Virus record (IMG/VR): IMGVR_UViG_3300043429_001367
Coordinates: 1 to 55,610 of that record
Length of the DNA stretch: 55,610 bases
Strand: one strand, 5' to 3'
Source: a virus
Taxonomy: Duplodnaviria > Caudoviricetes
The translations under genes and the position numbers were made by a program. Under the pieces are notes generated by a model. That model searched no databases, was not told the origin of the DNA, and worked only from the letters and a program-made list of their open reading frames with translations. Positions 1 to 55,610 of this stretch are shown here, piece after piece; within the stretch, counting starts at the first letter, position 1, and every line of letters starts with the position of its first letter.

Positions 1-8
1 AGCCAAAC

Positions 9-194
9 ATGAGTCAGGAAAGAAACGAAAAAAAGGTCAGGCAAAAAGCTGAAACCAAGGATGGTCGGAAGGTGACAAATCTCGTTAGAAACGAATTCGG
101 ATATTTTGGGACAGTGGATAATGTTCGCGTGATGTGGGATATGAACGGAATTTCGGGCAAGGGTGATTCATGGACTTTGCAATTCAAGGACTGA
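9..194 (+). CDS. hypothetical protein
   Basis: 61-aa ORF packed co-directionally with next genes; no motif recognised. Confidence 0.5.
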   Translation: MSQERNEKKVRQKAETKDGRKVTNLVRNEFGYFGTVDNVRVMWDMNGISGKGDSWTLQFKD

Positions 195-421
195 TCGACA
201 GAGCGTATTTGCGCATCCAGGCTTTGTATGACTTTTATGAAATGACAGCCTCTGACTTTGATCGCTTCAAGGTCGAGTCCCCAAGACTTTTGGAGACTAT
301 TGAAAAAATAGAGGATGTCAATATTTTAAGCTATGAAGAGATGAAGATTGTCTGTCATAAATGGATTGAGAACTATCATTTGCTTTTTAAAAGACGGGCA
401 TACTTAAGGGGGAGAACCTGA
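170..421 (+). CDS. hypothetical protein
   Basis: 83-aa ORF overlapping the upstream ORF, natural composition. Confidence 0.55.
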   Translation: MDFAIQGLIDRAYLRIQALYDFYEMTASDFDRFKVESPRLLETIEKIEDVNILSYEEMKIVCHKWIENYHLLFKRRAYLRGRT

Positions 422-505
422 CCAACACTCCCCGATTTTTTTATTCCCTCCTTTCCAAAAGCATCTGATTCAAAAATCCACAAACACCTGAGCGGTTGAA
501 AAACG

Positions 506-1351
506 ATGGATAATGTTTCAGGACAGGAAACTGTCAGCGGAACAGGCGGCGATACCCTGTTCAGTTTTGATCCCGTCAATGCAATGTCACGTAAAAGACG
601 AAGCAAGAAACTTGAGTCGATGCAATGCTGGCCACAGGTCAAGCACATGCTCGATAACGGTATATCAGTCCCGGAAATCGTTCACTATATTCAGATAACT
701 CGAAAAGAATATACGAACGTCAAACCTCAAAGCCTCACAACCATCATCTATCAATGGCTTGGCAGTCTCGATAACAGAAAGCGTCTCATTGATTATCGGG
801 TTCCGGTCAAGCATCTTAACCTGATCAAAAGCAATTCCGAGCGTGTTGATCCAATTGACGGGATGAACATGCTGTTTGCCTTGCACATGGATCGTGTGCT
901 TATGGCCTATGAAAAGGAAAAGCAGAAAAAGTCACCAAGCAAAGACAACAACAAGATGATTGAGATTGCCATGGACATGCTGAACAGCCTTGCGCAAATG
1001 CAGGGTATTGGCGATCCCAAGATGATGTCACTCAAAAACCCGACAAGTTCCGTGACCGAGCAGCGTGTTGACGGAACTCTGGCTCAGATGGATCGAATCA
1101 AAAAACAGTTTGAGGAACGCTGGGGTTCGACCGCAGCCCAGGTTCTTCTTGATCCTGAGAGCCGCAACAAACTCTTCAATGCTGTCAACAAAATCCGCAA
1201 GACCGCAGGTCCAACCATGGCTCGGATCATTGAGGAAAACAGCAGAAAGGCAAACGAGGCTTTAACAATAGACCAGCAGACAATTGAGGGGATGTATGAT
1301 AACGAAGATGGAACCACCACAATTGACGCAAGTTTCGAGTCAGGGAATTGA
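506..1351 (+). CDS. hypothetical protein, candidate terminase small subunit
   Basis: 281 aa, helical with HTH-like segment (MLDNGISVPEIVHYIQ), close upstream of terL; function is positional inference. Confidence 0.45.
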   Translation: MDNVSGQETVSGTGGDTLFSFDPVNAMSRKRRSKKLESMQCWPQVKHMLDNGISVPEIVHYIQITRKEYTNVKPQSLTTIIYQWLGSLDNRKRLIDYRVPVKHLNLIKSNSERVDPIDGMNMLFALHMDRVLMAYEKEKQKKSPSKDNNKMIEIAMDMLNSLAQMQGIGDPKMMSLKNPTSSVTEQRVDGTLAQMDRIKKQFEERWGSTAAQVLLDPESRNKLFNAVNKIRKTAGPTMARIIEENSRKANEALTIDQQTIEGMYDNEDGTTTIDASFESGN

Positions 1352-2153
1352 AACTAAAATTGTGACCATCTTTGGTCATGAACTCACGCTTGAAAAAAGA
1401 GTCTGCCTTGGTGGATGCAAAAAGGAGTTCTGGGTTTGCCCGGAAAGTCAGGCTGTCCATGCGAGAAGCGATTGCCTGTTTGTCTGCAATGTTCCCATAG
1501 ATGATATCCCTGAACACATCATGAAGCGCTATGACAAGGATTATGATCGTGATTCATGGGAGCAGGAGAAAAAGGACTTTTCGCGCAATCTTTTTGCCAA
1601 GACCAACAGCAAGACCAAACCGCCAAAGAAGACCGCATTCCTTCCCAAACCAAAACGAAAGCCCAAGGAAATAGATACGGGAAAGATTGAGCGTGAGAAA
1701 AGACGCTGGAACATTGCTGTTTACCGGGTAAGACGTATCCTGCAAAGGCGTGAAGCCATGCCACGGTTTAGGGAGTCGGTTGCATGTATAGCCTCTGCTG
1801 TTGTGAAAAACAAAAAGAACTTCAGCATCAAATGCTTTTCAAGTCTTGTCGGTCTTGATAGAAAAACGCTTCAGTGCTGGATTCATGTGAAGTCGGATGT
1901 TCTTGATCATTTGACTGTTTACGATGGAAACTTTTTGGCTGCAAAGAAAACAAGGGAAATATTGAAGTCACAGCCTGATGGTGGTTTTGATATGAACGAG
2001 GTTTTTATTCAGGAGTCCATCAAGTGCATGATGCCACAAAAAAGACAAAGAAAAAAAGAAATGGAAAAATGCTCGAATGGTTCCTCGATAACCAGCAAAT
2101 CTGGAAGGATCAAAGCCTATCGGATGAAGATAAAGATAAAATCCGTTTCCTGA
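1284..2153 (+). CDS. hypothetical basic protein (start uncertain)
   Basis: Long ORF with Cys cluster and HTH-like segment (FSSLVGLDRKTLQCWI). Confidence 0.55.
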   Translation: MRGCMITKMEPPQLTQVSSQGIETKIVTIFGHELTLEKRVCLGGCKKEFWVCPESQAVHARSDCLFVCNVPIDDIPEHIMKRYDKDYDRDSWEQEKKDFSRNLFAKTNSKTKPPKKTAFLPKPKRKPKEIDTGKIEREKRRWNIAVYRVRRILQRREAMPRFRESVACIASAVVKNKKNFSIKCFSSLVGLDRKTLQCWIHVKSDVLDHLTVYDGNFLAAKKTREILKSQPDGGFDMNEVFIQESIKCMMPQKRQRKKEMEKCSNGSSITSKSGRIKAYRMKIKIKSVS

Positions 2154-2263
2154 TGCACATGAACGGGATCAACCATAAGGATACGCTGTTTATGTTTGAC
2201 GACATGAGAAAGGAAGCCTTGATGATTTTAGGTGAAACGCATGATTATAACGGACAAATTTAA
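2069..2263 (+). CDS. hypothetical protein
   Basis: ATG 2069 (MLEWFLDNQQIW...), overlaps terL start. Confidence 0.45.
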   Translation: MLEWFLDNQQIWKDQSLSDEDKDKIRFLMHMNGINHKDTLFMFDDMRKEALMILGETHDYNGQI

Positions 2264-5200
2264 ATCATATTCCCTATTCACCGATGAGGAACTTCAAAAC
2301 AGTATCGCTCAGGATATCGACAATATGAGCGAGGCTGAGCGTGCGGTGTTTTTTGAACTGCTTAACAATCCTCAGTTTGAAGGGGATTTGACCGCACTGG
2401 AACTTGATCGGGATATGGTATCGGTTGAGCAGTGGATTGAAGATGATTACTACATGGGAGCCTTGGGCAAGAGCATCTATAAGCCATGGAAGGATGATCT
2501 TCTTGAACTCTTTGAATCATGTGCCTACGACACGGCTGTCATTCAAGGGGGTATTGGCTGTCAAGCCGAAAAGACGCAGATTATGACAGACAGTGGATTG
2601 ATTGCGATGGGGGATCTAACCTCATCACACAAATATCTGTCTTACGACAATGGTAAAGCTAGATTTGTGCAAGGCACACACGCTTTTGTAAAAGGCAAAG
2701 ACATGCTTTACAAGGTAAGGCATGCCTCTGGTGAATTTGAAGCTACAGCACATCATAAGGTTTTATGTGCTGATGGTTATTACAGGCGTGTTGATCAGCT
2801 TGCTGATGGTATGCAGATTGTTTCGAGCGATAAATTTCAAGATGATGTTTCATGTGATCTTTCTGTGACGAAAACACTTCGAGGTTTTCTGGATCATTGT
2901 TTCTTGGATTCTCATCTATGTGATGAACTACTTCAGTTGGCAAAAGATATCGGTCAAGTTTCTTTTCCATCACAAGTCGATGCTCAGGCATTGTCAGCTT
3001 TTTACCGTAAAGTGGATGCTCCTTTGGAACACTCACTTTTACATACTCAGTCCTGGTCTTTCCTCCCGTCCAAAAAGGGTTTTTGGAACCCTTCGGTGGA
3101 CCGGCTTTTCTTTGATTCAGACCTTGCCTATGCAAAAATTTTTCAACAGAGTTATGGGATCTTCCAACGGATGTTGCAATCTCGGAAAGTGGATGTCCTG
3201 CCTCGTATAGCGCAAGCACTTTCTCTTTTTGTTCAGAAGACATTCCCCGAGGATTTGCAACGCCTTTACGTCCCCCTTCTGAACGCCTTGGTAAATCATT
3301 TTTCAAAACATAACGAATCACAATATCAGGTGAAGGACGGCCAATCGCTTTCATTATCTCTTCATAGGATTTTTGTCCGTCTGATAGCTCATGGATTTGT
3401 GCTTTCTCGTTCTCGGTCAAAGGCTTTTGAAAATAGGGCAGGTCAAGCTTGCGAACCCAGGCTCTCACCGTCTCAGGCGATTTCCCAATTACTGTTGCGA
3501 TGTCGTCAATCTTTGTTTGGAAAGAGGCCATTTTCTTTATCGTGTCTATCTGCTCTTGGGTTAATTTCAAACTCACTTGATTCTGTCTCCTTTGGTTTTT
3601 CCAAAGTAATGTCGATAGAAAAAACAGTTACAGATTGGTATTGGGATTTGCAAGTGCCAATGACCAATAATTATGTGTCAGGTGGTGCGGTGCATCACAA
3701 TTCAGGTAAGTCAACTTTTTCACACCTTGCCGTTTTGAGGATGCTCTATGAAGCATCTTGTCTCAAAAATCCGGCTGTCAGCTATGGCCTTGCTCCCAAC
3801 TCCATCATTGGTTTTTGTTCACTGGCAAAATCCAAGGAAACCGCACGGCGGGTTGTGTTTGAGCAGATTGCTGCGAAGATTCAGGAGTCGCCTTATTTCA
3901 AATATGAGTTTGCGCCTGTCAAGGATGTGAAGGATGAAATCATATTCCCAAAGGGACTTGCAATCATTTGCGGTTCATCAACGGACACATCCATCATCGG
4001 TATGAACATCTTCGGTGGAATCATCGACGAAGTGAACTTCTGGGGAAAGGTGAAAAAGACCAACCTCAATTTTGGAAAGCACTGGGGAACGGAAAGCAAG
4101 TCAGGTAGGCTCTTTGATAGCGTTCGCCGAAGGATGAAGTCGCGCTATATCAAAAAGGGAAAACTCCCTGGCATCCTGATGCTTATCTCATCGAAGACAA
4201 CCAAGGACAGTTTTACTGAGCAGTTCATCAGAAAAGAAAAGGCTCTCGGCAATAACTCCACCTTTGTCCGTGACCGCTCAATTCTTGACATGAAGCGTGA
4301 CAGCTTTGGCAGTAACACCTTCAAGGTCCTGATCGGAACCGTGGACTATCCCTCGCGTATCCTCATAGAAGGTGAGGATATTTCAAATCTGACTGATGCC
4401 ATGGTCATTGAGATTCCCGATGATTTCCGTGTGGACTTTGAAAACAACCTGGAAGAGTCGCTGCGTGATATTGCGGGTGTTTCAACCATTGCCATATCCA
4501 ACTTCATTTCCAAACTTGAAAAAATCAACGAGATGGTTGACGACAGGTCCCATCCTTTCCAGTGTCCGCTTCTGCCTGATCCAACCATTTGGGATAGCCG
4601 CAAGCCATACAAAATCAACTGGCATGCGCTCTGCACTCAAAAGGACAACGGTGAATGGGTTCCGAAACTCAATCCCGATGCACCACGTCATGTCCACTTC
4701 GATCCGGCTTATACGGGTGACGCCTTTGGTCTTTGCATTGCGCACATCGGGGGAATGCAGGCCGTTCAGAAGGAAGGTGAGATAATCGAGTATCAGCCTA
4801 TCTTCATCGTCGATTTCATTCTGGCCATACAGGGAAGCAAGGAAGAGGAAGTCATTAACCGCAATGTGCGGGAACTCTGTTATGAGTTTTCCAATCATGG
4901 ATTTCATTTGGCTGAGTTCTCAATGGATACTTATCAGTCAAGGGAAATGGCTCAAAGCCTTGAGATGCAGGGCTACAAGGCAGGCATCTACTCGGTCGAT
5001 ACGGGGATTTCAAGCAAGGGTGAGAACGTTGTCAATACAGCGGTCGGCAAGGTTCCAAAAGCGAAACAGGCTTATTGGTATTTGCGCTCTGCCATATATG
5101 AAAATCGTGTCAAATGTTATGATTATCCAAGACTCCTGATGGAACTGAGGAAACTGGAAGACACGCCTGAGAAGGTGGATCATCCCGAGGGAGAAAGCAA

Positions 5201-5516
5201 GGACTTGGCTGATTCACTGTGCGGTGTGGTCTGGACTCTTTTCAGATCGAAAAACCATGCGGAACTGCCTTTGCCTTCAAAGGGTGTGACAGTGAATCCC
5301 GGCTCCGAGGTGGAAACTCTTGCGGACTATGCGGAAAGTCTGAAGCAGGATATGTCAGTTGAAGCGGGTTCAAGTCAGGTGATCGAAATCAGGCAGACAA
5401 AGGTTTATGAGAAAAAGAAGCATCAGACCGTGTCACCGAAGTATCAAAAGGTTTCGACCAATGGCACAGTCAAGGACCTGACCATAAACACCGAGGACTA
5501 TCTGGTTCGCGGCTAA
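2232..5516 (+). CDS. terL: terminase large subunit, intein-containing (about 713 aa after splicing)
   Basis: Walker A GGIG/SGKS split by intein, Walker B GGIIDE, nuclease motifs HFDPA, MDTYQS, KVDHPEGESKDLAD; followed by portal. Confidence 0.93.
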   Translation: MKRMIITDKFKSYSLFTDEELQNSIAQDIDNMSEAERAVFFELLNNPQFEGDLTALELDRDMVSVEQWIEDDYYMGALGKSIYKPWKDDLLELFESCAYDTAVIQGGIGCQAEKTQIMTDSGLIAMGDLTSSHKYLSYDNGKARFVQGTHAFVKGKDMLYKVRHASGEFEATAHHKVLCADGYYRRVDQLADGMQIVSSDKFQDDVSCDLSVTKTLRGFLDHCFLDSHLCDELLQLAKDIGQVSFPSQVDAQALSAFYRKVDAPLEHSLLHTQSWSFLPSKKGFWNPSVDRLFFDSDLAYAKIFQQSYGIFQRMLQSRKVDVLPRIAQALSLFVQKTFPEDLQRLYVPLLNALVNHFSKHNESQYQVKDGQSLSLSLHRIFVRLIAHGFVLSRSRSKAFENRAGQACEPRLSPSQAISQLLLRCRQSLFGKRPFSLSCLSALGLISNSLDSVSFGFSKVMSIEKTVTDWYWDLQVPMTNNYVSGGAVHHNSGKSTFSHLAVLRMLYEASCLKNPAVSYGLAPNSIIGFCSLAKSKETARRVVFEQIAAKIQESPYFKYEFAPVKDVKDEIIFPKGLAIICGSSTDTSIIGMNIFGGIIDEVNFWGKVKKTNLNFGKHWGTESKSGRLFDSVRRRMKSRYIKKGKLPGILMLISSKTTKDSFTEQFIRKEKALGNNSTFVRDRSILDMKRDSFGSNTFKVLIGTVDYPSRILIEGEDISNLTDAMVIEIPDDFRVDFENNLEESLRDIAGVSTIAISNFISKLEKINEMVDDRSHPFQCPLLPDPTIWDSRKPYKINWHALCTQKDNGEWVPKLNPDAPRHVHFDPAYTGDAFGLCIAHIGGMQAVQKEGEIIEYQPIFIVDFILAIQGSKEEEVINRNVRELCYEFSNHGFHLAEFSMDTYQSREMAQSLEMQGYKAGIYSVDTGISSKGENVVNTAVGKVPKAKQAYWYLRSAIYENRVKCYDYPRLLMELRKLEDTPEKVDHPEGESKDLADSLCGVVWTLFRSKNHAELPLPSKGVTVNPGSEVETLADYAESLKQDMSVEAGSSQVIEIRQTKVYEKKKHQTVSPKYQKVSTNGTVKDLTINTEDYLVRG
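2559..3701 (+). mobile_element. intein (381 aa) in TerL Walker A
   Basis: Block A CQAEKTQIMTDSG, block B ATAHHKVL (TxxH), block F WYWDLQVPMTNNYVSGG, block G VHHN then Ser+1; removal restores GGIGSGKS. Confidence 0.95.
2743..3576 (-). CDS. HNH homing endonuclease with three HTH repeats, antisense inside the intein
   Basis: HNH core EHRLVMEKKLDRYLLPTEVVHHIDENPRNNDPENLEV; GSKNPFWTGG linker; three HTH-like units; AAAGGAG SD 10 nt before GTG. Confidence 0.9.
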   Translation of the reverse strand: MSLKLTQEQIDTIKKMASFQTKIDDIATVIGKSPETVRAWVRKLDLPYFQKPLTENEKAQIHELSDGQKSYEEIMKAIGRPSPDIVIRYVLKNDLPRRSEGGRKGVANPRGMSSEQKEKVLALYEAGHPLSEIATSVGRSHNSVEKFLHRQGLNQRKAGPPKGSKNPFWTGGKTRTEYVKVSVPKEHPLYGKKLTMPEHRLVMEKKLDRYLLPTEVVHHIDENPRNNDPENLEVFSSQKDHMKHHLEIYRSKQSAYHQQADQHACNNHQHIKPYDVL

Positions 5517-5553
5517 AGTGAACTTGAGTTCACTCGAATGGAGAAAAATTGAA

Positions 5554-7239
5554 ATGGGTTCCATAGTCGGAAATTCACTTGATCTAATTCGCACGGTTTT
5601 CAATCGAAACAATGTGCTCCCTTTGCCTTCCACCTATTGGGATGCAGCCGCTCGTGGCAGCTTTTTTATGCAGGGTTATGGACTCGGACCTGTGACCGGG
5701 GGAAACAGTCAGCTTGCGGATAGCGTGCGCCTTGAAGAAGACCTGATGACACGCTATGCGGACTACGATGAAATGGACCAGTTTCCTGAGTTGGGAGCCG
5801 CCATTGATCTTTTCGCTGATGATGCCACGGTCCAGGATGTCCTGACTGGAAAGTCGATGTGGTTTGAATCGGATGATGAAACGGTTGGTCACATCCTGAA
5901 TGATATGCTCGATGTCAATCTCAAGGTTGAAAATGAACTTTGGGAAATCGCGCGTTCACTCTGCAAGTATGGCAATGAGTTCATCGAACCAATCGTTCTG
6001 GATCAGGTCGGAGTCGTGAAGCTGAATCACGTTCCTCCCCCATGGATGCGCCGTATCGAGGATATCAACGGAATCCTTTATGGCTACATGCAAGATCCAG
6101 CCATGCAGTTTTCCATTGATACGCGCACCTTCCTTGAACGAGTCAAGAACAAGGGAGCGACCGTCATGGAACTCCCGGTGAACATGGGACAGGGCTGGCT
6201 TCAGGTTTATGAGCCTTGGGAAATTGTTCACATGCGGCTGCGTTCAAGGGCACGCCGGGACCTTTATGGATATAGCGTTGTGGAAGCTGCACGCTATGCC
6301 TGGAAGCGTCTTTCGATGATGGAAGACGCGATGCTCATGTACAAGGTCACTCGCTCACCACAGCGATACGCCTTCTATGTTGATGTTGGTGATGTTCCTC
6401 CCAATCAGGCGCGTGGTTTACTCAATCGCATCAAAAACGATTTCAAAAAATCAAAGTTCATTGATCCGACAACGGGCAAGCCTTCCTTCCGTTATTCACC
6501 GCTTTCAGCAGAGGATGATTTTTTCATCCCTGTTCGCAAGGAAAGGAAAGGCACTGAAATAGAAGTTCTTGCCGGTCCTGAAGGGCAATCGGTTGAGGAT
6601 GTCGAATATTTCCTGAACAAGATCTTTGCTGCTCTCAAGATTCCAAAATCCTATCTCGGTGCTGATGAGACGGTTGGTCGCGCCAACCTCAGTCAGCTTG
6701 ATGTTCGCATGTGTCGCTCCGTTATGCGCATACAGCGTGAAATCAAAAACGGCTTCAGGCAGATAGGCCGTGTGGATCTTGCAGCGAAGAACATAGATCC
6801 AGACCGCACGTCATTTGAATGTCACATGGTTATTCCATCGGGTGTTTTTGAATTGGCTCAAATAGAAGTCGAGAAGGCCAAGCTGGATTTGGCGTCAGCC
6901 TATCGTGATGCCAGTTTCAGTCAATATTGGATTTATTCAAAAGTTTTGGGTTTATCCGATGAAGAAATATTACAGATTCAAAAGCAACGGGCAAAGGAAG
7001 GTGAAGGTGACTTCACAGCCGAGGATGTTGGTCTTATCCACGATCGACTGCCCAGGATGGTCGAGCGTTTATCGACTGATTACGATAAGCGGGCTGACAG
7101 ACATCAGAAGAAAATATTGGATGAAATCGAGTCGGGTAATACCGCTCTTGGCCGACGACTCAGAGAACTCAAGCATCTCACTCAGGAAATTAAATCAGGC
7201 ATTGCTAGACAGACAAGAGTCAATGGACGAAGAAAATGA
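5554..7239 (+). CDS. portal protein (T4 gp20-like)
   Basis: MMEDAMLMYKVTRSPQRYAFYVDVGDVPP, EDDFFIP, DVEYFLNKIFAALKIPKSYL; ATG 5554 has GGAG SD. Confidence 0.93.
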   Translation: MGSIVGNSLDLIRTVFNRNNVLPLPSTYWDAAARGSFFMQGYGLGPVTGGNSQLADSVRLEEDLMTRYADYDEMDQFPELGAAIDLFADDATVQDVLTGKSMWFESDDETVGHILNDMLDVNLKVENELWEIARSLCKYGNEFIEPIVLDQVGVVKLNHVPPPWMRRIEDINGILYGYMQDPAMQFSIDTRTFLERVKNKGATVMELPVNMGQGWLQVYEPWEIVHMRLRSRARRDLYGYSVVEAARYAWKRLSMMEDAMLMYKVTRSPQRYAFYVDVGDVPPNQARGLLNRIKNDFKKSKFIDPTTGKPSFRYSPLSAEDDFFIPVRKERKGTEIEVLAGPEGQSVEDVEYFLNKIFAALKIPKSYLGADETVGRANLSQLDVRMCRSVMRIQREIKNGFRQIGRVDLAAKNIDPDRTSFECHMVIPSGVFELAQIEVEKAKLDLASAYRDASFSQYWIYSKVLGLSDEEILQIQKQRAKEGEGDFTAEDVGLIHDRLPRMVERLSTDYDKRADRHQKKILDEIESGNTALGRRLRELKHLTQEIKSGIARQTRVNGRRK

Positions 7240-7724
7240 TGAAAATATTTAGTTCGAGTGACATCATTCTTGATATTAGATTGATTGATTCTCTTATTGA
7301 ATCAGATGATGATTCCTATCAAAAGCACAAAATCCTTGATGTCTGGCGTGCAATATCCATTGATAAGCCAGATGTTGCTTTGAAACTAAAAGCACTCGGA
7401 ACATTTTGGGCTGACGAAAAAGATAAGGCCACAGTTTATTGGGGACAGAAAAAACCTTATTATGCAGTCTTTCATGCCCAAGTTAATCAAGATCAGATTG
7501 ACCATGAAAAAACGATGTATATGCGATCAAATCCAAGATTTGCCGGGGAAGATGAAATAAGGCTCAGGGATTTTGAAAAAATATTTGTCAAGGAAGTTGA
7601 GATTTTTAAAATACTTTCCCGCTCAGAATACATGGATGCCATAAGCAACGGAACTGCTGGAAAACCAATAAAGGTTATCAAGATGAATGCATTCCGTTCA
7701 TCAGGAAAGTCATTAAACGAATAG
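7236..7724 (+). CDS. hypothetical protein
   Basis: 162 aa, ATGA overlap with portal stop. Confidence 0.6.
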   Translation: MMKIFSSSDIILDIRLIDSLIESDDDSYQKHKILDVWRAISIDKPDVALKLKALGTFWADEKDKATVYWGQKKPYYAVFHAQVNQDQIDHEKTMYMRSNPRFAGEDEIRLRDFEKIFVKEVEIFKILSRSEYMDAISNGTAGKPIKVIKMNAFRSSGKSLNE

Positions 7725-7741
7725 CAGTGTGGTAAAAACAA

Positions 7742-8530
7742 ATGAAGCTTGGTGGAAGCATCTTTACGCATAATACCGACCGTTTTGATTACTGCTTTGA
7801 AGAGTCGATTGAATCTCTTTTGGCTCTCTGTGATGAGGTTGTTGTCCTGGACGCCGAGAGCACCGACAGCACTGTTCCCAAACTAAGGGAGATGTGTGAC
7901 AAAAATCCCAAGCTGAAACTTGTTGAAGGTGCTGCATGGAATGTCGGGACCAACTATGATCGGCTTGCCATTCTTGCCAACTCAGCCAAAAACCATTTGA
8001 CGACTCCCTGGCACTTCATGCTTCAGGCTGATGAAGTGCTTCATGAGCGCTGCATTCCGATTATCAGGGATATCGTCAACAATGATGGATACGGCTATGA
8101 GAGTTTCGCAGTTCGCCGTTGGAACTTCTTTGCAGACTTCAATCATTATGTCTCGCTTCACTCAAACAAAAAGCCCTGCAATGATGCACCGATCAGACTT
8201 GCAAGGACGCATCATCCAGCCATTGGTGATGCTGAAAGCATTCACGCTTTCAAATGCAATTACAGCTATGTTCCCCATATCGAGATTTTTCATTATGGCC
8301 TTGTGAGAAAATCGCAGGCTTTGATTGAAAAGAGCATCGACATGCAAAGCTGGTTTCATGGTCAAGGCAGTCAGCCTGATTACAGGATCGTGGCCATGAA
8401 GAACGAAGGAACCTATGATCCTTTTCGTTTGATTGATCAAAAGGAACTTTCAAGGTTTGAGGGAACTCATCCCATGTTTGCCAGGGATTGGATTTTGGAA
8501 CGTGAGAAGGAACACAACTACATAGGCTGA
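7742..8530 (+). CDS. glycosyltransferase family 2
   Basis: EVVVLDAESTDST, MLQADE (DxD-like), IFHYG. Confidence 0.85.
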   Translation: MKLGGSIFTHNTDRFDYCFEESIESLLALCDEVVVLDAESTDSTVPKLREMCDKNPKLKLVEGAAWNVGTNYDRLAILANSAKNHLTTPWHFMLQADEVLHERCIPIIRDIVNNDGYGYESFAVRRWNFFADFNHYVSLHSNKKPCNDAPIRLARTHHPAIGDAESIHAFKCNYSYVPHIEIFHYGLVRKSQALIEKSIDMQSWFHGQGSQPDYRIVAMKNEGTYDPFRLIDQKELSRFEGTHPMFARDWILEREKEHNYIG

Positions 8531-8534
8531 TACC

Positions 8535-9101
8535 ATGGATTTATCGCATGTCGGTGGACATTTGAATATGACGCACACTGATGAAGGTGCGCTGAATCTT
8601 TTGAAGAACTGGCAGGTGACATCCATGCTGGATGTTGGCTGCTCGGTTGGTGGACAGGTGAAGCTTGCATGCGATATGGGAATTGATGCTTACGGCATTG
8701 ATGGTGATTACTCTTTGCTTCAGGCTGGCAGTCTTTTGATTCCTGAACGCATATTTTTTTGTGACTTCACAAAGTCCCATGTTGAGTTTCCTTTTCAATT
8801 TGATGCGGTCTGGTGTGTGGAAGTCGCTGAGCACATCGAGGAAGCCTACACCTTGAACCTTATCAAAACCATTTCCTGCAATCTCAAACAATATGGCATT
8901 CTGGTTTTTACTGCCAATTCCGGTCCTGGGATTCATCATGTTAATATCAAGCCTGTTGAATGGTGGATGAACCTTCTGTCAGAGTCTGGCTTTATTTATG
9001 AAAAGTCACTGACGGAATATCTCAAAGCATTATCAACCATGTCGCGGGAGTTCATTCAGGAAACGGGCATGGTCTTCTCCAAAATCAAAGGATTGAAATG
9101 A
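8535..9101 (+). CDS. class I SAM-dependent methyltransferase
   Basis: MLDVGCSVG, GIDG, FDAVWCVEVAEHI. Confidence 0.85.
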   Translation: MDLSHVGGHLNMTHTDEGALNLLKNWQVTSMLDVGCSVGGQVKLACDMGIDAYGIDGDYSLLQAGSLLIPERIFFCDFTKSHVEFPFQFDAVWCVEVAEHIEEAYTLNLIKTISCNLKQYGILVFTANSGPGIHHVNIKPVEWWMNLLSESGFIYEKSLTEYLKALSTMSREFIQETGMVFSKIKGLK

Positions 9102-10054
9102 TGAAAAGGACCATGCTTCTGTTATGTGCGGTGCTGCTTGTTGGTTGTGGAAAAAAATCTGACAAGAAAGATCCTATCGAGCCGGAACCCGACCTTTTAA
9201 AGCCCGTTCTTGAAAGGCGTGATCTTTATCTGTCCCTTCAGAAAACCGCACTGAATGAATCGGGCTATGCACATGCAAAGTGTGACAGCCTTGGGTTTAC
9301 ATCATTATGCAAGGCGGCTGGCGGGTGTCCTGATGCTGACATTTTTTTGTCAGAGGATAATGGCCGCTGGTATCGCTCCCCTGAGAAGGATTGCTTTGAC
9401 AAGGGTGAGAGCAAATCCGACTTTTCAAAAGACATGGCTCTCATGCTCTTTATCTATTTTTATGAGCTATCAAAGACTGACAATCAAAAGGCCAAGGAAG
9501 CCATTCAAAGATTTTCCGATTATGTAAAGGCCAATAACTATGTCATGGGACGGCCAACTGATAATGCGGAAGGTCTTTCGCGTGTGGTGATGTCCCCTGG
9601 ACTCATTGTCACCATGGAAAGGCTTTCAGCAAAACTCAATGGCCAGCCTTATGAGGATCAGCCGCAGACAAGGGATGTGATCATTCCCATTATCAACAAG
9701 GGTTTTCAGGCTCATCTTGATGTTCTTGGCATTTGGCTTGACGGTGAACTTCGTGGCAACATCACGGAAACGGACAGGCGTGTTTTGGAAAAGCAGCTTG
9801 AGCGCCAGCCGCGCAATGCTCTTTTTTCTGCGGTTCATTCGCTTTACAGGGATGGTGATCAATCGGAAACATTGCGCTTGCTTAATGATGAAAAGCTTTT
9901 CCCATTGGACAGACTTCCAGAAAGTCGTGACCGATGTGAAGAGTATATTTTTCAAAGGGATGATGGTGATGATTGGCTCCCTTGCGACAAGGGGGAAATT
10001 CATGATGCAGTGGATTATCTTATGGCGGGGTATTTGGCAGGACTATGGAAATAA
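9098..10054 (+). CDS. lipoprotein of unknown function
   Basis: Signal peptide II with LLVGC lipobox. Confidence 0.75.
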   Translation: MMKRTMLLLCAVLLVGCGKKSDKKDPIEPEPDLLKPVLERRDLYLSLQKTALNESGYAHAKCDSLGFTSLCKAAGGCPDADIFLSEDNGRWYRSPEKDCFDKGESKSDFSKDMALMLFIYFYELSKTDNQKAKEAIQRFSDYVKANNYVMGRPTDNAEGLSRVVMSPGLIVTMERLSAKLNGQPYEDQPQTRDVIIPIINKGFQAHLDVLGIWLDGELRGNITETDRRVLEKQLERQPRNALFSAVHSLYRDGDQSETLRLLNDEKLFPLDRLPESRDRCEEYIFQRDDGDDWLPCDKGEIHDAVDYLMAGYLAGLWK

Positions 10055-10305
10055 TTGAAACGGCTATGGAGCAGGCGATGTCGGACATGGTGAACCATCC
10101 AAAACATTATGGTGGTGCTGACGATATGTATGAAGCAATCAAAGTTATCGACGCCTGGAAACTCAATTTCAATTTAGGCAGTGCCGTGAAATACATCTGT
10201 CGGGCTGGGAAAAAGGATTCCGCAAAACACATCGAGGATCTTGAGAAGGCTGCTTTTTATTTGAAGCATGAGATTGATCTTTTGAAGATGAAGGCCAGGA
10301 AATGA
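10045..10305 (+). CDS. DUF3310 / T7 gp1.7-like nucleotide kinase family protein
   Basis: VNHPKHY...EAIKVI...FNLGSAVKYICRAGKK...EDLEKAAFYL. Confidence 0.85.
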   Translation: MEIIETAMEQAMSDMVNHPKHYGGADDMYEAIKVIDAWKLNFNLGSAVKYICRAGKKDSAKHIEDLEKAAFYLKHEIDLLKMKARK

Positions 10306-10481
10306 TTCCGCATGAGATACGTTTGATCAAAACTGAGGACACTTTTGTAATCATGGCCATGGATTCCGAGGCCGGGGATAACCCGGAACTTTGCCGGTTC
10401 GATCATGACAGCGACTATAGCCTGTCTGAGGTTGAGCCGTTTTTGAGAGCTATGGTCAAACTCTGGAACGAACAATTTTGA
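10302..10481 (+). CDS. small hypothetical protein (59 aa, below ORF-track cutoff)
   Basis: MIPHEIRLIK...KLWNEQF; ATGA overlap with upstream stop. Confidence 0.6.
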   Translation: MIPHEIRLIKTEDTFVIMAMDSEAGDNPELCRFDHDSDYSLSEVEPFLRAMVKLWNEQF

Positions 10482-10548
10482 CTGTGTTTTGTGCATTGCT
10501 TAATTTTCACCATCTTGTGGTGTATAATTTAATCATGGGGAAAAACTG

Positions 10549-11310
10549 ATGCTTCGCAAGTTTCTTTCTGAAACCAATGATTCTCTCGTTCGGGTTTGGG
10601 ATATTGAGGAAGGTGTTAATCCTCTGCGTGAGGAAACGACGAATATAGCCAATGCAAAGCTTTCGCAGCTGATCAAAAGTCTCAGGGCTGCAATTGATTC
10701 GGGTGATAGAAAATCCGAAGACCGGATCAATAAGGAAATCAAAAAGGAAATGGGAAACCTTGCAAAGCCGATTATGAAGGATTTCAATTCGGCTTTTAAT
10801 AAATTCTTAAAGGATCAGGAGAAGATCCTTGAGAACAAGTATGGTGTTGACGTTGAGTTTTTTCAGGATGGAAAGCCAGCCATTTCCTTTGGAACCCAGG
10901 ACTATGCGGTAGCAGCAAAGGCTGGGTTCAGCACAGTGCTTGCAGTCAATCCACCTGATGTCAGTGATACCAAGTCTTCACCTGAGGGTGGTGGTGAAGC
11001 CATGGACTATGGGTTTGATCTTACTCATTTTGACAAGCCAGCAAATTTTGAAAAACTTTTGAAGATGGTTGGTGCAAAAGGCGGTGAGCGTGGTGAGGAT
11101 GGTTTTGAATGGACGGGACCTGGGATTACAATTGTCACAGGCAATAACCCGATCACGGGTGAATACTTCAGAGGTAACAGGGGAAATGATCCTGGTTATG
11201 CCAGTTACATTGGTTTGACTGGTGATCCTGACAAAGTGAAGAAGGCTGCTGCCTATATCAAAAAATTTGATCCGAAAGACGAGTCTCCTGGAAGACGGTC
11301 TTTCATTTAA
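10549..11310 (+). CDS. hypothetical protein, possible internal head protein
   Basis: 253 aa, N-terminal LSE/LREE motifs; TATAAT upstream at 10523. Confidence 0.65.
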   Translation: MLRKFLSETNDSLVRVWDIEEGVNPLREETTNIANAKLSQLIKSLRAAIDSGDRKSEDRINKEIKKEMGNLAKPIMKDFNSAFNKFLKDQEKILENKYGVDVEFFQDGKPAISFGTQDYAVAAKAGFSTVLAVNPPDVSDTKSSPEGGGEAMDYGFDLTHFDKPANFEKLLKMVGAKGGERGEDGFEWTGPGITIVTGNNPITGEYFRGNRGNDPGYASYIGLTGDPDKVKKAAAYIKKFDPKDESPGRRSFI

Positions 11311-11325
11311 GGGAAGGGATATATC

Positions 11326-11598
11326 GTGAACAACCGCAGCGTGTATGTTGGAAATCTTTCTTATGAAATTGACTCGCAGGAGTTGGCTCAATTTTTTGAA
11401 AAAGCAGGCCGGGTTGTTTGCGCAAAAGTCGTTTATTCAGAGCATGACAAAAGATCCAAAGGATTTGGCTTTGTCGAGTTTACGACACCTGAAGATGCTG
11501 AGAATGCTATCAGGATGTTTCATGACAGCTTTCTGAAAGGAAGGCGCATGCGTGTGTCGTTTGCTTTCAAGAAAAGCGACAAGGAACAGAAAACTTAA
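11326..11598 (+). CDS. RRM (RNP-1) RNA-binding protein
   Basis: RNP-2 VYVGNL, RNP-1 KGFGFVEF. Confidence 0.93.
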   Translation: MNNRSVYVGNLSYEIDSQELAQFFEKAGRVVCAKVVYSEHDKRSKGFGFVEFTTPEDAENAIRMFHDSFLKGRRMRVSFAFKKSDKEQKT

Positions 11599-11619
11599 AA
11601 ATTGAATATAGAGGACATC

Positions 11620-13284
11620 ATGTTTAAAGCGAGTGAGATTCATCGCCTTATGTCACTGACCGAGAGTTATTTTTCCGAGGTAAAGGGAATAACTCTTCAG
11701 GAACTTCTTAAGATGGAACAATCAGCCATGATAAAGGTTGTGCGGTCCATGGATGCTCTGAAGGATAAACCCATTCTGACAAAGCGTGTCTTTGAAGGTA
11801 TTGCCATGATCAAGTGGATGGAAAGTCATGGCGGGAAGGTTCGCAATCAGGAACTGAAAGCACTTGAGAAGGTATTTCCATTTAAGGATGTGCAGGCTGC
11901 AATGTCTGCAGCAGTTCAGGCTTACAATAAAAAGATTGGATATGATCCAATTTCCATGACTCAAAAAAAAGAGTCAGTTGAAGAACGCATGATGTCCGGC
12001 GCAGCTGGTAACGTGAACTTCAAGCCTCGCGGTGCCGGTCAATCAACAAAGAAACCAATGAAGGCTGATGATGAGAAGAAAATTGCCATTCTCAGAGCAC
12101 AGTTATTAAATACGCCTTTGGCTCAGAAGCAAAAGATCATGGATCAGATTGCTGCGATTCAATCGCGTTATGAATCCAAATCGGTTGTTGAAGGCTCTGA
12201 AAAGATCCGTTCAGCCCTTGTCAGTGCTATCACTCAATATGACAAAAAGCAGCTGGCAAAAGCCAAATGGCACAATCCCAATGCGTTGAATCTTTATTTG
12301 GATGCCGTTGATGCCACGATGAGTGATTATGAGAAAACCAATGACCTTGAAAAATCTCTTCGCAGAAATTTCAATGACCGTCTTTTGGATTGGATGCTGA
12401 AAGCGGCCAAGCCATATATGATTGAATCCAAAGCTGTGAAAGGCAAGTGGGCACAGCTTGCAGAGTCGCATTTCCAAATGGAAGGCGGTCCAGGTTCAGG
12501 CGGTCAATACCTGACGCGCAAATTCAAAATGCCAATGTCGCCTTATATCTCAGTCGGCACGCGCAAGGGTATCCTGAAGAATATGCCATTCGATCTTGAG
12601 GATGTTCCTCTGTCCAAGATCACGCATGTTGCCCAGGCCAAGTTTGTTCCGCAGAAGGTCAAGAACCTCTGCAAAAATCCTGATGTCATAACGAAATATC
12701 CTGTCTGTCTTTTGAAGATTCCAAGCCAGGATTGTTATCATGTCATGGACGGACATCATCGTTTCCTCGCTGCTCAAAAGCTGGGAATCGAAAATCTTCC
12801 GGCCAAAGTCTGGCTCAAATACGAGGAAGAACCCGCGCCGGTTGAAACACCTTCGGAGCCAGCGGCTGAAGGTGAGCCTTTGCCATTGGATCAGGCTCCT
12901 GGCGATCAGAATCCCGATAATCCGATGGATATGGTTCCAGCCGAGGCGATGCCTTTGCCTGAACCAGAAGCAGCGCCAGAGCCGAATCCTGCGACTCTGG
13001 TGCCCGATGATTCCGCAAATGCGATGAGTGAGATTCCTTCCGAGGTTCCGAGTCCTGATGGAGCCGCGCCTGATGCTGTCATTCCAGCTGAACATGATCA
13101 CTATGAAGTCATGTGTGAGAAGTGCCAGAAGGTGACAGAGTCGTGTGGCTGCATGGCAGAGGAAAAGGTGAAACGCACCACTGTCTGCGAGGCATGCAAG
13201 TCCATGTCATTCATCGAATCCAAAAAACTGCCAATGAGTCTCAAGGAAGCCCTGAAAGTTCTGGGATCGAAAGGAAGTTTTTGA
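11620..13284 (+). CDS. multidomain protein with ParB/Srx-like domain and Pro/Glu-rich linker
   Basis: VPLSKI...YHVMDGHHRFLAAQKLG; GGPGSG; C-terminal CxxC motifs; ATG 11620 has GAGG SD. Confidence 0.7.
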   Translation: MFKASEIHRLMSLTESYFSEVKGITLQELLKMEQSAMIKVVRSMDALKDKPILTKRVFEGIAMIKWMESHGGKVRNQELKALEKVFPFKDVQAAMSAAVQAYNKKIGYDPISMTQKKESVEERMMSGAAGNVNFKPRGAGQSTKKPMKADDEKKIAILRAQLLNTPLAQKQKIMDQIAAIQSRYESKSVVEGSEKIRSALVSAITQYDKKQLAKAKWHNPNALNLYLDAVDATMSDYEKTNDLEKSLRRNFNDRLLDWMLKAAKPYMIESKAVKGKWAQLAESHFQMEGGPGSGGQYLTRKFKMPMSPYISVGTRKGILKNMPFDLEDVPLSKITHVAQAKFVPQKVKNLCKNPDVITKYPVCLLKIPSQDCYHVMDGHHRFLAAQKLGIENLPAKVWLKYEEEPAPVETPSEPAAEGEPLPLDQAPGDQNPDNPMDMVPAEAMPLPEPEAAPEPNPATLVPDDSANAMSEIPSEVPSPDGAAPDAVIPAEHDHYEVMCEKCQKVTESCGCMAEEKVKRTTVCEACKSMSFIESKKLPMSLKEALKVLGSKGSF

Positions 13285-13859
13285 TGTATATCGAGATTTC
13301 CTGTTATGGTGATTTCAATCCATTCAGAAAGATCCTTGAAACGCTTGCCGGTCCGAAGCGTGATTCCTTTGTTGATCTTTGCTGTTACGATGGTGGACAG
13401 ACAAAGTATCTCGATTTCAAGGAAAAGACTTTTGTGGATGTGATCAAGCCTGAAGGTGCGGTTTATCCGGGTGAGTTTGTGGAAACTGATGTTCTCGGTG
13501 ATCATCCTGTTTTTCAGAAGCGCTATTCGGTCGCTTATTGCCTGGATGGAATCGAGCACCTTTACAAGGCTGATGGATACAGGCTCCTTCAAAAGATGGA
13601 GTCGATCGCTGATCGGCAAATCCTTTTTACGCCGCTCGGTGAATACATGGTCAATCCCCATGACCCTCATCCCCACTCTCATAAATCGGGATGGTATCCA
13701 GGGGACGCCGAAGGCTATGGTGTGGTTGTGGCTCCCAACTGGCATCCGACACTGAATGTCGGTGCGTTCTTCATGATAAAATGCCCGGATATTGAAAATG
13801 AGTTCAAGCGAATCAAGGCTGAACTTTCCGCTGATCCTTATTTTCAAGTTGTTCAGTAA
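13284..13859 (+). CDS. SAM-dependent methyltransferase-like protein
   Basis: FVDLCCYDG, YSVAYCLDGIEHL; ATG overlaps upstream TGA. Confidence 0.65.
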   Translation: MYIEISCYGDFNPFRKILETLAGPKRDSFVDLCCYDGGQTKYLDFKEKTFVDVIKPEGAVYPGEFVETDVLGDHPVFQKRYSVAYCLDGIEHLYKADGYRLLQKMESIADRQILFTPLGEYMVNPHDPHPHSHKSGWYPGDAEGYGVVVAPNWHPTLNVGAFFMIKCPDIENEFKRIKAELSADPYFQVVQ

Positions 13860-13883
13860 CCCAATGAAAAAGGAAATGATGCA

Positions 13884-14198
13884 ATGTTTGATTTGAAATC
13901 AAAGCAAAAGGTTTTCATGGAAGGCAAGCGGGAAATCTCTGAACTGCTTGACAGAAACCAGCTGAAGGATTTGGCACCTGATGTCGCCGACGATATCCTG
14001 ACTTCACTCGCGGTTGTGACCGCCAAGGCTTACATGGATCAGACCGGACAGCCGATTGAGGATGAACGTGAACTGGCTCAACTGGTAATGGCTTCGATCA
14101 AGTCCCTTTACCGCATGCGGAGTCCCATTCTCATGGCTTCCCGCAAGGTTGTTCGGAATCCGAATACCGCACAAGCGAAGCTGAAGCGTTCGCTTTAA
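13884..14198 (+). CDS. hypothetical protein
   Basis: 104 aa helical ORF, AAGGA SD. Confidence 0.65.
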   Translation: MFDLKSKQKVFMEGKREISELLDRNQLKDLAPDVADDILTSLAVVTAKAYMDQTGQPIEDERELAQLVMASIKSLYRMRSPILMASRKVVRNPNTAQAKLKRSL

Positions 14199-14276
14199 TT
14201 TTCAACTGATTCTTCCTATGAGTGAACATGACCATCCGTGGTCATGTTCCTTTGCTTGCCATTCAGGAGTCCATCA

Positions 14277-14711
14277 ATGAGTGAGAAGGTCACAGTTTAC
14301 TGCGTGGTTTGCGGGGAGAAGCTGAAGGTCTTTCAAAGTCACATAGCAATGGGAACGGCTGATATCAGCTGTGCGGAATGCGTTGCCCTTTCAAAGTCCC
14401 GGTTCGCACCATCCGAACGCAAAATGATTCATAAGCTTGACAAGCTGACCATGGAGCAGGCACAACAAAAACCATCCACAAGAGTTAAAGTCAAAACACC
14501 AGTCATTGCAGAAAGTCTGAACGAGTATGTCCGATGGCTTGTCTCGAAAAGGTATAGTCGAAGGGATTATGTTTTTTGTGAACTTAATGTTGGCCTTAAT
14601 TCCTACGATAGTCATGTTTTTGTTCTTTTACCCGGCTCGAAGAAAAGGTCGGACTGGACCGGAGTCAACAACTACCTCATGTCACACACGCCAAACCTTA
14701 TCATTGAGTGA
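14277..14711 (+). CDS. hypothetical protein with N-terminal zinc finger
   Basis: CVVC...CAEC; AGGAG SD before ATG 14277. Confidence 0.6.
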   Translation: MSEKVTVYCVVCGEKLKVFQSHIAMGTADISCAECVALSKSRFAPSERKMIHKLDKLTMEQAQQKPSTRVKVKTPVIAESLNEYVRWLVSKRYSRRDYVFCELNVGLNSYDSHVFVLLPGSKKRSDWTGVNNYLMSHTPNLIIE

Positions 14712-14778
14712 TTCATCCTTGAGTGAATTCAAGTTCAGTTTGCCTTCCGATCCCCCTCTGCGTACAAAAGTGGACAGA

Positions 14779-14807
14779 TTCACACCTGCCGAAAGTGATG
14801 CTATTAT
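14779..14807 (+). promoter_or_regulatory. sigma70-like promoter
   Basis: TTCACA-17-TATTAT with TGn extension. Confidence 0.45.
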
Positions 14808-14841
14808 AGACACATCAAAAGGACTTAGGGGTTATTCGCCA

Positions 14842-15066
14842 ATGAAATTCAGAAAAAGAAAGGTGCGATACTTTGTTGAAGTTGACCAGCTTGAGGGCAA
14901 GGCTGAAATCCTGATGTCGGCTGAGGATCTTAGAAACGCGATGGAGGAAATCCTGAAAGCGGAAAATCTGAGATGCGTGAATTACTATGCCGATGGAATG
15001 CCAATGCAGAGATATCTTGAGTGCGGTCAGATTATCAAGGATAGACTCGATAAACTCTTTGAATGA
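14842..15066 (+). CDS. hypothetical protein
   Basis: MKFRKRKVRYF...; AGGGG SD and upstream promoter favour this start. Confidence 0.55.
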   Translation: MKFRKRKVRYFVEVDQLEGKAEILMSAEDLRNAMEEILKAENLRCVNYYADGMPMQRYLECGQIIKDRLDKLFE

Positions 15067-15179
15067 TTTGCAAGTCTCACCTTTCATCTTCTTTTTTCAA
15101 TCCTTCAGTTTTTTAGTCTGATGCTTTTGGGGTTCAGTCCTTCAGGACTTTTATAACCTCACGCTCGGAGCACGCGCAC

Positions 15180-15398
15180 ATGAACTACATGCTGAGATTT
15201 CTCAAAATCATGAGAGACACAATCATTTTGTTTTTTGCTTTGTTGTTTCTGATTTTTTGCCTCAAAGTATATCTCATGGTTCACAGTGCAATTAAGTCTG
15301 AAAAGGTATTCAGGGAAAACATGATGAAGGATTGTCTCAATGTTGGAATTTCAAAGGAAGAGTGTGAGCGTATTGCTCTTGATACATGGGCTCTTTAG
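15180..15398 (+). CDS. small membrane protein
   Basis: One hydrophobic helix; GGAG SD. Confidence 0.6.
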   Translation: MNYMLRFLKIMRDTIILFFALLFLIFCLKVYLMVHSAIKSEKVFRENMMKDCLNVGISKEECERIALDTWAL

Positions 15399-16002
15399 TT
15401 TTTCCTGCAGTTCCAAGGATGAGCCGGATGCAAAGCCGGTGCAGGCTTGCTATGGCCTTTCCGATAGAAAAGTCATGAAGATCAACTGGCAGGCGACCAA
15501 GGCTGATGGTTCCCTTGTGAATGGCTATATCATAGGCAAGGGAACACTTGAGCAAAATACACCTGATTCGATGCTTCAGAGTCTTTTTGAAATTGAGTTC
15601 GATGTGTTCTCACTCGATTCGTTCAATCCATTGCGAAACGAAAGACTCATCAACTTTTTCTTTATGGCTGACGTTCATCCTGTAATAGAATATAAAGGCG
15701 TCATTAAAAGCATCAGCCTTGATTCATTGCCGGACACTGGTGACAGGCGCTCAGCCGTGGTGGACGGGGACCTTGTGCTTGCAGGCCAGCCTATCGTGAC
15801 AAGTCTGAATATTGATATCGTGAATCAGAGCGGGATTATCTTTGCGAAACAATCCGATGACAAGCCTGGGTTTATCGACCTTTCCACAAATGCGACTGTG
15901 GCCATGTATCTTGACAGAATGCTTCACACGGCAAACGTGGCTCCGATCAATCCTAAAGTCACTCTGTCGGGAGTTATGCCGCTCGTTTCTCCTTGCCGAT
16001 AG
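15364..16002 (+). CDS. YceI-like lipoprotein
   Basis: FSFSC lipobox; INWQATK...SLDSFNPLRNERLINFFF...VDGDLVLAG pattern; start uncertain. Confidence 0.6.
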   Translation: MSVLLLIHGLFSFSCSSKDEPDAKPVQACYGLSDRKVMKINWQATKADGSLVNGYIIGKGTLEQNTPDSMLQSLFEIEFDVFSLDSFNPLRNERLINFFFMADVHPVIEYKGVIKSISLDSLPDTGDRRSAVVDGDLVLAGQPIVTSLNIDIVNQSGIIFAKQSDDKPGFIDLSTNATVAMYLDRMLHTANVAPINPKVTLSGVMPLVSPCR

Positions 16003-16077
16003 ATCGTCTCCTTTGTTGGGAATATGAATAGCCGCATGCGAATTCTCGCGTGCGGTTTTTTCTTTGGAGTGGTCAAA

Positions 16078-16401
16078 ATGAAAAAATACTCTTCCTTTGA
16101 AGTCCTCTATGCGACCATGCGTTATATCCATGAGGAACGAAAAACTGTAAAAGGCAAAATACCCGACCACGATTTTCCTTTTGAGGAACTTGAGATTTTT
16201 ATCAGTGATCCAAAGTTCTGCGAGAAAATGGCTTCAGTCCTCAACTATATTACCGCACAGGTCCTGATGAAGATGAACCTGAAGACCTATGAAATAAGGG
16301 AGGTTCTGGCCAGCGTGATTGAGGAACAGATGTTTTTGATTGAATCAACTGTTCACGACTTTCCTGATGGACCACTCAGAAAGCGGAGTTATCAGAAGTG
16401 A
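16078..16401 (+). CDS. hypothetical protein
   Basis: GGAG SD before ATG 16078. Confidence 0.6.
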   Translation: MKKYSSFEVLYATMRYIHEERKTVKGKIPDHDFPFEELEIFISDPKFCEKMASVLNYITAQVLMKMNLKTYEIREVLASVIEEQMFLIESTVHDFPDGPLRKRSYQK

Positions 16402-17351
16402 TCAAAAGGATTATTGTTACAGGTGACACCGATCGACCAATAGACCAGTTTGGAAACATTTCTTTTTTTTATAATATGCTCAAATTTCAAATCGAATATA
16501 AGACAGGGATCACTCCTGTTTGTGACGCTTCTCCAAGGAAAGGGCATCTTGATTTTGAGGAATGGCTTGAGCGGGAAGTCAGCCTGTCCTGGGAAGGTGA
16601 TGATTATGGCCAGACCGATCTTGTGATTGGTTTTGAACTTTCAAAGGCTCATGAACATTCACTTCGCTTGAGGGGCATTCCCTTTATCAGTTTTGATATA
16701 GATCCCATACGTTTCATGCCGGACTTGTGCATAAGGGTTCTCAGCAATTCGGATCACTTCATTTTCCCTGAGCAATGGTCGCTCGATCGGAGTCAGATTC
16801 AGTTTGAAGCGAACTGTGTCAAGGCATCAAAGTATTTTCAAAACGGTTCGCATTTTTCAGAAGGTTCGGTTCTTGTCATAGGACAGACCAGAAATGATCG
16901 TTCTGTCATTCATGATGGTCGATATCAATGGATCGGCGATTACTCTGAGACAATAAAGGATATGACGGGGTGCGGTGAAATTTATTATAAGGAACATCCC
17001 TATCATAAGGACGCCAGAGAAGTTTGCGGACTTTTGGGTGCTCATGATGTTTCTCAGTTCAACATCTATCGACTGCTTGCGACGGATCAGCTGTCTTGTG
17101 TCATGGGATTATCATCATCGGTTCTTCATGAAGCGGAGTATTTCGGCAAACTGACTCATGCCTTTCTTCCCTTGCACAAAGGAGTGATAACAGTTTCAGC
17201 CATGGATTTTTTGTCGATTTATTTTTGGAGCCAAGTCCTTTCGCAGGTCACACCATGCAATGACGACTATTATAAAGTGAATTATCGTGACGGAATGCTC
17301 AGGATTGGGCTTGGAACATATTGGTCTTATGATCTATTTTATAGGCAGTAA
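16398..17351 (+). CDS. capsule-biosynthesis glycosyltransferase-like protein (KpsS/WcbO-like)
   Basis: VIGQTRNDRS, YYKEHPY, SSSVLHEAEYFGK, DPIRFMPDL. Confidence 0.65.
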   Translation: MIKRIIVTGDTDRPIDQFGNISFFYNMLKFQIEYKTGITPVCDASPRKGHLDFEEWLEREVSLSWEGDDYGQTDLVIGFELSKAHEHSLRLRGIPFISFDIDPIRFMPDLCIRVLSNSDHFIFPEQWSLDRSQIQFEANCVKASKYFQNGSHFSEGSVLVIGQTRNDRSVIHDGRYQWIGDYSETIKDMTGCGEIYYKEHPYHKDAREVCGLLGAHDVSQFNIYRLLATDQLSCVMGLSSSVLHEAEYFGKLTHAFLPLHKGVITVSAMDFLSIYFWSQVLSQVTPCNDDYYKVNYRDGMLRIGLGTYWSYDLFYRQ

Positions 17352-17377
17352 TTCGGATTTCTGATTCTGTACTATGG

Positions 17378-17405
17378 GGAGTGCAGCAGGTCTGCACTCC
17401 TTTTT
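17378..17405 (+). terminator. intrinsic terminator between convergent genes
   Basis: GGAGTGCAG-5-CTGCACTCC then TTTTT. Confidence 0.75.
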
Positions 17406-17408
17406 CGC

Positions 17409-18443
17409 TTAGAGATAGATTTCCTCTCCCGCTTCCTTTTCCTGATTTAAAAGCTCAGCGTTTCTTTTCTTGAGGCTTCCTTTGACCAGCATGTATTTTT
17501 TGAGCGTCCTTCCTGGACCATGCAGGCGATGTGCCCAGTAAGGCGGCTGCACAAAGAATTCCTTGCTGTAGAGCGGGTTCTTTTTAAAGCCAAAGCCGAC
17601 AAGAGTAAATTCCATCTGGCTCAGAGATTTGTCTTTTTTTACAGGTGTCTGGCTTGTCGGGGATTGATATTTGATTTCGTTCCGATAGGAACGCAGGTCG
17701 GGATTGCCTGAGTTGAGATAGATGAGAAGATTGCACATGATGCGAATATGCGGAAGAAAACCATCATCCTGCATTTCCTGGTGGATTTCCATCAACTCAT
17801 CTGACACAGGTCTTCTCAGGACAAACTTGGTATTGACGAACACGTCTTTCAATAGTTCTTCACCGTTGAAGGGCATGGTGCAGTAATTGAGGTGCCCTTT
17901 GCTGTCGAGCCATGCCAAGTTCAAAACCCTGTTCACGTTTTGAATTTCCCGATCAGAAAGACCGTTCATCATTTTGGTCCAGTCCTTCCCTTCGGCACCT
18001 AGATACTTTTCACCTGGACCGGAATAGAAGTAAAAACCATCATAGCTGTCCCCGCTTTGATCCTCTATTTTTCTCGGAAGGATACAGTAACCGCACATAT
18101 CATCAGGCAGGGCATTGGCTTGTATATTGCCGAGTGAGACTTTGGAGAAGATGTCAAAGAAATCATCGGAGATTTTAAACAGCTTTTGACCACTTGTCAT
18201 CCAGTGCGCGTGATTTGTGGCCATGGCTTTGAAGGGGAAATCAGTGATCATGGTTTGACAGATATCGAGCATGGTTTCATTTTTGATTTCTGTCAGGTCA
18301 AAAACGTGCCAGGGCTTTTGGGTTTGTTTGTTTATGATGGATTTGCTTACGGTATGAACGACATCATGAAGAACTGTTTTGGCGCTTGAAAGATCGCACT
18401 TCGCATCCCTGATTAGTTCTGGCAGTGTTTTTTCGATTCTCAT
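17409..18443 (-). CDS. hypothetical phage protein
   Basis: About 344 aa; C-terminal YWAHRLHGPGRT segment; ATG start preferred over TTG 18461. Confidence 0.7.
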   Translation of the reverse strand: MRIEKTLPELIRDAKCDLSSAKTVLHDVVHTVSKSIINKQTQKPWHVFDLTEIKNETMLDICQTMITDFPFKAMATNHAHWMTSGQKLFKISDDFFDIFSKVSLGNIQANALPDDMCGYCILPRKIEDQSGDSYDGFYFYSGPGEKYLGAEGKDWTKMMNGLSDREIQNVNRVLNLAWLDSKGHLNYCTMPFNGEELLKDVFVNTKFVLRRPVSDELMEIHQEMQDDGFLPHIRIMCNLLIYLNSGNPDLRSYRNEIKYQSPTSQTPVKKDKSLSQMEFTLVGFGFKKNPLYSKEFFVQPPYWAHRLHGPGRTLKKYMLVKGSLKKRNAELLNQEKEAGEEIYL

Positions 18444-18726
18444 CGGTATCCCTAATCCCAAAAAATAAACCCATGTTTATCGTCCATGGGTTCAAGTAGT
18501 AGGCTTAACATTTCGATCCAGCTGTTTGTATCGTGAGGTTGGGGGAGGATTCAAGGGCTTTGCAGTTTTTTGATCAAAGGAGCGATCACAGGCATCCTGG
18601 CTCTGAGGCACTGGTTCATGTCCCATTCAGGCAGACATACCACCGCACCTTGACGCCACATCTGGTAATACCAAATGACCGATGAAACGCCTGTAATCGA
18701 GAGCGCAAAGAGGATCAAAAAAAGGA

Positions 18727-19122
18727 CTACCAGCGCCAGCCTCGTTTTTTTTTAGAGGTATCGGCTTCAGGCTCCCAGTCCTTGTCAAGCTTTCGCATTC
18801 GCTCTGATTTCGATTCAATCGGGAGCACCTTGGGTTCAAGATGTCCGACGACAGGCGAAGGCTCAGGCTCATGTTTTGGACCTTCAGGCGTGACAAAAAA
18901 GACGGGTTCATTCTGGTGAGAAACTGTGGATTGATTTGCCGTGCCTTTATGTTCAGGCAATTTGATTGGCTTTGCGGACTGCAGCAGCTGAAGCTGAGTC
19001 CCCAGGTGGAACACCATTTCCACCAGTGCGGTTTCCCGGTGACTGTGATCATCGAGTTTGCTCAGAAGAAAATCGACAGCCGGATTCAGTCCCCGAAACT
19101 TTTTCAGTTCTTCGATTCTCAA
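18727..19122 (-). CDS. hypothetical protein; possible -1-shifted extension to 18551
   Basis: GAGGGAG SD before TTG; ends 5 codons after an A9 tract. Confidence 0.65.
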   Translation of the reverse strand: MRIEELKKFRGLNPAVDFLLSKLDDHSHRETALVEMVFHLGTQLQLLQSAKPIKLPEHKGTANQSTVSHQNEPVFFVTPEGPKHEPEPSPVVGHLEPKVLPIESKSERMRKLDKDWEPEADTSKKKRGWRW

Positions 19123-19167
19123 GGTTTTTCTCCCTCATGAGTTTTTTTAAGCTTAAGGGATATGCAT

Positions 19168-19200
19168 AAAAAAATCCCCAGCCAAAGCCAGGGATTTTTT
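19168..19200 (-). terminator. intrinsic terminator
   Basis: Minus strand AAAAATCCCTGGC-TTTG-GCTGGGGATTTTTTTT. Confidence 0.65.
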
Positions 19201-19390
19201 GAATCGGAGTCGTTTTCATGCACATTTCAATTTTACAACAAAGCTTTGAAACGATACCAAAAAAATTGCAAGCGAGTCATGTGCGGTGGTCTGACTTTCC
19301 AGATTTTTTTTAAAATCGTTCGTCCACGTTCATCAAAACCATTGCAAACATATTGATAATCCAAATCCATTGCCGACTCCGATTCAAAAA
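19196..19390. repeat. perfect 17-bp inverted repeat enclosing 161 bp
   Basis: TTTTTGAATCGGAGTCG (19196-19212) and CGACTCCGATTCAAAAA (19374-19390). Confidence 0.9.
19233..19370 (-). CDS. 45-aa basic/aromatic peptide inside the inverted repeat
   Basis: MDLDYQYVC...LQFFWYRFKALL; GGAG SD 6 nt upstream lies in the repeat arm. Confidence 0.5.
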   Translation of the reverse strand: MDLDYQYVCNGFDERGRTILKKIWKVRPPHMTRLQFFWYRFKALL

Positions 19391-19483
19391 AAATACAAAA
19401 TACCCAAGTCACACAATTAACGAAAAGCTGCAAAACCGTTAATAACCAAAGTCACAAGTAACGAAATCATTCAAACATACAAA

Positions 19484-19966
19484 TCAAAGTTGTTTCGCTT
19501 TATCCAGCATTTCGAGGATTTCGTCAAGCGGGAGTGACTTTCTTTTAAGCAGCAGAACAGCGTCAAATTCACCATTCACTTCAAAGCGCTTCCATGCGCC
19601 AGAGCCGCCTGATTCCCTGACATGCTCAAGCAAACCCTGATTTGTCAGAAGGATGGAGTCTGCAAGTTTTTCTGAATCAGCGCCTTCCACGATCTTTTTG
19701 ATGTGCTGCATGGCTTTTTCACGATCCTCAAGGGTTCTGAAGAACTCATGGGACAACTTCCAGAAACGCCGATATTCTCTGAGGCTCAAAAGGCCGTCAG
19801 TAAATATGGCAATTCCGAAACTGACAAAGCAGCCAATCTTGGCGTATGTCGGTAAATCTGCGTGCGAGAGCAGAAAGGTTCCGAAAAGCACATAAAAAGC
19901 CAGCAGACCGATGAGCGATCTTTTTTTGATGCTGTAGATTTCGTGAAAGGCTTCTTCAGATGTCAT
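19484..19966 (-). CDS. membrane protein (2 TM)
   Basis: Two N-terminal hydrophobic helices; 4-nt overlap with upstream gene. Confidence 0.7.
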   Translation of the reverse strand: MTSEEAFHEIYSIKKRSLIGLLAFYVLFGTFLLSHADLPTYAKIGCFVSFGIAIFTDGLLSLREYRRFWKLSHEFFRTLEDREKAMQHIKKIVEGADSEKLADSILLTNQGLLEHVRESGGSGAWKRFEVNGEFDAVLLLKRKSLPLDEILEMLDKAKQL

Positions 19967-20595
19967 GGCCGTCCTGGTCCGTTAGGGAAAATGGTTTGAT
20001 TTCCATCAGTGGTGGATTCGTCTTTTATCTCTTTCACATAGAGATATTTGTCAAGCTTGGCCATGATGTATTTTTGGCCTGAACACTTGTTAGTTGTTTT
20101 GCAGTTCCCTTTGATTTGAAACCAGCCTTGTTCCTTCTGCCGAATGAACTCAAGTTCATATACCTTTGGATCACCGTCATTTGGTGAGGCAGGTCCGGTG
20201 CAGTCCTGGACTTTTGGATAGTAGAACGTCAAATAGACGAACTTGTCCTTGAAGATTTCAATCCCAGGCATCCATGATGTCTTATCCTGATTGACTGAGC
20301 AGCGACCGATCCAGCGTCCCCATGACTGTTCAAGGAAAACCTCGGAAGGTTTTGGTGTTGGGGTTGGGACAGGAGTTGGAACGGGAGTAGGAACAGGAGT
20401 CGGCTCAGGCGCTGGTGTCGGAACGGGAGCAGGAGTCGGAGTAGGGGTTGGACTGGGTGTCGGCTCTGGATCAGGTTTTTGAATCGGATCGACACTGATC
20501 GGAATCGGTGTCAGAGGCTCCTTTTCCTTTTTCCTGCCAAGATCCTGTCCACACGCTGCAAACAGCAAACTGAAAATCAAAATGCGTTTCATCAA
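19963..20595 (-). CDS. lipoprotein with Pro/Thr-rich linker
   Basis: LFAAC lipobox, (PT/PV)n stretch, Cys-containing globular domain. Confidence 0.8.
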
Positions 20596-20607
20596 AAATT
20601 TTCTCCT

Positions 20608-20736
20608 TCATTCAATGATCTTTAAATCACGCTCATCAATGCATTTGAGACACGCGACCTTTTCCCCTTCGGGAATTTCCTTTTTTGTCCATTTGAGAAT
20701 CTTTCCGCAAAACCAGCAGACATAAAGTTTTTTCAA
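20608..20736 (-). CDS. 42-aa zinc-finger protein (below cutoff)
   Basis: MKKLYVCWFCGK...VACLKC; GGAG SD, TTGA overlap. Confidence 0.6.
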   Translation of the reverse strand: MKKLYVCWFCGKILKWTKKEIPEGEKVACLKCIDERDLKIIE

Positions 20737-21101
20737 ACTGTTTTCTCCCAAAAAAATAAAGCTGCACAGCGATGTTCCTTTAGAGCAATGGAACCATTTC
20801 TTGGCTTTGATAAGTTGATGTCGCAGCTATAAAATTTTGGAATGTTGAGATTGCCCGTCTCAAGTTCCAAAAGATCGGAAACCCAGACTTCGATTGTTTC
20901 AAGACTTTCCTCTTTCATAAGTTGTCTCAGTTTTTTTTCATGCTGCTCAATCCTTGCTATGGATGCCAATTGCCAGTTTTCGTCGAGTTCCTGCATGGCC
21001 TGAAGCAGGGACATTGTTTCCTTGAATCCCAAAACTTCGTGACTTACATAAACTCTGCAGTGTTCGGTTAATGCCATAACACGCCCGGAATCGGACAACA
21101 T
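20733..21101 (-). CDS. hypothetical protein
   Basis: 122 aa, GGAAGGA SD. Confidence 0.6.
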   Translation of the reverse strand: MLSDSGRVMALTEHCRVYVSHEVLGFKETMSLLQAMQELDENWQLASIARIEQHEKKLRQLMKEESLETIEVWVSDLLELETGNLNIPKFYSCDINLSKPRNGSIALKEHRCAALFFWEKTV

Positions 21102-21243
21102 AAATTTATTTCCTTCCTGGAAAAATTATGATGATTGCAATTTCTAACCAGAAATCCATGCTGCGGTCAAAGCTTAAAAAAAAGATGAACAGGTTGGCGG
21201 GCTCTTATTCAGGATTCAAACTGATCCTTGATGTAGATCCTGA

Positions 21244-21272
21244 TTGTATACCTAATCAGATCCTGCTATAGT
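21244..21272 (+). promoter_or_regulatory. sigma70-like promoter with GATCCT repeats
   Basis: TTGTAT-17-TATAGT with TGn extension; three GATCCT copies around it. Confidence 0.55.
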
Positions 21273-21297
21273 CAAACGCGCCAAAAGGAAGGGAGAA

Positions 21298-21522
21298 ATG
21301 ACCGTGTATAATCTGAAAATCAGTGACGATATGGCTGAGCGATTGAAGAGAAAAGCTGAAGCGAAGAACCTTGATCTTTCCGAGTATCTGAGAAATCTAA
21401 TCGCCTTCAGTGAGACGATTGATGATTATTCGAGCGAGGACACAATTCTTCTCATGCGTAAAAGCAAGGTTGATCATGAGCGGGATGTTCTCATTCCAAT
21501 CAAACACCTGAAACATGGTTGA
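21298..21522 (+). CDS. ribbon-helix-helix (CopG-like) DNA-binding protein
   Basis: VYNLKISDDMAERLKRKAEAKNLDLSEYLRNLI. Confidence 0.8.
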   Translation: MTVYNLKISDDMAERLKRKAEAKNLDLSEYLRNLIAFSETIDDYSSEDTILLMRKSKVDHERDVLIPIKHLKHG

Positions 21523-21793
21523 AACGATGAGTGAAGACCACAAGGACGGTGGTTCTCCAAGGCATCACATCACCGTCAGGGGCAATGCGAATTTCAGCAA
21601 TGCAAATTTCAGCAGTGCCTTCAGCGCAACAAAAGACTCATCACCTGTGCAGGCTGAAAAAGAAAGTCTTGTGCGGTTCTATATGAAAAATCCCGATAAG
21701 CTGCGGGATATGATGATCATACTGTTTTTGATTTACAGCATGCTGAAAGGCACTGACCTAAAGAGCATGATGGAGTTGATCAAAGGGAAATAA
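21515..21793 (+). CDS. hypothetical protein
   Basis: Overlap-coupled; short hydrophobic segment. Confidence 0.55.
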   Translation: MVETMSEDHKDGGSPRHHITVRGNANFSNANFSSAFSATKDSSPVQAEKESLVRFYMKNPDKLRDMMIILFLIYSMLKGTDLKSMMELIKGK

Positions 21794-22035
21794 TGATTGG
21801 TTATATGTGCAATGTTTGCAGGCGTCAGACAGATTGGGTGGACGCAGTGATTGGGGATGTTGGACCAGAACCTTTGCCCAAAGGCTGGATGAGAATTGAA
21901 GTCTGTGTCGGTCCATATAGTTATAAGTTCTGGCATGTGTGCTCAGAGGACTGTCGAGCAACAATAAAAAACCCGGCTCTGAAAGCCGGGTTCATTAGTC
22001 AAGTTCTCAGGAGTTCGCTTACCGAACCTTTGTGA
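21793..22035 (+). CDS. hypothetical zinc-binding protein
   Basis: CNVC...LPKGW...HVCSEDC. Confidence 0.55.
   Translation: MIGYMCNVCRRQTDWVDAVIGDVGPEPLPKGWMRIEVCVGPYSYKFWHVCSEDCRATIKNPALKAGFISQVLRSSLTEPL
21966..21992 (-). terminator. intrinsic terminator for the 22019-22996 gene
   Basis: AACCCGGCT-5-AGCCGGGTT with U-tail on minus strand. Confidence 0.7.
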
Positions 22036-22996
22036 TGGTCACGCTGTTATATTCAGCGCCGTTGCTGAGAAGGGTTGGGTCAGTGCTGCGGCTCATATAG
22101 ACCTTGATATGAACCGTGTCGCCAGGATTCAGTTCGACTGATTTTGCAGTCTCAGCCGAGCAGGTCAAGGTCACAGCAGGCATCGGGCTGTTCTTTTGCG
22201 ATACCAGAGTTCCGTTCACATAAATCGCAAGACCGCACACGCTACCTGCTGTCCAGGCGTAAACATCGGTTGTGATACCGGCTGTGATCGAATAAACACC
22301 TTTTTGCTTGGCTGTAAAGTCACCAGTGCTTGTGCTGTATTCCATCTGGTTATCATCAACAACATCATTGAAGATCAGTTTGTTCCAGCCTGTCGTAAAG
22401 TCAGTTGTGAGGTTATTGGTTTTTGCACGGATATAGCTTTCAGCGCCAACCGATCGGCTGAGTTCCTTCCAGCCATTTCCGATGCTCACAAATTCAAACA
22501 CGTCCCCAGCCATGGTTACGAAGTTCCCTTGACCTGAAAGTTTCAGGGTTGAGGAATGAGCGATGGTTGTGACGCCGGTAAAGTAAAGACTGATTTTCTT
22601 ACCGGCAGGCTGAGAAGCGATGGATGAAAGGTTTGCATCGGACACTTCCATATAGAGAGCATCAGCGTCCTCACCGGCTTCGCCAGCCGCACCTGCAGCA
22701 CCGGCTTCGCCTTGATCACCTTTGTCGCCTTTGTCGCCTTTGAGGGCTTCACGGTTGACAGCTTCAGGACTGAGTTCTGATTTCTGCCATTCCTTGGATT
22801 TGCAGACATAAAGAACGCCTTCTTCCTCAACCATGACCAGCTGGTTTTCGCGGGAAGGGTTACAGGCGGGCATGTCGGCTTTCAGTGCCACAGTGAAGGA
22901 ATTAGTGTCGTCGCTGGCCACTAATTCCGACGAACCTTGATCGGCACCGCACGAAATCAGAATCATACTTACGAGGGGTAAAACGATGGTTTTCAT
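22019..22996 (-). CDS. lipoprotein with short collagen repeat and C1q-like domain
   Basis: ILISC lipobox; GDKGDKGDQGEAGAAGAAGEAGED; YSTSTGDFTAKQKGVYSI...VELNPGDTVHIKV. Confidence 0.75.
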   Translation of the reverse strand: MKTIVLPLVSMILISCGADQGSSELVASDDTNSFTVALKADMPACNPSRENQLVMVEEEGVLYVCKSKEWQKSELSPEAVNREALKGDKGDKGDQGEAGAAGAAGEAGEDADALYMEVSDANLSSIASQPAGKKISLYFTGVTTIAHSSTLKLSGQGNFVTMAGDVFEFVSIGNGWKELSRSVGAESYIRAKTNNLTTDFTTGWNKLIFNDVVDDNQMEYSTSTGDFTAKQKGVYSITAGITTDVYAWTAGSVCGLAIYVNGTLVSQKNSPMPAVTLTCSAETAKSVELNPGDTVHIKVYMSRSTDPTLLSNGAEYNSVTITKVR

Positions 22997-23018
22997 GATC
23001 AGACTCCTTTGAAATTCA

Positions 23019-23045
23019 GGATCGTTTATTTTGCCAGAAACTTGA
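23019..23045 (-). promoter_or_regulatory. sigma28-like promoter (P1)
   Basis: TCAA-N15-AACGATCC. Confidence 0.5.
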
Positions 23046-23096
23046 GTTCTTTTTTGCGGCTTTGTTTTTTCCGACCAAACTCACCGCACATAATAC

Positions 23097-23123
23097 TTAT
23101 CGGTTCCCTTGATCAGAACTTGA
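23097..23123 (-). promoter_or_regulatory. sigma28-like promoter (P2)
   Basis: TCAA-N15-ACCGATAA; palindrome CTTACTT-AA-AAGTAAG upstream at 23128-23143. Confidence 0.7.
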
Positions 23124-23225
23124 GTCCCTTACTTAAAAGTAAGAATTGATAACCTATTGACCTACTTGCAATTCGGACATGGTCAAGCAACAATAGTCAA
23201 AATTTACCTGCAATGAGGCAAAAGC

Positions 23226-24053
23226 ATGATCTTCAAAGTGATGGTCAGAAATCGCTCATCCCTCCTTTCTGAGTCGGAAGTAAAAAAGGCTGTCAAGGCG
23301 GTTGATATTCAGCTGAGAAAGCACTTTGGTCCTGCGTGGAATATCGCTGCGACCTGTTTTCTGGAAGGAAAGGTGAGCCGGGAGCATCATGCTGTTATCG
23401 AGATTCAAAGCAATCCACAGGCACTCATCGAGGATGATGCGGCTGGATACCACGATTATGATGCCGTCATGCCGAAAGGTTATGTCTTTTTGTCGATAGC
23501 GAAGGAATCGGGTGATGCCTGGACGGTTATCCTGTCGCATGAGATGCTTGAACTTGTGCTAAACAAACACTGCAATTATTACGCAATTGGCAGGCATCCC
23601 CTGGACGGGAGAAAGAAGTGTGCGGTCTGGCTTGAGGCATGCGATGCGGTCCAGTGTCAGACCTATGAGATAGACGGGGTTGAGGTTTCCGATTTCCTAT
23701 ATCCGCATTATTTCACTCCCTTTGATGAATCGAACTCGCAAAACAATCACTGTGGCGACAGGCCGGTCGATTCCTTCGGTGTGACTGAAGGCGGTTATTT
23801 TGGCTACTTTGATTTTGATAAAAAGCGGGAATGCACGTTCTTTGCTGATGATGTCAGTGTCGAGCGTCATAAAATCAAAAACAAGGCAGGAGTGACAAGG
23901 CGCAAGGAAAGAGTGTCAAAAATTATTTCCGCGCATAAGCGGAATCTGTTTGACAAGTATCCCCTATTGTCTATTTCTGTCTTACAGATTTTTCTAACTC
24001 TGATTCTATTCGGGATAATGTACGCATGGCTTTTTTACGAATCTATGTTTTAG
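23226..24053 (+). CDS. putative zinc metallopeptidase-like protein with C-terminal TM helix
   Basis: AGYH, LSHEMLE, EACDAVQ, VSDFLYPHYF. Confidence 0.55.
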   Translation: MIFKVMVRNRSSLLSESEVKKAVKAVDIQLRKHFGPAWNIAATCFLEGKVSREHHAVIEIQSNPQALIEDDAAGYHDYDAVMPKGYVFLSIAKESGDAWTVILSHEMLELVLNKHCNYYAIGRHPLDGRKKCAVWLEACDAVQCQTYEIDGVEVSDFLYPHYFTPFDESNSQNNHCGDRPVDSFGVTEGGYFGYFDFDKKRECTFFADDVSVERHKIKNKAGVTRRKERVSKIISAHKRNLFDKYPLLSISVLQIFLTLILFGIMYAWLFYESMF

Positions 24054-24607
24054 GTTTTTCAGTTCTTCTGAGTTCATGCACCTTGTTCAGGGGTTCTGAT
24101 GATGCTGAAGAAGTCGTGATTAAGGATGAAGCGGTAATCAAAAAAAGAAAAAGCTGGACGCAGGAAACCGCTTCAAATATCGAAGCAATCTATGCTTCGC
24201 ATGGACAGAAGATCAAGCTTTCTGAAGCGTATCTTTACTACAGGCATTTTGAATCTCAGCTTTCCAATCCCAAGTTATCAACTCTCAGCATGTCGAGTGA
24301 TTATGTGCGATCACTCGATATGATTCTGAAATATGGGTTGATGGAAGACAAGGATTTCATTCCGCAGGCTTCACCTGCTGATGCCTTTAAGTCTCTCAAT
24401 GGAAGCTTATCGAAAGGTCCTCTGTCAAAAAACAGGAATTCAAATTCAATCCGAACCGCACTGAATGTTGCCTTTGGTGTGAACTTCAGTCCCCAGAAAT
24501 CGAATGTCATTAGACCAGCCCGAGTCAAGTTTGATGGTCTGACTTTGGAGCAGGAGTTGAAGAAACAAAAGGCTTTGGCCAGGACCAAGGATAATGCGAA
24601 TTGGTAA
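24026..24607 (+). CDS. lipoprotein
   Basis: LLSSC lipobox. Confidence 0.7.
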   Translation: MAFLRIYVLGFSVLLSSCTLFRGSDDAEEVVIKDEAVIKKRKSWTQETASNIEAIYASHGQKIKLSEAYLYYRHFESQLSNPKLSTLSMSSDYVRSLDMILKYGLMEDKDFIPQASPADAFKSLNGSLSKGPLSKNRNSNSIRTALNVAFGVNFSPQKSNVIRPARVKFDGLTLEQELKKQKALARTKDNANW

Positions 24608-24620
24608 TATCGGAGTTTAA

Positions 24621-24878
24621 ATGGATAGGCATAGCAGTCAGTTTCTTTTGAGTGTGCATAAGATTCATGGAGTAACCGAGGATCTTGAGTTGAATGATAA
24701 TATTGTTCCAGCAACGGTGGTCCAGGCTCTTGGTGCGGTATTGGCAAAGTATACAGTCTCACAACCAAATCCTGACAAAGCAATTGAAAGCTTCGTCACT
24801 TATTTTAAATCATGCGTTGCAAAAATGACTGAAGCGGAAAAGCAATTGTCGAGACAAGAAAAGCAATCAGAGTTTTGA
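24621..24878 (+). CDS. hypothetical protein
   Basis: GGAG SD, 85 aa. Confidence 0.65.
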   Translation: MDRHSSQFLLSVHKIHGVTEDLELNDNIVPATVVQALGAVLAKYTVSQPNPDKAIESFVTYFKSCVAKMTEAEKQLSRQEKQSEF

Positions 24879-24893
24879 AAATGGGATTTAAAA

Positions 24894-25436
24894 ATGACCA
24901 GGGATTATTTGTCTATTGCTGAGCGTTATATCAATTCGATTGATTCAAGCAAATGCTGGGATGAACTACCGCCTTCAATCTTTTTTTTAAATGACCAAAA
25001 AGTTTTCATGGGTTACTTTGGCTGGGATTCCAATCCTGAACGCTTTGTTGTCTTGAATGCAGCCGGAATCTTTATCAAAGAGATGAAGATAGAGTTTTAT
25101 ATGATTATCCATGAGGGATGGATGCTCAAGTTGAAAAAACCGGAACAGTCTCATGATTATAAATATGGTGATGCGACGAATCATCCTGAACGAATTGAAA
25201 CCCTTTGCTTTGTTGCGAAGGATCTTTTGAAGAAAAAAACCATCAACAGGATTTGGAAAATCAAAGAAGGCAGGGAAATTATTTCCTTTGAAAAAGCATA
25301 CCCGGAATTGGATAAACAACCGATAGAGAATTCTGGTGATTTAAGTTCTCTTGAGAATTTTCTGAATCCAGTAATTGGCATGATGGAAGCAGCCAAGGTA
25401 TTGCGTATAGAAGATGTATCAACGGAATTTCAATGA
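24894..25436 (+). CDS. hypothetical protein
   Basis: 180 aa, co-directional packing. Confidence 0.65.
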   Translation: MTRDYLSIAERYINSIDSSKCWDELPPSIFFLNDQKVFMGYFGWDSNPERFVVLNAAGIFIKEMKIEFYMIIHEGWMLKLKKPEQSHDYKYGDATNHPERIETLCFVAKDLLKKKTINRIWKIKEGREIISFEKAYPELDKQPIENSGDLSSLENFLNPVIGMMEAAKVLRIEDVSTEFQ

Positions 25437-25446
25437 ATTACAGGAT

Positions 25447-25623
25447 ATGAAAATGGATCGTTTTAACGATGAAAAATTTCTGAAGGAATTTGCTGAATTT
25501 CTTCACCGCTATAAGATGGATTCAGCATGCGGCGTGCCTGACACTTTCCTCGCTCAATTTTTGGCTGAAACCATGGAAAGTATGTCGCACCTCAAGGAAA
25601 GAATGCATGAGCTAAAGAGCTAA
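25447..25623 (+). CDS. small hypothetical phage protein
   Basis: LHRYKMDSACGVPDTFLAQFL. Confidence 0.55.
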   Translation: MKMDRFNDEKFLKEFAEFLHRYKMDSACGVPDTFLAQFLAETMESMSHLKERMHELKS

Positions 25624-25650
25624 AGACCTTACTAACCGATACTGATTCCG

Positions 25651-25659
25651 TGCTATAAT
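25651..25659 (+). promoter_or_regulatory. extended -10 promoter
   Basis: TGCTATAAT 32 nt upstream of 25692. Confidence 0.5.
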
Positions 25660-25691
25660 GACTTCATGATTAACCTTTATAGAGGTGGACC

Positions 25692-26039
25692 ATGAAGTTT
25701 TTTATTTTGATCGCTCTCATGCTCTCTTCAGAATTTGCGCTGGCCAAGGATGGAAGGCTTCGCTGTCGAGCCAATGGAGCCGAAGGACGGGAAGCTGAAT
25801 TGAGACTTGAGGATGGTGTTCTTGAGGCCAAATGGGAAATTGATGCGAACAATAATTCAGGTCAAACGATTGGAACCCGTGTGCGTGTCAACATCAATGG
25901 AACAGAAATGCCTCCCATTATTCTTGATTCCATTGAAGGCAATGAACTGGAAGGAAGCTATGAGATTTTTCGAGGCATTCCGGTAATCAGGTCTGGGACA
26001 AGGGCAAACATAGGAGCCTTGTCCTGTCGTTTTCTTTAG
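25692..26039 (+). CDS. secreted protein
   Basis: Sec signal peptide ending ALA; GAGGTGG SD. Confidence 0.7.
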   Translation: MKFFILIALMLSSEFALAKDGRLRCRANGAEGREAELRLEDGVLEAKWEIDANNNSGQTIGTRVRVNINGTEMPPIILDSIEGNELEGSYEIFRGIPVIRSGTRANIGALSCRFL

Positions 26040-26044
26040 AGAAG

Positions 26045-26077
26045 AAATCCCTGACTCAGAAATTGAATCAGGGATTT
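26045..26077. terminator. bidirectional terminator-like hairpin
   Basis: AAATCCCTGA...TCAGGGATTT between convergent genes. Confidence 0.65.
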
Positions 26078-26080
26078 GAT

Positions 26081-26512
26081 TTAGAGAGCAGTAAAAGTGC
26101 CCTTGTCTTCGGTGCAGCCTTTTTCAATCAGCGCAAAGTCGGTGTCGATATCCTTGTGAGAGTAGAAGTGAACCACAGTGTCAGAGTATCTGCAGGTCCC
26201 TTTCAAATTATCGGTCGGACATTTCGTTTCACCTTTGAACAGCTGATAGAATCTTTTATCCGTATCAAAGAACGAAGCGTTCTTCTCACACCATTCAACA
26301 CTCAGTTGATCTTTGCTGTCAAAACAGCTAAGCACAAAGGCTTTCTGATTTGCCTCACCGCCGTTTTTTGTCCCTCTGTTATTCAGGACAAGGCATGATG
26401 CGGGCTGAAGCAAAGGTTTGGGATTTGGCACCGGATCTTTGGAATCCTTTTCACCCGAGCATGACAAAAGTGCAAAGACACTACTTAACAACAATATTCG
26501 CTTCACTGCCAA
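26081..26512 (-). CDS. Cys-rich lipoprotein
   Basis: ALLSC lipobox, six further Cys. Confidence 0.75.
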   Translation of the reverse strand: MAVKRILLLSSVFALLSCSGEKDSKDPVPNPKPLLQPASCLVLNNRGTKNGGEANQKAFVLSCFDSKDQLSVEWCEKNASFFDTDKRFYQLFKGETKCPTDNLKGTCRYSDTVVHFYSHKDIDTDFALIEKGCTEDKGTFTAL

Positions 26513-27098
26513 TCATCCTCACAAAATCAGTCGCGGTGTCGCGCATTCTTTCCCGTAGCTTGACCATGGCATCTCTCATGACTGCGTTGGGTTTATCACC
26601 GTGGCCTTGTTCGACTATATATTCCATTTCAATATCAAGCTTTTGACCATCACCTTTGAAACTTACAATAATGCTTCCACCAGGATTCAGTTCTCCCCAT
26701 TCCATTCCACAGAAGAAATCGCCGGGGTAGCATTGTTTTTTACCTTGGGATTTTCCCTTGTAGGAGTATGTCAATTTAAGATCTGCCCAATGTGATACAA
26801 CTTTGACGCCAGTCCAAGGGTTCGTCTGCTGGTCGATATACCAGCCGTTGCCATATTGTGCAATACGCTGTTCAACACGCCCGTTTGCCGTTCCATAGAT
26901 CTTGCTTCCACCTTTCTCGATACATCCTCCACCTGGACGGGGGACCGCACAGAAGGTGTTATCCCATTCCCGATCGGCGCTCGATCTTGAACCAACAAAA
27001 TACTGGTCAAGATACTCGACAAATTGTGCGGTCACGTCCTGAGCCGAAAGCTGGGTTGAAAACACTGCAAAGAAAAAACCGATCAGAATTCTTTTCAT
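26481..27098 (-). CDS. secreted protein
   Basis: Signal peptide MKRILIGFFFAVFSTQLSA. Confidence 0.75.
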   Translation of the reverse strand: MKRILIGFFFAVFSTQLSAQDVTAQFVEYLDQYFVGSRSSADREWDNTFCAVPRPGGGCIEKGGSKIYGTANGRVEQRIAQYGNGWYIDQQTNPWTGVKVVSHWADLKLTYSYKGKSQGKKQCYPGDFFCGMEWGELNPGGSIIVSFKGDGQKLDIEMEYIVEQGHGDKPNAVMRDAMVKLRERMRDTATDFVRMIGSEANIVVK

Positions 27099-27102
27099 TT
27101 CC

Positions 27103-27561
27103 CTATTCTCCTATGGGTTGGGAATCGTATGCATCACAGCTAGGGCAAAAGCCTTCGCCTTGAAACCGCTGTGCTTCACTCATGAGTTTGACGAAAGATG
27201 TGCAGGCATACTGACAAATGAGATGATTGGTCGATAGTCCGCTGTATGCAGTCCGGCAGGCTTTGATCCATTCGTCCTGAAGCGTTTCATCACAGCTTGA
27301 TTTTGGAAGTCTCATCTCATAGCAGCTGTCATGTCTCAGGCATGCTTCATTGAGGTTTACAGTCCTGATGCGTTCGCATCGTCTCAGGTCGGCATCAGAG
27401 ACAAGGTTTCTCAGTGCCTCATTGTCTGGTGGAAAGGTTGAGGGTATCAAAATGCTTGACGCAAGCTGATTAAGATAGCCTTCCTTGCTACCGCATTCCG
27501 ATGAAAAAGCGGTTTGACCTGTTGCCAAAGACAATACGACAAATAAACTGGACCAATTCAT
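27103..27561 (-). CDS. secreted phospholipase A2-like protein
   Basis: Signal peptide from ATG 27561 (GGAG SD); NEACLRHDSCY...KSSCDETL (CxxHDxCY). Confidence 0.65.
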   Translation of the reverse strand: MNWSSLFVVLSLATGQTAFSSECGSKEGYLNQLASSILIPSTFPPDNEALRNLVSDADLRRCERIRTVNLNEACLRHDSCYEMRLPKSSCDETLQDEWIKACRTAYSGLSTNHLICQYACTSFVKLMSEAQRFQGEGFCPSCDAYDSQPIGE

Positions 27562-27724
27562 GTAGCCCACTCCAAAGCTGTTTTTCTTTTCAGCACTTAC
27601 TCTTTCGATGCCCTGAGTGATAGCAGTCTCAACCGATGCAGGCAACGAATGACAGTTGACAGAAGTCCTTTTCGCATTCATCAAAGAGAACGAAATAACG
27701 AGATTTTGTTCATCACGGTGAACT

Positions 27725-28483
27725 ATGGAAGAAAGGATTCCAAAAATGGGATTAGCCGATAGTCTTGCGGCTGGGATAAAAAGAACCGAAGCACTTGCAT
27801 TTGCAATGGAGCAATGGATTGCGGAAAAACCGCACAGATCAATGACCATGCTTTCACGGATGTCCGATGTCAGTTACAGTTCCATCCGAAGAGTGATGCA
27901 AAGGGAAGGTGAAGCCAGTCATGAGGTTGTCATGTCACTGGCTCCCATCGTTTTCAAAAAGTCGAATTTGCAGGCTTTTGTTGAGGAATACTATCCAGAA
28001 CTCAAAAGATTTTTTGAAGCAGCATCAGACAACTCAGGAAAGGCTGATGATATTTTAAGATCAAAGGACCACTTTAGACTGATGGTTCTTTCATCACATG
28101 AGTCAGGCTTGACCTTGGATGAAGCGATAAGATTTTTTGGTGAAGGTGTCACAGCCGCCTTTGAGGATTTGATTGAGACAGGGATTTTGAAGCCTTCGTC
28201 CCATCGCAGCAAAGCCTATATTGCTGATGATTATGTTGGAGCCTTGAGTTTCAAACTGGCCAGAAAAATCCTTGGTGATATGTCGGATGTCTATGATGGT
28301 AAGATAAAGGCTCCTGCTACAGCCTGGGTAGGCTGGGAGTCATTGAACGCTGATGCTTTGGATCGCTGCAATGTGATTCTGGCAAAGGCATCAGATGAAA
28401 TTCTGAGCATTATCCAGGATGAGAAAAGCAAGGGTTCACTTCTTGTATTCATGGGAACTCTGTTAAACGTGCTCAAAAAGTGA
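27725..28483 (+). CDS. HTH-containing putative regulator
   Basis: RSMTMLSRMSDVSYSSIRRVM HTH plus winged-helix-like middle. Confidence 0.6.
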   Translation: MEERIPKMGLADSLAAGIKRTEALAFAMEQWIAEKPHRSMTMLSRMSDVSYSSIRRVMQREGEASHEVVMSLAPIVFKKSNLQAFVEEYYPELKRFFEAASDNSGKADDILRSKDHFRLMVLSSHESGLTLDEAIRFFGEGVTAAFEDLIETGILKPSSHRSKAYIADDYVGALSFKLARKILGDMSDVYDGKIKAPATAWVGWESLNADALDRCNVILAKASDEILSIIQDEKSKGSLLVFMGTLLNVLKK

Positions 28484-28496
28484 AAAGGGACTTTTT

Positions 28497-28772
28497 ATGA
28501 AACTTTTGATTTCAATGATTTCGTTTTTATTATCTGCTTCTTTATTTGCCGGGGGAAGCATAGGCGGCTCAACCGGGGGAGCGCATTTGAAGGAAGGCTT
28601 TGAAGTGATGGAAACCATCATCCTTGATCGCTTGATTATCGAGGATTTGAAGCTTCAACTTGAAACCCAGAAATCGGTTCCGCTTCAGATTGATGATCAA
28701 ATTTTCAACATGAAAAAATTCGACAGCCGGATTGTGGACGAAAGTCTCAGCCTGGAAGTCTTGTCTGAATAG
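28497..28772 (+). CDS. small secreted protein
   Basis: Signal peptide then AGGSIGGSTGG. Confidence 0.7.
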   Translation: MKLLISMISFLLSASLFAGGSIGGSTGGAHLKEGFEVMETIILDRLIIEDLKLQLETQKSVPLQIDDQIFNMKKFDSRIVDESLSLEVLSE

Positions 28773-28795
28773 CGTTTCGCCTTTCAAAACTAAAG

Positions 28796-28828
28796 AGGGA
28801 CATCAAAAAATATTTTGATGTCCCTTTC
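28796..28828. terminator. bidirectional terminator-like hairpin
   Basis: AGGGACATCAAAA-AATA-TTTTGATGTCCCT. Confidence 0.75.
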
Positions 28829-28867
28829 TGCTTTTGAATGAATGAAACGGAGAAGCAAAAAAATATC

Positions 28868-29092
28868 CTAGTATGAATTCTGGTTTTTTTTCCAGCTGTA
28901 TTTATCTTCATGTTGGGAGTGATCATCTTTTGAGCGGTAATCATGATGCTTCGATTTATAGTGATGATTCTTTTTCTGATGATGGACGAAGCTTTTTTTG
29001 GACGTGCGGCTGTGCTTATTGTAATCATGATATGGCTTGGCCTCTGCAGCCAAAGATGAAAACATGAGCAATAAAGCGAATAGATAGCGCAT
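28868..29092 (-). CDS. small secreted His/Lys-rich protein
   Basis: Signal peptide ending AEA, then H/K/Y/D low-complexity sequence. Confidence 0.65.
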   Translation of the reverse strand: MRYLFALLLMFSSLAAEAKPYHDYNKHSRTSKKSFVHHQKKNHHYKSKHHDYRSKDDHSQHEDKYSWKKNQNSY

Positions 29093-29126
29093 AAGTTCCT
29101 CACAAGTGAAAATTCATTTCACTTCA

Positions 29127-29717
29127 TTATGCACGATTTATTCCTTTGAGACACCGCACGATAGCCGTGTCTGGCCAGCCCTTGGTATTGAGTGATTTGA
29201 AGACCAGCCCTTCGATTTTCGCGTCAGAACTTTCAAGGATCTTCAGACAATCATCGACCTTTTTATATGTCCTGAGAAATTTGATGTGCGGTGAGATGTG
29301 AAAAACTTCCTTCAAAAGACTGTGCCTTTCAGCATAAGTCTGGAATGAAAGTGTGTCGGACTTGTATCTCAGTATATCGAAAAGATACACCTGATTCTCT
29401 GCCTTCAGCCATTCGCCTTCAAGACAAAGGTATCCATCACTGTCGGCATAGTCCTGAAAACTGAATTTAAGTTCACTCGAAAGCTTTTGGGTGTGCAGCC
29501 GACCGTGGCGGGTATAGCAGGTGATTTCACGCTGCGGGCTGATGTGAATCTGAAGCCTATGCCCGTTCATCTTTAATTGACCAGCCCAGCCCATTTTTAA
29601 TACCCGCTCAATCGCTGAGCGCTCGGGAGCGATAGCGTGATTGGGATGCTGACACTTTATGAATCCATCCGGTTTCATTTTGCGCATATTCCTAATCAGC
29701 ATTTTGAAATTTGACAT
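29127..29717 (-). CDS. ATP-dependent ligase adenylation-domain-only protein
   Basis: QLKMNGHR (I), YTRHG (Ia), LEGEW (III), YLFDIL (IIIa), IEGLVFK (IV); no room for an OB domain. Confidence 0.8.
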   Translation of the reverse strand: MSNFKMLIRNMRKMKPDGFIKCQHPNHAIAPERSAIERVLKMGWAGQLKMNGHRLQIHISPQREITCYTRHGRLHTQKLSSELKFSFQDYADSDGYLCLEGEWLKAENQVYLFDILRYKSDTLSFQTYAERHSLLKEVFHISPHIKFLRTYKKVDDCLKILESSDAKIEGLVFKSLNTKGWPDTAIVRCLKGINRA

Positions 29718-29756
29718 GGTGCCAACTCCCTTTGGAGCCAGCACCATACAGCAGGA

Positions 29757-30383
29757 TCAGACTTTGATGTAAGACTTAAGTTTCAGGGCTGTATAAAGAT
29801 CAGCCAGTTGGTCGGCTGATTTTACGTACTTGACTGCTTCGGTCACTGTGTCAGCTTTGACCTTGTGCGCGATTGGCAAAAACATGGTTTCAAGTTCGTC
29901 CTGGGAAAAGGCTTTTGCCAGGGCATCAAAAAGACGCTTTTGGGTTGTTTCATTGCCGATGAAGGCAGGATTAAACCTGAGACTTCCAAGGTCGGGTTCG
30001 ACAAGAGCATTTACGGTTTTTTTGCCGAATTTCTCTTCGATCAGATTCAGGTCCTCTTCGACCAGCTGACTTCCGCTGTTCTGAGTGATGAAGGTCACGG
30101 ACTCGGACTTGCCGAGAATCTTCAGGTTTCCCGCTTCACCATTCATTTGACGTTCGGCGAATACCGCACGCGATTCGGAAAGGACAGTGTTCTTGTATGC
30201 TTCCTGCTGGCCTTCCAGCATTTTGATTTCAGACTGCAGGCGATGATATTCGTCAACAGCTTCGGCTGTTGCACCTTTGGTTTGATGGGACGCAAGCGAA
30301 CTTTTTGATGTTGAGGTTTTTTTGACTTTGAAGGGATTGAAGTCTGCCTGTTTCGCTTCTGGTTTTTTTGCTGATCTTGCCAT
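29757..30383 (-). CDS. hypothetical protein
   Basis: ATG 30383 with AAGGAG SD; the longer ORF call runs through its own promoter. Confidence 0.75.
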   Translation of the reverse strand: MARSAKKPEAKQADFNPFKVKKTSTSKSSLASHQTKGATAEAVDEYHRLQSEIKMLEGQQEAYKNTVLSESRAVFAERQMNGEAGNLKILGKSESVTFITQNSGSQLVEEDLNLIEEKFGKKTVNALVEPDLGSLRFNPAFIGNETTQKRLFDALAKAFSQDELETMFLPIAHKVKADTVTEAVKYVKSADQLADLYTALKLKSYIKV

Positions 30384-30432
30384 TTGAAAACTCCTTGAAT
30401 TTTGTCCTACCAAACTCGCCTTACATGATCCC

Positions 30433-30459
30433 TGATCGGCATCCAGGACAAAAACTTGA
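30433..30459 (-). promoter_or_regulatory. sigma28-like promoter (P3)
   Basis: TCAA-N15-GCCGATCA. Confidence 0.7.
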
Positions 30460-30544
30460 GAGTTCATTCAAAGAAGTAATTATTTTGATTCTGACTTGGT
30501 GTAATATTTCCGTGGGCAATCCATAAACAACGGGAGTAAAACCA

Positions 30545-30970
30545 ATGCGTTTTTTAATGAATTTTATCATTGGACTTTCGGTCCTTTTTTTTTCGGCATG
30601 CGGTGATGAAAAGGTAACAGTGGAAAGACTTGAAGGCGTGCCCGGTCCGCAAGGTCCCGAAGGTCCCCAAGGCAAAGGTGATCCCGGTCCCCAAGGTCCA
30701 TTAGGTCCCAAAGGTCCCCAAGGCAATGCTGGTCCCGCTGGTCCTCAAGGTCCCGGCTGTTACATCGAAAATTATGATGCAGGGTTTAATATCGTGTGCG
30801 GTAAGGACAAGGTCTGGTATCCGAAATACGATGTGAAATCGACCACGGTTTGTGCGTTTATCAACAACAAATGGCAAAAAACAGTTATCACCTACCTCGC
30901 TCCACTCGGCAATCGCGCGAGTGCCACAGCCGAATCTGACATTGAACTCAAAACCTTTTTCTGCGACTAA
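30545..30970 (+). CDS. collagen-like lipoprotein
   Basis: FFSAC lipobox; about 12 Gly-X-Y triplets with one interruption. Confidence 0.8.
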   Translation: MRFLMNFIIGLSVLFFSACGDEKVTVERLEGVPGPQGPEGPQGKGDPGPQGPLGPKGPQGNAGPAGPQGPGCYIENYDAGFNIVCGKDKVWYPKYDVKSTTVCAFINNKWQKTVITYLAPLGNRASATAESDIELKTFFCD

Positions 30971-30982
30971 GGGAGTCATGCG

Positions 30983-31486
30983 ATGCGTTATCTTCTTTTG
31001 ATTTTAACTTTTTTTGCAGCTGACATTTCGTTGGCTCAGGAAAAGAAGGTTGAGGTTGGTCCGATTCAGAAGGAAGTCTTGACAATTGACGACAGCTATC
31101 CCGAGGCTTTCAAAGGCCAGAAGATTCAGGTTTATGACAAGGAAGGAAAGCCGCAAGGCGAATTCGACCGCACGAAATGGAGAATTGTCCCAAGGGATAA
31201 AAAGGTGGTCTATCGGCAAACCAAGACAGTCAGCAGCACCTGCGATAAAAAGTGCCCTGAAGCTCCCATGTTTAAAAGACACACGATCGGTCTTCTTTTG
31301 GGACTGGGGAAGACCGGGCTGGAAACCACGGCACCTGAAGGTGAGCCGCTTGAAGTAAGCCAAAAAAATGGATTGGTTCTTGGCGCTCAGTATATTTATC
31401 GCTGGGATGATGAATGGTCCTTCAGTGGACTTGTCACGACAAATAACAGCATTATGGCTGGCGGTCATTACAGTTTTAATCTATAG
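30983..31486 (+). CDS. secreted protein with C-terminal amphipathic beta-strands
   Basis: Signal peptide; LGAQYIYRW...AGGHYSF outer-membrane-like ending. Confidence 0.65.
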   Translation: MRYLLLILTFFAADISLAQEKKVEVGPIQKEVLTIDDSYPEAFKGQKIQVYDKEGKPQGEFDRTKWRIVPRDKKVVYRQTKTVSSTCDKKCPEAPMFKRHTIGLLLGLGKTGLETTAPEGEPLEVSQKNGLVLGAQYIYRWDDEWSFSGLVTTNNSIMAGGHYSFNL

Positions 31487-31539
31487 TTTCGATAGATCCT
31501 ATATTTGAGAAAAAGAGAATCAAGTCACAGTATCGGAAG

Positions 31540-31570
31540 TCCCATCTTTTTTTAAGGTGGGATTTTTTTT
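31540..31570 (+). terminator. intrinsic terminator
   Basis: TCCCATCTT...AAGGTGGGA then T8. Confidence 0.7.
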
Positions 31571-31622
31571 ATTGAAAGGTTATAAAGCGACTATCAATGA
31601 TTAAATTTGATTAGAGGATTAT

Positions 31623-32288
31623 ATGGGATTTCATAGTGTGGATTCACTTTTAAAAGGTATCAGCACGCTTGAGTTGGATGATAGCTATAAAAAATATGAT
31701 CTACTTGATGAGCGAAGAAAGCTGAAGATAAAGACTGCTGATTTCTGGCATCAAATGGGATGGAGCGCACGCAGGACTTTCCTTCACTTTGAAGGACAAT
31801 ATTTTCTTCCAACCGCTGAATCACTGATTCTTATCAATGACCTGATAGGCTCAATCCCTCTTAAGGATTGTCTTGAGATTGGTGCGGGCAATGGCTGGCT
31901 TGGATATCTGCTTGGAATAAAAATGACAGACAGCTATCTGCAGGATAACCCGGCGATGAAGTCGCTTTACAGTATGGTCAGTCAACCTGTTATTAAATAT
32001 GGCCTTGACGTTGAACGCATTGAAGCTGTTGAGGCAGTGAAAAAATATAGACCGCACACCGTCATTGGCTCATGGATCAGCGAAAAGAATTCGGGTGGAA
32101 ATCCCTATCTGGTTGATGAAGTTGAGATGATGAAATACTGCAAGCGATACATATTCATTGGAACTGAACATCAGCACGATTACAAAACTCTGATTAAAAA
32201 TGGCAAAGGCAGAAAATACAAGACTCCTGGCATCCTGTCGAGAGCCAAGGATGATTCTGTCAATGCGGTTTGGGTTTTTGAGAATTGA
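31623..32288 (+). CDS. SAM-dependent methyltransferase-like protein
   Basis: CLEIGAGNGWLG. Confidence 0.7.
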   Translation: MGFHSVDSLLKGISTLELDDSYKKYDLLDERRKLKIKTADFWHQMGWSARRTFLHFEGQYFLPTAESLILINDLIGSIPLKDCLEIGAGNGWLGYLLGIKMTDSYLQDNPAMKSLYSMVSQPVIKYGLDVERIEAVEAVKKYRPHTVIGSWISEKNSGGNPYLVDEVEMMKYCKRYIFIGTEHQHDYKTLIKNGKGRKYKTPGILSRAKDDSVNAVWVFEN

Positions 32289-32298
32289 GAGGATTCCA

Positions 32299-32565
32299 AT
32301 GTTTAGTTTTGATGTAATAACCAAAGACTGGGGAACAGGAAAAATTGAGATAACCGGCTTCAATAGAGTTCTGTCTTTGAGGCCAACCGAAATACATCAT
32401 AAATCAGATGGTTCGCTTGATAACAAGCCTTCTTTTTGTTTTGTTCTCTCGATTCCAAACGATACTGATTTTTGTGTTTGTGGTGAAATGTCTCTTGAGA
32501 TGCTGAATAAAAGTCTTGGTCATCTCGGCTATGAAATCGTGCGAAAGAGCGGGGAAAGCTTATGA
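32299..32565 (+). CDS. hypothetical protein
   Basis: GAGG SD before ATG 32299. Confidence 0.6.
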   Translation: MFSFDVITKDWGTGKIEITGFNRVLSLRPTEIHHKSDGSLDNKPSFCFVLSIPNDTDFCVCGEMSLEMLNKSLGHLGYEIVRKSGESL

Positions 32566-32750
32566 GAGACTTGAATGATCATTGTGGATTTTCTGAAACA
32601 TCAGTTTGGCTTTTACCCGAGGAAGAGATAGGGATGGTTCTTGATGAACTTTTGAACCATCTCAAGCTTAAGGTCTACAGGCGAAAGATGCCTGACTCAA
32701 GCACAGCAGAATTCAAGGTTGTGTCGATTTTGGAAGAGTTGCATTGGTAA
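32562..32750 (+). CDS. hypothetical protein
   Basis: ATGA overlap. Confidence 0.55.
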   Translation: MRDLNDHCGFSETSVWLLPEEEIGMVLDELLNHLKLKVYRRKMPDSSTAEFKVVSILEELHW

Positions 32751-32964
32751 GATAATCTTGACGAGTGATTTCCTGCCTGATCACTCTTTTGCACAGAATA
32801 CGGATCTTGGAATTTCGGACTGTTTCATTTGTTTCATCAGTTTCCGTTTTAAGAATCAGTTTCAAGGTTTCAGCAGCATATTGTTCCGGTAACAGGCGAA
32901 GAGTGAGCAGAACCAGGAATTGAGTGTCCATCTTGTCAAGGTTCGATTCAATCAGGTCTTTCAT
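32713..32964 (-). CDS. hypothetical protein
   Basis: AAGGAG SD before MKDLIESNL. Confidence 0.55.
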   Translation of the reverse strand: MKDLIESNLDKMDTQFLVLLTLRLLPEQYAAETLKLILKTETDETNETVRNSKIRILCKRVIRQEITRQDYLTNATLPKSTQP

Positions 32965-32965
32965 T

Positions 32966-33142
32966 TTATTCTCCTTGGTAATTTGCAATTTCAACATGCA
33001 TGCAGCCGCACTCGACAGGAGTATCAAGATCAGCCTTGGGATACTCCTTGGCAAGTTCATCAAGGCGCTTGTTCAAATAAAACCAGCTGGCATATTCGCC
33101 GTCTTCCTTGCCGTTGATATAGAGAGTGATGAAAAAAAGCAT
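32966..33142 (-). CDS. 58-aa hypothetical protein (below cutoff)
   Basis: MLFFITLYINGKEDGE...; GGAG SD; stop 1 nt before next ATG. Confidence 0.6.
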   Translation of the reverse strand: MLFFITLYINGKEDGEYASWFYLNKRLDELAKEYPKADLDTPVECGCMHVEIANYQGE

Positions 33143-33206
33143 TTTATTATTCTCCGATTTCAGTAAGAGACTTAAGGTAGTTCCCTTACCTTAAGTATTG
33201 TTTGGT

Positions 33207-33428
33207 TTAAAACCTGGGACGAAGATTGAGATATTTTTGATGATCTTTGATTGCCAATTCCTTGGTCTTGTATCCCATGCGGTTATTGGTAGGTGAATTG
33301 AAACCAGCATGTCCCATCGTAATAAACCAAGTTCCGTCTGGACCTTGTTTGACGGGTTCCTTGCAGCTATCACAGTAACCTTCGTTTTTGCAGTCGCTCA
33401 TCAGGTGTTCAAAGTTACTCATGATCAT
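33207..33428 (-). CDS. small hypothetical protein
   Basis: AAGGAG SD; CDSC motif. Confidence 0.65.
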   Translation of the reverse strand: MIMSNFEHLMSDCKNEGYCDSCKEPVKQGPDGTWFITMGHAGFNSPTNNRMGYKTKELAIKDHQKYLNLRPRF

Positions 33429-33465
33429 TCTCCTTTTGTCCTACCAAACTCACCGCACATAAAGC

Positions 33466-33492
33466 TTATCGTCACTTCCAAGGATTTCTTGA
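33466..33492 (-). promoter_or_regulatory. sigma28-like promoter (P4)
   Basis: TCAA-N15-GACGATAA; shares the 20-nt leader TTATGTGCGGTGAGTTTGGT with P2. Confidence 0.7.
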
Positions 33493-33595
33493 GCACCTTT
33501 ACTGAAAAGTAAGAAATGAGCTTAAGTAAAGGACTTTTACTTTAAGTATTGAGCTATCCCAACTCTTCACCATCACAGACAAAAAACCAGATTTT

Positions 33596-33622
33596 TAATT
33601 TTTATCCACAGCTTCCCGAACA
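33596..33622 (+). promoter_or_regulatory. degenerate sigma28-like promoter (P5) with a DnaA-box match in the spacer
   Basis: TAAT-N15-CCCGAACA; TTATCCACA at 33602-33610; TTTGGTGTGACT leader. Confidence 0.45.
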
Positions 33623-33668
33623 GGTATTCGTTGTTTGATTTGGTGTGACTTAATCAGGGAGTTTTGCA

Positions 33669-34211
33669 ATGCGATCCTTACTTATAATCAGCCTTTTTCT
33701 GACTGCTTGTGGCAGTGAAACGGACAAAGCCTTGTCTGAAAAGATCAAGGAATATGAGACTCAGGAGAACGCCGAAGAAATTGAGGGTTCTGAGTCTGAT
33801 ACAAATGAAGAGTCAGCTGCAGAAAAATCTGATGTCCGCATTTCCCGTCCTGATGATTCAAGTCAGCTGCAGCCGGTCGCGTGCGGTGACTTTGCTGTAA
33901 AGGGTGATTTCAAGGCTTCAGTCACTCCTGACAGTGGAGTCACGCTTTCAGTCAAGATGAATGAAGAGTGCGACTTTGCCAATTTTCATTACGATGGAAA
34001 GCAACTGGAAGTGACGATGTGCAGCAACAGCACCGATTGGCTCCTGGCTCAGAAGACAGTCAAGACCAGGGTGACAGAGCTATCCATCGTGCGGTCGAAA
34101 GGTGTTTTAAGTTTTCTTTACCGCACCAATGGCAAGACGGAAACGCTCGAATACATCTCAATCAAAGGTGAGTTTGAGAATGATGCGTCAATCTGCTTTG
34201 AACAGTATTGA
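33669..34211 (+). CDS. lipoprotein
   Basis: FLTAC lipobox, acidic linker. Confidence 0.8.
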   Translation: MRSLLIISLFLTACGSETDKALSEKIKEYETQENAEEIEGSESDTNEESAAEKSDVRISRPDDSSQLQPVACGDFAVKGDFKASVTPDSGVTLSVKMNEECDFANFHYDGKQLEVTMCSNSTDWLLAQKTVKTRVTELSIVRSKGVLSFLYRTNGKTETLEYISIKGEFENDASICFEQY

Positions 34212-34219
34212 GGTTTGTC

Positions 34220-34447
34220 ATGTCAGACAAACCCACTCTCAAAAAGTTCAGAAAAGACGTGGGCTTGACCGATCAGGAGCCAGCCGATATTGGCAGACCA
34301 CCGCTCGAAAAAGGTCGCAAAAGTATAAAAACTTCGATTGTCCTGAGTCAAAGCCTATGGGAAGACATAGGTCCAAAACTTGAATTGCATGGGGACCTGT
34401 CAAAATATGTCAGATACCTCATCAAACGTGACCTGGGAAAGGATTGA
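34220..34447 (+). CDS. RHH-like DNA-binding protein
   Basis: GRPPLEKGRK...TSIVLSQSLWE...LSKYVRYLIKRDL. Confidence 0.65.
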   Translation: MSDKPTLKKFRKDVGLTDQEPADIGRPPLEKGRKSIKTSIVLSQSLWEDIGPKLELHGDLSKYVRYLIKRDLGKD

Positions 34448-34450
34448 ACC

Positions 34451-34942
34451 ATGTTTGCGGTTTGGAATGGAAAAAAACTTGATTTCATCTCATGTGAAAA
34501 CGATAGCACTGTGATTTTTAACACAGCAAGAAAAACTCTTGATGATGCCTATCTTGAGATGCTTCCCAAAGCATATATCAACGCAAGCCGCATGATGAGT
34601 CTTTGTAATGCAGCGGGCATTGCTGTTCTTTGTGATGAGGATGGACTTCAGAAAAAACTTCCCGTCACGCTGGAACTGAATGGTTTCAGGCTCGTTGGCT
34701 CTGTTGTCTTCCTTGCCCTTTCTGGCAATGAGTTTCAATCCCTGAGTGAAAGTCAGATGAAACTTCTCTCAGAACAGTTTGAACCTTTAACAAAACATGC
34801 TGAATCAGAAATCACCATTAAAGTTCTCAACAGTCTTATCAAATTTATGGACGAGGAATGTGACAAAAAAGGAACTACAAGAGATGCGTTCATTGAGGAT
34901 TTGATTTCAAACTATAGGGCATATGTAAATGAGCAGGATTGA
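34451..34942 (+). CDS. DUF3846-like domain fused to an RHH-like C-terminus
   Basis: VLCDEDGLQKKLP...LVGSVVF...FQSLSESQ; ITIKV...FMDEECDKKGTTRDAFIEDLI. Confidence 0.6.
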   Translation: MFAVWNGKKLDFISCENDSTVIFNTARKTLDDAYLEMLPKAYINASRMMSLCNAAGIAVLCDEDGLQKKLPVTLELNGFRLVGSVVFLALSGNEFQSLSESQMKLLSEQFEPLTKHAESEITIKVLNSLIKFMDEECDKKGTTRDAFIEDLISNYRAYVNEQD

Positions 34943-35789
34943 AACAAATCAAATGAAACACCTTGTTATTGGTGCGGGCAATCTTGGGATCGACCTTTTT
35001 AATCAACTTAAAAAAAATGGTTTGAACGTAAGTACGTGCTCACGTTCAACAGGCTGGAATATACAACATCTGAGACAGCGTGACGATTTTTTGCAGTATG
35101 CAAAAACTTTTGATGTTGTCTGGTATTGCGTTGGATTTGGTTCGATCAAAGAAGCTATGGAAGATGCTTACGGCGCTCATCAGATTCATTTGGAAATACC
35201 TGCGCAGCTTATTGCTGTTTGTCCTTATGTTGTTTTCTTTAGTTCTGACTATGTTGCCGATGAAAGATTTCCTAAATCCAATGATGTGCATGCTTCAAAG
35301 ATGAGAAGCCATTACGCGCATTTGAAATGGAGAATGGAATGTGCGGTTAATCAGTCAGAGAATGCTACAGCAATCCGTGTAGGTTCTCTTTACGGCTCAC
35401 ATAAACCCATGTCCACTTTTCCTGGAAAACTGCTGAAAAACATGCAGGAAAAAACTCTTGTGAAGCTTCCATTAAATTTGGTAACTCCAACCTCAACATC
35501 GTGGTTAAGCGAAATACTTGTGCAAAACTTTGATCGGTTATACAGGAATCCCGAAGGCCAACATATCCATCATGCAGCACCGCATGGATTTGTGACTGTG
35601 CGTGAATGGGGTTCGATGATTCTTGGACAGCCGATGAATAACGACGACACGTTCTTTGATTACGAAAGACCGCTGCTCAGTTGTCTTGATACAAGCTTCG
35701 CTTCACATCAAACTCATTGGCTGCAGAGATGGAGTGAGGAATGGAATATGTCGTTGCGCGAGAGGATTTTGAAAAGCTTGCAGAGCTAA
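34929..35789 (+). CDS. RmlD-like NDP-sugar reductase (SDR family)
   Basis: GAGNLG, FSSDYV, YAHLK (YxxxK). Confidence 0.75.
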   Translation: MSRIETNQMKHLVIGAGNLGIDLFNQLKKNGLNVSTCSRSTGWNIQHLRQRDDFLQYAKTFDVVWYCVGFGSIKEAMEDAYGAHQIHLEIPAQLIAVCPYVVFFSSDYVADERFPKSNDVHASKMRSHYAHLKWRMECAVNQSENATAIRVGSLYGSHKPMSTFPGKLLKNMQEKTLVKLPLNLVTPTSTSWLSEILVQNFDRLYRNPEGQHIHHAAPHGFVTVREWGSMILGQPMNNDDTFFDYERPLLSCLDTSFASHQTHWLQRWSEEWNMSLRERILKSLQS

Positions 35790-36319
35790 AAGGCGCTTCG
35801 GAGTGGGCAAGAGCAAACGGACTGAGCCAGGATCGGGAGTCCTATGAGAGAGCCTATTACAAATTATACCGTAAAATTCTTGCGCGTCCCCATTGGTCAA
35901 ACCCTTGGAGTAAATACATGAAAAAAATTTACATCATGCACCTTGATCAGAACGAAGTGAAACACCTTCCCCTGGTTTTCTTTGATGCGACATACGATGA
36001 TTTATGCAGTCTTGAAAAGGAGTTCAAGAAAAGCAAAGGTCTGAAAGACTGCTTTGATAACTCCGAAGTCAAAGAGATTGTGATAACGATCTATCGTCCC
36101 AAGGACCAGGACGCACTGAGAAGGCATATAGCAGGTGTCAAGGAAGAGATGTCGATGGAAACTTTGAAAGGGGTTTGTTCGCAGATAGCAAACGGTCTTC
36201 AGATTCACCTGACGTGGCATACAAACGCAGAGTTTCAAAAAATCGTGCCAATGAACAAGGCTGATAGGGATCTTCTGAAGGCCATGATCGGCACCGGCAA
36301 ATCAAAGCCTGTAATATGA
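35741..36319 (+). CDS. hypothetical protein
   Basis: GAGG SD, 192 aa. Confidence 0.6.
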   Translation: MEYVVAREDFEKLAELKGASEWARANGLSQDRESYERAYYKLYRKILARPHWSNPWSKYMKKIYIMHLDQNEVKHLPLVFFDATYDDLCSLEKEFKKSKGLKDCFDNSEVKEIVITIYRPKDQDALRRHIAGVKEEMSMETLKGVCSQIANGLQIHLTWHTNAEFQKIVPMNKADRDLLKAMIGTGKSKPVI

Positions 36320-36335
36320 TTTTTGGTAATGATCC

Positions 36336-36362
36336 TAAAGTTTTTCCTGGATCTTCCGATTA
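36336..36362 (+). promoter_or_regulatory. sigma28-like promoter (P6)
   Basis: TAAA-N15-TCCGATTA with extended TAAAGTTT; TTTGGTGTGACT leader. Confidence 0.7.
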
Positions 36363-36407
36363 GATTCCCAGTGTCTGGTTTGGTGTGACTAAATGGGAGT
36401 CTTTCAA

Positions 36408-36608
36408 ATGAAAAGCATTTGCATGTTCTGTGGCAGAAATCATAAGGCAAAACGTCCGCTTGCATGTGAAATCAAAGGAGCCGCATCAGGTGCTTTGATG
36501 GACAGTATCGAACCAGGAACGGCTATGCTCATTCTCGACAAAAGTAAATTCCTGTCTGATCTTGAAAAACGAATGAAAAAAGTCATTCGTTCTCAAAAAA
36601 CAAAGTAA
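36408..36608 (+). CDS. hypothetical protein
   Basis: GGGAG SD; CMFC...H...C. Confidence 0.6.
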   Translation: MKSICMFCGRNHKAKRPLACEIKGAASGALMDSIEPGTAMLILDKSKFLSDLEKRMKKVIRSQKTK

Positions 36609-36670
36609 TCACTTTTTTGAAATCAAAGGACTGATTTCCATTCGACCATGAGGGCACCTGTGAGGGCTTT

Positions 36671-37135
36671 ATGGGACTGTGGAAAGAACAATATCAAATT
36701 GGTCGCAACATCTATTATGCGATCAACTGCAATCGCTGGAACCCGGAAGGACGGATTTTGAAGATGAATCCGACTCTGAAGGAAATTGATACGATGTTCC
36801 GAAAGTTCCGCAAAAGCCTCAAGAAGTTTCAGAGGGACCGGCTTTTAAAAAAGGATGGTCCGGTTTATATCCCAAACATCGACCGCTCCCATGACAGCTA
36901 TTGGCCTATCCCAATCCGAGGCGATAAGGCTTACCAATTCCGTCTTTCTGACATCGTTTATGCCAAATGGGTGATGAAAAATCATCGGGAACTTTTCCTT
37001 AAGCTTCTCGACTGGAACAACCTCGATTACTGCGTGAAGCTGCTCAGGAACAAAAAACTGAAATCACCAAAACTCACTGCACAGATAATTTTTGCTGTCT
37101 GGCAATTTCAATCAGAGAATTTCACTCCGACTTGA
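36671..37135 (+). CDS. hypothetical protein
   Basis: GAGG SD, 154 aa basic. Confidence 0.65.
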   Translation: MGLWKEQYQIGRNIYYAINCNRWNPEGRILKMNPTLKEIDTMFRKFRKSLKKFQRDRLLKKDGPVYIPNIDRSHDSYWPIPIRGDKAYQFRLSDIVYAKWVMKNHRELFLKLLDWNNLDYCVKLLRNKKLKSPKLTAQIIFAVWQFQSENFTPT

Positions 37136-37169
37136 GTTATAACATGCCAGTAATGCTGAAAAGGATTCA

Positions 37170-37460
37170 GTGATGCGCATGTCAAAAGAGGAAATTCTGT
37201 TTTATCGGTCAACAGGCATTCCTGATGATCTTCAAGTCTACATGGCTAACATAGCGGGTTTGACTCAAAGCCTTGATTCCCAAACCGATGAAACCCGCAG
37301 GGCTGAGTTGAAACAGGAAATCATCAAATTACTGACTGACGCCAAAGACAGAGCCGATCACTATTACATGAAACGCATCAAGGACTTTGGCATTCACAAC
37401 ATGCGTCTCAGAAAACTTTCCGAGTCCTTTTCCGAACTCATCTTTCAATTCCGCACCTGA
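37170..37460 (+). CDS. hypothetical protein
   Basis: AAGGA SD, helical. Confidence 0.6.
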   Translation: MMRMSKEEILFYRSTGIPDDLQVYMANIAGLTQSLDSQTDETRRAELKQEIIKLLTDAKDRADHYYMKRIKDFGIHNMRLRKLSESFSELIFQFRT

Positions 37461-37572
37461 CTGCAGCCTTCCTTCCAAGTGAACTTGAATTCAGTTTTTG
37501 CTTTCGCTCCCCTTTGTCAAAAGGGCTATAATTTTAAATAGGCAAATTGTTGGGGAATCCTAACCGCACACA

Positions 37573-37598
37573 AAGCACATAACCTTGGTGCTTTTTTT
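37573..37598 (+). terminator. terminator-like hairpin upstream of the head operon
   Basis: AAAGCAC...GTGCTTT plus T run. Confidence 0.45.
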
Positions 37599-37633
37599 GC
37601 CTTTCAACCAGTCCACCAGCGGAAGGTATTAAA

Positions 37634-38875
37634 ATGCAGCACTTCAGAAAAGTCACGACTCTGGCAGAAGACTTTGCTGCCATGGGACTCGCGGAAAAAC
37701 GTTCCGATTATAGTTTCTTCCCAAGTGAAATTGCTGATCCCAAGGAAGTCACTGAGTCGGTTGAGGAAGGCTTGACTCTGCAGCGGACCAAGAAAATGAC
37801 TCCTGGCGAAAAAGCCAAAGCCAGACGTTACCGCACAAAAAACAAAGCCAAGCTTTCCCGGCAAAAAGCCATTCGTGACCGCAAGCCGCAAACTCAGGCT
37901 CGCAAAGCACGGCAATCAAAACTTAAAGGCGATCGGACTGCAGGTCCACGTCGCAGATTTGTATTGGCTCAGGATATGTCAAACATGAGGGAACAAATGA
38001 AGGCTTTGCAAGAGCTTAGAACACTCCATAGCGCCAACTCGAATAAGAAAATTGAGAACAAGCATCTCGTTGAAAGTCTTGAGCGCATTATTTCCAATGC
38101 TCAAATCCTCTGCCGTAAATATGCAGTGCTGGAAGAAATCAAGGCAGGTTCCCTGCGTGAATCAGTCAATGTTCCAGTCGAGTATCCTGGGCTGTCGGTT
38201 GACTGGGAAAATCCTGATGCTCCAAACATCAATCCAGCTGGCAAGGACATGGACGCCACGGATTATGCAAAGGACTCCAAACTCAAAGGCAACGTCAAAG
38301 CCGAAGACGACATGGACCCATCCGATAATCAGGAATGGTGGGTTGACGTTGATTCCGGTGAATCCGATTCGGGTGAATGCGACGACGATATGGAAGTCGA
38401 TGATTCCGATGATATGGAAGTCGATATGGGTGACGATATGTCGGGTGAAGATGAACTTGACGTATCCATGGATGACGAAATGGGTGACGACGATGAAATC
38501 GAACTCGATTTCTCGGTCGATGATGAAGAAGAAATGCCGATGGAGTCCAAGCGGGTGGACCTGTCTTACGAAATGGCAAAACTCCGCACCGAAGCTGAAG
38601 ATGTGCTGGCAAAAATGAAGACCAGTGTTCTTTCCCCAGCTGATGCTGCTTCGATTGTGAAAGACATGGTGATCTATCTCGGTGGAGCGATGAAAGCTTA
38701 TATCGACTTGGCCGCTCAGGTGTCCAGTCAGTATCAGCAAGGTCCCTATGCAGGTGAAGGTGAACTTCAGCAGGAACCAGCTGCTCCTGAAGACAACAAG
38801 AACGTAAACAAGTACGTTGGCCAGGAAGCACCACCTGAAGCCGGTCATTCCCCAGAAATCTACAAGCTGAAGTAA
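37634..38875 (+). CDS. putative prohead core protein (gp68/gp67-like)
   Basis: Arg/Lys-rich block then Asp/Glu-rich block; directly upstream of the protease as in T4. Confidence 0.55.
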   Translation: MQHFRKVTTLAEDFAAMGLAEKRSDYSFFPSEIADPKEVTESVEEGLTLQRTKKMTPGEKAKARRYRTKNKAKLSRQKAIRDRKPQTQARKARQSKLKGDRTAGPRRRFVLAQDMSNMREQMKALQELRTLHSANSNKKIENKHLVESLERIISNAQILCRKYAVLEEIKAGSLRESVNVPVEYPGLSVDWENPDAPNINPAGKDMDATDYAKDSKLKGNVKAEDDMDPSDNQEWWVDVDSGESDSGECDDDMEVDDSDDMEVDMGDDMSGEDELDVSMDDEMGDDDEIELDFSVDDEEEMPMESKRVDLSYEMAKLRTEAEDVLAKMKTSVLSPADAASIVKDMVIYLGGAMKAYIDLAAQVSSQYQQGPYAGEGELQQEPAAPEDNKNVNKYVGQEAPPEAGHSPEIYKLK

Positions 38876-38889
38876 GAAAGGGGATAACG

Positions 38890-40554
38890 GTGGGCAGACA
38901 ACTTTTAATTGATTCAGCTGGATTTAAACTGGATCAACTTCAAGAAGACCAGACAGGCGAATATATCTTTCGCGGTAAGTTCGCTCAGTCGGATTTGCCA
39001 ACCGCGAACAAACGAATTTATCCTCGTTCACTCTGGGAACGCGAAATCAATCGGCTCAAAACGAAAATCTCTGAAGGCAAGGTCTTTGGTGAACTTGATC
39101 ATCCCGAGGATGGAAAGACCAAACTGCAGCGTTCAGCGATTTTGATTCAATCCCTTGCCCTTGATAAACAGGGACAGGTGATTGGCAGCTTCAAGGTTTT
39201 GAATACCTCGATGGGACGCGAACTGAAAGCCATTGTCGAAGGTGGTGGTGCGGTTGGCGTTTCATCGCGTGGTTACGGTTCGGTTCGCATGAATGAAGAT
39301 GGTCACTCGGTTGTTCAGGATGATTTCACTCTTTTGACCTTCGATCCTGTTGCCGATCCGGCTGAAGAGACGGCTTATCCTGAACTGCAAAAGCCTGAAA
39401 CAGCTGAAGCTGAAGAAAAACCAGCCGATGAAGAACTATCCGAGCCGGAACAAACTGATGAGGTTTTTGCAGCTTGGCAGGAAGCAAGTCAGCAAAAATT
39501 TTCTCAGGATTCTGAAACTGTGACTGAGGAAATCAGTCGTAACAAACTTCAGGACGCTATCAAAAAAGCCAAATCAATTTACATCGAGTCCTCGCGTGAT
39601 ATGTCGCACAAGGACGCTCTTTCCCGAGCAGTCGAGGAAGGAATGAAGTTGATTGGAAAGCAATATGACGCAAAAGATTTTTCGATCCGTGTCGCCGCTG
39701 AGGTTATGACCGTATCGAAAAAGCCAACCATGGAAGATGTTGAAATGGGACAACAGGAAATTTTGAATCTCATTCGCTCAACCGTTCAGGAGTCGATGGA
39801 TCATCTTCTTGCTGAGAAGGAATCCGTGATTTCTGAGTCAAAGCAAAAGCTGACTGAGGAAGCAAGGAAAGTTGAAGCGCTCACAAAAGAACTTTCCGAG
39901 GCGAAGCAGAACATCGAAAAATTGAGTGATGTTGCGAAGGAACTCGGCTTTGGTCTTTATCTGCAGCAGCATCTTGGAAGACATCCAAAGCTGAAGCAAA
40001 TCAAGGAAAGCCTTGGTGATCTTTGTCTGATTGAATCGCTTGAAGATCTTCAGAACAAAATCAAAGTTCACATCTCTGAAGTCGCAAGGATCATGGAAGC
40101 CGAGGAAGCAAAATCCAAAAAGCTTGTCGAACAAACCGAAAAGCTTATGGAGGAAAAGAAACTGCTTCAGGCTCAAGTTCAGGACATTGCTGAAGAACGT
40201 GATGAAGCAATTTCGATCGGCATTGAAAACGCAGCTGCTCTTTATCTTGAAAGACGCATTCAAGGCAATCCCTATCAGACAGAGATTCGCAAGCGTTTTG
40301 CAGAGATGAAGGTTAAGACCAAGCAAACCGTTGAAGGTCTTTTGTCTGAATACAAAGGACGCAGAGTCAACGAATCAAGTGACTTTCACCGTGTTCGCCG
40401 TTCACTGTCTCACCGTCCCAAGGATGTAGAGCATGATAGTCTGGTTGAAAACCATGTGAAGGACACGCAGCCTGCAATTGTCGAGGAAACTCTGCAGTTG
40501 AATGGTGAAGTGTTCAACATGAACGAAATCAAACGTCTTGCTGGAATCAAATAA
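38890..40554 (+). CDS. prohead protease (gp21-like) fused to coiled-coil scaffold
   Basis: NKRIYP, FGELDHP, GVSSRGYGS, FDPVADPA; about 390-aa helical tail. Confidence 0.9.
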   Translation: MGRQLLIDSAGFKLDQLQEDQTGEYIFRGKFAQSDLPTANKRIYPRSLWEREINRLKTKISEGKVFGELDHPEDGKTKLQRSAILIQSLALDKQGQVIGSFKVLNTSMGRELKAIVEGGGAVGVSSRGYGSVRMNEDGHSVVQDDFTLLTFDPVADPAEETAYPELQKPETAEAEEKPADEELSEPEQTDEVFAAWQEASQQKFSQDSETVTEEISRNKLQDAIKKAKSIYIESSRDMSHKDALSRAVEEGMKLIGKQYDAKDFSIRVAAEVMTVSKKPTMEDVEMGQQEILNLIRSTVQESMDHLLAEKESVISESKQKLTEEARKVEALTKELSEAKQNIEKLSDVAKELGFGLYLQQHLGRHPKLKQIKESLGDLCLIESLEDLQNKIKVHISEVARIMEAEEAKSKKLVEQTEKLMEEKKLLQAQVQDIAEERDEAISIGIENAAALYLERRIQGNPYQTEIRKRFAEMKVKTKQTVEGLLSEYKGRRVNESSDFHRVRRSLSHRPKDVEHDSLVENHVKDTQPAIVEETLQLNGEVFNMNEIKRLAGIK

Positions 40555-40575
40555 TAAGCATCATGGAGGATACCG

Positions 40576-42018
40576 ATGCAAGCCAAGAATTTTATGCGTC
40601 AAAATCGTTCGATCAAGGATGAAGGCTACGTTCAGGCACTTGTGCGCAAGTGGAGTCCCTTGCTGGAAGGCATCAACGTTGAGCATACGCGCAACGTTAT
40701 GGCTGTTCTCTATGAGAACCAAAGCCAGCATCTTCAGTCCATGACTGAAGAAACACGTTCGACCAACGTGGGCTCGTTTTTGAAATTTGTGTTTCCCGTT
40801 CTTCGCCGGGTTTGGCCTTCTCTCATCGCCAATGAGATTGTGTCGATCCAGCCAATGACCGCACCAATCGGCGGTATCTTTTACTATGACCTGAAGTACG
40901 GCACCACAAAGGGCACCGTGACTGCTGGCCAGACTCTGATCAAGGATTTCAATCGCTACTATTCGAGCGAAAAAATTGATGCAGAAATCATTGGCACTGG
41001 TGCGGGCACCAGCTTTGCATCGACGCTGGACTTTACTCCTGTTCGCGTTTCGACCGTTATCGTCAAGGGCTACAAAGGCACCGATGGCAGCCTTGTATCC
41101 GGCGCTGACAACGGCTCGGGCACAATCACAGGAACAGGCGTTTCCGGTATCGTTGATTACGATACTGGCTCCATCTCGGTTGACTTCACAACTTCCGTAA
41201 GTGCAGGAACTGATGTAACTGTCACCTACGAATACAATAGTGAGTGCAACAGCAACATCGCTCAAATCAACATCGACATCCAGCTGCTGGAAATCCGCGC
41301 GACCACTCGCAAGCTGAAAGCAAAGTGGTGTTCGGAAGCTGCTGACGACTTGAAAGCTTTCCATGGCATTGATGCTGAAGCTGAAATCGTTGCTGGTATC
41401 GCTGCTGAAATCGCTTTGGAACTCGACCGTGAAATCATCGAGGATCTTCGTGTTGGTGCGACTGGCTACAACGGAAGCTTTGCAGCTTCTCCTGTTCCGA
41501 ACTACCACACTCAGGTTGATCATTATCGCAACATCCTGACCGAAATCACCAAGATGAGTAACCGCATCCACAAGAATTCTTTGCGTGGTCCTGCGAACTT
41601 CCTTGTGACTTCGCCTGATGTGTCTGCGATCATCGAGCAGCTGGAAACTCATGGTGACTTCCGTCCCATCTATGCTCCTGCAAACAGCGACACACGCGCA
41701 CCTGCAGAGCAGCCACACACCTTCGGTGTTCAGAAGATTGGTACTCTTTCCAGCAAGTATATCTGCTACAAAGATCCATTCTTCCCAGTTTCCTCGAACG
41801 TTGGTTCGGGAAGTGGTTCCGGTCAAATCCTCGGTGGTTACAAAGGTTCGACCTTCATTGATGCAGGTTATGTGTGGGCTCCATACATTCCTCTGCAATC
41901 GACTGCGACCTTCCTTAACCCTGAAGACTTCGCATTCACCAAAGGCTTGCGCACACGGTATTCTAAAAAAATGGTTCGCTCGGAGTTCTATGGAACCATC
42001 ACTGTTACTGGCCTTTAA
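40576..42018 (+). CDS. major capsid protein (T4 gp23-like)
   Basis: KWSPLLEG, VSIQPMTAPIGGIF, RKLKAKW, EIALELDREII, DAGYVWAPYIPL, GLRTRY. Confidence 0.95.
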   Translation: MQAKNFMRQNRSIKDEGYVQALVRKWSPLLEGINVEHTRNVMAVLYENQSQHLQSMTEETRSTNVGSFLKFVFPVLRRVWPSLIANEIVSIQPMTAPIGGIFYYDLKYGTTKGTVTAGQTLIKDFNRYYSSEKIDAEIIGTGAGTSFASTLDFTPVRVSTVIVKGYKGTDGSLVSGADNGSGTITGTGVSGIVDYDTGSISVDFTTSVSAGTDVTVTYEYNSECNSNIAQINIDIQLLEIRATTRKLKAKWCSEAADDLKAFHGIDAEAEIVAGIAAEIALELDREIIEDLRVGATGYNGSFAASPVPNYHTQVDHYRNILTEITKMSNRIHKNSLRGPANFLVTSPDVSAIIEQLETHGDFRPIYAPANSDTRAPAEQPHTFGVQKIGTLSSKYICYKDPFFPVSSNVGSGSGSGQILGGYKGSTFIDAGYVWAPYIPLQSTATFLNPEDFAFTKGLRTRYSKKMVRSEFYGTITVTGL

Positions 42019-42039
42019 TTCCCTATAGAGGGAAAAGCA

Positions 42040-42071
42040 GCCGGGAGCTAAACACTCCCGGCATTTTTTTT
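42040..42071 (+). terminator. intrinsic terminator after the capsid gene
   Basis: GCCGGGAG-7-CTCCCGGC then A and T run. Confidence 0.85.
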
Positions 42072-42179
42072 GTGTGCTTCCATAAGCTTTGATCAAAAAA
42101 TCGGGCAAACTTCAATCCCCAGCCTATTTCTGATATCCTTTCCCCATGTTGCTTTTCTGAGGCTTCTGTTTGCTAATCT

Positions 42180-43040
42180 GTGTTTTTTGGTCCTGGAATG
42201 CTTTTCGGTGTTTCGGGACTGATTGCCTGGGGTGCGGTTATGTTAAGTTCCATCATCAAGAGAATCCAAAAGACAGTCAGCACAGATAAACCCATAGAGG
42301 GTGATGCTCTCGATGAACTTGTCGCAGAGAATTTGAAGGAAGAAGAAAAACCAAAAGTGAATTCAAATTCAGTCGTGCCAGCACCTTCAGCCGAGCCGCC
42401 AAAAGAAGAACTCAAACTTGAGCCGGTTCTTCCCCCACAAAAACCAGCTGAAAAACCAAAGACAGAAAAGCCAAAAGCGCCGGAAGCTGTTGTGAAGGTT
42501 ATTCCTTCGGAACTTTTGAAGGAATTTTTTATAGCTGAGTCAAAAAAGTGGATTGGTGTAAAAGAGACAGCGACCAACAAGGGACCTGAAGTCGAGAGGT
42601 TTCAGAAGGCTGTGGATGGAAAGGCATCGGGTGAACCCTGGTGCCTTGCATTTGTGTGGTTCTGCATTCTTGAAGCTGAGAAAATGTATCTCAAAAGGTT
42701 TGGCTCTGAAACGGAGAAAAGCTGGCTTTACCGCACCGAGCATTGTTTGACGATGTGGAATCTCAGTCCGAAGGAAGCAAGACTGACAAAACCAAAGCCT
42801 GGATGCATTGTGGTCTGGCAGCACATGGCCAAGGATGGAACGCCAACCGCAAAAGGTCATGTCGGGATTGTAGTGAAGGTTTTGGATGGAACCTTCATGC
42901 AGACTGTTGAAGGCAATACAAGCAATGATGCCGTTGTCCAGGATGAAGGTGACGGTGTTTATCTACTCAAACGAAACTACGTTTCATCATCAGGCAGTAA
43001 AAAGCTTGTCGGATTTTTGAAACCCTGGAAGGAGTTTTAG
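42180..43040 (+). CDS. CHAP-domain amidase/endolysin (start uncertain: 42180, 42198 or 42240)
   Basis: PWCLAFV, GHVGIV, TVEGNT; Pro/Lys/Glu linker. Confidence 0.85.
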   Translation: MFFGPGMLFGVSGLIAWGAVMLSSIIKRIQKTVSTDKPIEGDALDELVAENLKEEEKPKVNSNSVVPAPSAEPPKEELKLEPVLPPQKPAEKPKTEKPKAPEAVVKVIPSELLKEFFIAESKKWIGVKETATNKGPEVERFQKAVDGKASGEPWCLAFVWFCILEAEKMYLKRFGSETEKSWLYRTEHCLTMWNLSPKEARLTKPKPGCIVVWQHMAKDGTPTAKGHVGIVVKVLDGTFMQTVEGNTSNDAVVQDEGDGVYLLKRNYVSSSGSKKLVGFLKPWKEF

Positions 43041-43041
43041 A

Positions 43042-43581
43042 ATGGATTTTTTGAAGGAACTGCGTGCAGCTGGTTTGATTTCCAAGAAACTTTCTGAGCG
43101 TGTCGTCTATGGCACCGAGGAAGGACCAGCGCCGATCAATCCCAATATGCCTCAGAGCGACATCAATATTTCCGGTCACTCGACAGCTGACAAGCCATTG
43201 GAGCAGGAGCAGCCAAAAGCTGAACCCGCACCGGCAGAGCCAGCCGCAAAAGGTCAAAAGGAATATCTTATCAACTCGGCCATGGCTTCCATGAAGGCTG
43301 TTGAGGCTTGTCTTGAGGCGATGTGTGAGGGCAAGTGCTGGGAGAATCTTTCCCTTCAGCCCGATGCTGCGACAGGCATGAGCGAGATGCTGAAGACTAT
43401 GAAAGAGTGGTCGGCTAAAATGGAAAGCTGGAAGGAATCAGCGGTGGTGGTTCCTGCGACAACCGAGCCGCCTTTGGTTCAGAATCAAACACTTTCGCAG
43501 CCTGCAGCTGCTCCCCAGTCCCCAGCCGCTCCTGCTGCTCCTGTGGCACCGGCTGTGACGACAGGACCAGTCGCAGCCTGA
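43042..43581 (+). CDS. hypothetical protein, probably virion
   Basis: AAGGAG SD; LSE motif; Pro/Ala-rich. Confidence 0.65.
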   Translation: MDFLKELRAAGLISKKLSERVVYGTEEGPAPINPNMPQSDINISGHSTADKPLEQEQPKAEPAPAEPAAKGQKEYLINSAMASMKAVEACLEAMCEGKCWENLSLQPDAATGMSEMLKTMKEWSAKMESWKESAVVVPATTEPPLVQNQTLSQPAAAPQSPAAPAAPVAPAVTTGPVAA

Positions 43582-43594
43582 AGAGGGGGAGGAC

Positions 43595-44344
43595 ATGAAC
43601 GAATCTGAAATGAAACAGCAGATACTGGCAAATCTTGGTGAGCCGACCATCAAGGTTGAAATTGATCCAGGCCAATGGTGCGCCTTTTTTCAAAACACGC
43701 TTCGCTGGTTCAAGGCAAAAAAAGGTCTTGTGGGCTGTGAAGTCATAAGGCTGATACCAGGACAGGTGCAATACGATTTGCCAGCCGGTGCAAATACTGT
43801 GGTTGATATCCATCTGCCATTGGGCTTTGGTGATGTTCAGGCTCTTTTCAGTCAAGGCATATTGGATACGAACTATATTCCTGCTGATTTCTATGGAATC
43901 AATGGCGGGAGCTATTCCCGTTATGGATTCACAGTCAGTAACTCAGCTTACGTTCAGGTCCTTCAGTATCTTGAGACTACGAGGCGGGTGATTTCAGCCG
44001 AGCCGACCTGGGAAGTCATGTGCGGTAAAATATATGTGACTAATGGTTGGTGCGGTGTATATGGTCCGAATGGTCAATATATGCTTGTCACATATAAAAA
44101 GGAAGATGTGAAGATTGAGGATATCACCGATCATCGTGACGTTGATCTTGTGTTTCGCTATACGGAAGCAAAAGTCAAAATGGTTTTGGGACGCATTCGT
44201 TCAAAATACAAATCCTATCCTGCTGCAGGTGGAATGATTGATACGGATGGTCCCGAACTTCTCGAAGAAGCCAAGGCTGAAATTGAAAAGCTGGAAGAGG
44301 AAATTTCCGACTCTCAATTTCCCATGGGACTTATGGTTGGCTGA
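43595..44344 (+). CDS. neck/head-tail adaptor (T4 gp13-like)
   Basis: ILANLGEPTIKVEIDPGQW; LGRIRSKY...GGMIDTDGPELLEEA. Confidence 0.8.
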   Translation: MNESEMKQQILANLGEPTIKVEIDPGQWCAFFQNTLRWFKAKKGLVGCEVIRLIPGQVQYDLPAGANTVVDIHLPLGFGDVQALFSQGILDTNYIPADFYGINGGSYSRYGFTVSNSAYVQVLQYLETTRRVISAEPTWEVMCGKIYVTNGWCGVYGPNGQYMLVTYKKEDVKIEDITDHRDVDLVFRYTEAKVKMVLGRIRSKYKSYPAAGGMIDTDGPELLEEAKAEIEKLEEEISDSQFPMGLMVG

Positions 44345-44345
44345 T

Positions 44346-44498
44346 GTGAAAAAGGTTCGCACTAAAACATTCTCCCGATTGGTCGCAAGCTTTGCAGTCA
44401 TAATTTTTTTCTTTATTTTGAGCGGTTTCGGGACCATGTTTTTTCTTTTCATGGTTTATGAGTTGTTCACAATAAGAGAAACACTCTTTGGCTTTTGA
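44346..44498 (+). CDS. small single-TM protein
   Basis: Basic N-terminus and long hydrophobic helix; fills the gap between genes. Confidence 0.4.
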   Translation: MKKVRTKTFSRLVASFAVIIFFFILSGFGTMFFLFMVYELFTIRETLFGF

Positions 44499-44527
44499 CG
44501 TTTCGGAGTAGCTAGGAATTATGGCAC

Positions 44528-45241
44528 ATGGCTTATGAAATAAAAGGCGATGAGTATGTCAGAGGGCATTTGCGTTCTCGCAGTTTTAGTCTTGAATCTC
44601 TCACGATAACCACAGTCGCAAATGGTGTCTTCAGTCTTACTGCTTCATCACCTTCAAATGTATTTTTCATAGGATCGGCGCAAAACCAGTATCTCAATTT
44701 AGGTGACGCGACTACATACGAGCAAGGTCACTACTACAACTTCATGAATGATTCCTCTGAAGTTGTTTTTATCAGGGATTTTGGTCTTAACGTTCTTGCC
44801 GAACTTTTGCCTAATGCTGGTGTGACGCTTCAGCTTGAGGATAGATCAAACGCCAATGGTTTGTGGTTTATTCCGCAAACGGAACTTTCAAAGATCCTTG
44901 TTGATCTTACAAATATCCAGGGAATAGCAGGCAGCAATGCTCAGGATTTTTTGGAAAATTTTCTAAGTCTTAACGGTATTCCGGTTATAGGTGAAATCCC
45001 AGGTGGTTCAAGGAATTGCGTGAATTTGGCTTTTACGACTTCGTTTGAGTTTATTCCGGGGAGCCTTCAGGTATTTCTTGGTGGATTGAGATTGGAGCCA
45101 GGACTTGATTATACTGAGAGTGTAAACAATCAGGGATTTACCATTCTCATAAACGCCTCGGATCGTAATCGACTGAACAAGGCTCCTTTGGGTTCAGAGA
45201 GTTTTTTGGTCAACTATAGTCGCAGGGTTATTTATCCTTAA
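44528..45241 (+). CDS. virion structural protein
   Basis: Beta-rich; C-terminal GSLQVFLGGLRL..G.DYTE module. Confidence 0.7.
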   Translation: MAYEIKGDEYVRGHLRSRSFSLESLTITTVANGVFSLTASSPSNVFFIGSAQNQYLNLGDATTYEQGHYYNFMNDSSEVVFIRDFGLNVLAELLPNAGVTLQLEDRSNANGLWFIPQTELSKILVDLTNIQGIAGSNAQDFLENFLSLNGIPVIGEIPGGSRNCVNLAFTTSFEFIPGSLQVFLGGLRLEPGLDYTESVNNQGFTILINASDRNRLNKAPLGSESFLVNYSRRVIYP

Positions 45242-45260
45242 AAATTTCATGAGGCCATAA

Positions 45261-46541
45261 ATGGGACAAACCAATGCTATTCGTGTTCAGTTCGATCCGT
45301 TTGAGTTGATAACGTCAAGCATTAACGCTGCAAGACAGGAAATGGCATTTACTGGTTATTTTCAAACTGGTGATGTTGTTTCCATTGTTTCGCGTGATGC
45401 CAACGGCTGTGTCCTTTCAACTCTTGCAACAGGTTTGACAGTTGGCGCGATTGAAGAGGGAACTGCTCTTGTCTTCAATACTCCTGTTGACACGACAACC
45501 GCACTTCCAGCTGGTGGTGTGGGTTGGTATGTCGTCGCTGATCCGATTGATGATGTGCAGGAAGCGATTGATCGGCTTTATCGCACAGGCGCTGAGAATC
45601 TTTTCCAGTTGGCTGAAGATGTCAACGACAGCGTTTCCGCTTTCCCTGGTGCCGGTCTTACGACTCTTTATGTTGATGATGTCAATCTTTTCCGGGCTGG
45701 TGACTCCGTTGTCATCACATCGGATCAGGGTGTTCTTGCAACAACAACGATTGATTCGGTTTTGATCAACGCTGATGAAATTAACAATCAGTCGGCTATC
45801 ATCATCGACAATGAATATGATTTCTCTTCCAATACTGGCATTCGCATTCTCAGTACAGATGTCACGACTCAGGATGTTGTGACTCGGCTTCGTGAGAACA
45901 TTGATGCGATCGACCAACCGATTGAAAACGAATACATTGGGGTTGGTGATTGTAATACGGTGGTGTTTGACACCAATAACCTTTTCCTTCAGGGCACATC
46001 GAAGCTTTTGCTCGATGGACGCCGTCTTCGTTTGGGAACTGCTGGCACAAGAGCGGAAGGTATCTTCGGTGCTGGCAACAGTGAGTTGACTTTTACGTCA
46101 ATGGTTCTCGGTCTTGCGGGCAATACAATTGACGTTTCCATTGTAAGTGCTTCGGGTTTTGATGTGACCGTTTCTGGCAGCCATGAGGCAGGAACACTTG
46201 CTGTTGTTGCGAACAATGATTCAGGAGCCGGAACAGCGGCTCAGATTGCGGCTGCAATCAACGCCGATACCGATGCACAGAAACTTGTTCAGGTTGTCTA
46301 TGGTGGAACGGGAGCGGGCACTGTCGGTGCTTTTGGTCTGACTGCCCTTTCAGGTGGTTTGGATGATGGAACAGGTGATTACGCCGAACTTCCACAGGTC
46401 TTTAACAACGAAATCAGTCAAACTGGCTATAAATGGTTGAGTCTGCATATCAGACCAGCTGAAAATAACCGTTTGAACTCCCCTCCGCGCGGGACTGAGG
46501 AACTGGTTGTTGACTATCGCAAAGCCCTGACCAACGCCTGA
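45261..46541 (+). CDS. virion structural protein with a sheath-like inserted domain
   Basis: AAQIAAAINAD...LSGGLD; C-terminus similar to the preceding gene. Confidence 0.7.
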   Translation: MGQTNAIRVQFDPFELITSSINAARQEMAFTGYFQTGDVVSIVSRDANGCVLSTLATGLTVGAIEEGTALVFNTPVDTTTALPAGGVGWYVVADPIDDVQEAIDRLYRTGAENLFQLAEDVNDSVSAFPGAGLTTLYVDDVNLFRAGDSVVITSDQGVLATTTIDSVLINADEINNQSAIIIDNEYDFSSNTGIRILSTDVTTQDVVTRLRENIDAIDQPIENEYIGVGDCNTVVFDTNNLFLQGTSKLLLDGRRLRLGTAGTRAEGIFGAGNSELTFTSMVLGLAGNTIDVSIVSASGFDVTVSGSHEAGTLAVVANNDSGAGTAAQIAAAINADTDAQKLVQVVYGGTGAGTVGAFGLTALSGGLDDGTGDYAELPQVFNNEISQTGYKWLSLHIRPAENNRLNSPPRGTEELVVDYRKALTNA

Positions 46542-46551
46542 TTTTTTGATC

Positions 46552-46587
46552 TTTGAGTATCTCGAAATGGATTTTGAGATACTCAAA
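46552..46587. other. intergenic stem-loop
   Basis: TTTGAGTATCTC...GAGATACTCAAA, 12-bp perfect stem. Confidence 0.6.
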
Positions 46588-46615
46588 AAATTTTGTGTAT
46601 GGGAAATGGAACTCA

Positions 46616-46984
46616 ATGGGACAAACCGATAGCACTAGAATTTATGTTCAGGAAGGTGCCTATACCTTTCCCTCTGTGATTCTGGCCTTCGTTCTTCAGG
46701 ATCTTGATCGTTTCGTCAACTCAACCAACACCTGGGTTACAATAACCAGGACATCAAATTACATTTCATCGGTTGAATATTTTTCTGATTCAGCAAAAAC
46801 CCTGAAAGTTTTTGAACATCAATATGGACGAACATCCAATCGAATCACTTCCATTACAGCGATTTATTATAACGCGAATGGAACGGAAGACAGCCGGGTA
46901 ACACATACTCTGACAAGAAATGGAAGTCAGCAGATTACAGATTCTGCAAATCCGTTTTCGACAAGTGAGTCTACAAAAATATGA
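46616..46984 (+). CDS. virion structural protein
   Basis: Begins MGQT like 45261; Thr/Ser/Asn-rich. Confidence 0.6.
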   Translation: MGQTDSTRIYVQEGAYTFPSVILAFVLQDLDRFVNSTNTWVTITRTSNYISSVEYFSDSAKTLKVFEHQYGRTSNRITSITAIYYNANGTEDSRVTHTLTRNGSQQITDSANPFSTSESTKI

Positions 46985-47412
46985 AATTTGCTGAAATACT
47001 CGCTTTAATAGAGGAACTTGTAAACCCGCCGGGTGGTGGAAGTGGTGTGACTCCACCTTTTGTTTTCAGTAAATCCGGTAATGCCACGGTTGGGACCTAT
47101 CTCAGAACGGGTGAGGCTGTCGGCAGCAAGACGGGACAGCTGATCAAGGGAACCAACTATATCGTTGAGATTAACGCATCCAACGGCAACAACGCTGGCT
47201 CGACGACAAGAATTCAATTTCAAAGACGCACAGCTGTCGCAACGTTTACAGACATAACAAATGCCTATGTTGATATTCCATCAGGAACTTACAAAGGTCA
47301 AAACACTGGGCTTGCCATTTCCCTTGGACCTGATGAGGAAGTGTCCTGCTATGTGAAAAGTGGATCGACCTTAAGCGATCCTGTTGTAACCTTGTTTTTA
47401 AGTCCTCAATAA
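46981..47412 (+). CDS. virion structural protein
   Basis: Gly/Thr-rich beta protein; ATGA overlap. Confidence 0.65.
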   Translation: MKFAEILALIEELVNPPGGGSGVTPPFVFSKSGNATVGTYLRTGEAVGSKTGQLIKGTNYIVEINASNGNNAGSTTRIQFQRRTAVATFTDITNAYVDIPSGTYKGQNTGLAISLGPDEEVSCYVKSGSTLSDPVVTLFLSPQ

Positions 47413-47424
47413 TAGGAAATTACA

Positions 47425-47883
47425 ATGCCGAAAATTTTAAAAAACCCGACTGGCATTGATCGAATCATAAGCGATACCGGGCAGACCATTTCAGGGTTTG
47501 ATGAACTTCTGATCAATCCAACTGACTATGGTTACTATGCACAGAGTCAGGAAACCCTGGATTATGTTTCGGGTGGTCTTCTTGTTGTCAATGATGGTCT
47601 CATTGATCTTCCTGTTGATGAGGCAATCCCTTTTCTTTCCCTGTCGGAAACAGCCAAAGGAATTCGTTTTGATCCTGCTGGTTCATCTCTCACTGCAACA
47701 AATGTTGAAGATGCCATAAAGCAGGTGACAGTCACTGGTGGTGATAGTTTTCCATGGAACATAATTCCGATTGGTTTGACGGTTATTGTTCCGCAGAATA
47801 AGCAAATGATTGTGTATCAGGAACTTGAAATAAGGTTAAGCGGTGAACTCGAACTCTTAGGTGAATTGGTGGTGATTGAATGA
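47425..47883 (+). CDS. virion structural protein
   Basis: LTATNVEDAI fibre-type motif. Confidence 0.65.
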   Translation: MPKILKNPTGIDRIISDTGQTISGFDELLINPTDYGYYAQSQETLDYVSGGLLVVNDGLIDLPVDEAIPFLSLSETAKGIRFDPAGSSLTATNVEDAIKQVTVTGGDSFPWNIIPIGLTVIVPQNKQMIVYQELEIRLSGELELLGELVVIE

Positions 47884-50462
47884 GCGCAATCGTATTGGTC
47901 GAACAGTCCCCGTTACTGACTCCAACGCCAACCTCGGGAAAGGTTCGTATTGGTGTTGATCTTTCCGGCAATCTTTTTTCAAAAGATGATGCTGGCAGCG
48001 TTATTATTTATGGCGCTGGCGTGACGACAGAACAAGTGGAAGACATCGTTGGCGGAATGCTTCAATCAACGTCAACCATTCAGGCTACCTATGATGATTC
48101 AGGCAGTCTGATATATTTTGATGTGCTCGCTGGCGGCGTCGATCATGATGCTCTTTTGAATTATGTGATAAATCAACACATTGATCATTCAACTGTATCA
48201 ATCAACGCCGGGACAGGTTTGACCGGTGGTGGTGATTTGACTGCCACACGAACCATTTCCATGCCGAGTGTAGGAACGGCTGGTTCCTATGGTTCATCAT
48301 CAGTGGTTCCTGTTGTCACAACCGATGCGCAAGGACGGGTGACGGGAGTCAGTCTTGCAACCATTACGCCTGTTGCCATTGGCGCTCAGCCGGTTGACGT
48401 GGATTTGACTGCTTTGGCCGCTTTGGCTGGAACAGGAATAATTGTCAGAAGCGGAAGTGGAACAGCTGTTGTGCGGTCGATTGCAGCTGGTTCCGGTTTG
48501 ACTGTAAACAACGGTGATGGAATATCCGGTGATCCAACCGTTGCCATGCCGAACACTGGAACGCCTGGGACTTACGGTTCCGGGACATCGGTGCCAGTTA
48601 TCACAACGGATGCTCAAGGCAGAGTGACTGGTGTTTCTCTTGCTTCGATTACTCCTGTTGGCATTGGTGCTCAACCTCTGGATGCTGATTTAACAGCTTT
48701 GGCGGCTCTTGTGGGCACTGGCCTTCTTGTTAGAACAGGTGCCGGAACAGCTGTTGTGCGGTCGATTGCTGCTGGCACTGGTTTGAGTGTAACGAATGGT
48801 GATGGAATATCGGGTGATCCAACTGTCTCGATGCCAAACACGGGGACACCTGGAACGTATGGATCAGCAACATCGGTTCCGATCATCACAACTGATGCTC
48901 AGGGACGTGTGACATCTGTCACTGTCGCTTCGATCACACCAGCCGGAATCGGAGCACAGCCTGTTGATTCTGATTTGACAGCTATCGCAGCACTGACAGG
49001 CGCTGGTCTGATAGTCAGGACGGGAACAGGCACTGCGACTACCCGTTCTGTTGTGGCAGGCACCGGCTTAAGCGGAACAAATGCAGATGGTATTGCCGGT
49101 GATCCAACTATTTCCATGCCCAATACAGGGACAGCGGGAACCTATGGATCAGCGACAGCAGTGCCTGTGTTTACAACGGATGCTCAAGGTCGCGTGACCG
49201 GCGTTTCCCCTGCGACTATAACTCCTGCTGGAATCGGCGCTCAGCCTTCTGATGCCGACCTGACTGCTTATGCAGCCCTTGTTGGAACCGGTTTGGTTGT
49301 GAGAACAGGAGCCGGGACAGCAACGACACGATCCATCACGGCTGGCGCGGGACTTTCCGTGACCAACGGGGATGGAATTTCCGGTGATCCAAGCGTTGCT
49401 ATGCCAAATGTTGGAACAGCCGGGACTTATGGCAGTACGTCTGTCGTTCCCGTAATCACAACGGATGCCCAAGGTCGCGTGACTTCCGTGAGTCTTGCAA
49501 CGATTACTCCCGCTACGATCGGTGCTCAGCCTTTGGACTCGGATTTGACGGCAATCGCTGCTTTGACCGGGACTGGACTTATTGTCAGAACAGGCATTGG
49601 TACTTCAATTGTTCGATCCATCGCAGCTGGCGCTGGCTTGACAATTTCAAACAGTGACGGTGTTGCTGGTGATCCAACTGTTGCGATGCCAAACACGGGG
49701 ACACCTGGAACCTATGGTAGTGCTTCCTCTGTTCCAGTATTTACAACTGATGCTCAGGGAAGAGTGACCAACGTCACTCCACAAGCAATAACACCTGCTG
49801 CAATCGGTGCTCAGCCTTTGGATTCAGATTTAACGGCTATTGCAGCACTCACTGGCACTGGTATTATTGTCAGATCAGGAGCGGGAACGGCAACGATACG
49901 ATCCATTGCAGCTGGTGCTGGTCTTAGTGTTTCAGATGGAGATGGTGTTGCTGGCAATCCGACTGTTGCCATGCCTAATGTAGGAACAGCTGGAACTTAT
50001 GGAACAGCATCCACCTATCCGATCATCACAACCGATGCTCAGGGACGAGTGACAAATGTCACAACACAGCTTGTAAGTGCTGTCTTTGGTTCAGAAGCAG
50101 AAGATTTTGAAGATTTAACAACAGCGACAACAACGTCAACAACATTCAGTGATGGAGCGTCCTTTACAACAGCAGTAAAATCCGTTGGTCGATTCAGAAT
50201 TGGTGTTTTCTTTAACTATGCAATTAACGTAAACAATGCTGATGCAAGATTTAGAATCACGGTCAATGGTGTTCAGCAAGGTCCAGAAAATAGGGTTGAA
50301 TCAAGCGAAACCGCTAACCAAAGCAATTGGGAATCAGGCTTTATTTATTATAATGTTCCATCTTCACAGGCTTTAACAATTGCTATTCAGTTTGCTGCTG
50401 AAACGGCAGGCAATACTGTATCTCTCTTTCAAACCAGAGTTGAAATTTGGAGGGTTTCATGA
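47880..50462 (+). CDS. tail fibre-like protein with 95-aa tandem repeats
   Basis: G/T/A/V-rich; TTDAQGRVT occurs seven times; distinct C-terminal beta domain. Confidence 0.85.
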   Translation: MSAIVLVEQSPLLTPTPTSGKVRIGVDLSGNLFSKDDAGSVIIYGAGVTTEQVEDIVGGMLQSTSTIQATYDDSGSLIYFDVLAGGVDHDALLNYVINQHIDHSTVSINAGTGLTGGGDLTATRTISMPSVGTAGSYGSSSVVPVVTTDAQGRVTGVSLATITPVAIGAQPVDVDLTALAALAGTGIIVRSGSGTAVVRSIAAGSGLTVNNGDGISGDPTVAMPNTGTPGTYGSGTSVPVITTDAQGRVTGVSLASITPVGIGAQPLDADLTALAALVGTGLLVRTGAGTAVVRSIAAGTGLSVTNGDGISGDPTVSMPNTGTPGTYGSATSVPIITTDAQGRVTSVTVASITPAGIGAQPVDSDLTAIAALTGAGLIVRTGTGTATTRSVVAGTGLSGTNADGIAGDPTISMPNTGTAGTYGSATAVPVFTTDAQGRVTGVSPATITPAGIGAQPSDADLTAYAALVGTGLVVRTGAGTATTRSITAGAGLSVTNGDGISGDPSVAMPNVGTAGTYGSTSVVPVITTDAQGRVTSVSLATITPATIGAQPLDSDLTAIAALTGTGLIVRTGIGTSIVRSIAAGAGLTISNSDGVAGDPTVAMPNTGTPGTYGSASSVPVFTTDAQGRVTNVTPQAITPAAIGAQPLDSDLTAIAALTGTGIIVRSGAGTATIRSIAAGAGLSVSDGDGVAGNPTVAMPNVGTAGTYGTASTYPIITTDAQGRVTNVTTQLVSAVFGSEAEDFEDLTTATTTSTTFSDGASFTTAVKSVGRFRIGVFFNYAINVNNADARFRITVNGVQQGPENRVESSETANQSNWESGFIYYNVPSSQALTIAIQFAAETAGNTVSLFQTRVEIWRVS
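48200..50070 (+). repeat. 285-bp coding tandem repeat, about 6.5 units
   Basis: Asp codon of DAQGR at 48324, 48609, 48894, 49179, 49464, 49749 and 50034. Confidence 0.95.
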
Positions 50463-50965
50463 GTTATTCATTTCAAATTTCAAGAGCGCCAATAACTTAC
50501 ACAACCAAGTATCATTTGTTTCACAAGGGTTTGAATGTAAATTTCACTGGATTCACTCAAACGGGTAGCATTGTCACTCTTTATTATTCGGTTCCACTGA
50601 CAGAGCAGCAGCAATCTGATATCCAGGTAGCAGATGTATCCTTCGTTGACAACGATCCATTGGAAACAATTAGGAATAATATACTTGTTCCCGCCAGAAC
50701 CTTTGGCCAGCTTTTGATTGATGATTTCGCAGCTGAAAATATTTTGCTTGGAATAACTCAGTCAGGCATGACCAATCAGATTAGAAAAACTTTAACAGAA
50801 GCAACTTTGTGTCTTTTAACTGGTTCTCTTTATGATGCAATTCATGAGGCAAGAGAAATTCCAGAAGAAGAAAAGGATGGAGTCTTTATAAACAACGCAA
50901 GACTTTTGAGTTTTATAAATCGGATTGAATCCTATCTTGGCCTTCCATTGAGCACAGAAGTATGA
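50459..50965 (+). CDS. hypothetical protein, possible fibre chaperone
   Basis: ATGA overlap directly after the fibre gene. Confidence 0.6.
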   Translation: MSYSFQISRAPITYTTKYHLFHKGLNVNFTGFTQTGSIVTLYYSVPLTEQQQSDIQVADVSFVDNDPLETIRNNILVPARTFGQLLIDDFAAENILLGITQSGMTNQIRKTLTEATLCLLTGSLYDAIHEAREIPEEEKDGVFINNARLLSFINRIESYLGLPLSTEV

Positions 50966-51462
50966 ACATTTTATTCGTAAATTCAGAAAAAATTGGAAGC
51001 AAGATAATCATGTATGGACTCGATAGCAACATAAGTCATGTCGCTATCGGTTTTGAGGATCATGAGTTTATATATCATGCAATTGGTGATAGGATTCAAC
51101 AAACAAAAATTCAGGATTTTTTCGATCATTACAACCTTATCGACTTCGTGGAATACAAGTTTTCTCCTTCCATCGAAAAAAAGTTTTTGAAAAAATTTTT
51201 GAAGTCAATTTGGTATCAGTCTTATGATTACAGGTCGATCTTTTATTTTGCCCTTGATCGTTTTAAAGTCAAATTTATGGGACGAAAGCCGTCCACGTTC
51301 AATCCCATGAATTCAGACACTTCAATGATTTGCACTGAAGTTTTATACGTTGTTGATGAAATTTATCATGATCTTTTTGGCAAAAACATCTTGCCTCTTG
51401 ATCTTGACTTATCCATAACTAAACCTTCAGACTTGAGGACAATCCTAAAAAAGACGGCATGA
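50962..51462 (+). CDS. permuted papain-like NlpC/P60 (YiiX-like) enzyme
   Basis: SHVAIG before YDY and MICTEVL (His precedes Cys). Confidence 0.7.
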   Translation: MNILFVNSEKIGSKIIMYGLDSNISHVAIGFEDHEFIYHAIGDRIQQTKIQDFFDHYNLIDFVEYKFSPSIEKKFLKKFLKSIWYQSYDYRSIFYFALDRFKVKFMGRKPSTFNPMNSDTSMICTEVLYVVDEIYHDLFGKNILPLDLDLSITKPSDLRTILKKTA

Positions 51463-52199
51463 GGTATTTTATGAAAAGGCTTTGTGGACTTTTTTCTTTT
51501 GTGTTCATTATTTCATGTGAGACAACAAAGACCGAAAGTCCAGGAACTGAGGAAATAAAAAAAAACCAAAAAGTTCAAACGGCAAGACCATCCTTGCCTT
51601 CAAAGCCTTTGATTGATTTTGAAAAGGAGGACATTGGCTGTCATAACTTTGAAAAGATTGCCATGCTTTCCTGCCTTAATCCTGAAATGGAAATACCCTT
51701 TCCTTATTGTGAACTCAATGATGCTTATGCCGTGGTTGGTATCCTGCCTTATGCCTACTGCACCAAAGATCCTGACATAATCGCTGCTCATCTGCCTTAT
51801 GCCAAAAAACATTACAGGGGTTCCACCGTTGGTCTGATGGAAAGATCGCTTGCCAGACTCCGTGGCCAGCCGATCAAATTTTCAAGACCGCTGATCTATC
51901 AGAAAGGCTTGTCCGGCTATAAAGCCTACCAGCTGATGTCCTCCATTCATCTTCAGTATTTTATCGCAGGCAGCTTCAGCAGCCCGATGAAAGCAATTGT
52001 TCAGGAGCATTCCCGCCGTGAGCCTGATTGTCTTTATTTTCAGTATCTGAATGATCTTATGACAGGAAAATGGAACCGAAGTCTTGCACTCGGATCGGAA
52101 GGCAAAAGCGATTGTGGTTATTACAAGCATTTCCAGCCTGAAACCATTAAGATTGACATATATTATGTCCAGCACCTTTTGCGTGAGGCGATTCAGTGA
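51459..52199 (+). CDS. lipoprotein
   Basis: FIISC lipobox. Confidence 0.7.
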   Translation: MRYFMKRLCGLFSFVFIISCETTKTESPGTEEIKKNQKVQTARPSLPSKPLIDFEKEDIGCHNFEKIAMLSCLNPEMEIPFPYCELNDAYAVVGILPYAYCTKDPDIIAAHLPYAKKHYRGSTVGLMERSLARLRGQPIKFSRPLIYQKGLSGYKAYQLMSSIHLQYFIAGSFSSPMKAIVQEHSRREPDCLYFQYLNDLMTGKWNRSLALGSEGKSDCGYYKHFQPETIKIDIYYVQHLLREAIQ

Positions 52200-52522
52200 G
52201 TTTGCAGGACGGAGAATGTCAATCCCTTGGCTCAAGGCTTCGCAGAATTGAGAATGCGACAATTGACGCCGTTTTCAATGATGCTCTTGATTTTTCTGTC
52301 GATGATTGGGTTTTGGAGGGTGCCTATTATGTCATTAACTATAGCCCTGCTCAGCATGGCAGCGGAAATCTTCCCATGATTCAGGCTTATGAAAAACAGG
52401 GAGCCGAATACTATTCGGTGTCATTCGATAGTATAATTTTACAGGCAGATGGTGCCTTTAAAATCCGTGTCCTATCCAATCCTGATCTAAGGTTTGAGGG
52501 ACGCCTTATCGTGGACGAATAA
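52196..52522 (+). CDS. hypothetical structural protein
   Basis: GTGA overlap; beta-rich. Confidence 0.6.
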   Translation: MSLQDGECQSLGSRLRRIENATIDAVFNDALDFSVDDWVLEGAYYVINYSPAQHGSGNLPMIQAYEKQGAEYYSVSFDSIILQADGAFKIRVLSNPDLRFEGRLIVDE

Positions 52523-52524
52523 CG

Positions 52525-53028
52525 ATGCCTGGAAGCTTGAGAACTCCGAAGCAGGAGAAGATGTGGAAGAGAGCCAAAAAGCATGTTGAGGACAGTCGCG
52601 GCTATGGTGAAGGTTCCTTCACCGACCAGGACTGGGGACTTGTGCAGACCATTTTTCAGCGGATCAAAGCCAAAAATGAGTCCACAAAACTGAATTTAAG
52701 TTCACTCACGGAAGCAAAAAAAAGAAAGCGCAAGCGCTGTGACTGTGGAGTGGGTTGTGACCGCTGTTATGGCGGTTGGTATTTCGCTCCATTTTACGGA
52801 CCTGGGGACGGCACTTCAGGCGCGGCCAGTGGACCATACACAGGCGCTGATGTTCCGAGTGGAGCCAAACCGGGAGCGGGTGGAATCAACAGTCCCTCAG
52901 TTCCAGCCGGTCCCAATTCCGGGATGGGACCAGCCGCACCGGGACCAGTGACAATGAGCCGCACTTTGGATTCCAGAGATTTTTTCAATGAAACATCAGA
53001 CCTGAAGCGATTCTTCGGAATCAGATAG
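52525..53028 (+). CDS. hypothetical protein, possibly virion
   Basis: MPGSLRTPKQEKMWKRAKK; LTE motif; Gly/Pro-rich tail. Confidence 0.6.
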   Translation: MPGSLRTPKQEKMWKRAKKHVEDSRGYGEGSFTDQDWGLVQTIFQRIKAKNESTKLNLSSLTEAKKRKRKRCDCGVGCDRCYGGWYFAPFYGPGDGTSGAASGPYTGADVPSGAKPGAGGINSPSVPAGPNSGMGPAAPGPVTMSRTLDSRDFFNETSDLKRFFGIR

Positions 53029-53035
53029 GAATCCC

Positions 53036-53260
53036 ATGCGATACGTTCACAACACTGATATGTATTCGATGAAAAATGACAAATCAATTCAGTATGAGCA
53101 AAGACCTTCGGTAAGCTTGAGAGATGCCTTGCTTGATACTATTGGTGAGGATGAAATTGTTATCGGTGATCCCACCAATTTCAATATTCGTGATCAGGTA
53201 AACACATTTGATCACGGCTGGGATCTTGATGAAGATGATGCATTTTTTATTTTGAGGTGA
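53036..53260 (+). CDS. hypothetical protein
   Basis: AGGA SD, acidic. Confidence 0.55.
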   Translation: MRYVHNTDMYSMKNDKSIQYEQRPSVSLRDALLDTIGEDEIVIGDPTNFNIRDQVNTFDHGWDLDEDDAFFILR

Positions 53261-53263
53261 TTC

Positions 53264-53752
53264 TTGGCTTCTCCAAAAGGCAAAGTGCCTGAAGCAAACT
53301 ATGTGCGAAGGATTGCCAAGGCACGCACACGCAGAATTGAAAAGCGTGTCGGAAAACCGATGATTTATGATGAAGAGACAATGCTTTATCTTCTTATGAA
53401 TCGGAAGGTTCCGACGATGGTTCAGCATTGCATTTTGAAAGTCAGAGAGAAGGTGAAGGGTTCACCGCACGAAAAGTTCATTTCCGCTTTCAATATTTGT
53501 GGCTGGGTTTTTCAAACCTATGGCTACATGAAAAAATCCCAGACTTCGATGGACATGACCGGCAAGGGCATTAAAAGAAATCGCCAGCATCAGAGGGAAA
53601 AGGAAGCATCTTCCAAAAACTCAAAGTATCAAAGTCTTGTCAGACAGCTTTGGGGACCTTCCATTGCAGCCCTTAAAAAGGAAAAGCCGGAAGACAGGCC
53701 GGAACCTCAAAAGCGAACAGGCAGAAAGCCAACCTATAGAAAGCCTAATTAA
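53264..53752 (+). CDS. hypothetical basic protein
   Basis: GAGGT SD before TTG. Confidence 0.65.
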   Translation: MASPKGKVPEANYVRRIAKARTRRIEKRVGKPMIYDEETMLYLLMNRKVPTMVQHCILKVREKVKGSPHEKFISAFNICGWVFQTYGYMKKSQTSMDMTGKGIKRNRQHQREKEASSKNSKYQSLVRQLWGPSIAALKKEKPEDRPEPQKRTGRKPTYRKPN

Positions 53753-53766
53753 CGGAAGGGATAAAT

Positions 53767-54753
53767 ATGATTCCGCAGTTTCGTCAAAACAAAATCTCTG
53801 GACTTAGCATCGCCTGGGCTCGCGCCTGTTGGGACTATGATCATAACTGCTATGCGTTTGTCACCGATGATGCCTATGAGATTCGCGTCACTGATCAATG
53901 GATGATGGAATATGGAGTGAGTGAGGAAGACCTTCTGGACTGCGTGACTCAGGTTGAGGAAGCCCTGGGCTCTCCTGAAGAGTATCGTCCATCGCTTGGT
54001 CTTTTCAAAAACTCGGGTTACTCAAACATTGGAACAACCATCCAATCGAGGACTCATCCGGCTGTGCGTTGCGTCTTCACGCCAACCAGCACTGAGGATG
54101 GTATGCCTGATGCCTATTTTGAGTGGTGGTTTGATCTTCAAAACCCTGCTGTCACTGATCTTAGAAGCTACCTCGATAACTTCAATCAGGCTTCAGGTGT
54201 TCGCATTTCAAATGTGACAATGTCGCCTGTCATGCCTTCCTATATGGAAGCGCAGGAATTTTTCCATGAAAATCATGGCAAGTTCAGTCCTCACTTCCGG
54301 GAAAGCTTTCTTTCGGAACTTTGGAAATATCATCAGACTTCCAATGTCGGCTTCAAGCGCAAGCTTTCCGAGGAAATTTTGCCAAAGTGGGTTTCTTTGA
54401 AAAAAAGTCTGAATGAAGAGACTGGCGACAGACAGCAGGATATTCTGAAGTGGATCGACAAATTGAAGGATGTCGTCGAACGTGAAACGAAGAAAAACAA
54501 ACCGGAATCTGTATGGAAGACCATTGGTTTTGACAAGGGACCAAAGTTTTTGCGCGTTTATACGCAGCAGATTCATGATGGTGGTCTTCCGCAAAAGAGT
54601 GCTGTCTACTTTATTGACAAGGAAGGTCAAATCTATAAAGCGGCTGGCTGGAAGGCTCCTGCCAAAGGCGTGCGAGGCACCATCGACTCTGTTGATCCCG
54701 AGGCTGTCGGTAAAATGCTGAGTCATACTCTTGGAATGCATCGGGTTCCATAA
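53767..54753 (+). CDS. hypothetical protein with a common phage C-terminal module
   Basis: [25 protein letters not shown], preceded by LSE/LNE motifs. Confidence 0.65.
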
Positions 54754-54766
54754 AGGAAATTTTGTT

Positions 54767-55165
54767 ATGAGCGAATTCAAGCCAATTTTGTGTATTGATT
54801 TTGATGGTGTGATTCATAGCTATGAGCGTGGCTGGCAAGGCGGGGAAATCTATGGGACCGTGGTCCCTGGATTTTTTGAATGGGCAATCAAAGCTTCTGA
54901 AAAGTTTAAACTGGTCATTTATTCTTCACGCAGCAAAGATCGGTCGATGCGTGAAGCAATGCAGGTTTGGATGAAAAAACAGGCAAGTCTTTGCCCGCCT
55001 GATCTTGATATTGATTTGGTTTTTGAGTTTGCACACGAAAAACCGCCAGCCTTTGTTATGATTGATGATCGTGCGGTTCAGTTCAAAGGCGACTGGAATG
55101 CTCCCGAACTTTCGCCTGAGAATTTGAGATCGTTCAAACCATGGATGCAAAAGGAAGAGACATGA
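54767..55165 (+). CDS. HAD-superfamily phosphatase
   Basis: [20 protein letters not shown]. Confidence 0.85.
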
Positions 55166-55458
55166 AATTCACCGGAACTGGCATGCGGAATGAACTCAAT
55201 TTCTGCATGGAAGCTTTTTTGGTCAAGGAAAGGTTTTTGACGGATGAAGATCCAACGGTTGTAATCGGTAAAGCGATTGAAGCCATTCAATCTCATCTCT
55301 CTGCAGTTCAAAAAGCCTATAACGATGGTTCATCTGATAGAAATGCGATTTCATCTGAGGTATCTGGTCACTTTGTAGAGATTGCCAGCATCGCAAATGA
55401 AGCAGCTTCTGTTTTGCAATCAGCTTCAGAACCTGAAGACAACAACCGGAGTATTTGA
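55141..55458 (+). CDS. hypothetical protein
   Basis: Helical ORF; start may be about 20 nt downstream (MKFTG). Confidence 0.55.
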
Positions 55459-55460
55459 AC

Positions 55461-55610
55461 ATGGGACGTTTAAGGTCATGCGAAGATGCGGCGTATATAG
55501 CCAGTATTGCAAGTGAAGTCACCGATCTTTTCGGCACTGATGATGCTGCTCTTTATCGTTACATTGCAGCATGGCCTGAAAACATCGCAAGGAAAGATCC
55601 TGTTTGGGAT
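55461..55610 (+). CDS. partial CDS running off the window, possibly gp14-like neck protein
   Basis: GGAG SD; MGRLRSCEDAAYIASIASEVTDLFG...DPVWD. Confidence 0.4.
   Translation, partial: MGRLRSCEDAAYIASIASEVTDLFGTDDAALYRYIAAWPENIARKDPVWD

Follow-up and report, generated by a model that had tools for sequence, protein, structure and literature searches.

The slot between the splicing lobes of an intein normally holds an in-frame homing-endonuclease domain. Antisense LAGLIDADG endonucleases have been described in the inteins of Synechocystis DnaX and a Chloroflexus SpoVR-like protein (Gorbalenya 1998; Gogarten 2002, as cited in bioRxiv 10.1101/2025.01.02.630785). In actinophages, 'non-canonical' inteins carry an antisense VSR-like or a frame-3 endonuclease VII-like gene (Gosselin, Arsenault and Gogarten, bioRxiv 10.1101/2025.01.02.630785). 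That survey counts 63 non-canonical inteins among 784, and its accessible text lists HNH enzymes as in-frame only. In 'fractured genes', a free-standing endonuclease gene lies between the halves of a split intein (Dassa et al. 2009, PMC2677866).

Here we analyse a composite locus in a viral contig of 55,610 nucleotides (IMG/VR record IMGVR_UViG_3300043429_001367), the whole of which we call the window. Its terminase large subunit gene (terL) contains an intein, and the interior of the intein encodes an HTH-HNH protein on the opposite strand. The features discussed below are as follows.

2232..5516, + strand: terL precursor ORF, intein included, 1094 aa.
2559..3701, + strand: class-1 intein of 381 aa within Walker A (GGIG/C...HHN/SGKS, slashes marking the junctions), recognised by splicing motifs and Hint fold.
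2559..2840, + strand: Hint N-lobe, intein residues 1-94, with blocks A and B (AlphaFold pLDDT 81-96 per 10-residue block).
2841..3581, + strand: 'shadow' linker, intein residues 95-341, being the HNH gene read in the + direction (no stops, pLDDT 27-56).
3582..3701, + strand: Hint C-lobe with blocks F and G, ending in HHN (pLDDT 78-94; Pfam Intein_splicing positions 118-155).
3587..3593, - strand: Shine-Dalgarno-like AAAGGAG, 10 nt 5' of the GTG (from the sequence).
2743..3576, - strand: HTH-HNH endonuclease gene, 277 aa plus TAG, GTG start, fully nested in the intein (Pfam, PHROG, AlphaFold).
3127..3576, - strand: three helix-turn-helix units, HNH protein residues 1-150 (AlphaFold helices; HTH_38 at 110-150).
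2824..3057, - strand: predicted HNH (beta-beta-alpha-metal) catalytic core, HNH residues 174-251 (HNH_3 at residues 199-240).
2743..2840, - strand: C-terminal tail of the HNH ORF, over the Hint N-lobe to the first stop (pLDDT 72 and 57 in the last two blocks).

With its opposite-strand ORF between the splicing blocks and its uninterrupted extein/intein frame, the element fits the antisense-endonuclease inteins. Like the LAGLIDADG cases it has both frames open and the nuclease in the slot on the other strand, but the enzyme is HTH-HNH rather than LAGLIDADG and the original hosts of those inteins were cellular, as far as descriptions in the citing preprint allow comparison. With the actinophage inteins, as they are presented in the accessible text of the preprint (bioRxiv 10.1101/2025.01.02.630785), it shares the phage setting (many of them are in terL), a nuclease in another frame or strand, an in-frame interior without AlphaFold structure and a proposed origin by invasion of a free-standing nuclease gene, there with signs of continued transfer. 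It differs from them in having an antisense HNH_3 enzyme with HTH units instead of a VSR-like one, and in its carriers, which are uncultured phages from freshwater and elsewhere as well as Pectobacterium phages, with the register unchanged throughout dozens of lineages. The fractured genes likewise have a separate nuclease gene in place of the intein endonuclease domain, but, as far as the accessible text goes, they consist of two trans-splicing ORFs and use another nuclease family, whereas the + frame is continuous here (PMC2677866). A fractured gene or split intein was accordingly rejected for the window: terL is a single 1094-aa ORF, and 77 of the best 80 of 538 relatives are likewise continuous. 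An in-frame HNH intein reported in 1997, as cited in later work, also associates an HNH nuclease with an intein, but in that case the nuclease belongs to the intein polypeptide itself, and none of our 80 relatives has an HNH in a long sense frame. The window nuclease, an HNH_3 enzyme with HTH units, thus lies outside the antisense types described in these sources (LAGLIDADG, VSR-like). In a literature search with little reach into subscription journals and supplements, the Gosselin preprint was the one relevant item, and neither an antisense HNH in an intein nor a family of such size came to light. An earlier note on this DNA, made from its letters alone, knew of no described case; published antisense LAGLIDADG and VSR-like endonucleases, as far as the preprint's accessible text goes, overturn that in part. 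An antisense endonuclease in an intein is already known as a class, and what appears to be new, judging by sequence, is an antisense HNH.

The host gene matches PHROG phrog_2 'terminase large subunit' (1.8e-13) and is directly followed by a portal gene from 5518; blastn of terL against GenBank phages gave no match. The + ORF reads ...VIQGGIG/CQAEKTQIMTDSG...GEFEATAHHKV...DWYWDLQVPMTNNYVSGGAVHHN/SGKSTF, and because this reading runs across the Walker A motif GGIGSGKS the intein was placed at 2559..3701. The same motif is uninterrupted in the relative L007. At this site, TerL relatives of 75% and 71% identity carry another, canonical intein, one of 58% identity has no intein and one of 57% identity has an HNH-type intein, so that the distribution is sporadic. 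Contigs of another study span both extein-intein junctions (X5 records 15 and 18). None of the aligned contigs joins 2558 straight to 3702, with X3, X4 and X8 mostly or wholly uncovered in the intein interior; therefore no intein-less allele was seen among them.

The nucleophile Cys at 2559 stands right behind GGIG, block B reads ATAHH, and HHN/S lies at 3693-3704. Among eight relatives C1, H66, H379, H380 and N381 are invariant, and the block-B Thr is replaced by G or S. Foldseek of the intein returned 38 solved inteins or Hint domains at E<=1e-3. The best matches were the Ssp DnaB and Mtu RecA mini-inteins (rmsd 1.5-1.6 over 96-98 columns), the N-lobe matching Ssp DnaB (6frg) at E 6.2e-7 with rmsd 1.5 over 96 columns. 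The Pfam family Intein_splicing was the sole Pfam match of the + intein stretch, which hit no PHROG family; at 25.1 and 27.9 bits, in a match split by the 247-aa insert, it stays under the gathering score of 35.8, a shortfall probably owed to the long insert. Canonical inteins, those of L002 and L006, reach 50.7 and 55 bits. A TerL intein with its splicing blocks had been claimed before, and both the residues and the fold, which matches solved mini-inteins, agree with that claim. The TerL precursor is predicted from its sequence to be splicing competent, with the whole insert excised.

Searches with the - strand ORF recovered HTH_38 (8.8e-11) and HNH_3 (2.8e-8; 33.7 bits, cut-off 24.8) in Pfam, HNH_3 also being found by a six-frame search (36.5 bits at 2854-2982). 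In PHROG the ORF matched HNH families (best 4.6e-19) and also 'transcriptional regulator, D5-like' (3.4e-15). The AlphaFold model of the protein has a mean pLDDT of 86.6, with three-helix units at residues 7-43, 55-92 and 114-150, followed by strands at 180-235 and a helix at 238-270 (pLDDT 91-98). Across 27 sequences H219, N231 and H241 never vary and H199 and N227 hardly do; by analogy we take the first three to be the catalytic His...Asn...His of a predicted beta-beta-alpha-metal finger. The closest solved structure to the core is I-HmuI, from a group I intron of Bacillus phage SPO1 (PDB 1u3e). VIA-align of the core against 1u3e_M gave Z 5.7, under the tool's secure level, with rmsd 3.5 and 28% identity over 71 residues. 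Sequence similarity is weak: a profile search of PDB with the HNH gave I-HmuI at E 0.45, phmmer of the protein against PDB gave no match, and whole-chain Foldseek returned helix-turn-helix proteins only (E>=5e-3). I-HmuI, an HNH homing nickase of a phage, likewise has an added DNA-binding domain, but it is intron-encoded rather than nested in an intein, and the DNA-binding modules differ.

The GTG start is supported because the HNH N-terminus aligns with that of a relative (P0006). Relatives L008-L010 and L015 have AGGAG or AGGAGG ahead of an ATG, and L011-L014 have no Shine-Dalgarno sequence ahead of their conserved ATG. The stop codon is the complement of gCTAca within the ATAHH codons of block B. 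Its place varies among relatives (intein nt 62, 104, 62 and -22 in L011-L014), and the C-terminal tail is probably without function. A sigma-70 consensus scan of 2300-4100 on both strands found no promoter-like site, a result of little weight. The 277-aa antisense HNH gene, its AAAGGAG, GTG and block-B TAG were all located as first described, with HNH_3 above its cut-off. The three HTH units proposed alongside stand as three-helix units of the AlphaFold model, but only the third passes the Pfam cut-off. An antisense HNH homologue is found in 15/15 related intein loci (8/8 viral, 7/7 metagenome), and HNH_3 passes its cut-off in all five embedded relatives tested. These observations support the antisense ORF as a real, conserved HNH gene. 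It is presumably transcribed and translated, and its Shine-Dalgarno sequence, start codon and purifying selection suggest expression separate from that of TerL.

The + reading of the same DNA looks quite different. As had been noticed from the letters, these 247 aa are motif-free and rich in L, S, F, Q and R, which make up 50.2% of them vs 27.6% of the C-extein. Neither a Pfam domain nor a PHROG family was detected in the interior, and no column is invariant among eight relatives. AlphaFold gives confident Hint lobes on both sides of a stretch with pLDDT 27-56, a result that supports the view that the interior is not a folded domain. In this register a + stop arises whenever an NTT, NCT or NTC codon of the HNH gene is followed by an A-starting codon. 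The 278 HNH codons include 46 such risky codons and 82 A-starting ones, and neither the NTT, NCT and NTC codons nor Phe ever precede an A-starting codon. No + stop is seen vs 13.6 expected, and none of 20000 codon shuffles reaches zero; nor does any of 20000 synonymous redraws of the same HNH protein (mean 14.3 stops). The remaining two + frames over the same 834 nt contain 8 and 15 stops. These counts support a + frame held open by selection acting on HNH codon choice.

Close relatives allowed the substitutions to be assigned to one frame or the other. Variable sites in L011-L014 were counted by + codon position 1/2/3, where position 2 is the HNH wobble. The counts are 12/42/12 in the HNH core, 16/10/32 in the Hint N-lobe, 2/0/14 in the Hint C-lobe and 18/6/115 in the C-extein. 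Within the interior it is the HNH wobble that takes the substitutions, outside it the TerL wobble. Pairs of these loci are identical at 128-134 of 140 positions in the HNH frame vs 105-129 of 140 in the + frame. Against P0001 (protein only), its nearest relative, the window has 74% identity in the + interior vs 96% in the N-extein, 93% in the C-lobe and 92% in the C-extein, and by parsimony 37 of 62 one-step + changes unambiguously leave the HNH protein unaltered. The frame under purifying selection is that of the HNH gene within the interior and the + frame beyond it. The stop rule put forward in the earlier note is correct for this register, and its idea of a two-strand element in which selection keeps the TerL frame open is borne out by the stop statistics and by this flip of the wobble position.

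Relatives came from alignment-based scans, a viral scan with the window's HNH protein alone having found none. Of the best 80 of 538 HNH relatives in IMG/VR, a sample biased by a query profile built largely from embedded genes, 77 lie on the opposite strand of a frame of at least 500 aa, the actual sizes being 523-2116 aa. These 77 share one register, as do 7/7 related loci tested separately. Their 10861 codons contain no + stop vs 449 expected, a count that follows by construction in loci already classed as open, the informative figure being 77/80. An HNH inside a sense frame of at least 450 aa occurs in none of the 80 (maximum 404), and these loci yielded no in-frame sense relative. Narrow Hint HMMs matched both lobes in 61 of the 77 host frames and in L107; the host frame of L043 had no Hint HMM match. 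The flanks in the family are Walker A motifs, G/C...HHN/SGK[ST] or GK/C...HHN/T. An intein-alignment search of prokaryote genome contigs gave 25 pattern matches, none of them confirmed.

The pair of intein and HNH gene is present in Terminase_6-type and Terminase_3-type proteins, as well as in frames with weak SMC_N or TraG-D_C matches, and probably also in other P-loop proteins, judging from these matches. Intein, HNH and codon register are shared by at least three terminase families. The insertion event that had been placed in this terL does not hold up against this distribution, and sequence comparison indicates that the arrangement goes back to an older founding event and has been passed on whole. 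That a free-standing gene once inserted backwards into a mini-intein is plausible. A wider reading would be that of an HTH-HNH clade with hundreds of copies in public viral contigs, found almost only antisense inside Walker-A-targeting inteins. It would have a single register, in which all sense stops are avoidable synonymously except those from Phe followed by an A-starting codon, and one founding event, the pair having since moved among several terminase families and probably other P-loop ATPases via the conserved Walker A coding sequence. We hold this wider reading to be slightly better than an even bet.

For the locus itself, we propose a composite mobile element made up of a class-1 intein in the terL Walker A on the + strand and a separate antisense HTH-HNH gene whose product most likely serves homing, and we give this reading a probability of about 0.8. 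The Hint lobes (2559-2840, 3582-3701) would cut the entire insert out of the TerL precursor. The endonuclease slot is taken by the separate - strand gene (2743-3576) with its own ribosome-binding site, encoding a putative three-HTH plus HNH (I-HmuI-like) nuclease. The 247-aa + linker, having no fold of its own, would need only to stay stop-free and tolerate splicing, its openness being achieved through HNH codon choice. The nuclease would most likely nick or cut the intein-less Walker-A coding DNA of co-infecting relatives, whereupon repair would copy intein and nuclease gene together. Both this target site and the homing role are suggested by analogy with I-HmuI-type enzymes.

Other explanations share parts of this evidence. 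The phage could have co-opted the nested HNH for purposes other than homing, for example as the HNH factor of a cos-packaging terminase or, through its three HTH units, as a DNA-binding regulator. An HNH endonuclease lies beside the terminase genes in many phages (accessible text of PMC3592412), and the D5-like PHROG match would suit a regulator. The gene, however, travels with the intein and not with terL: close TerL relatives are without it or have another intein, the same pair recurs in the several terminase-type and weak SMC_N or TraG-D_C frames, and the nearest solved relative of the core is an intron homing nickase. Co-option is unlikely, if the least unlikely of the alternatives. The antisense HNH might also be a decaying relic inside a large mini-intein with a junk linker, the nuclease being no longer made or needed. 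The empty promoter scan and the differing tail lengths would agree with decay, but an unselected antisense ORF would gather stops, and 77 of the best 80 of 538 relatives are intact. Substitutions concentrate on the HNH wobble, all 27 sequences compared keep the catalytic H, N and H, and a Shine-Dalgarno sequence and start codon are retained in three of four groups, all of which makes a relic very unlikely.

True dual coding, with the + interior also a selected domain such as a novel endonuclease or DNA-binding module, would account for a + frame open in all members and for an interior profile that matches 157 representative proteins at E<=1e-3. A conserved antisense gene alone, however, would produce such matches; they fall within long proteins, for the most part around residues 130-290 of proteins of 700-830 aa. 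The low pLDDT of the interior, its lack of an invariant column or a Pfam or PHROG family, and + codon position 2 as its most variable position also speak against a second domain, which we find even harder to credit than a relic. Since the window is a metagenome-assembled viral contig, estimated to be 23% complete, an assembly or inversion artefact could be imagined, or an invertible segment with the HNH in frame when flipped. The chance of either is close to nil: independent contigs bridge both junctions, the same layout is found in 77 other contigs and one cultured phage genome, and none of the 80 relatives has the HNH in a sense frame of at least 450 aa. No inverted repeat brackets the HNH gene, and an invertible segment was ruled out on this ground.

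The composite element bears on several questions. Antisense intein nucleases have been treated as rare oddities, yet for one HNH lineage the design appears to be the normal state. If the wider clade reading is true, no known family of mobile elements obligately coded on two strands would be larger. The element offers a natural experiment in dual coding, in which one strand is selected as protein and the other only to be stop-free and splice-compatible, with the selection signal switching at visible domain borders. It supports the idea that inteins gain nucleases by capture of free-standing genes, bears on host-gene switching of intein-nuclease pairs through shared nucleotide-binding motifs, and supplies compact HTH-HNH enzymes whose presumed target is Walker-A coding DNA. 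Such a family would have escaped notice because gene callers keep one ORF of a pair and drop the other, an annotation gap that is systematic. The annotation of cultured Pectobacterium phages calls terL a 'hypothetical protein' and omits the nuclease altogether. HNH matches came from Abuela, Koroua and further phages of the Ymer genus. The cultured, plaque-forming Pectobacterium phage Ymer (OP748252.2) has the same design in a 754-aa ORF upstream of its portal gene; because this phage forms plaques, the insert is compatible with a working terminase, and phages of the Ymer genus are a tractable laboratory system.

The window, a 55.6-kb IMG/VR viral contig with an estimated completeness of 23%, carries a terminase large subunit (TerL) gene that is followed directly by the portal gene. 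The features concerned are as follows.

2232-5516 (+): terL ORF, 1094 aa, PHROG phrog_2 'terminase large subunit' (1.8e-13)
2559-3701 (+): intein, 381 residues, in the Walker A loop of TerL
3576 down to 2743 (-): HNH ORF, 277 aa, GTG start

The 381 residues were assigned as an insertion into the Walker A loop because the TerL of the related locus L007, which lacks any insert and is 58% identical over the C-extein, has GGIGSGKS at this site. The TerL ORF reads ...VIQGGIG|CQAEKTQIMTDSG...GEFEATAHHKV...DWYWDLQVPMTNNYVSGGAVHHN|SGKSTF (| marks the intein borders), with Cys as the first intein residue, His in block B, and His-Asn at the C-terminus ahead of a Ser. Both Hint lobes were modelled by AlphaFold with high confidence (residues 1-94, pLDDT 81-96; residues 342-381, pLDDT 78-94), and at E<=1e-3 a Foldseek search with the intein model matched 38 solved structures of inteins or Hint domains. 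For the sense reading of the interior (residues 95-341), pLDDT was only 27-56 and no Pfam or PHROG family was matched. L, S, F, Q and R make up 50.2% of this interior, as expected when a gene rich in K, E and G is read from the opposite strand. The TerL intein and its motif-free interior, both proposed in the earlier note, thus hold.

Opposite the interior lies the 277-aa ORF, for which every checked detail of the earlier note proved correct: the GTG start, the AAAGGAG that precedes it by 10 nt, and a stop within the intein block-B codons. The proposed content of three HTH units and an HNH domain was likewise recovered. The protein matched HNH_3 (33.7 bits, cut-off 24.8) and HTH_38 (8.8e-11) in Pfam and HNH families in PHROG (best 4.6e-19), and its AlphaFold model, built on an alignment of 27 relatives, comprises three three-helix units and a strand-strand-helix core with a mean pLDDT of 86.6. 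H219, N231 and H241 are invariant in the 27-sequence alignment. The modelled core aligned to the homing nickase I-HmuI (1u3e) with Z 5.7 and rmsd 3.5 over 71 residues at 28% identity, a predicted fold similarity that is suggestive only. The C-terminal tail overlaps the Hint N-lobe, has low model confidence and ends at varying positions between relatives. Each strand thus combines a real and a 'shadow' part. At L014:84-830 (-) the usual HNH stop is lost, and the frame crosses the N-terminal border of the intein and enters N-extein codons.

Next, we analyzed how the two frames constrain each other. HNH codon positions 1, 2 and 3 lie opposite TerL positions 1, 3 and 2, respectively, so that a sense stop arises wherever an NTT, NCT or NTC codon of the HNH gene is followed by an A-starting codon, as had been proposed. 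The window gene has 278 codons, 46 of the first type and 82 starting with A. The expected number of sense stops is 13.6 and none was observed; zero stops did not occur in any of 20000 codon shuffles, nor in any of 20000 sequences redrawn synonymously for this protein (mean 14.3). Synonymous choice can avoid every such stop except at Phe before an A-starting codon, and this dipeptide class is absent from the window protein. The two-strand arrangement in the window is real and far beyond chance. Among the closest database 'HNH proteins' (P0006-P0037), Phe followed by I, M, T, N or K occurs only in P0029 and P0035, while such dipeptides are frequent in more distant homologues (87 of 467 Phe overall). 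P0030 also has a tail motif mirroring the Hint N-lobe. Judging from these sequences, many catalogued free-standing HNH enzymes may actually be intein-nested.

To see which frame is under selection, we counted substitutions among the related loci L011-L014, which are close enough for gap-free comparison. Variable sites at sense codon positions 1/2/3 numbered 16/10/32 in the Hint N-lobe, 2/0/14 in the C-lobe and 18/6/115 in the C-extein, versus 12/42/12 in the HNH core. Outside the interior the wobble signature therefore follows the sense frame; inside, it follows the HNH frame. Over the 420 nt of the HNH core, pairs of these loci share 128-134 of 140 residues in the HNH frame versus 105-129 of 140 in the sense frame. 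The window's own lineage was compared with the database TerL P0001 by protein sequence only; sense identity is 74% in the interior, 96% in the N-extein, 93% in the C-lobe and 92% in the C-extein, and by parsimony 37 of 62 one-step sense changes leave the HNH protein unaltered without ambiguity. We consider it quite probable (roughly 0.8) that the window carries a composite, putative homing element, made of a Hint intein and a predicted, separately translated antisense HTH-HNH nuclease.

Used as query in a protein search, the intein region returned five proteins. P0001 is 78% identical to the window across the entire intein and contains an additional intein at another place; for P0002, identity is 36% with 98% of the intein covered; P0003, P0004 and P0005 belong to other terminase families, and their inteins are of this kind but shorter. 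When the aligned inteins served as query, 8 viral and 10 metagenome loci were obtained. The antisense ORF is conserved in the intein interior of 8/8 viral and 7/7 examined metagenome loci (L016, L017 and L019, whose contigs are as long as those of L009, L010 and L013, were left out). The nucleases of different groups are homologous, with 31-44% identity between groups, and 5/5 embedded relatives tested passed the HNH_3 cut-off. All 7 loci tested share the register and have no sense stops, versus 4.0-16.6 expected in each. A Shine-Dalgarno sequence and start codon precede the HNH gene in the window, L008-L010 and L015, and not in L011-L014.

We also searched IMG/VR with the nuclease profile; at least 594 stretches matched, of which 538 proved to be relatives, and the top-ranking 80 of these 538 were analyzed. 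In 77 of the best 80 the nuclease lies antisense within an open frame of 523-2116 aa, a share that overstates the one among all HNH_3 enzymes because embedded genes dominate the profile and the analysis was confined to the best 80. These 77 loci form 67 clusters at 90% identity, have an identical register throughout and contain 0 stops in 10861 codons, versus 449 expected by shuffling. None of the best 80 has the HNH inside a long sense frame. The three non-nested cases are L086 and L098, free-standing genes with a zinc-ribbon-like N-terminus, and L040, an unclear case at a contig end. At L040 (2-265 (-) and 324-1028 (+)) the HNH relative does not lie in a long antisense frame, and a short Hint-N-like fragment is located close by on the opposite strand at the contig end; this may be a form that is broken or split. 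The flanks of nested loci are Walker A motifs, G|C...HHN|SGK[ST] or GK|C...HHN|T, and small Hint HMMs matched both lobes in 61 of these 77 frames and, in addition, in that of L107. Pfam was run on 10 of the 77 host frames: Terminase_6N and Terminase_6C were found in L031 and L048, Terminase_3 in L041, and Intein_splicing only in L030, L033 and L065; matches below threshold were Terminase_6N in L059, SMC_N in L043 and TraG-D_C in L095, and L038 had no match. A profile of the 'shadow' interior, searched against 1.84 billion proteins, found 157 representative proteins (E<=1e-3), putative inteins, most of them 700-830 aa long with the match around residues 130-290.

The top tblastn matches of the HNH protein among GenBank phages were seven Pectobacterium phages and one Dickeya phage (39-41% identity over residues 110-243, which take in the last HTH unit and the larger part of the HNH core). 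In Pectobacterium phage Ymer (L108, OP748252.2) the match is antisense within a 754-aa CDS (record 2451-4715), annotated 'hypothetical protein' and located immediately upstream of the portal gene, the TerL position. This CDS reads VAGFG|CVHPHTKV...HIHHN|TGKS and matched both Hint HMMs (5e-31 and 7e-17), and the nested HNH ORF, which is not annotated, has the same register as in the window. According to the available text of PMC11445585, which describes these phages, the large terminase needed manual annotation; 'intein', 'HNH' and 'homing' do not occur in that text. Thus, viable phages have the two-strand design within an essential gene, an indirect indication that splicing can proceed despite the long linker. 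The element of the window represents a large, conserved, single-register family that reaches cultured phages.

The earlier note knew of no described case, and here it has to be corrected. The available part of a preprint by Gosselin, Arsenault and Gogarten (bioRxiv 10.1101/2025.01.02.630785) refers to LAGLIDADG endonucleases encoded antisense in the Synechocystis DnaX intein and a Chloroflexus intein (originally Gorbalenya 1998; Gogarten 2002) and describes actinophage inteins with antisense VSR-like and frame-3 endonuclease VII-like genes. It also reports no recognisable fold in structure predictions for the in-frame interior of such inteins, proposes capture of a free-standing nuclease gene as their origin and warns that they are possibly far commoner than reported. 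In the part available, HNH domains are listed as in-frame only, whereas the window HNH is antisense. Our literature search, mostly without subscription journals and supplements, found no antisense HNH in an intein, nor does the accessible portion of Kelley et al. 2016 (PMC5050341) contain one.

Finally, we compared other alleles at the site. L002, its near-copies L003 and L005 (TerL C-exteins about 75% identical to the window's), and L006 (71%) have a different, canonical intein of ~400 aa exactly at GGIG|SGKS (Intein_splicing 50.7 and 55 bits in L002 and L006). Inside it lies a region that resembles an endonuclease and is read in frame; in L006 this region gave a weak LAGLIDADG_3 match. The L007 TerL (58%) has no intein, and the L008 TerL (57% C-extein identity) has an HNH-type intein. 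This patchy distribution would fit mobile inteins. Among contigs of other studies, set X5 includes pieces that span both extein-intein junctions of the window's form, and in one X3 contig a diverged stretch of similar length takes the place of the intein. One X5 contig tracks the window to 2557 and then continues in unlike sequence, exactly at the insertion point (2557/2558); this may be yet another allele. The second insert of P0001 (~400 aa, read by eye as beginning with C and ending HN|C) lies downstream, around residues matching window TerL ...AYTGDAFGLCIAHIGG..., and is missing from the window; intein load therefore differs between close relatives. At L007:6144-7157 a portal-like ORF continues into ...CLTGDTLIPLLDGSHKPIRELADE... 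at the contig end, which looks like an intein start in the portal gene.

Elsewhere in the window, a second long antisense frame was observed.

40558-42015 (+): major head protein gene, phrog_138 (2.5e-65)
40564-42111 (-): 516-aa open frame opposite the major head protein gene, covering it end to end

The 516-aa frame matched no PHROG family and may have arisen by chance through codon bias.
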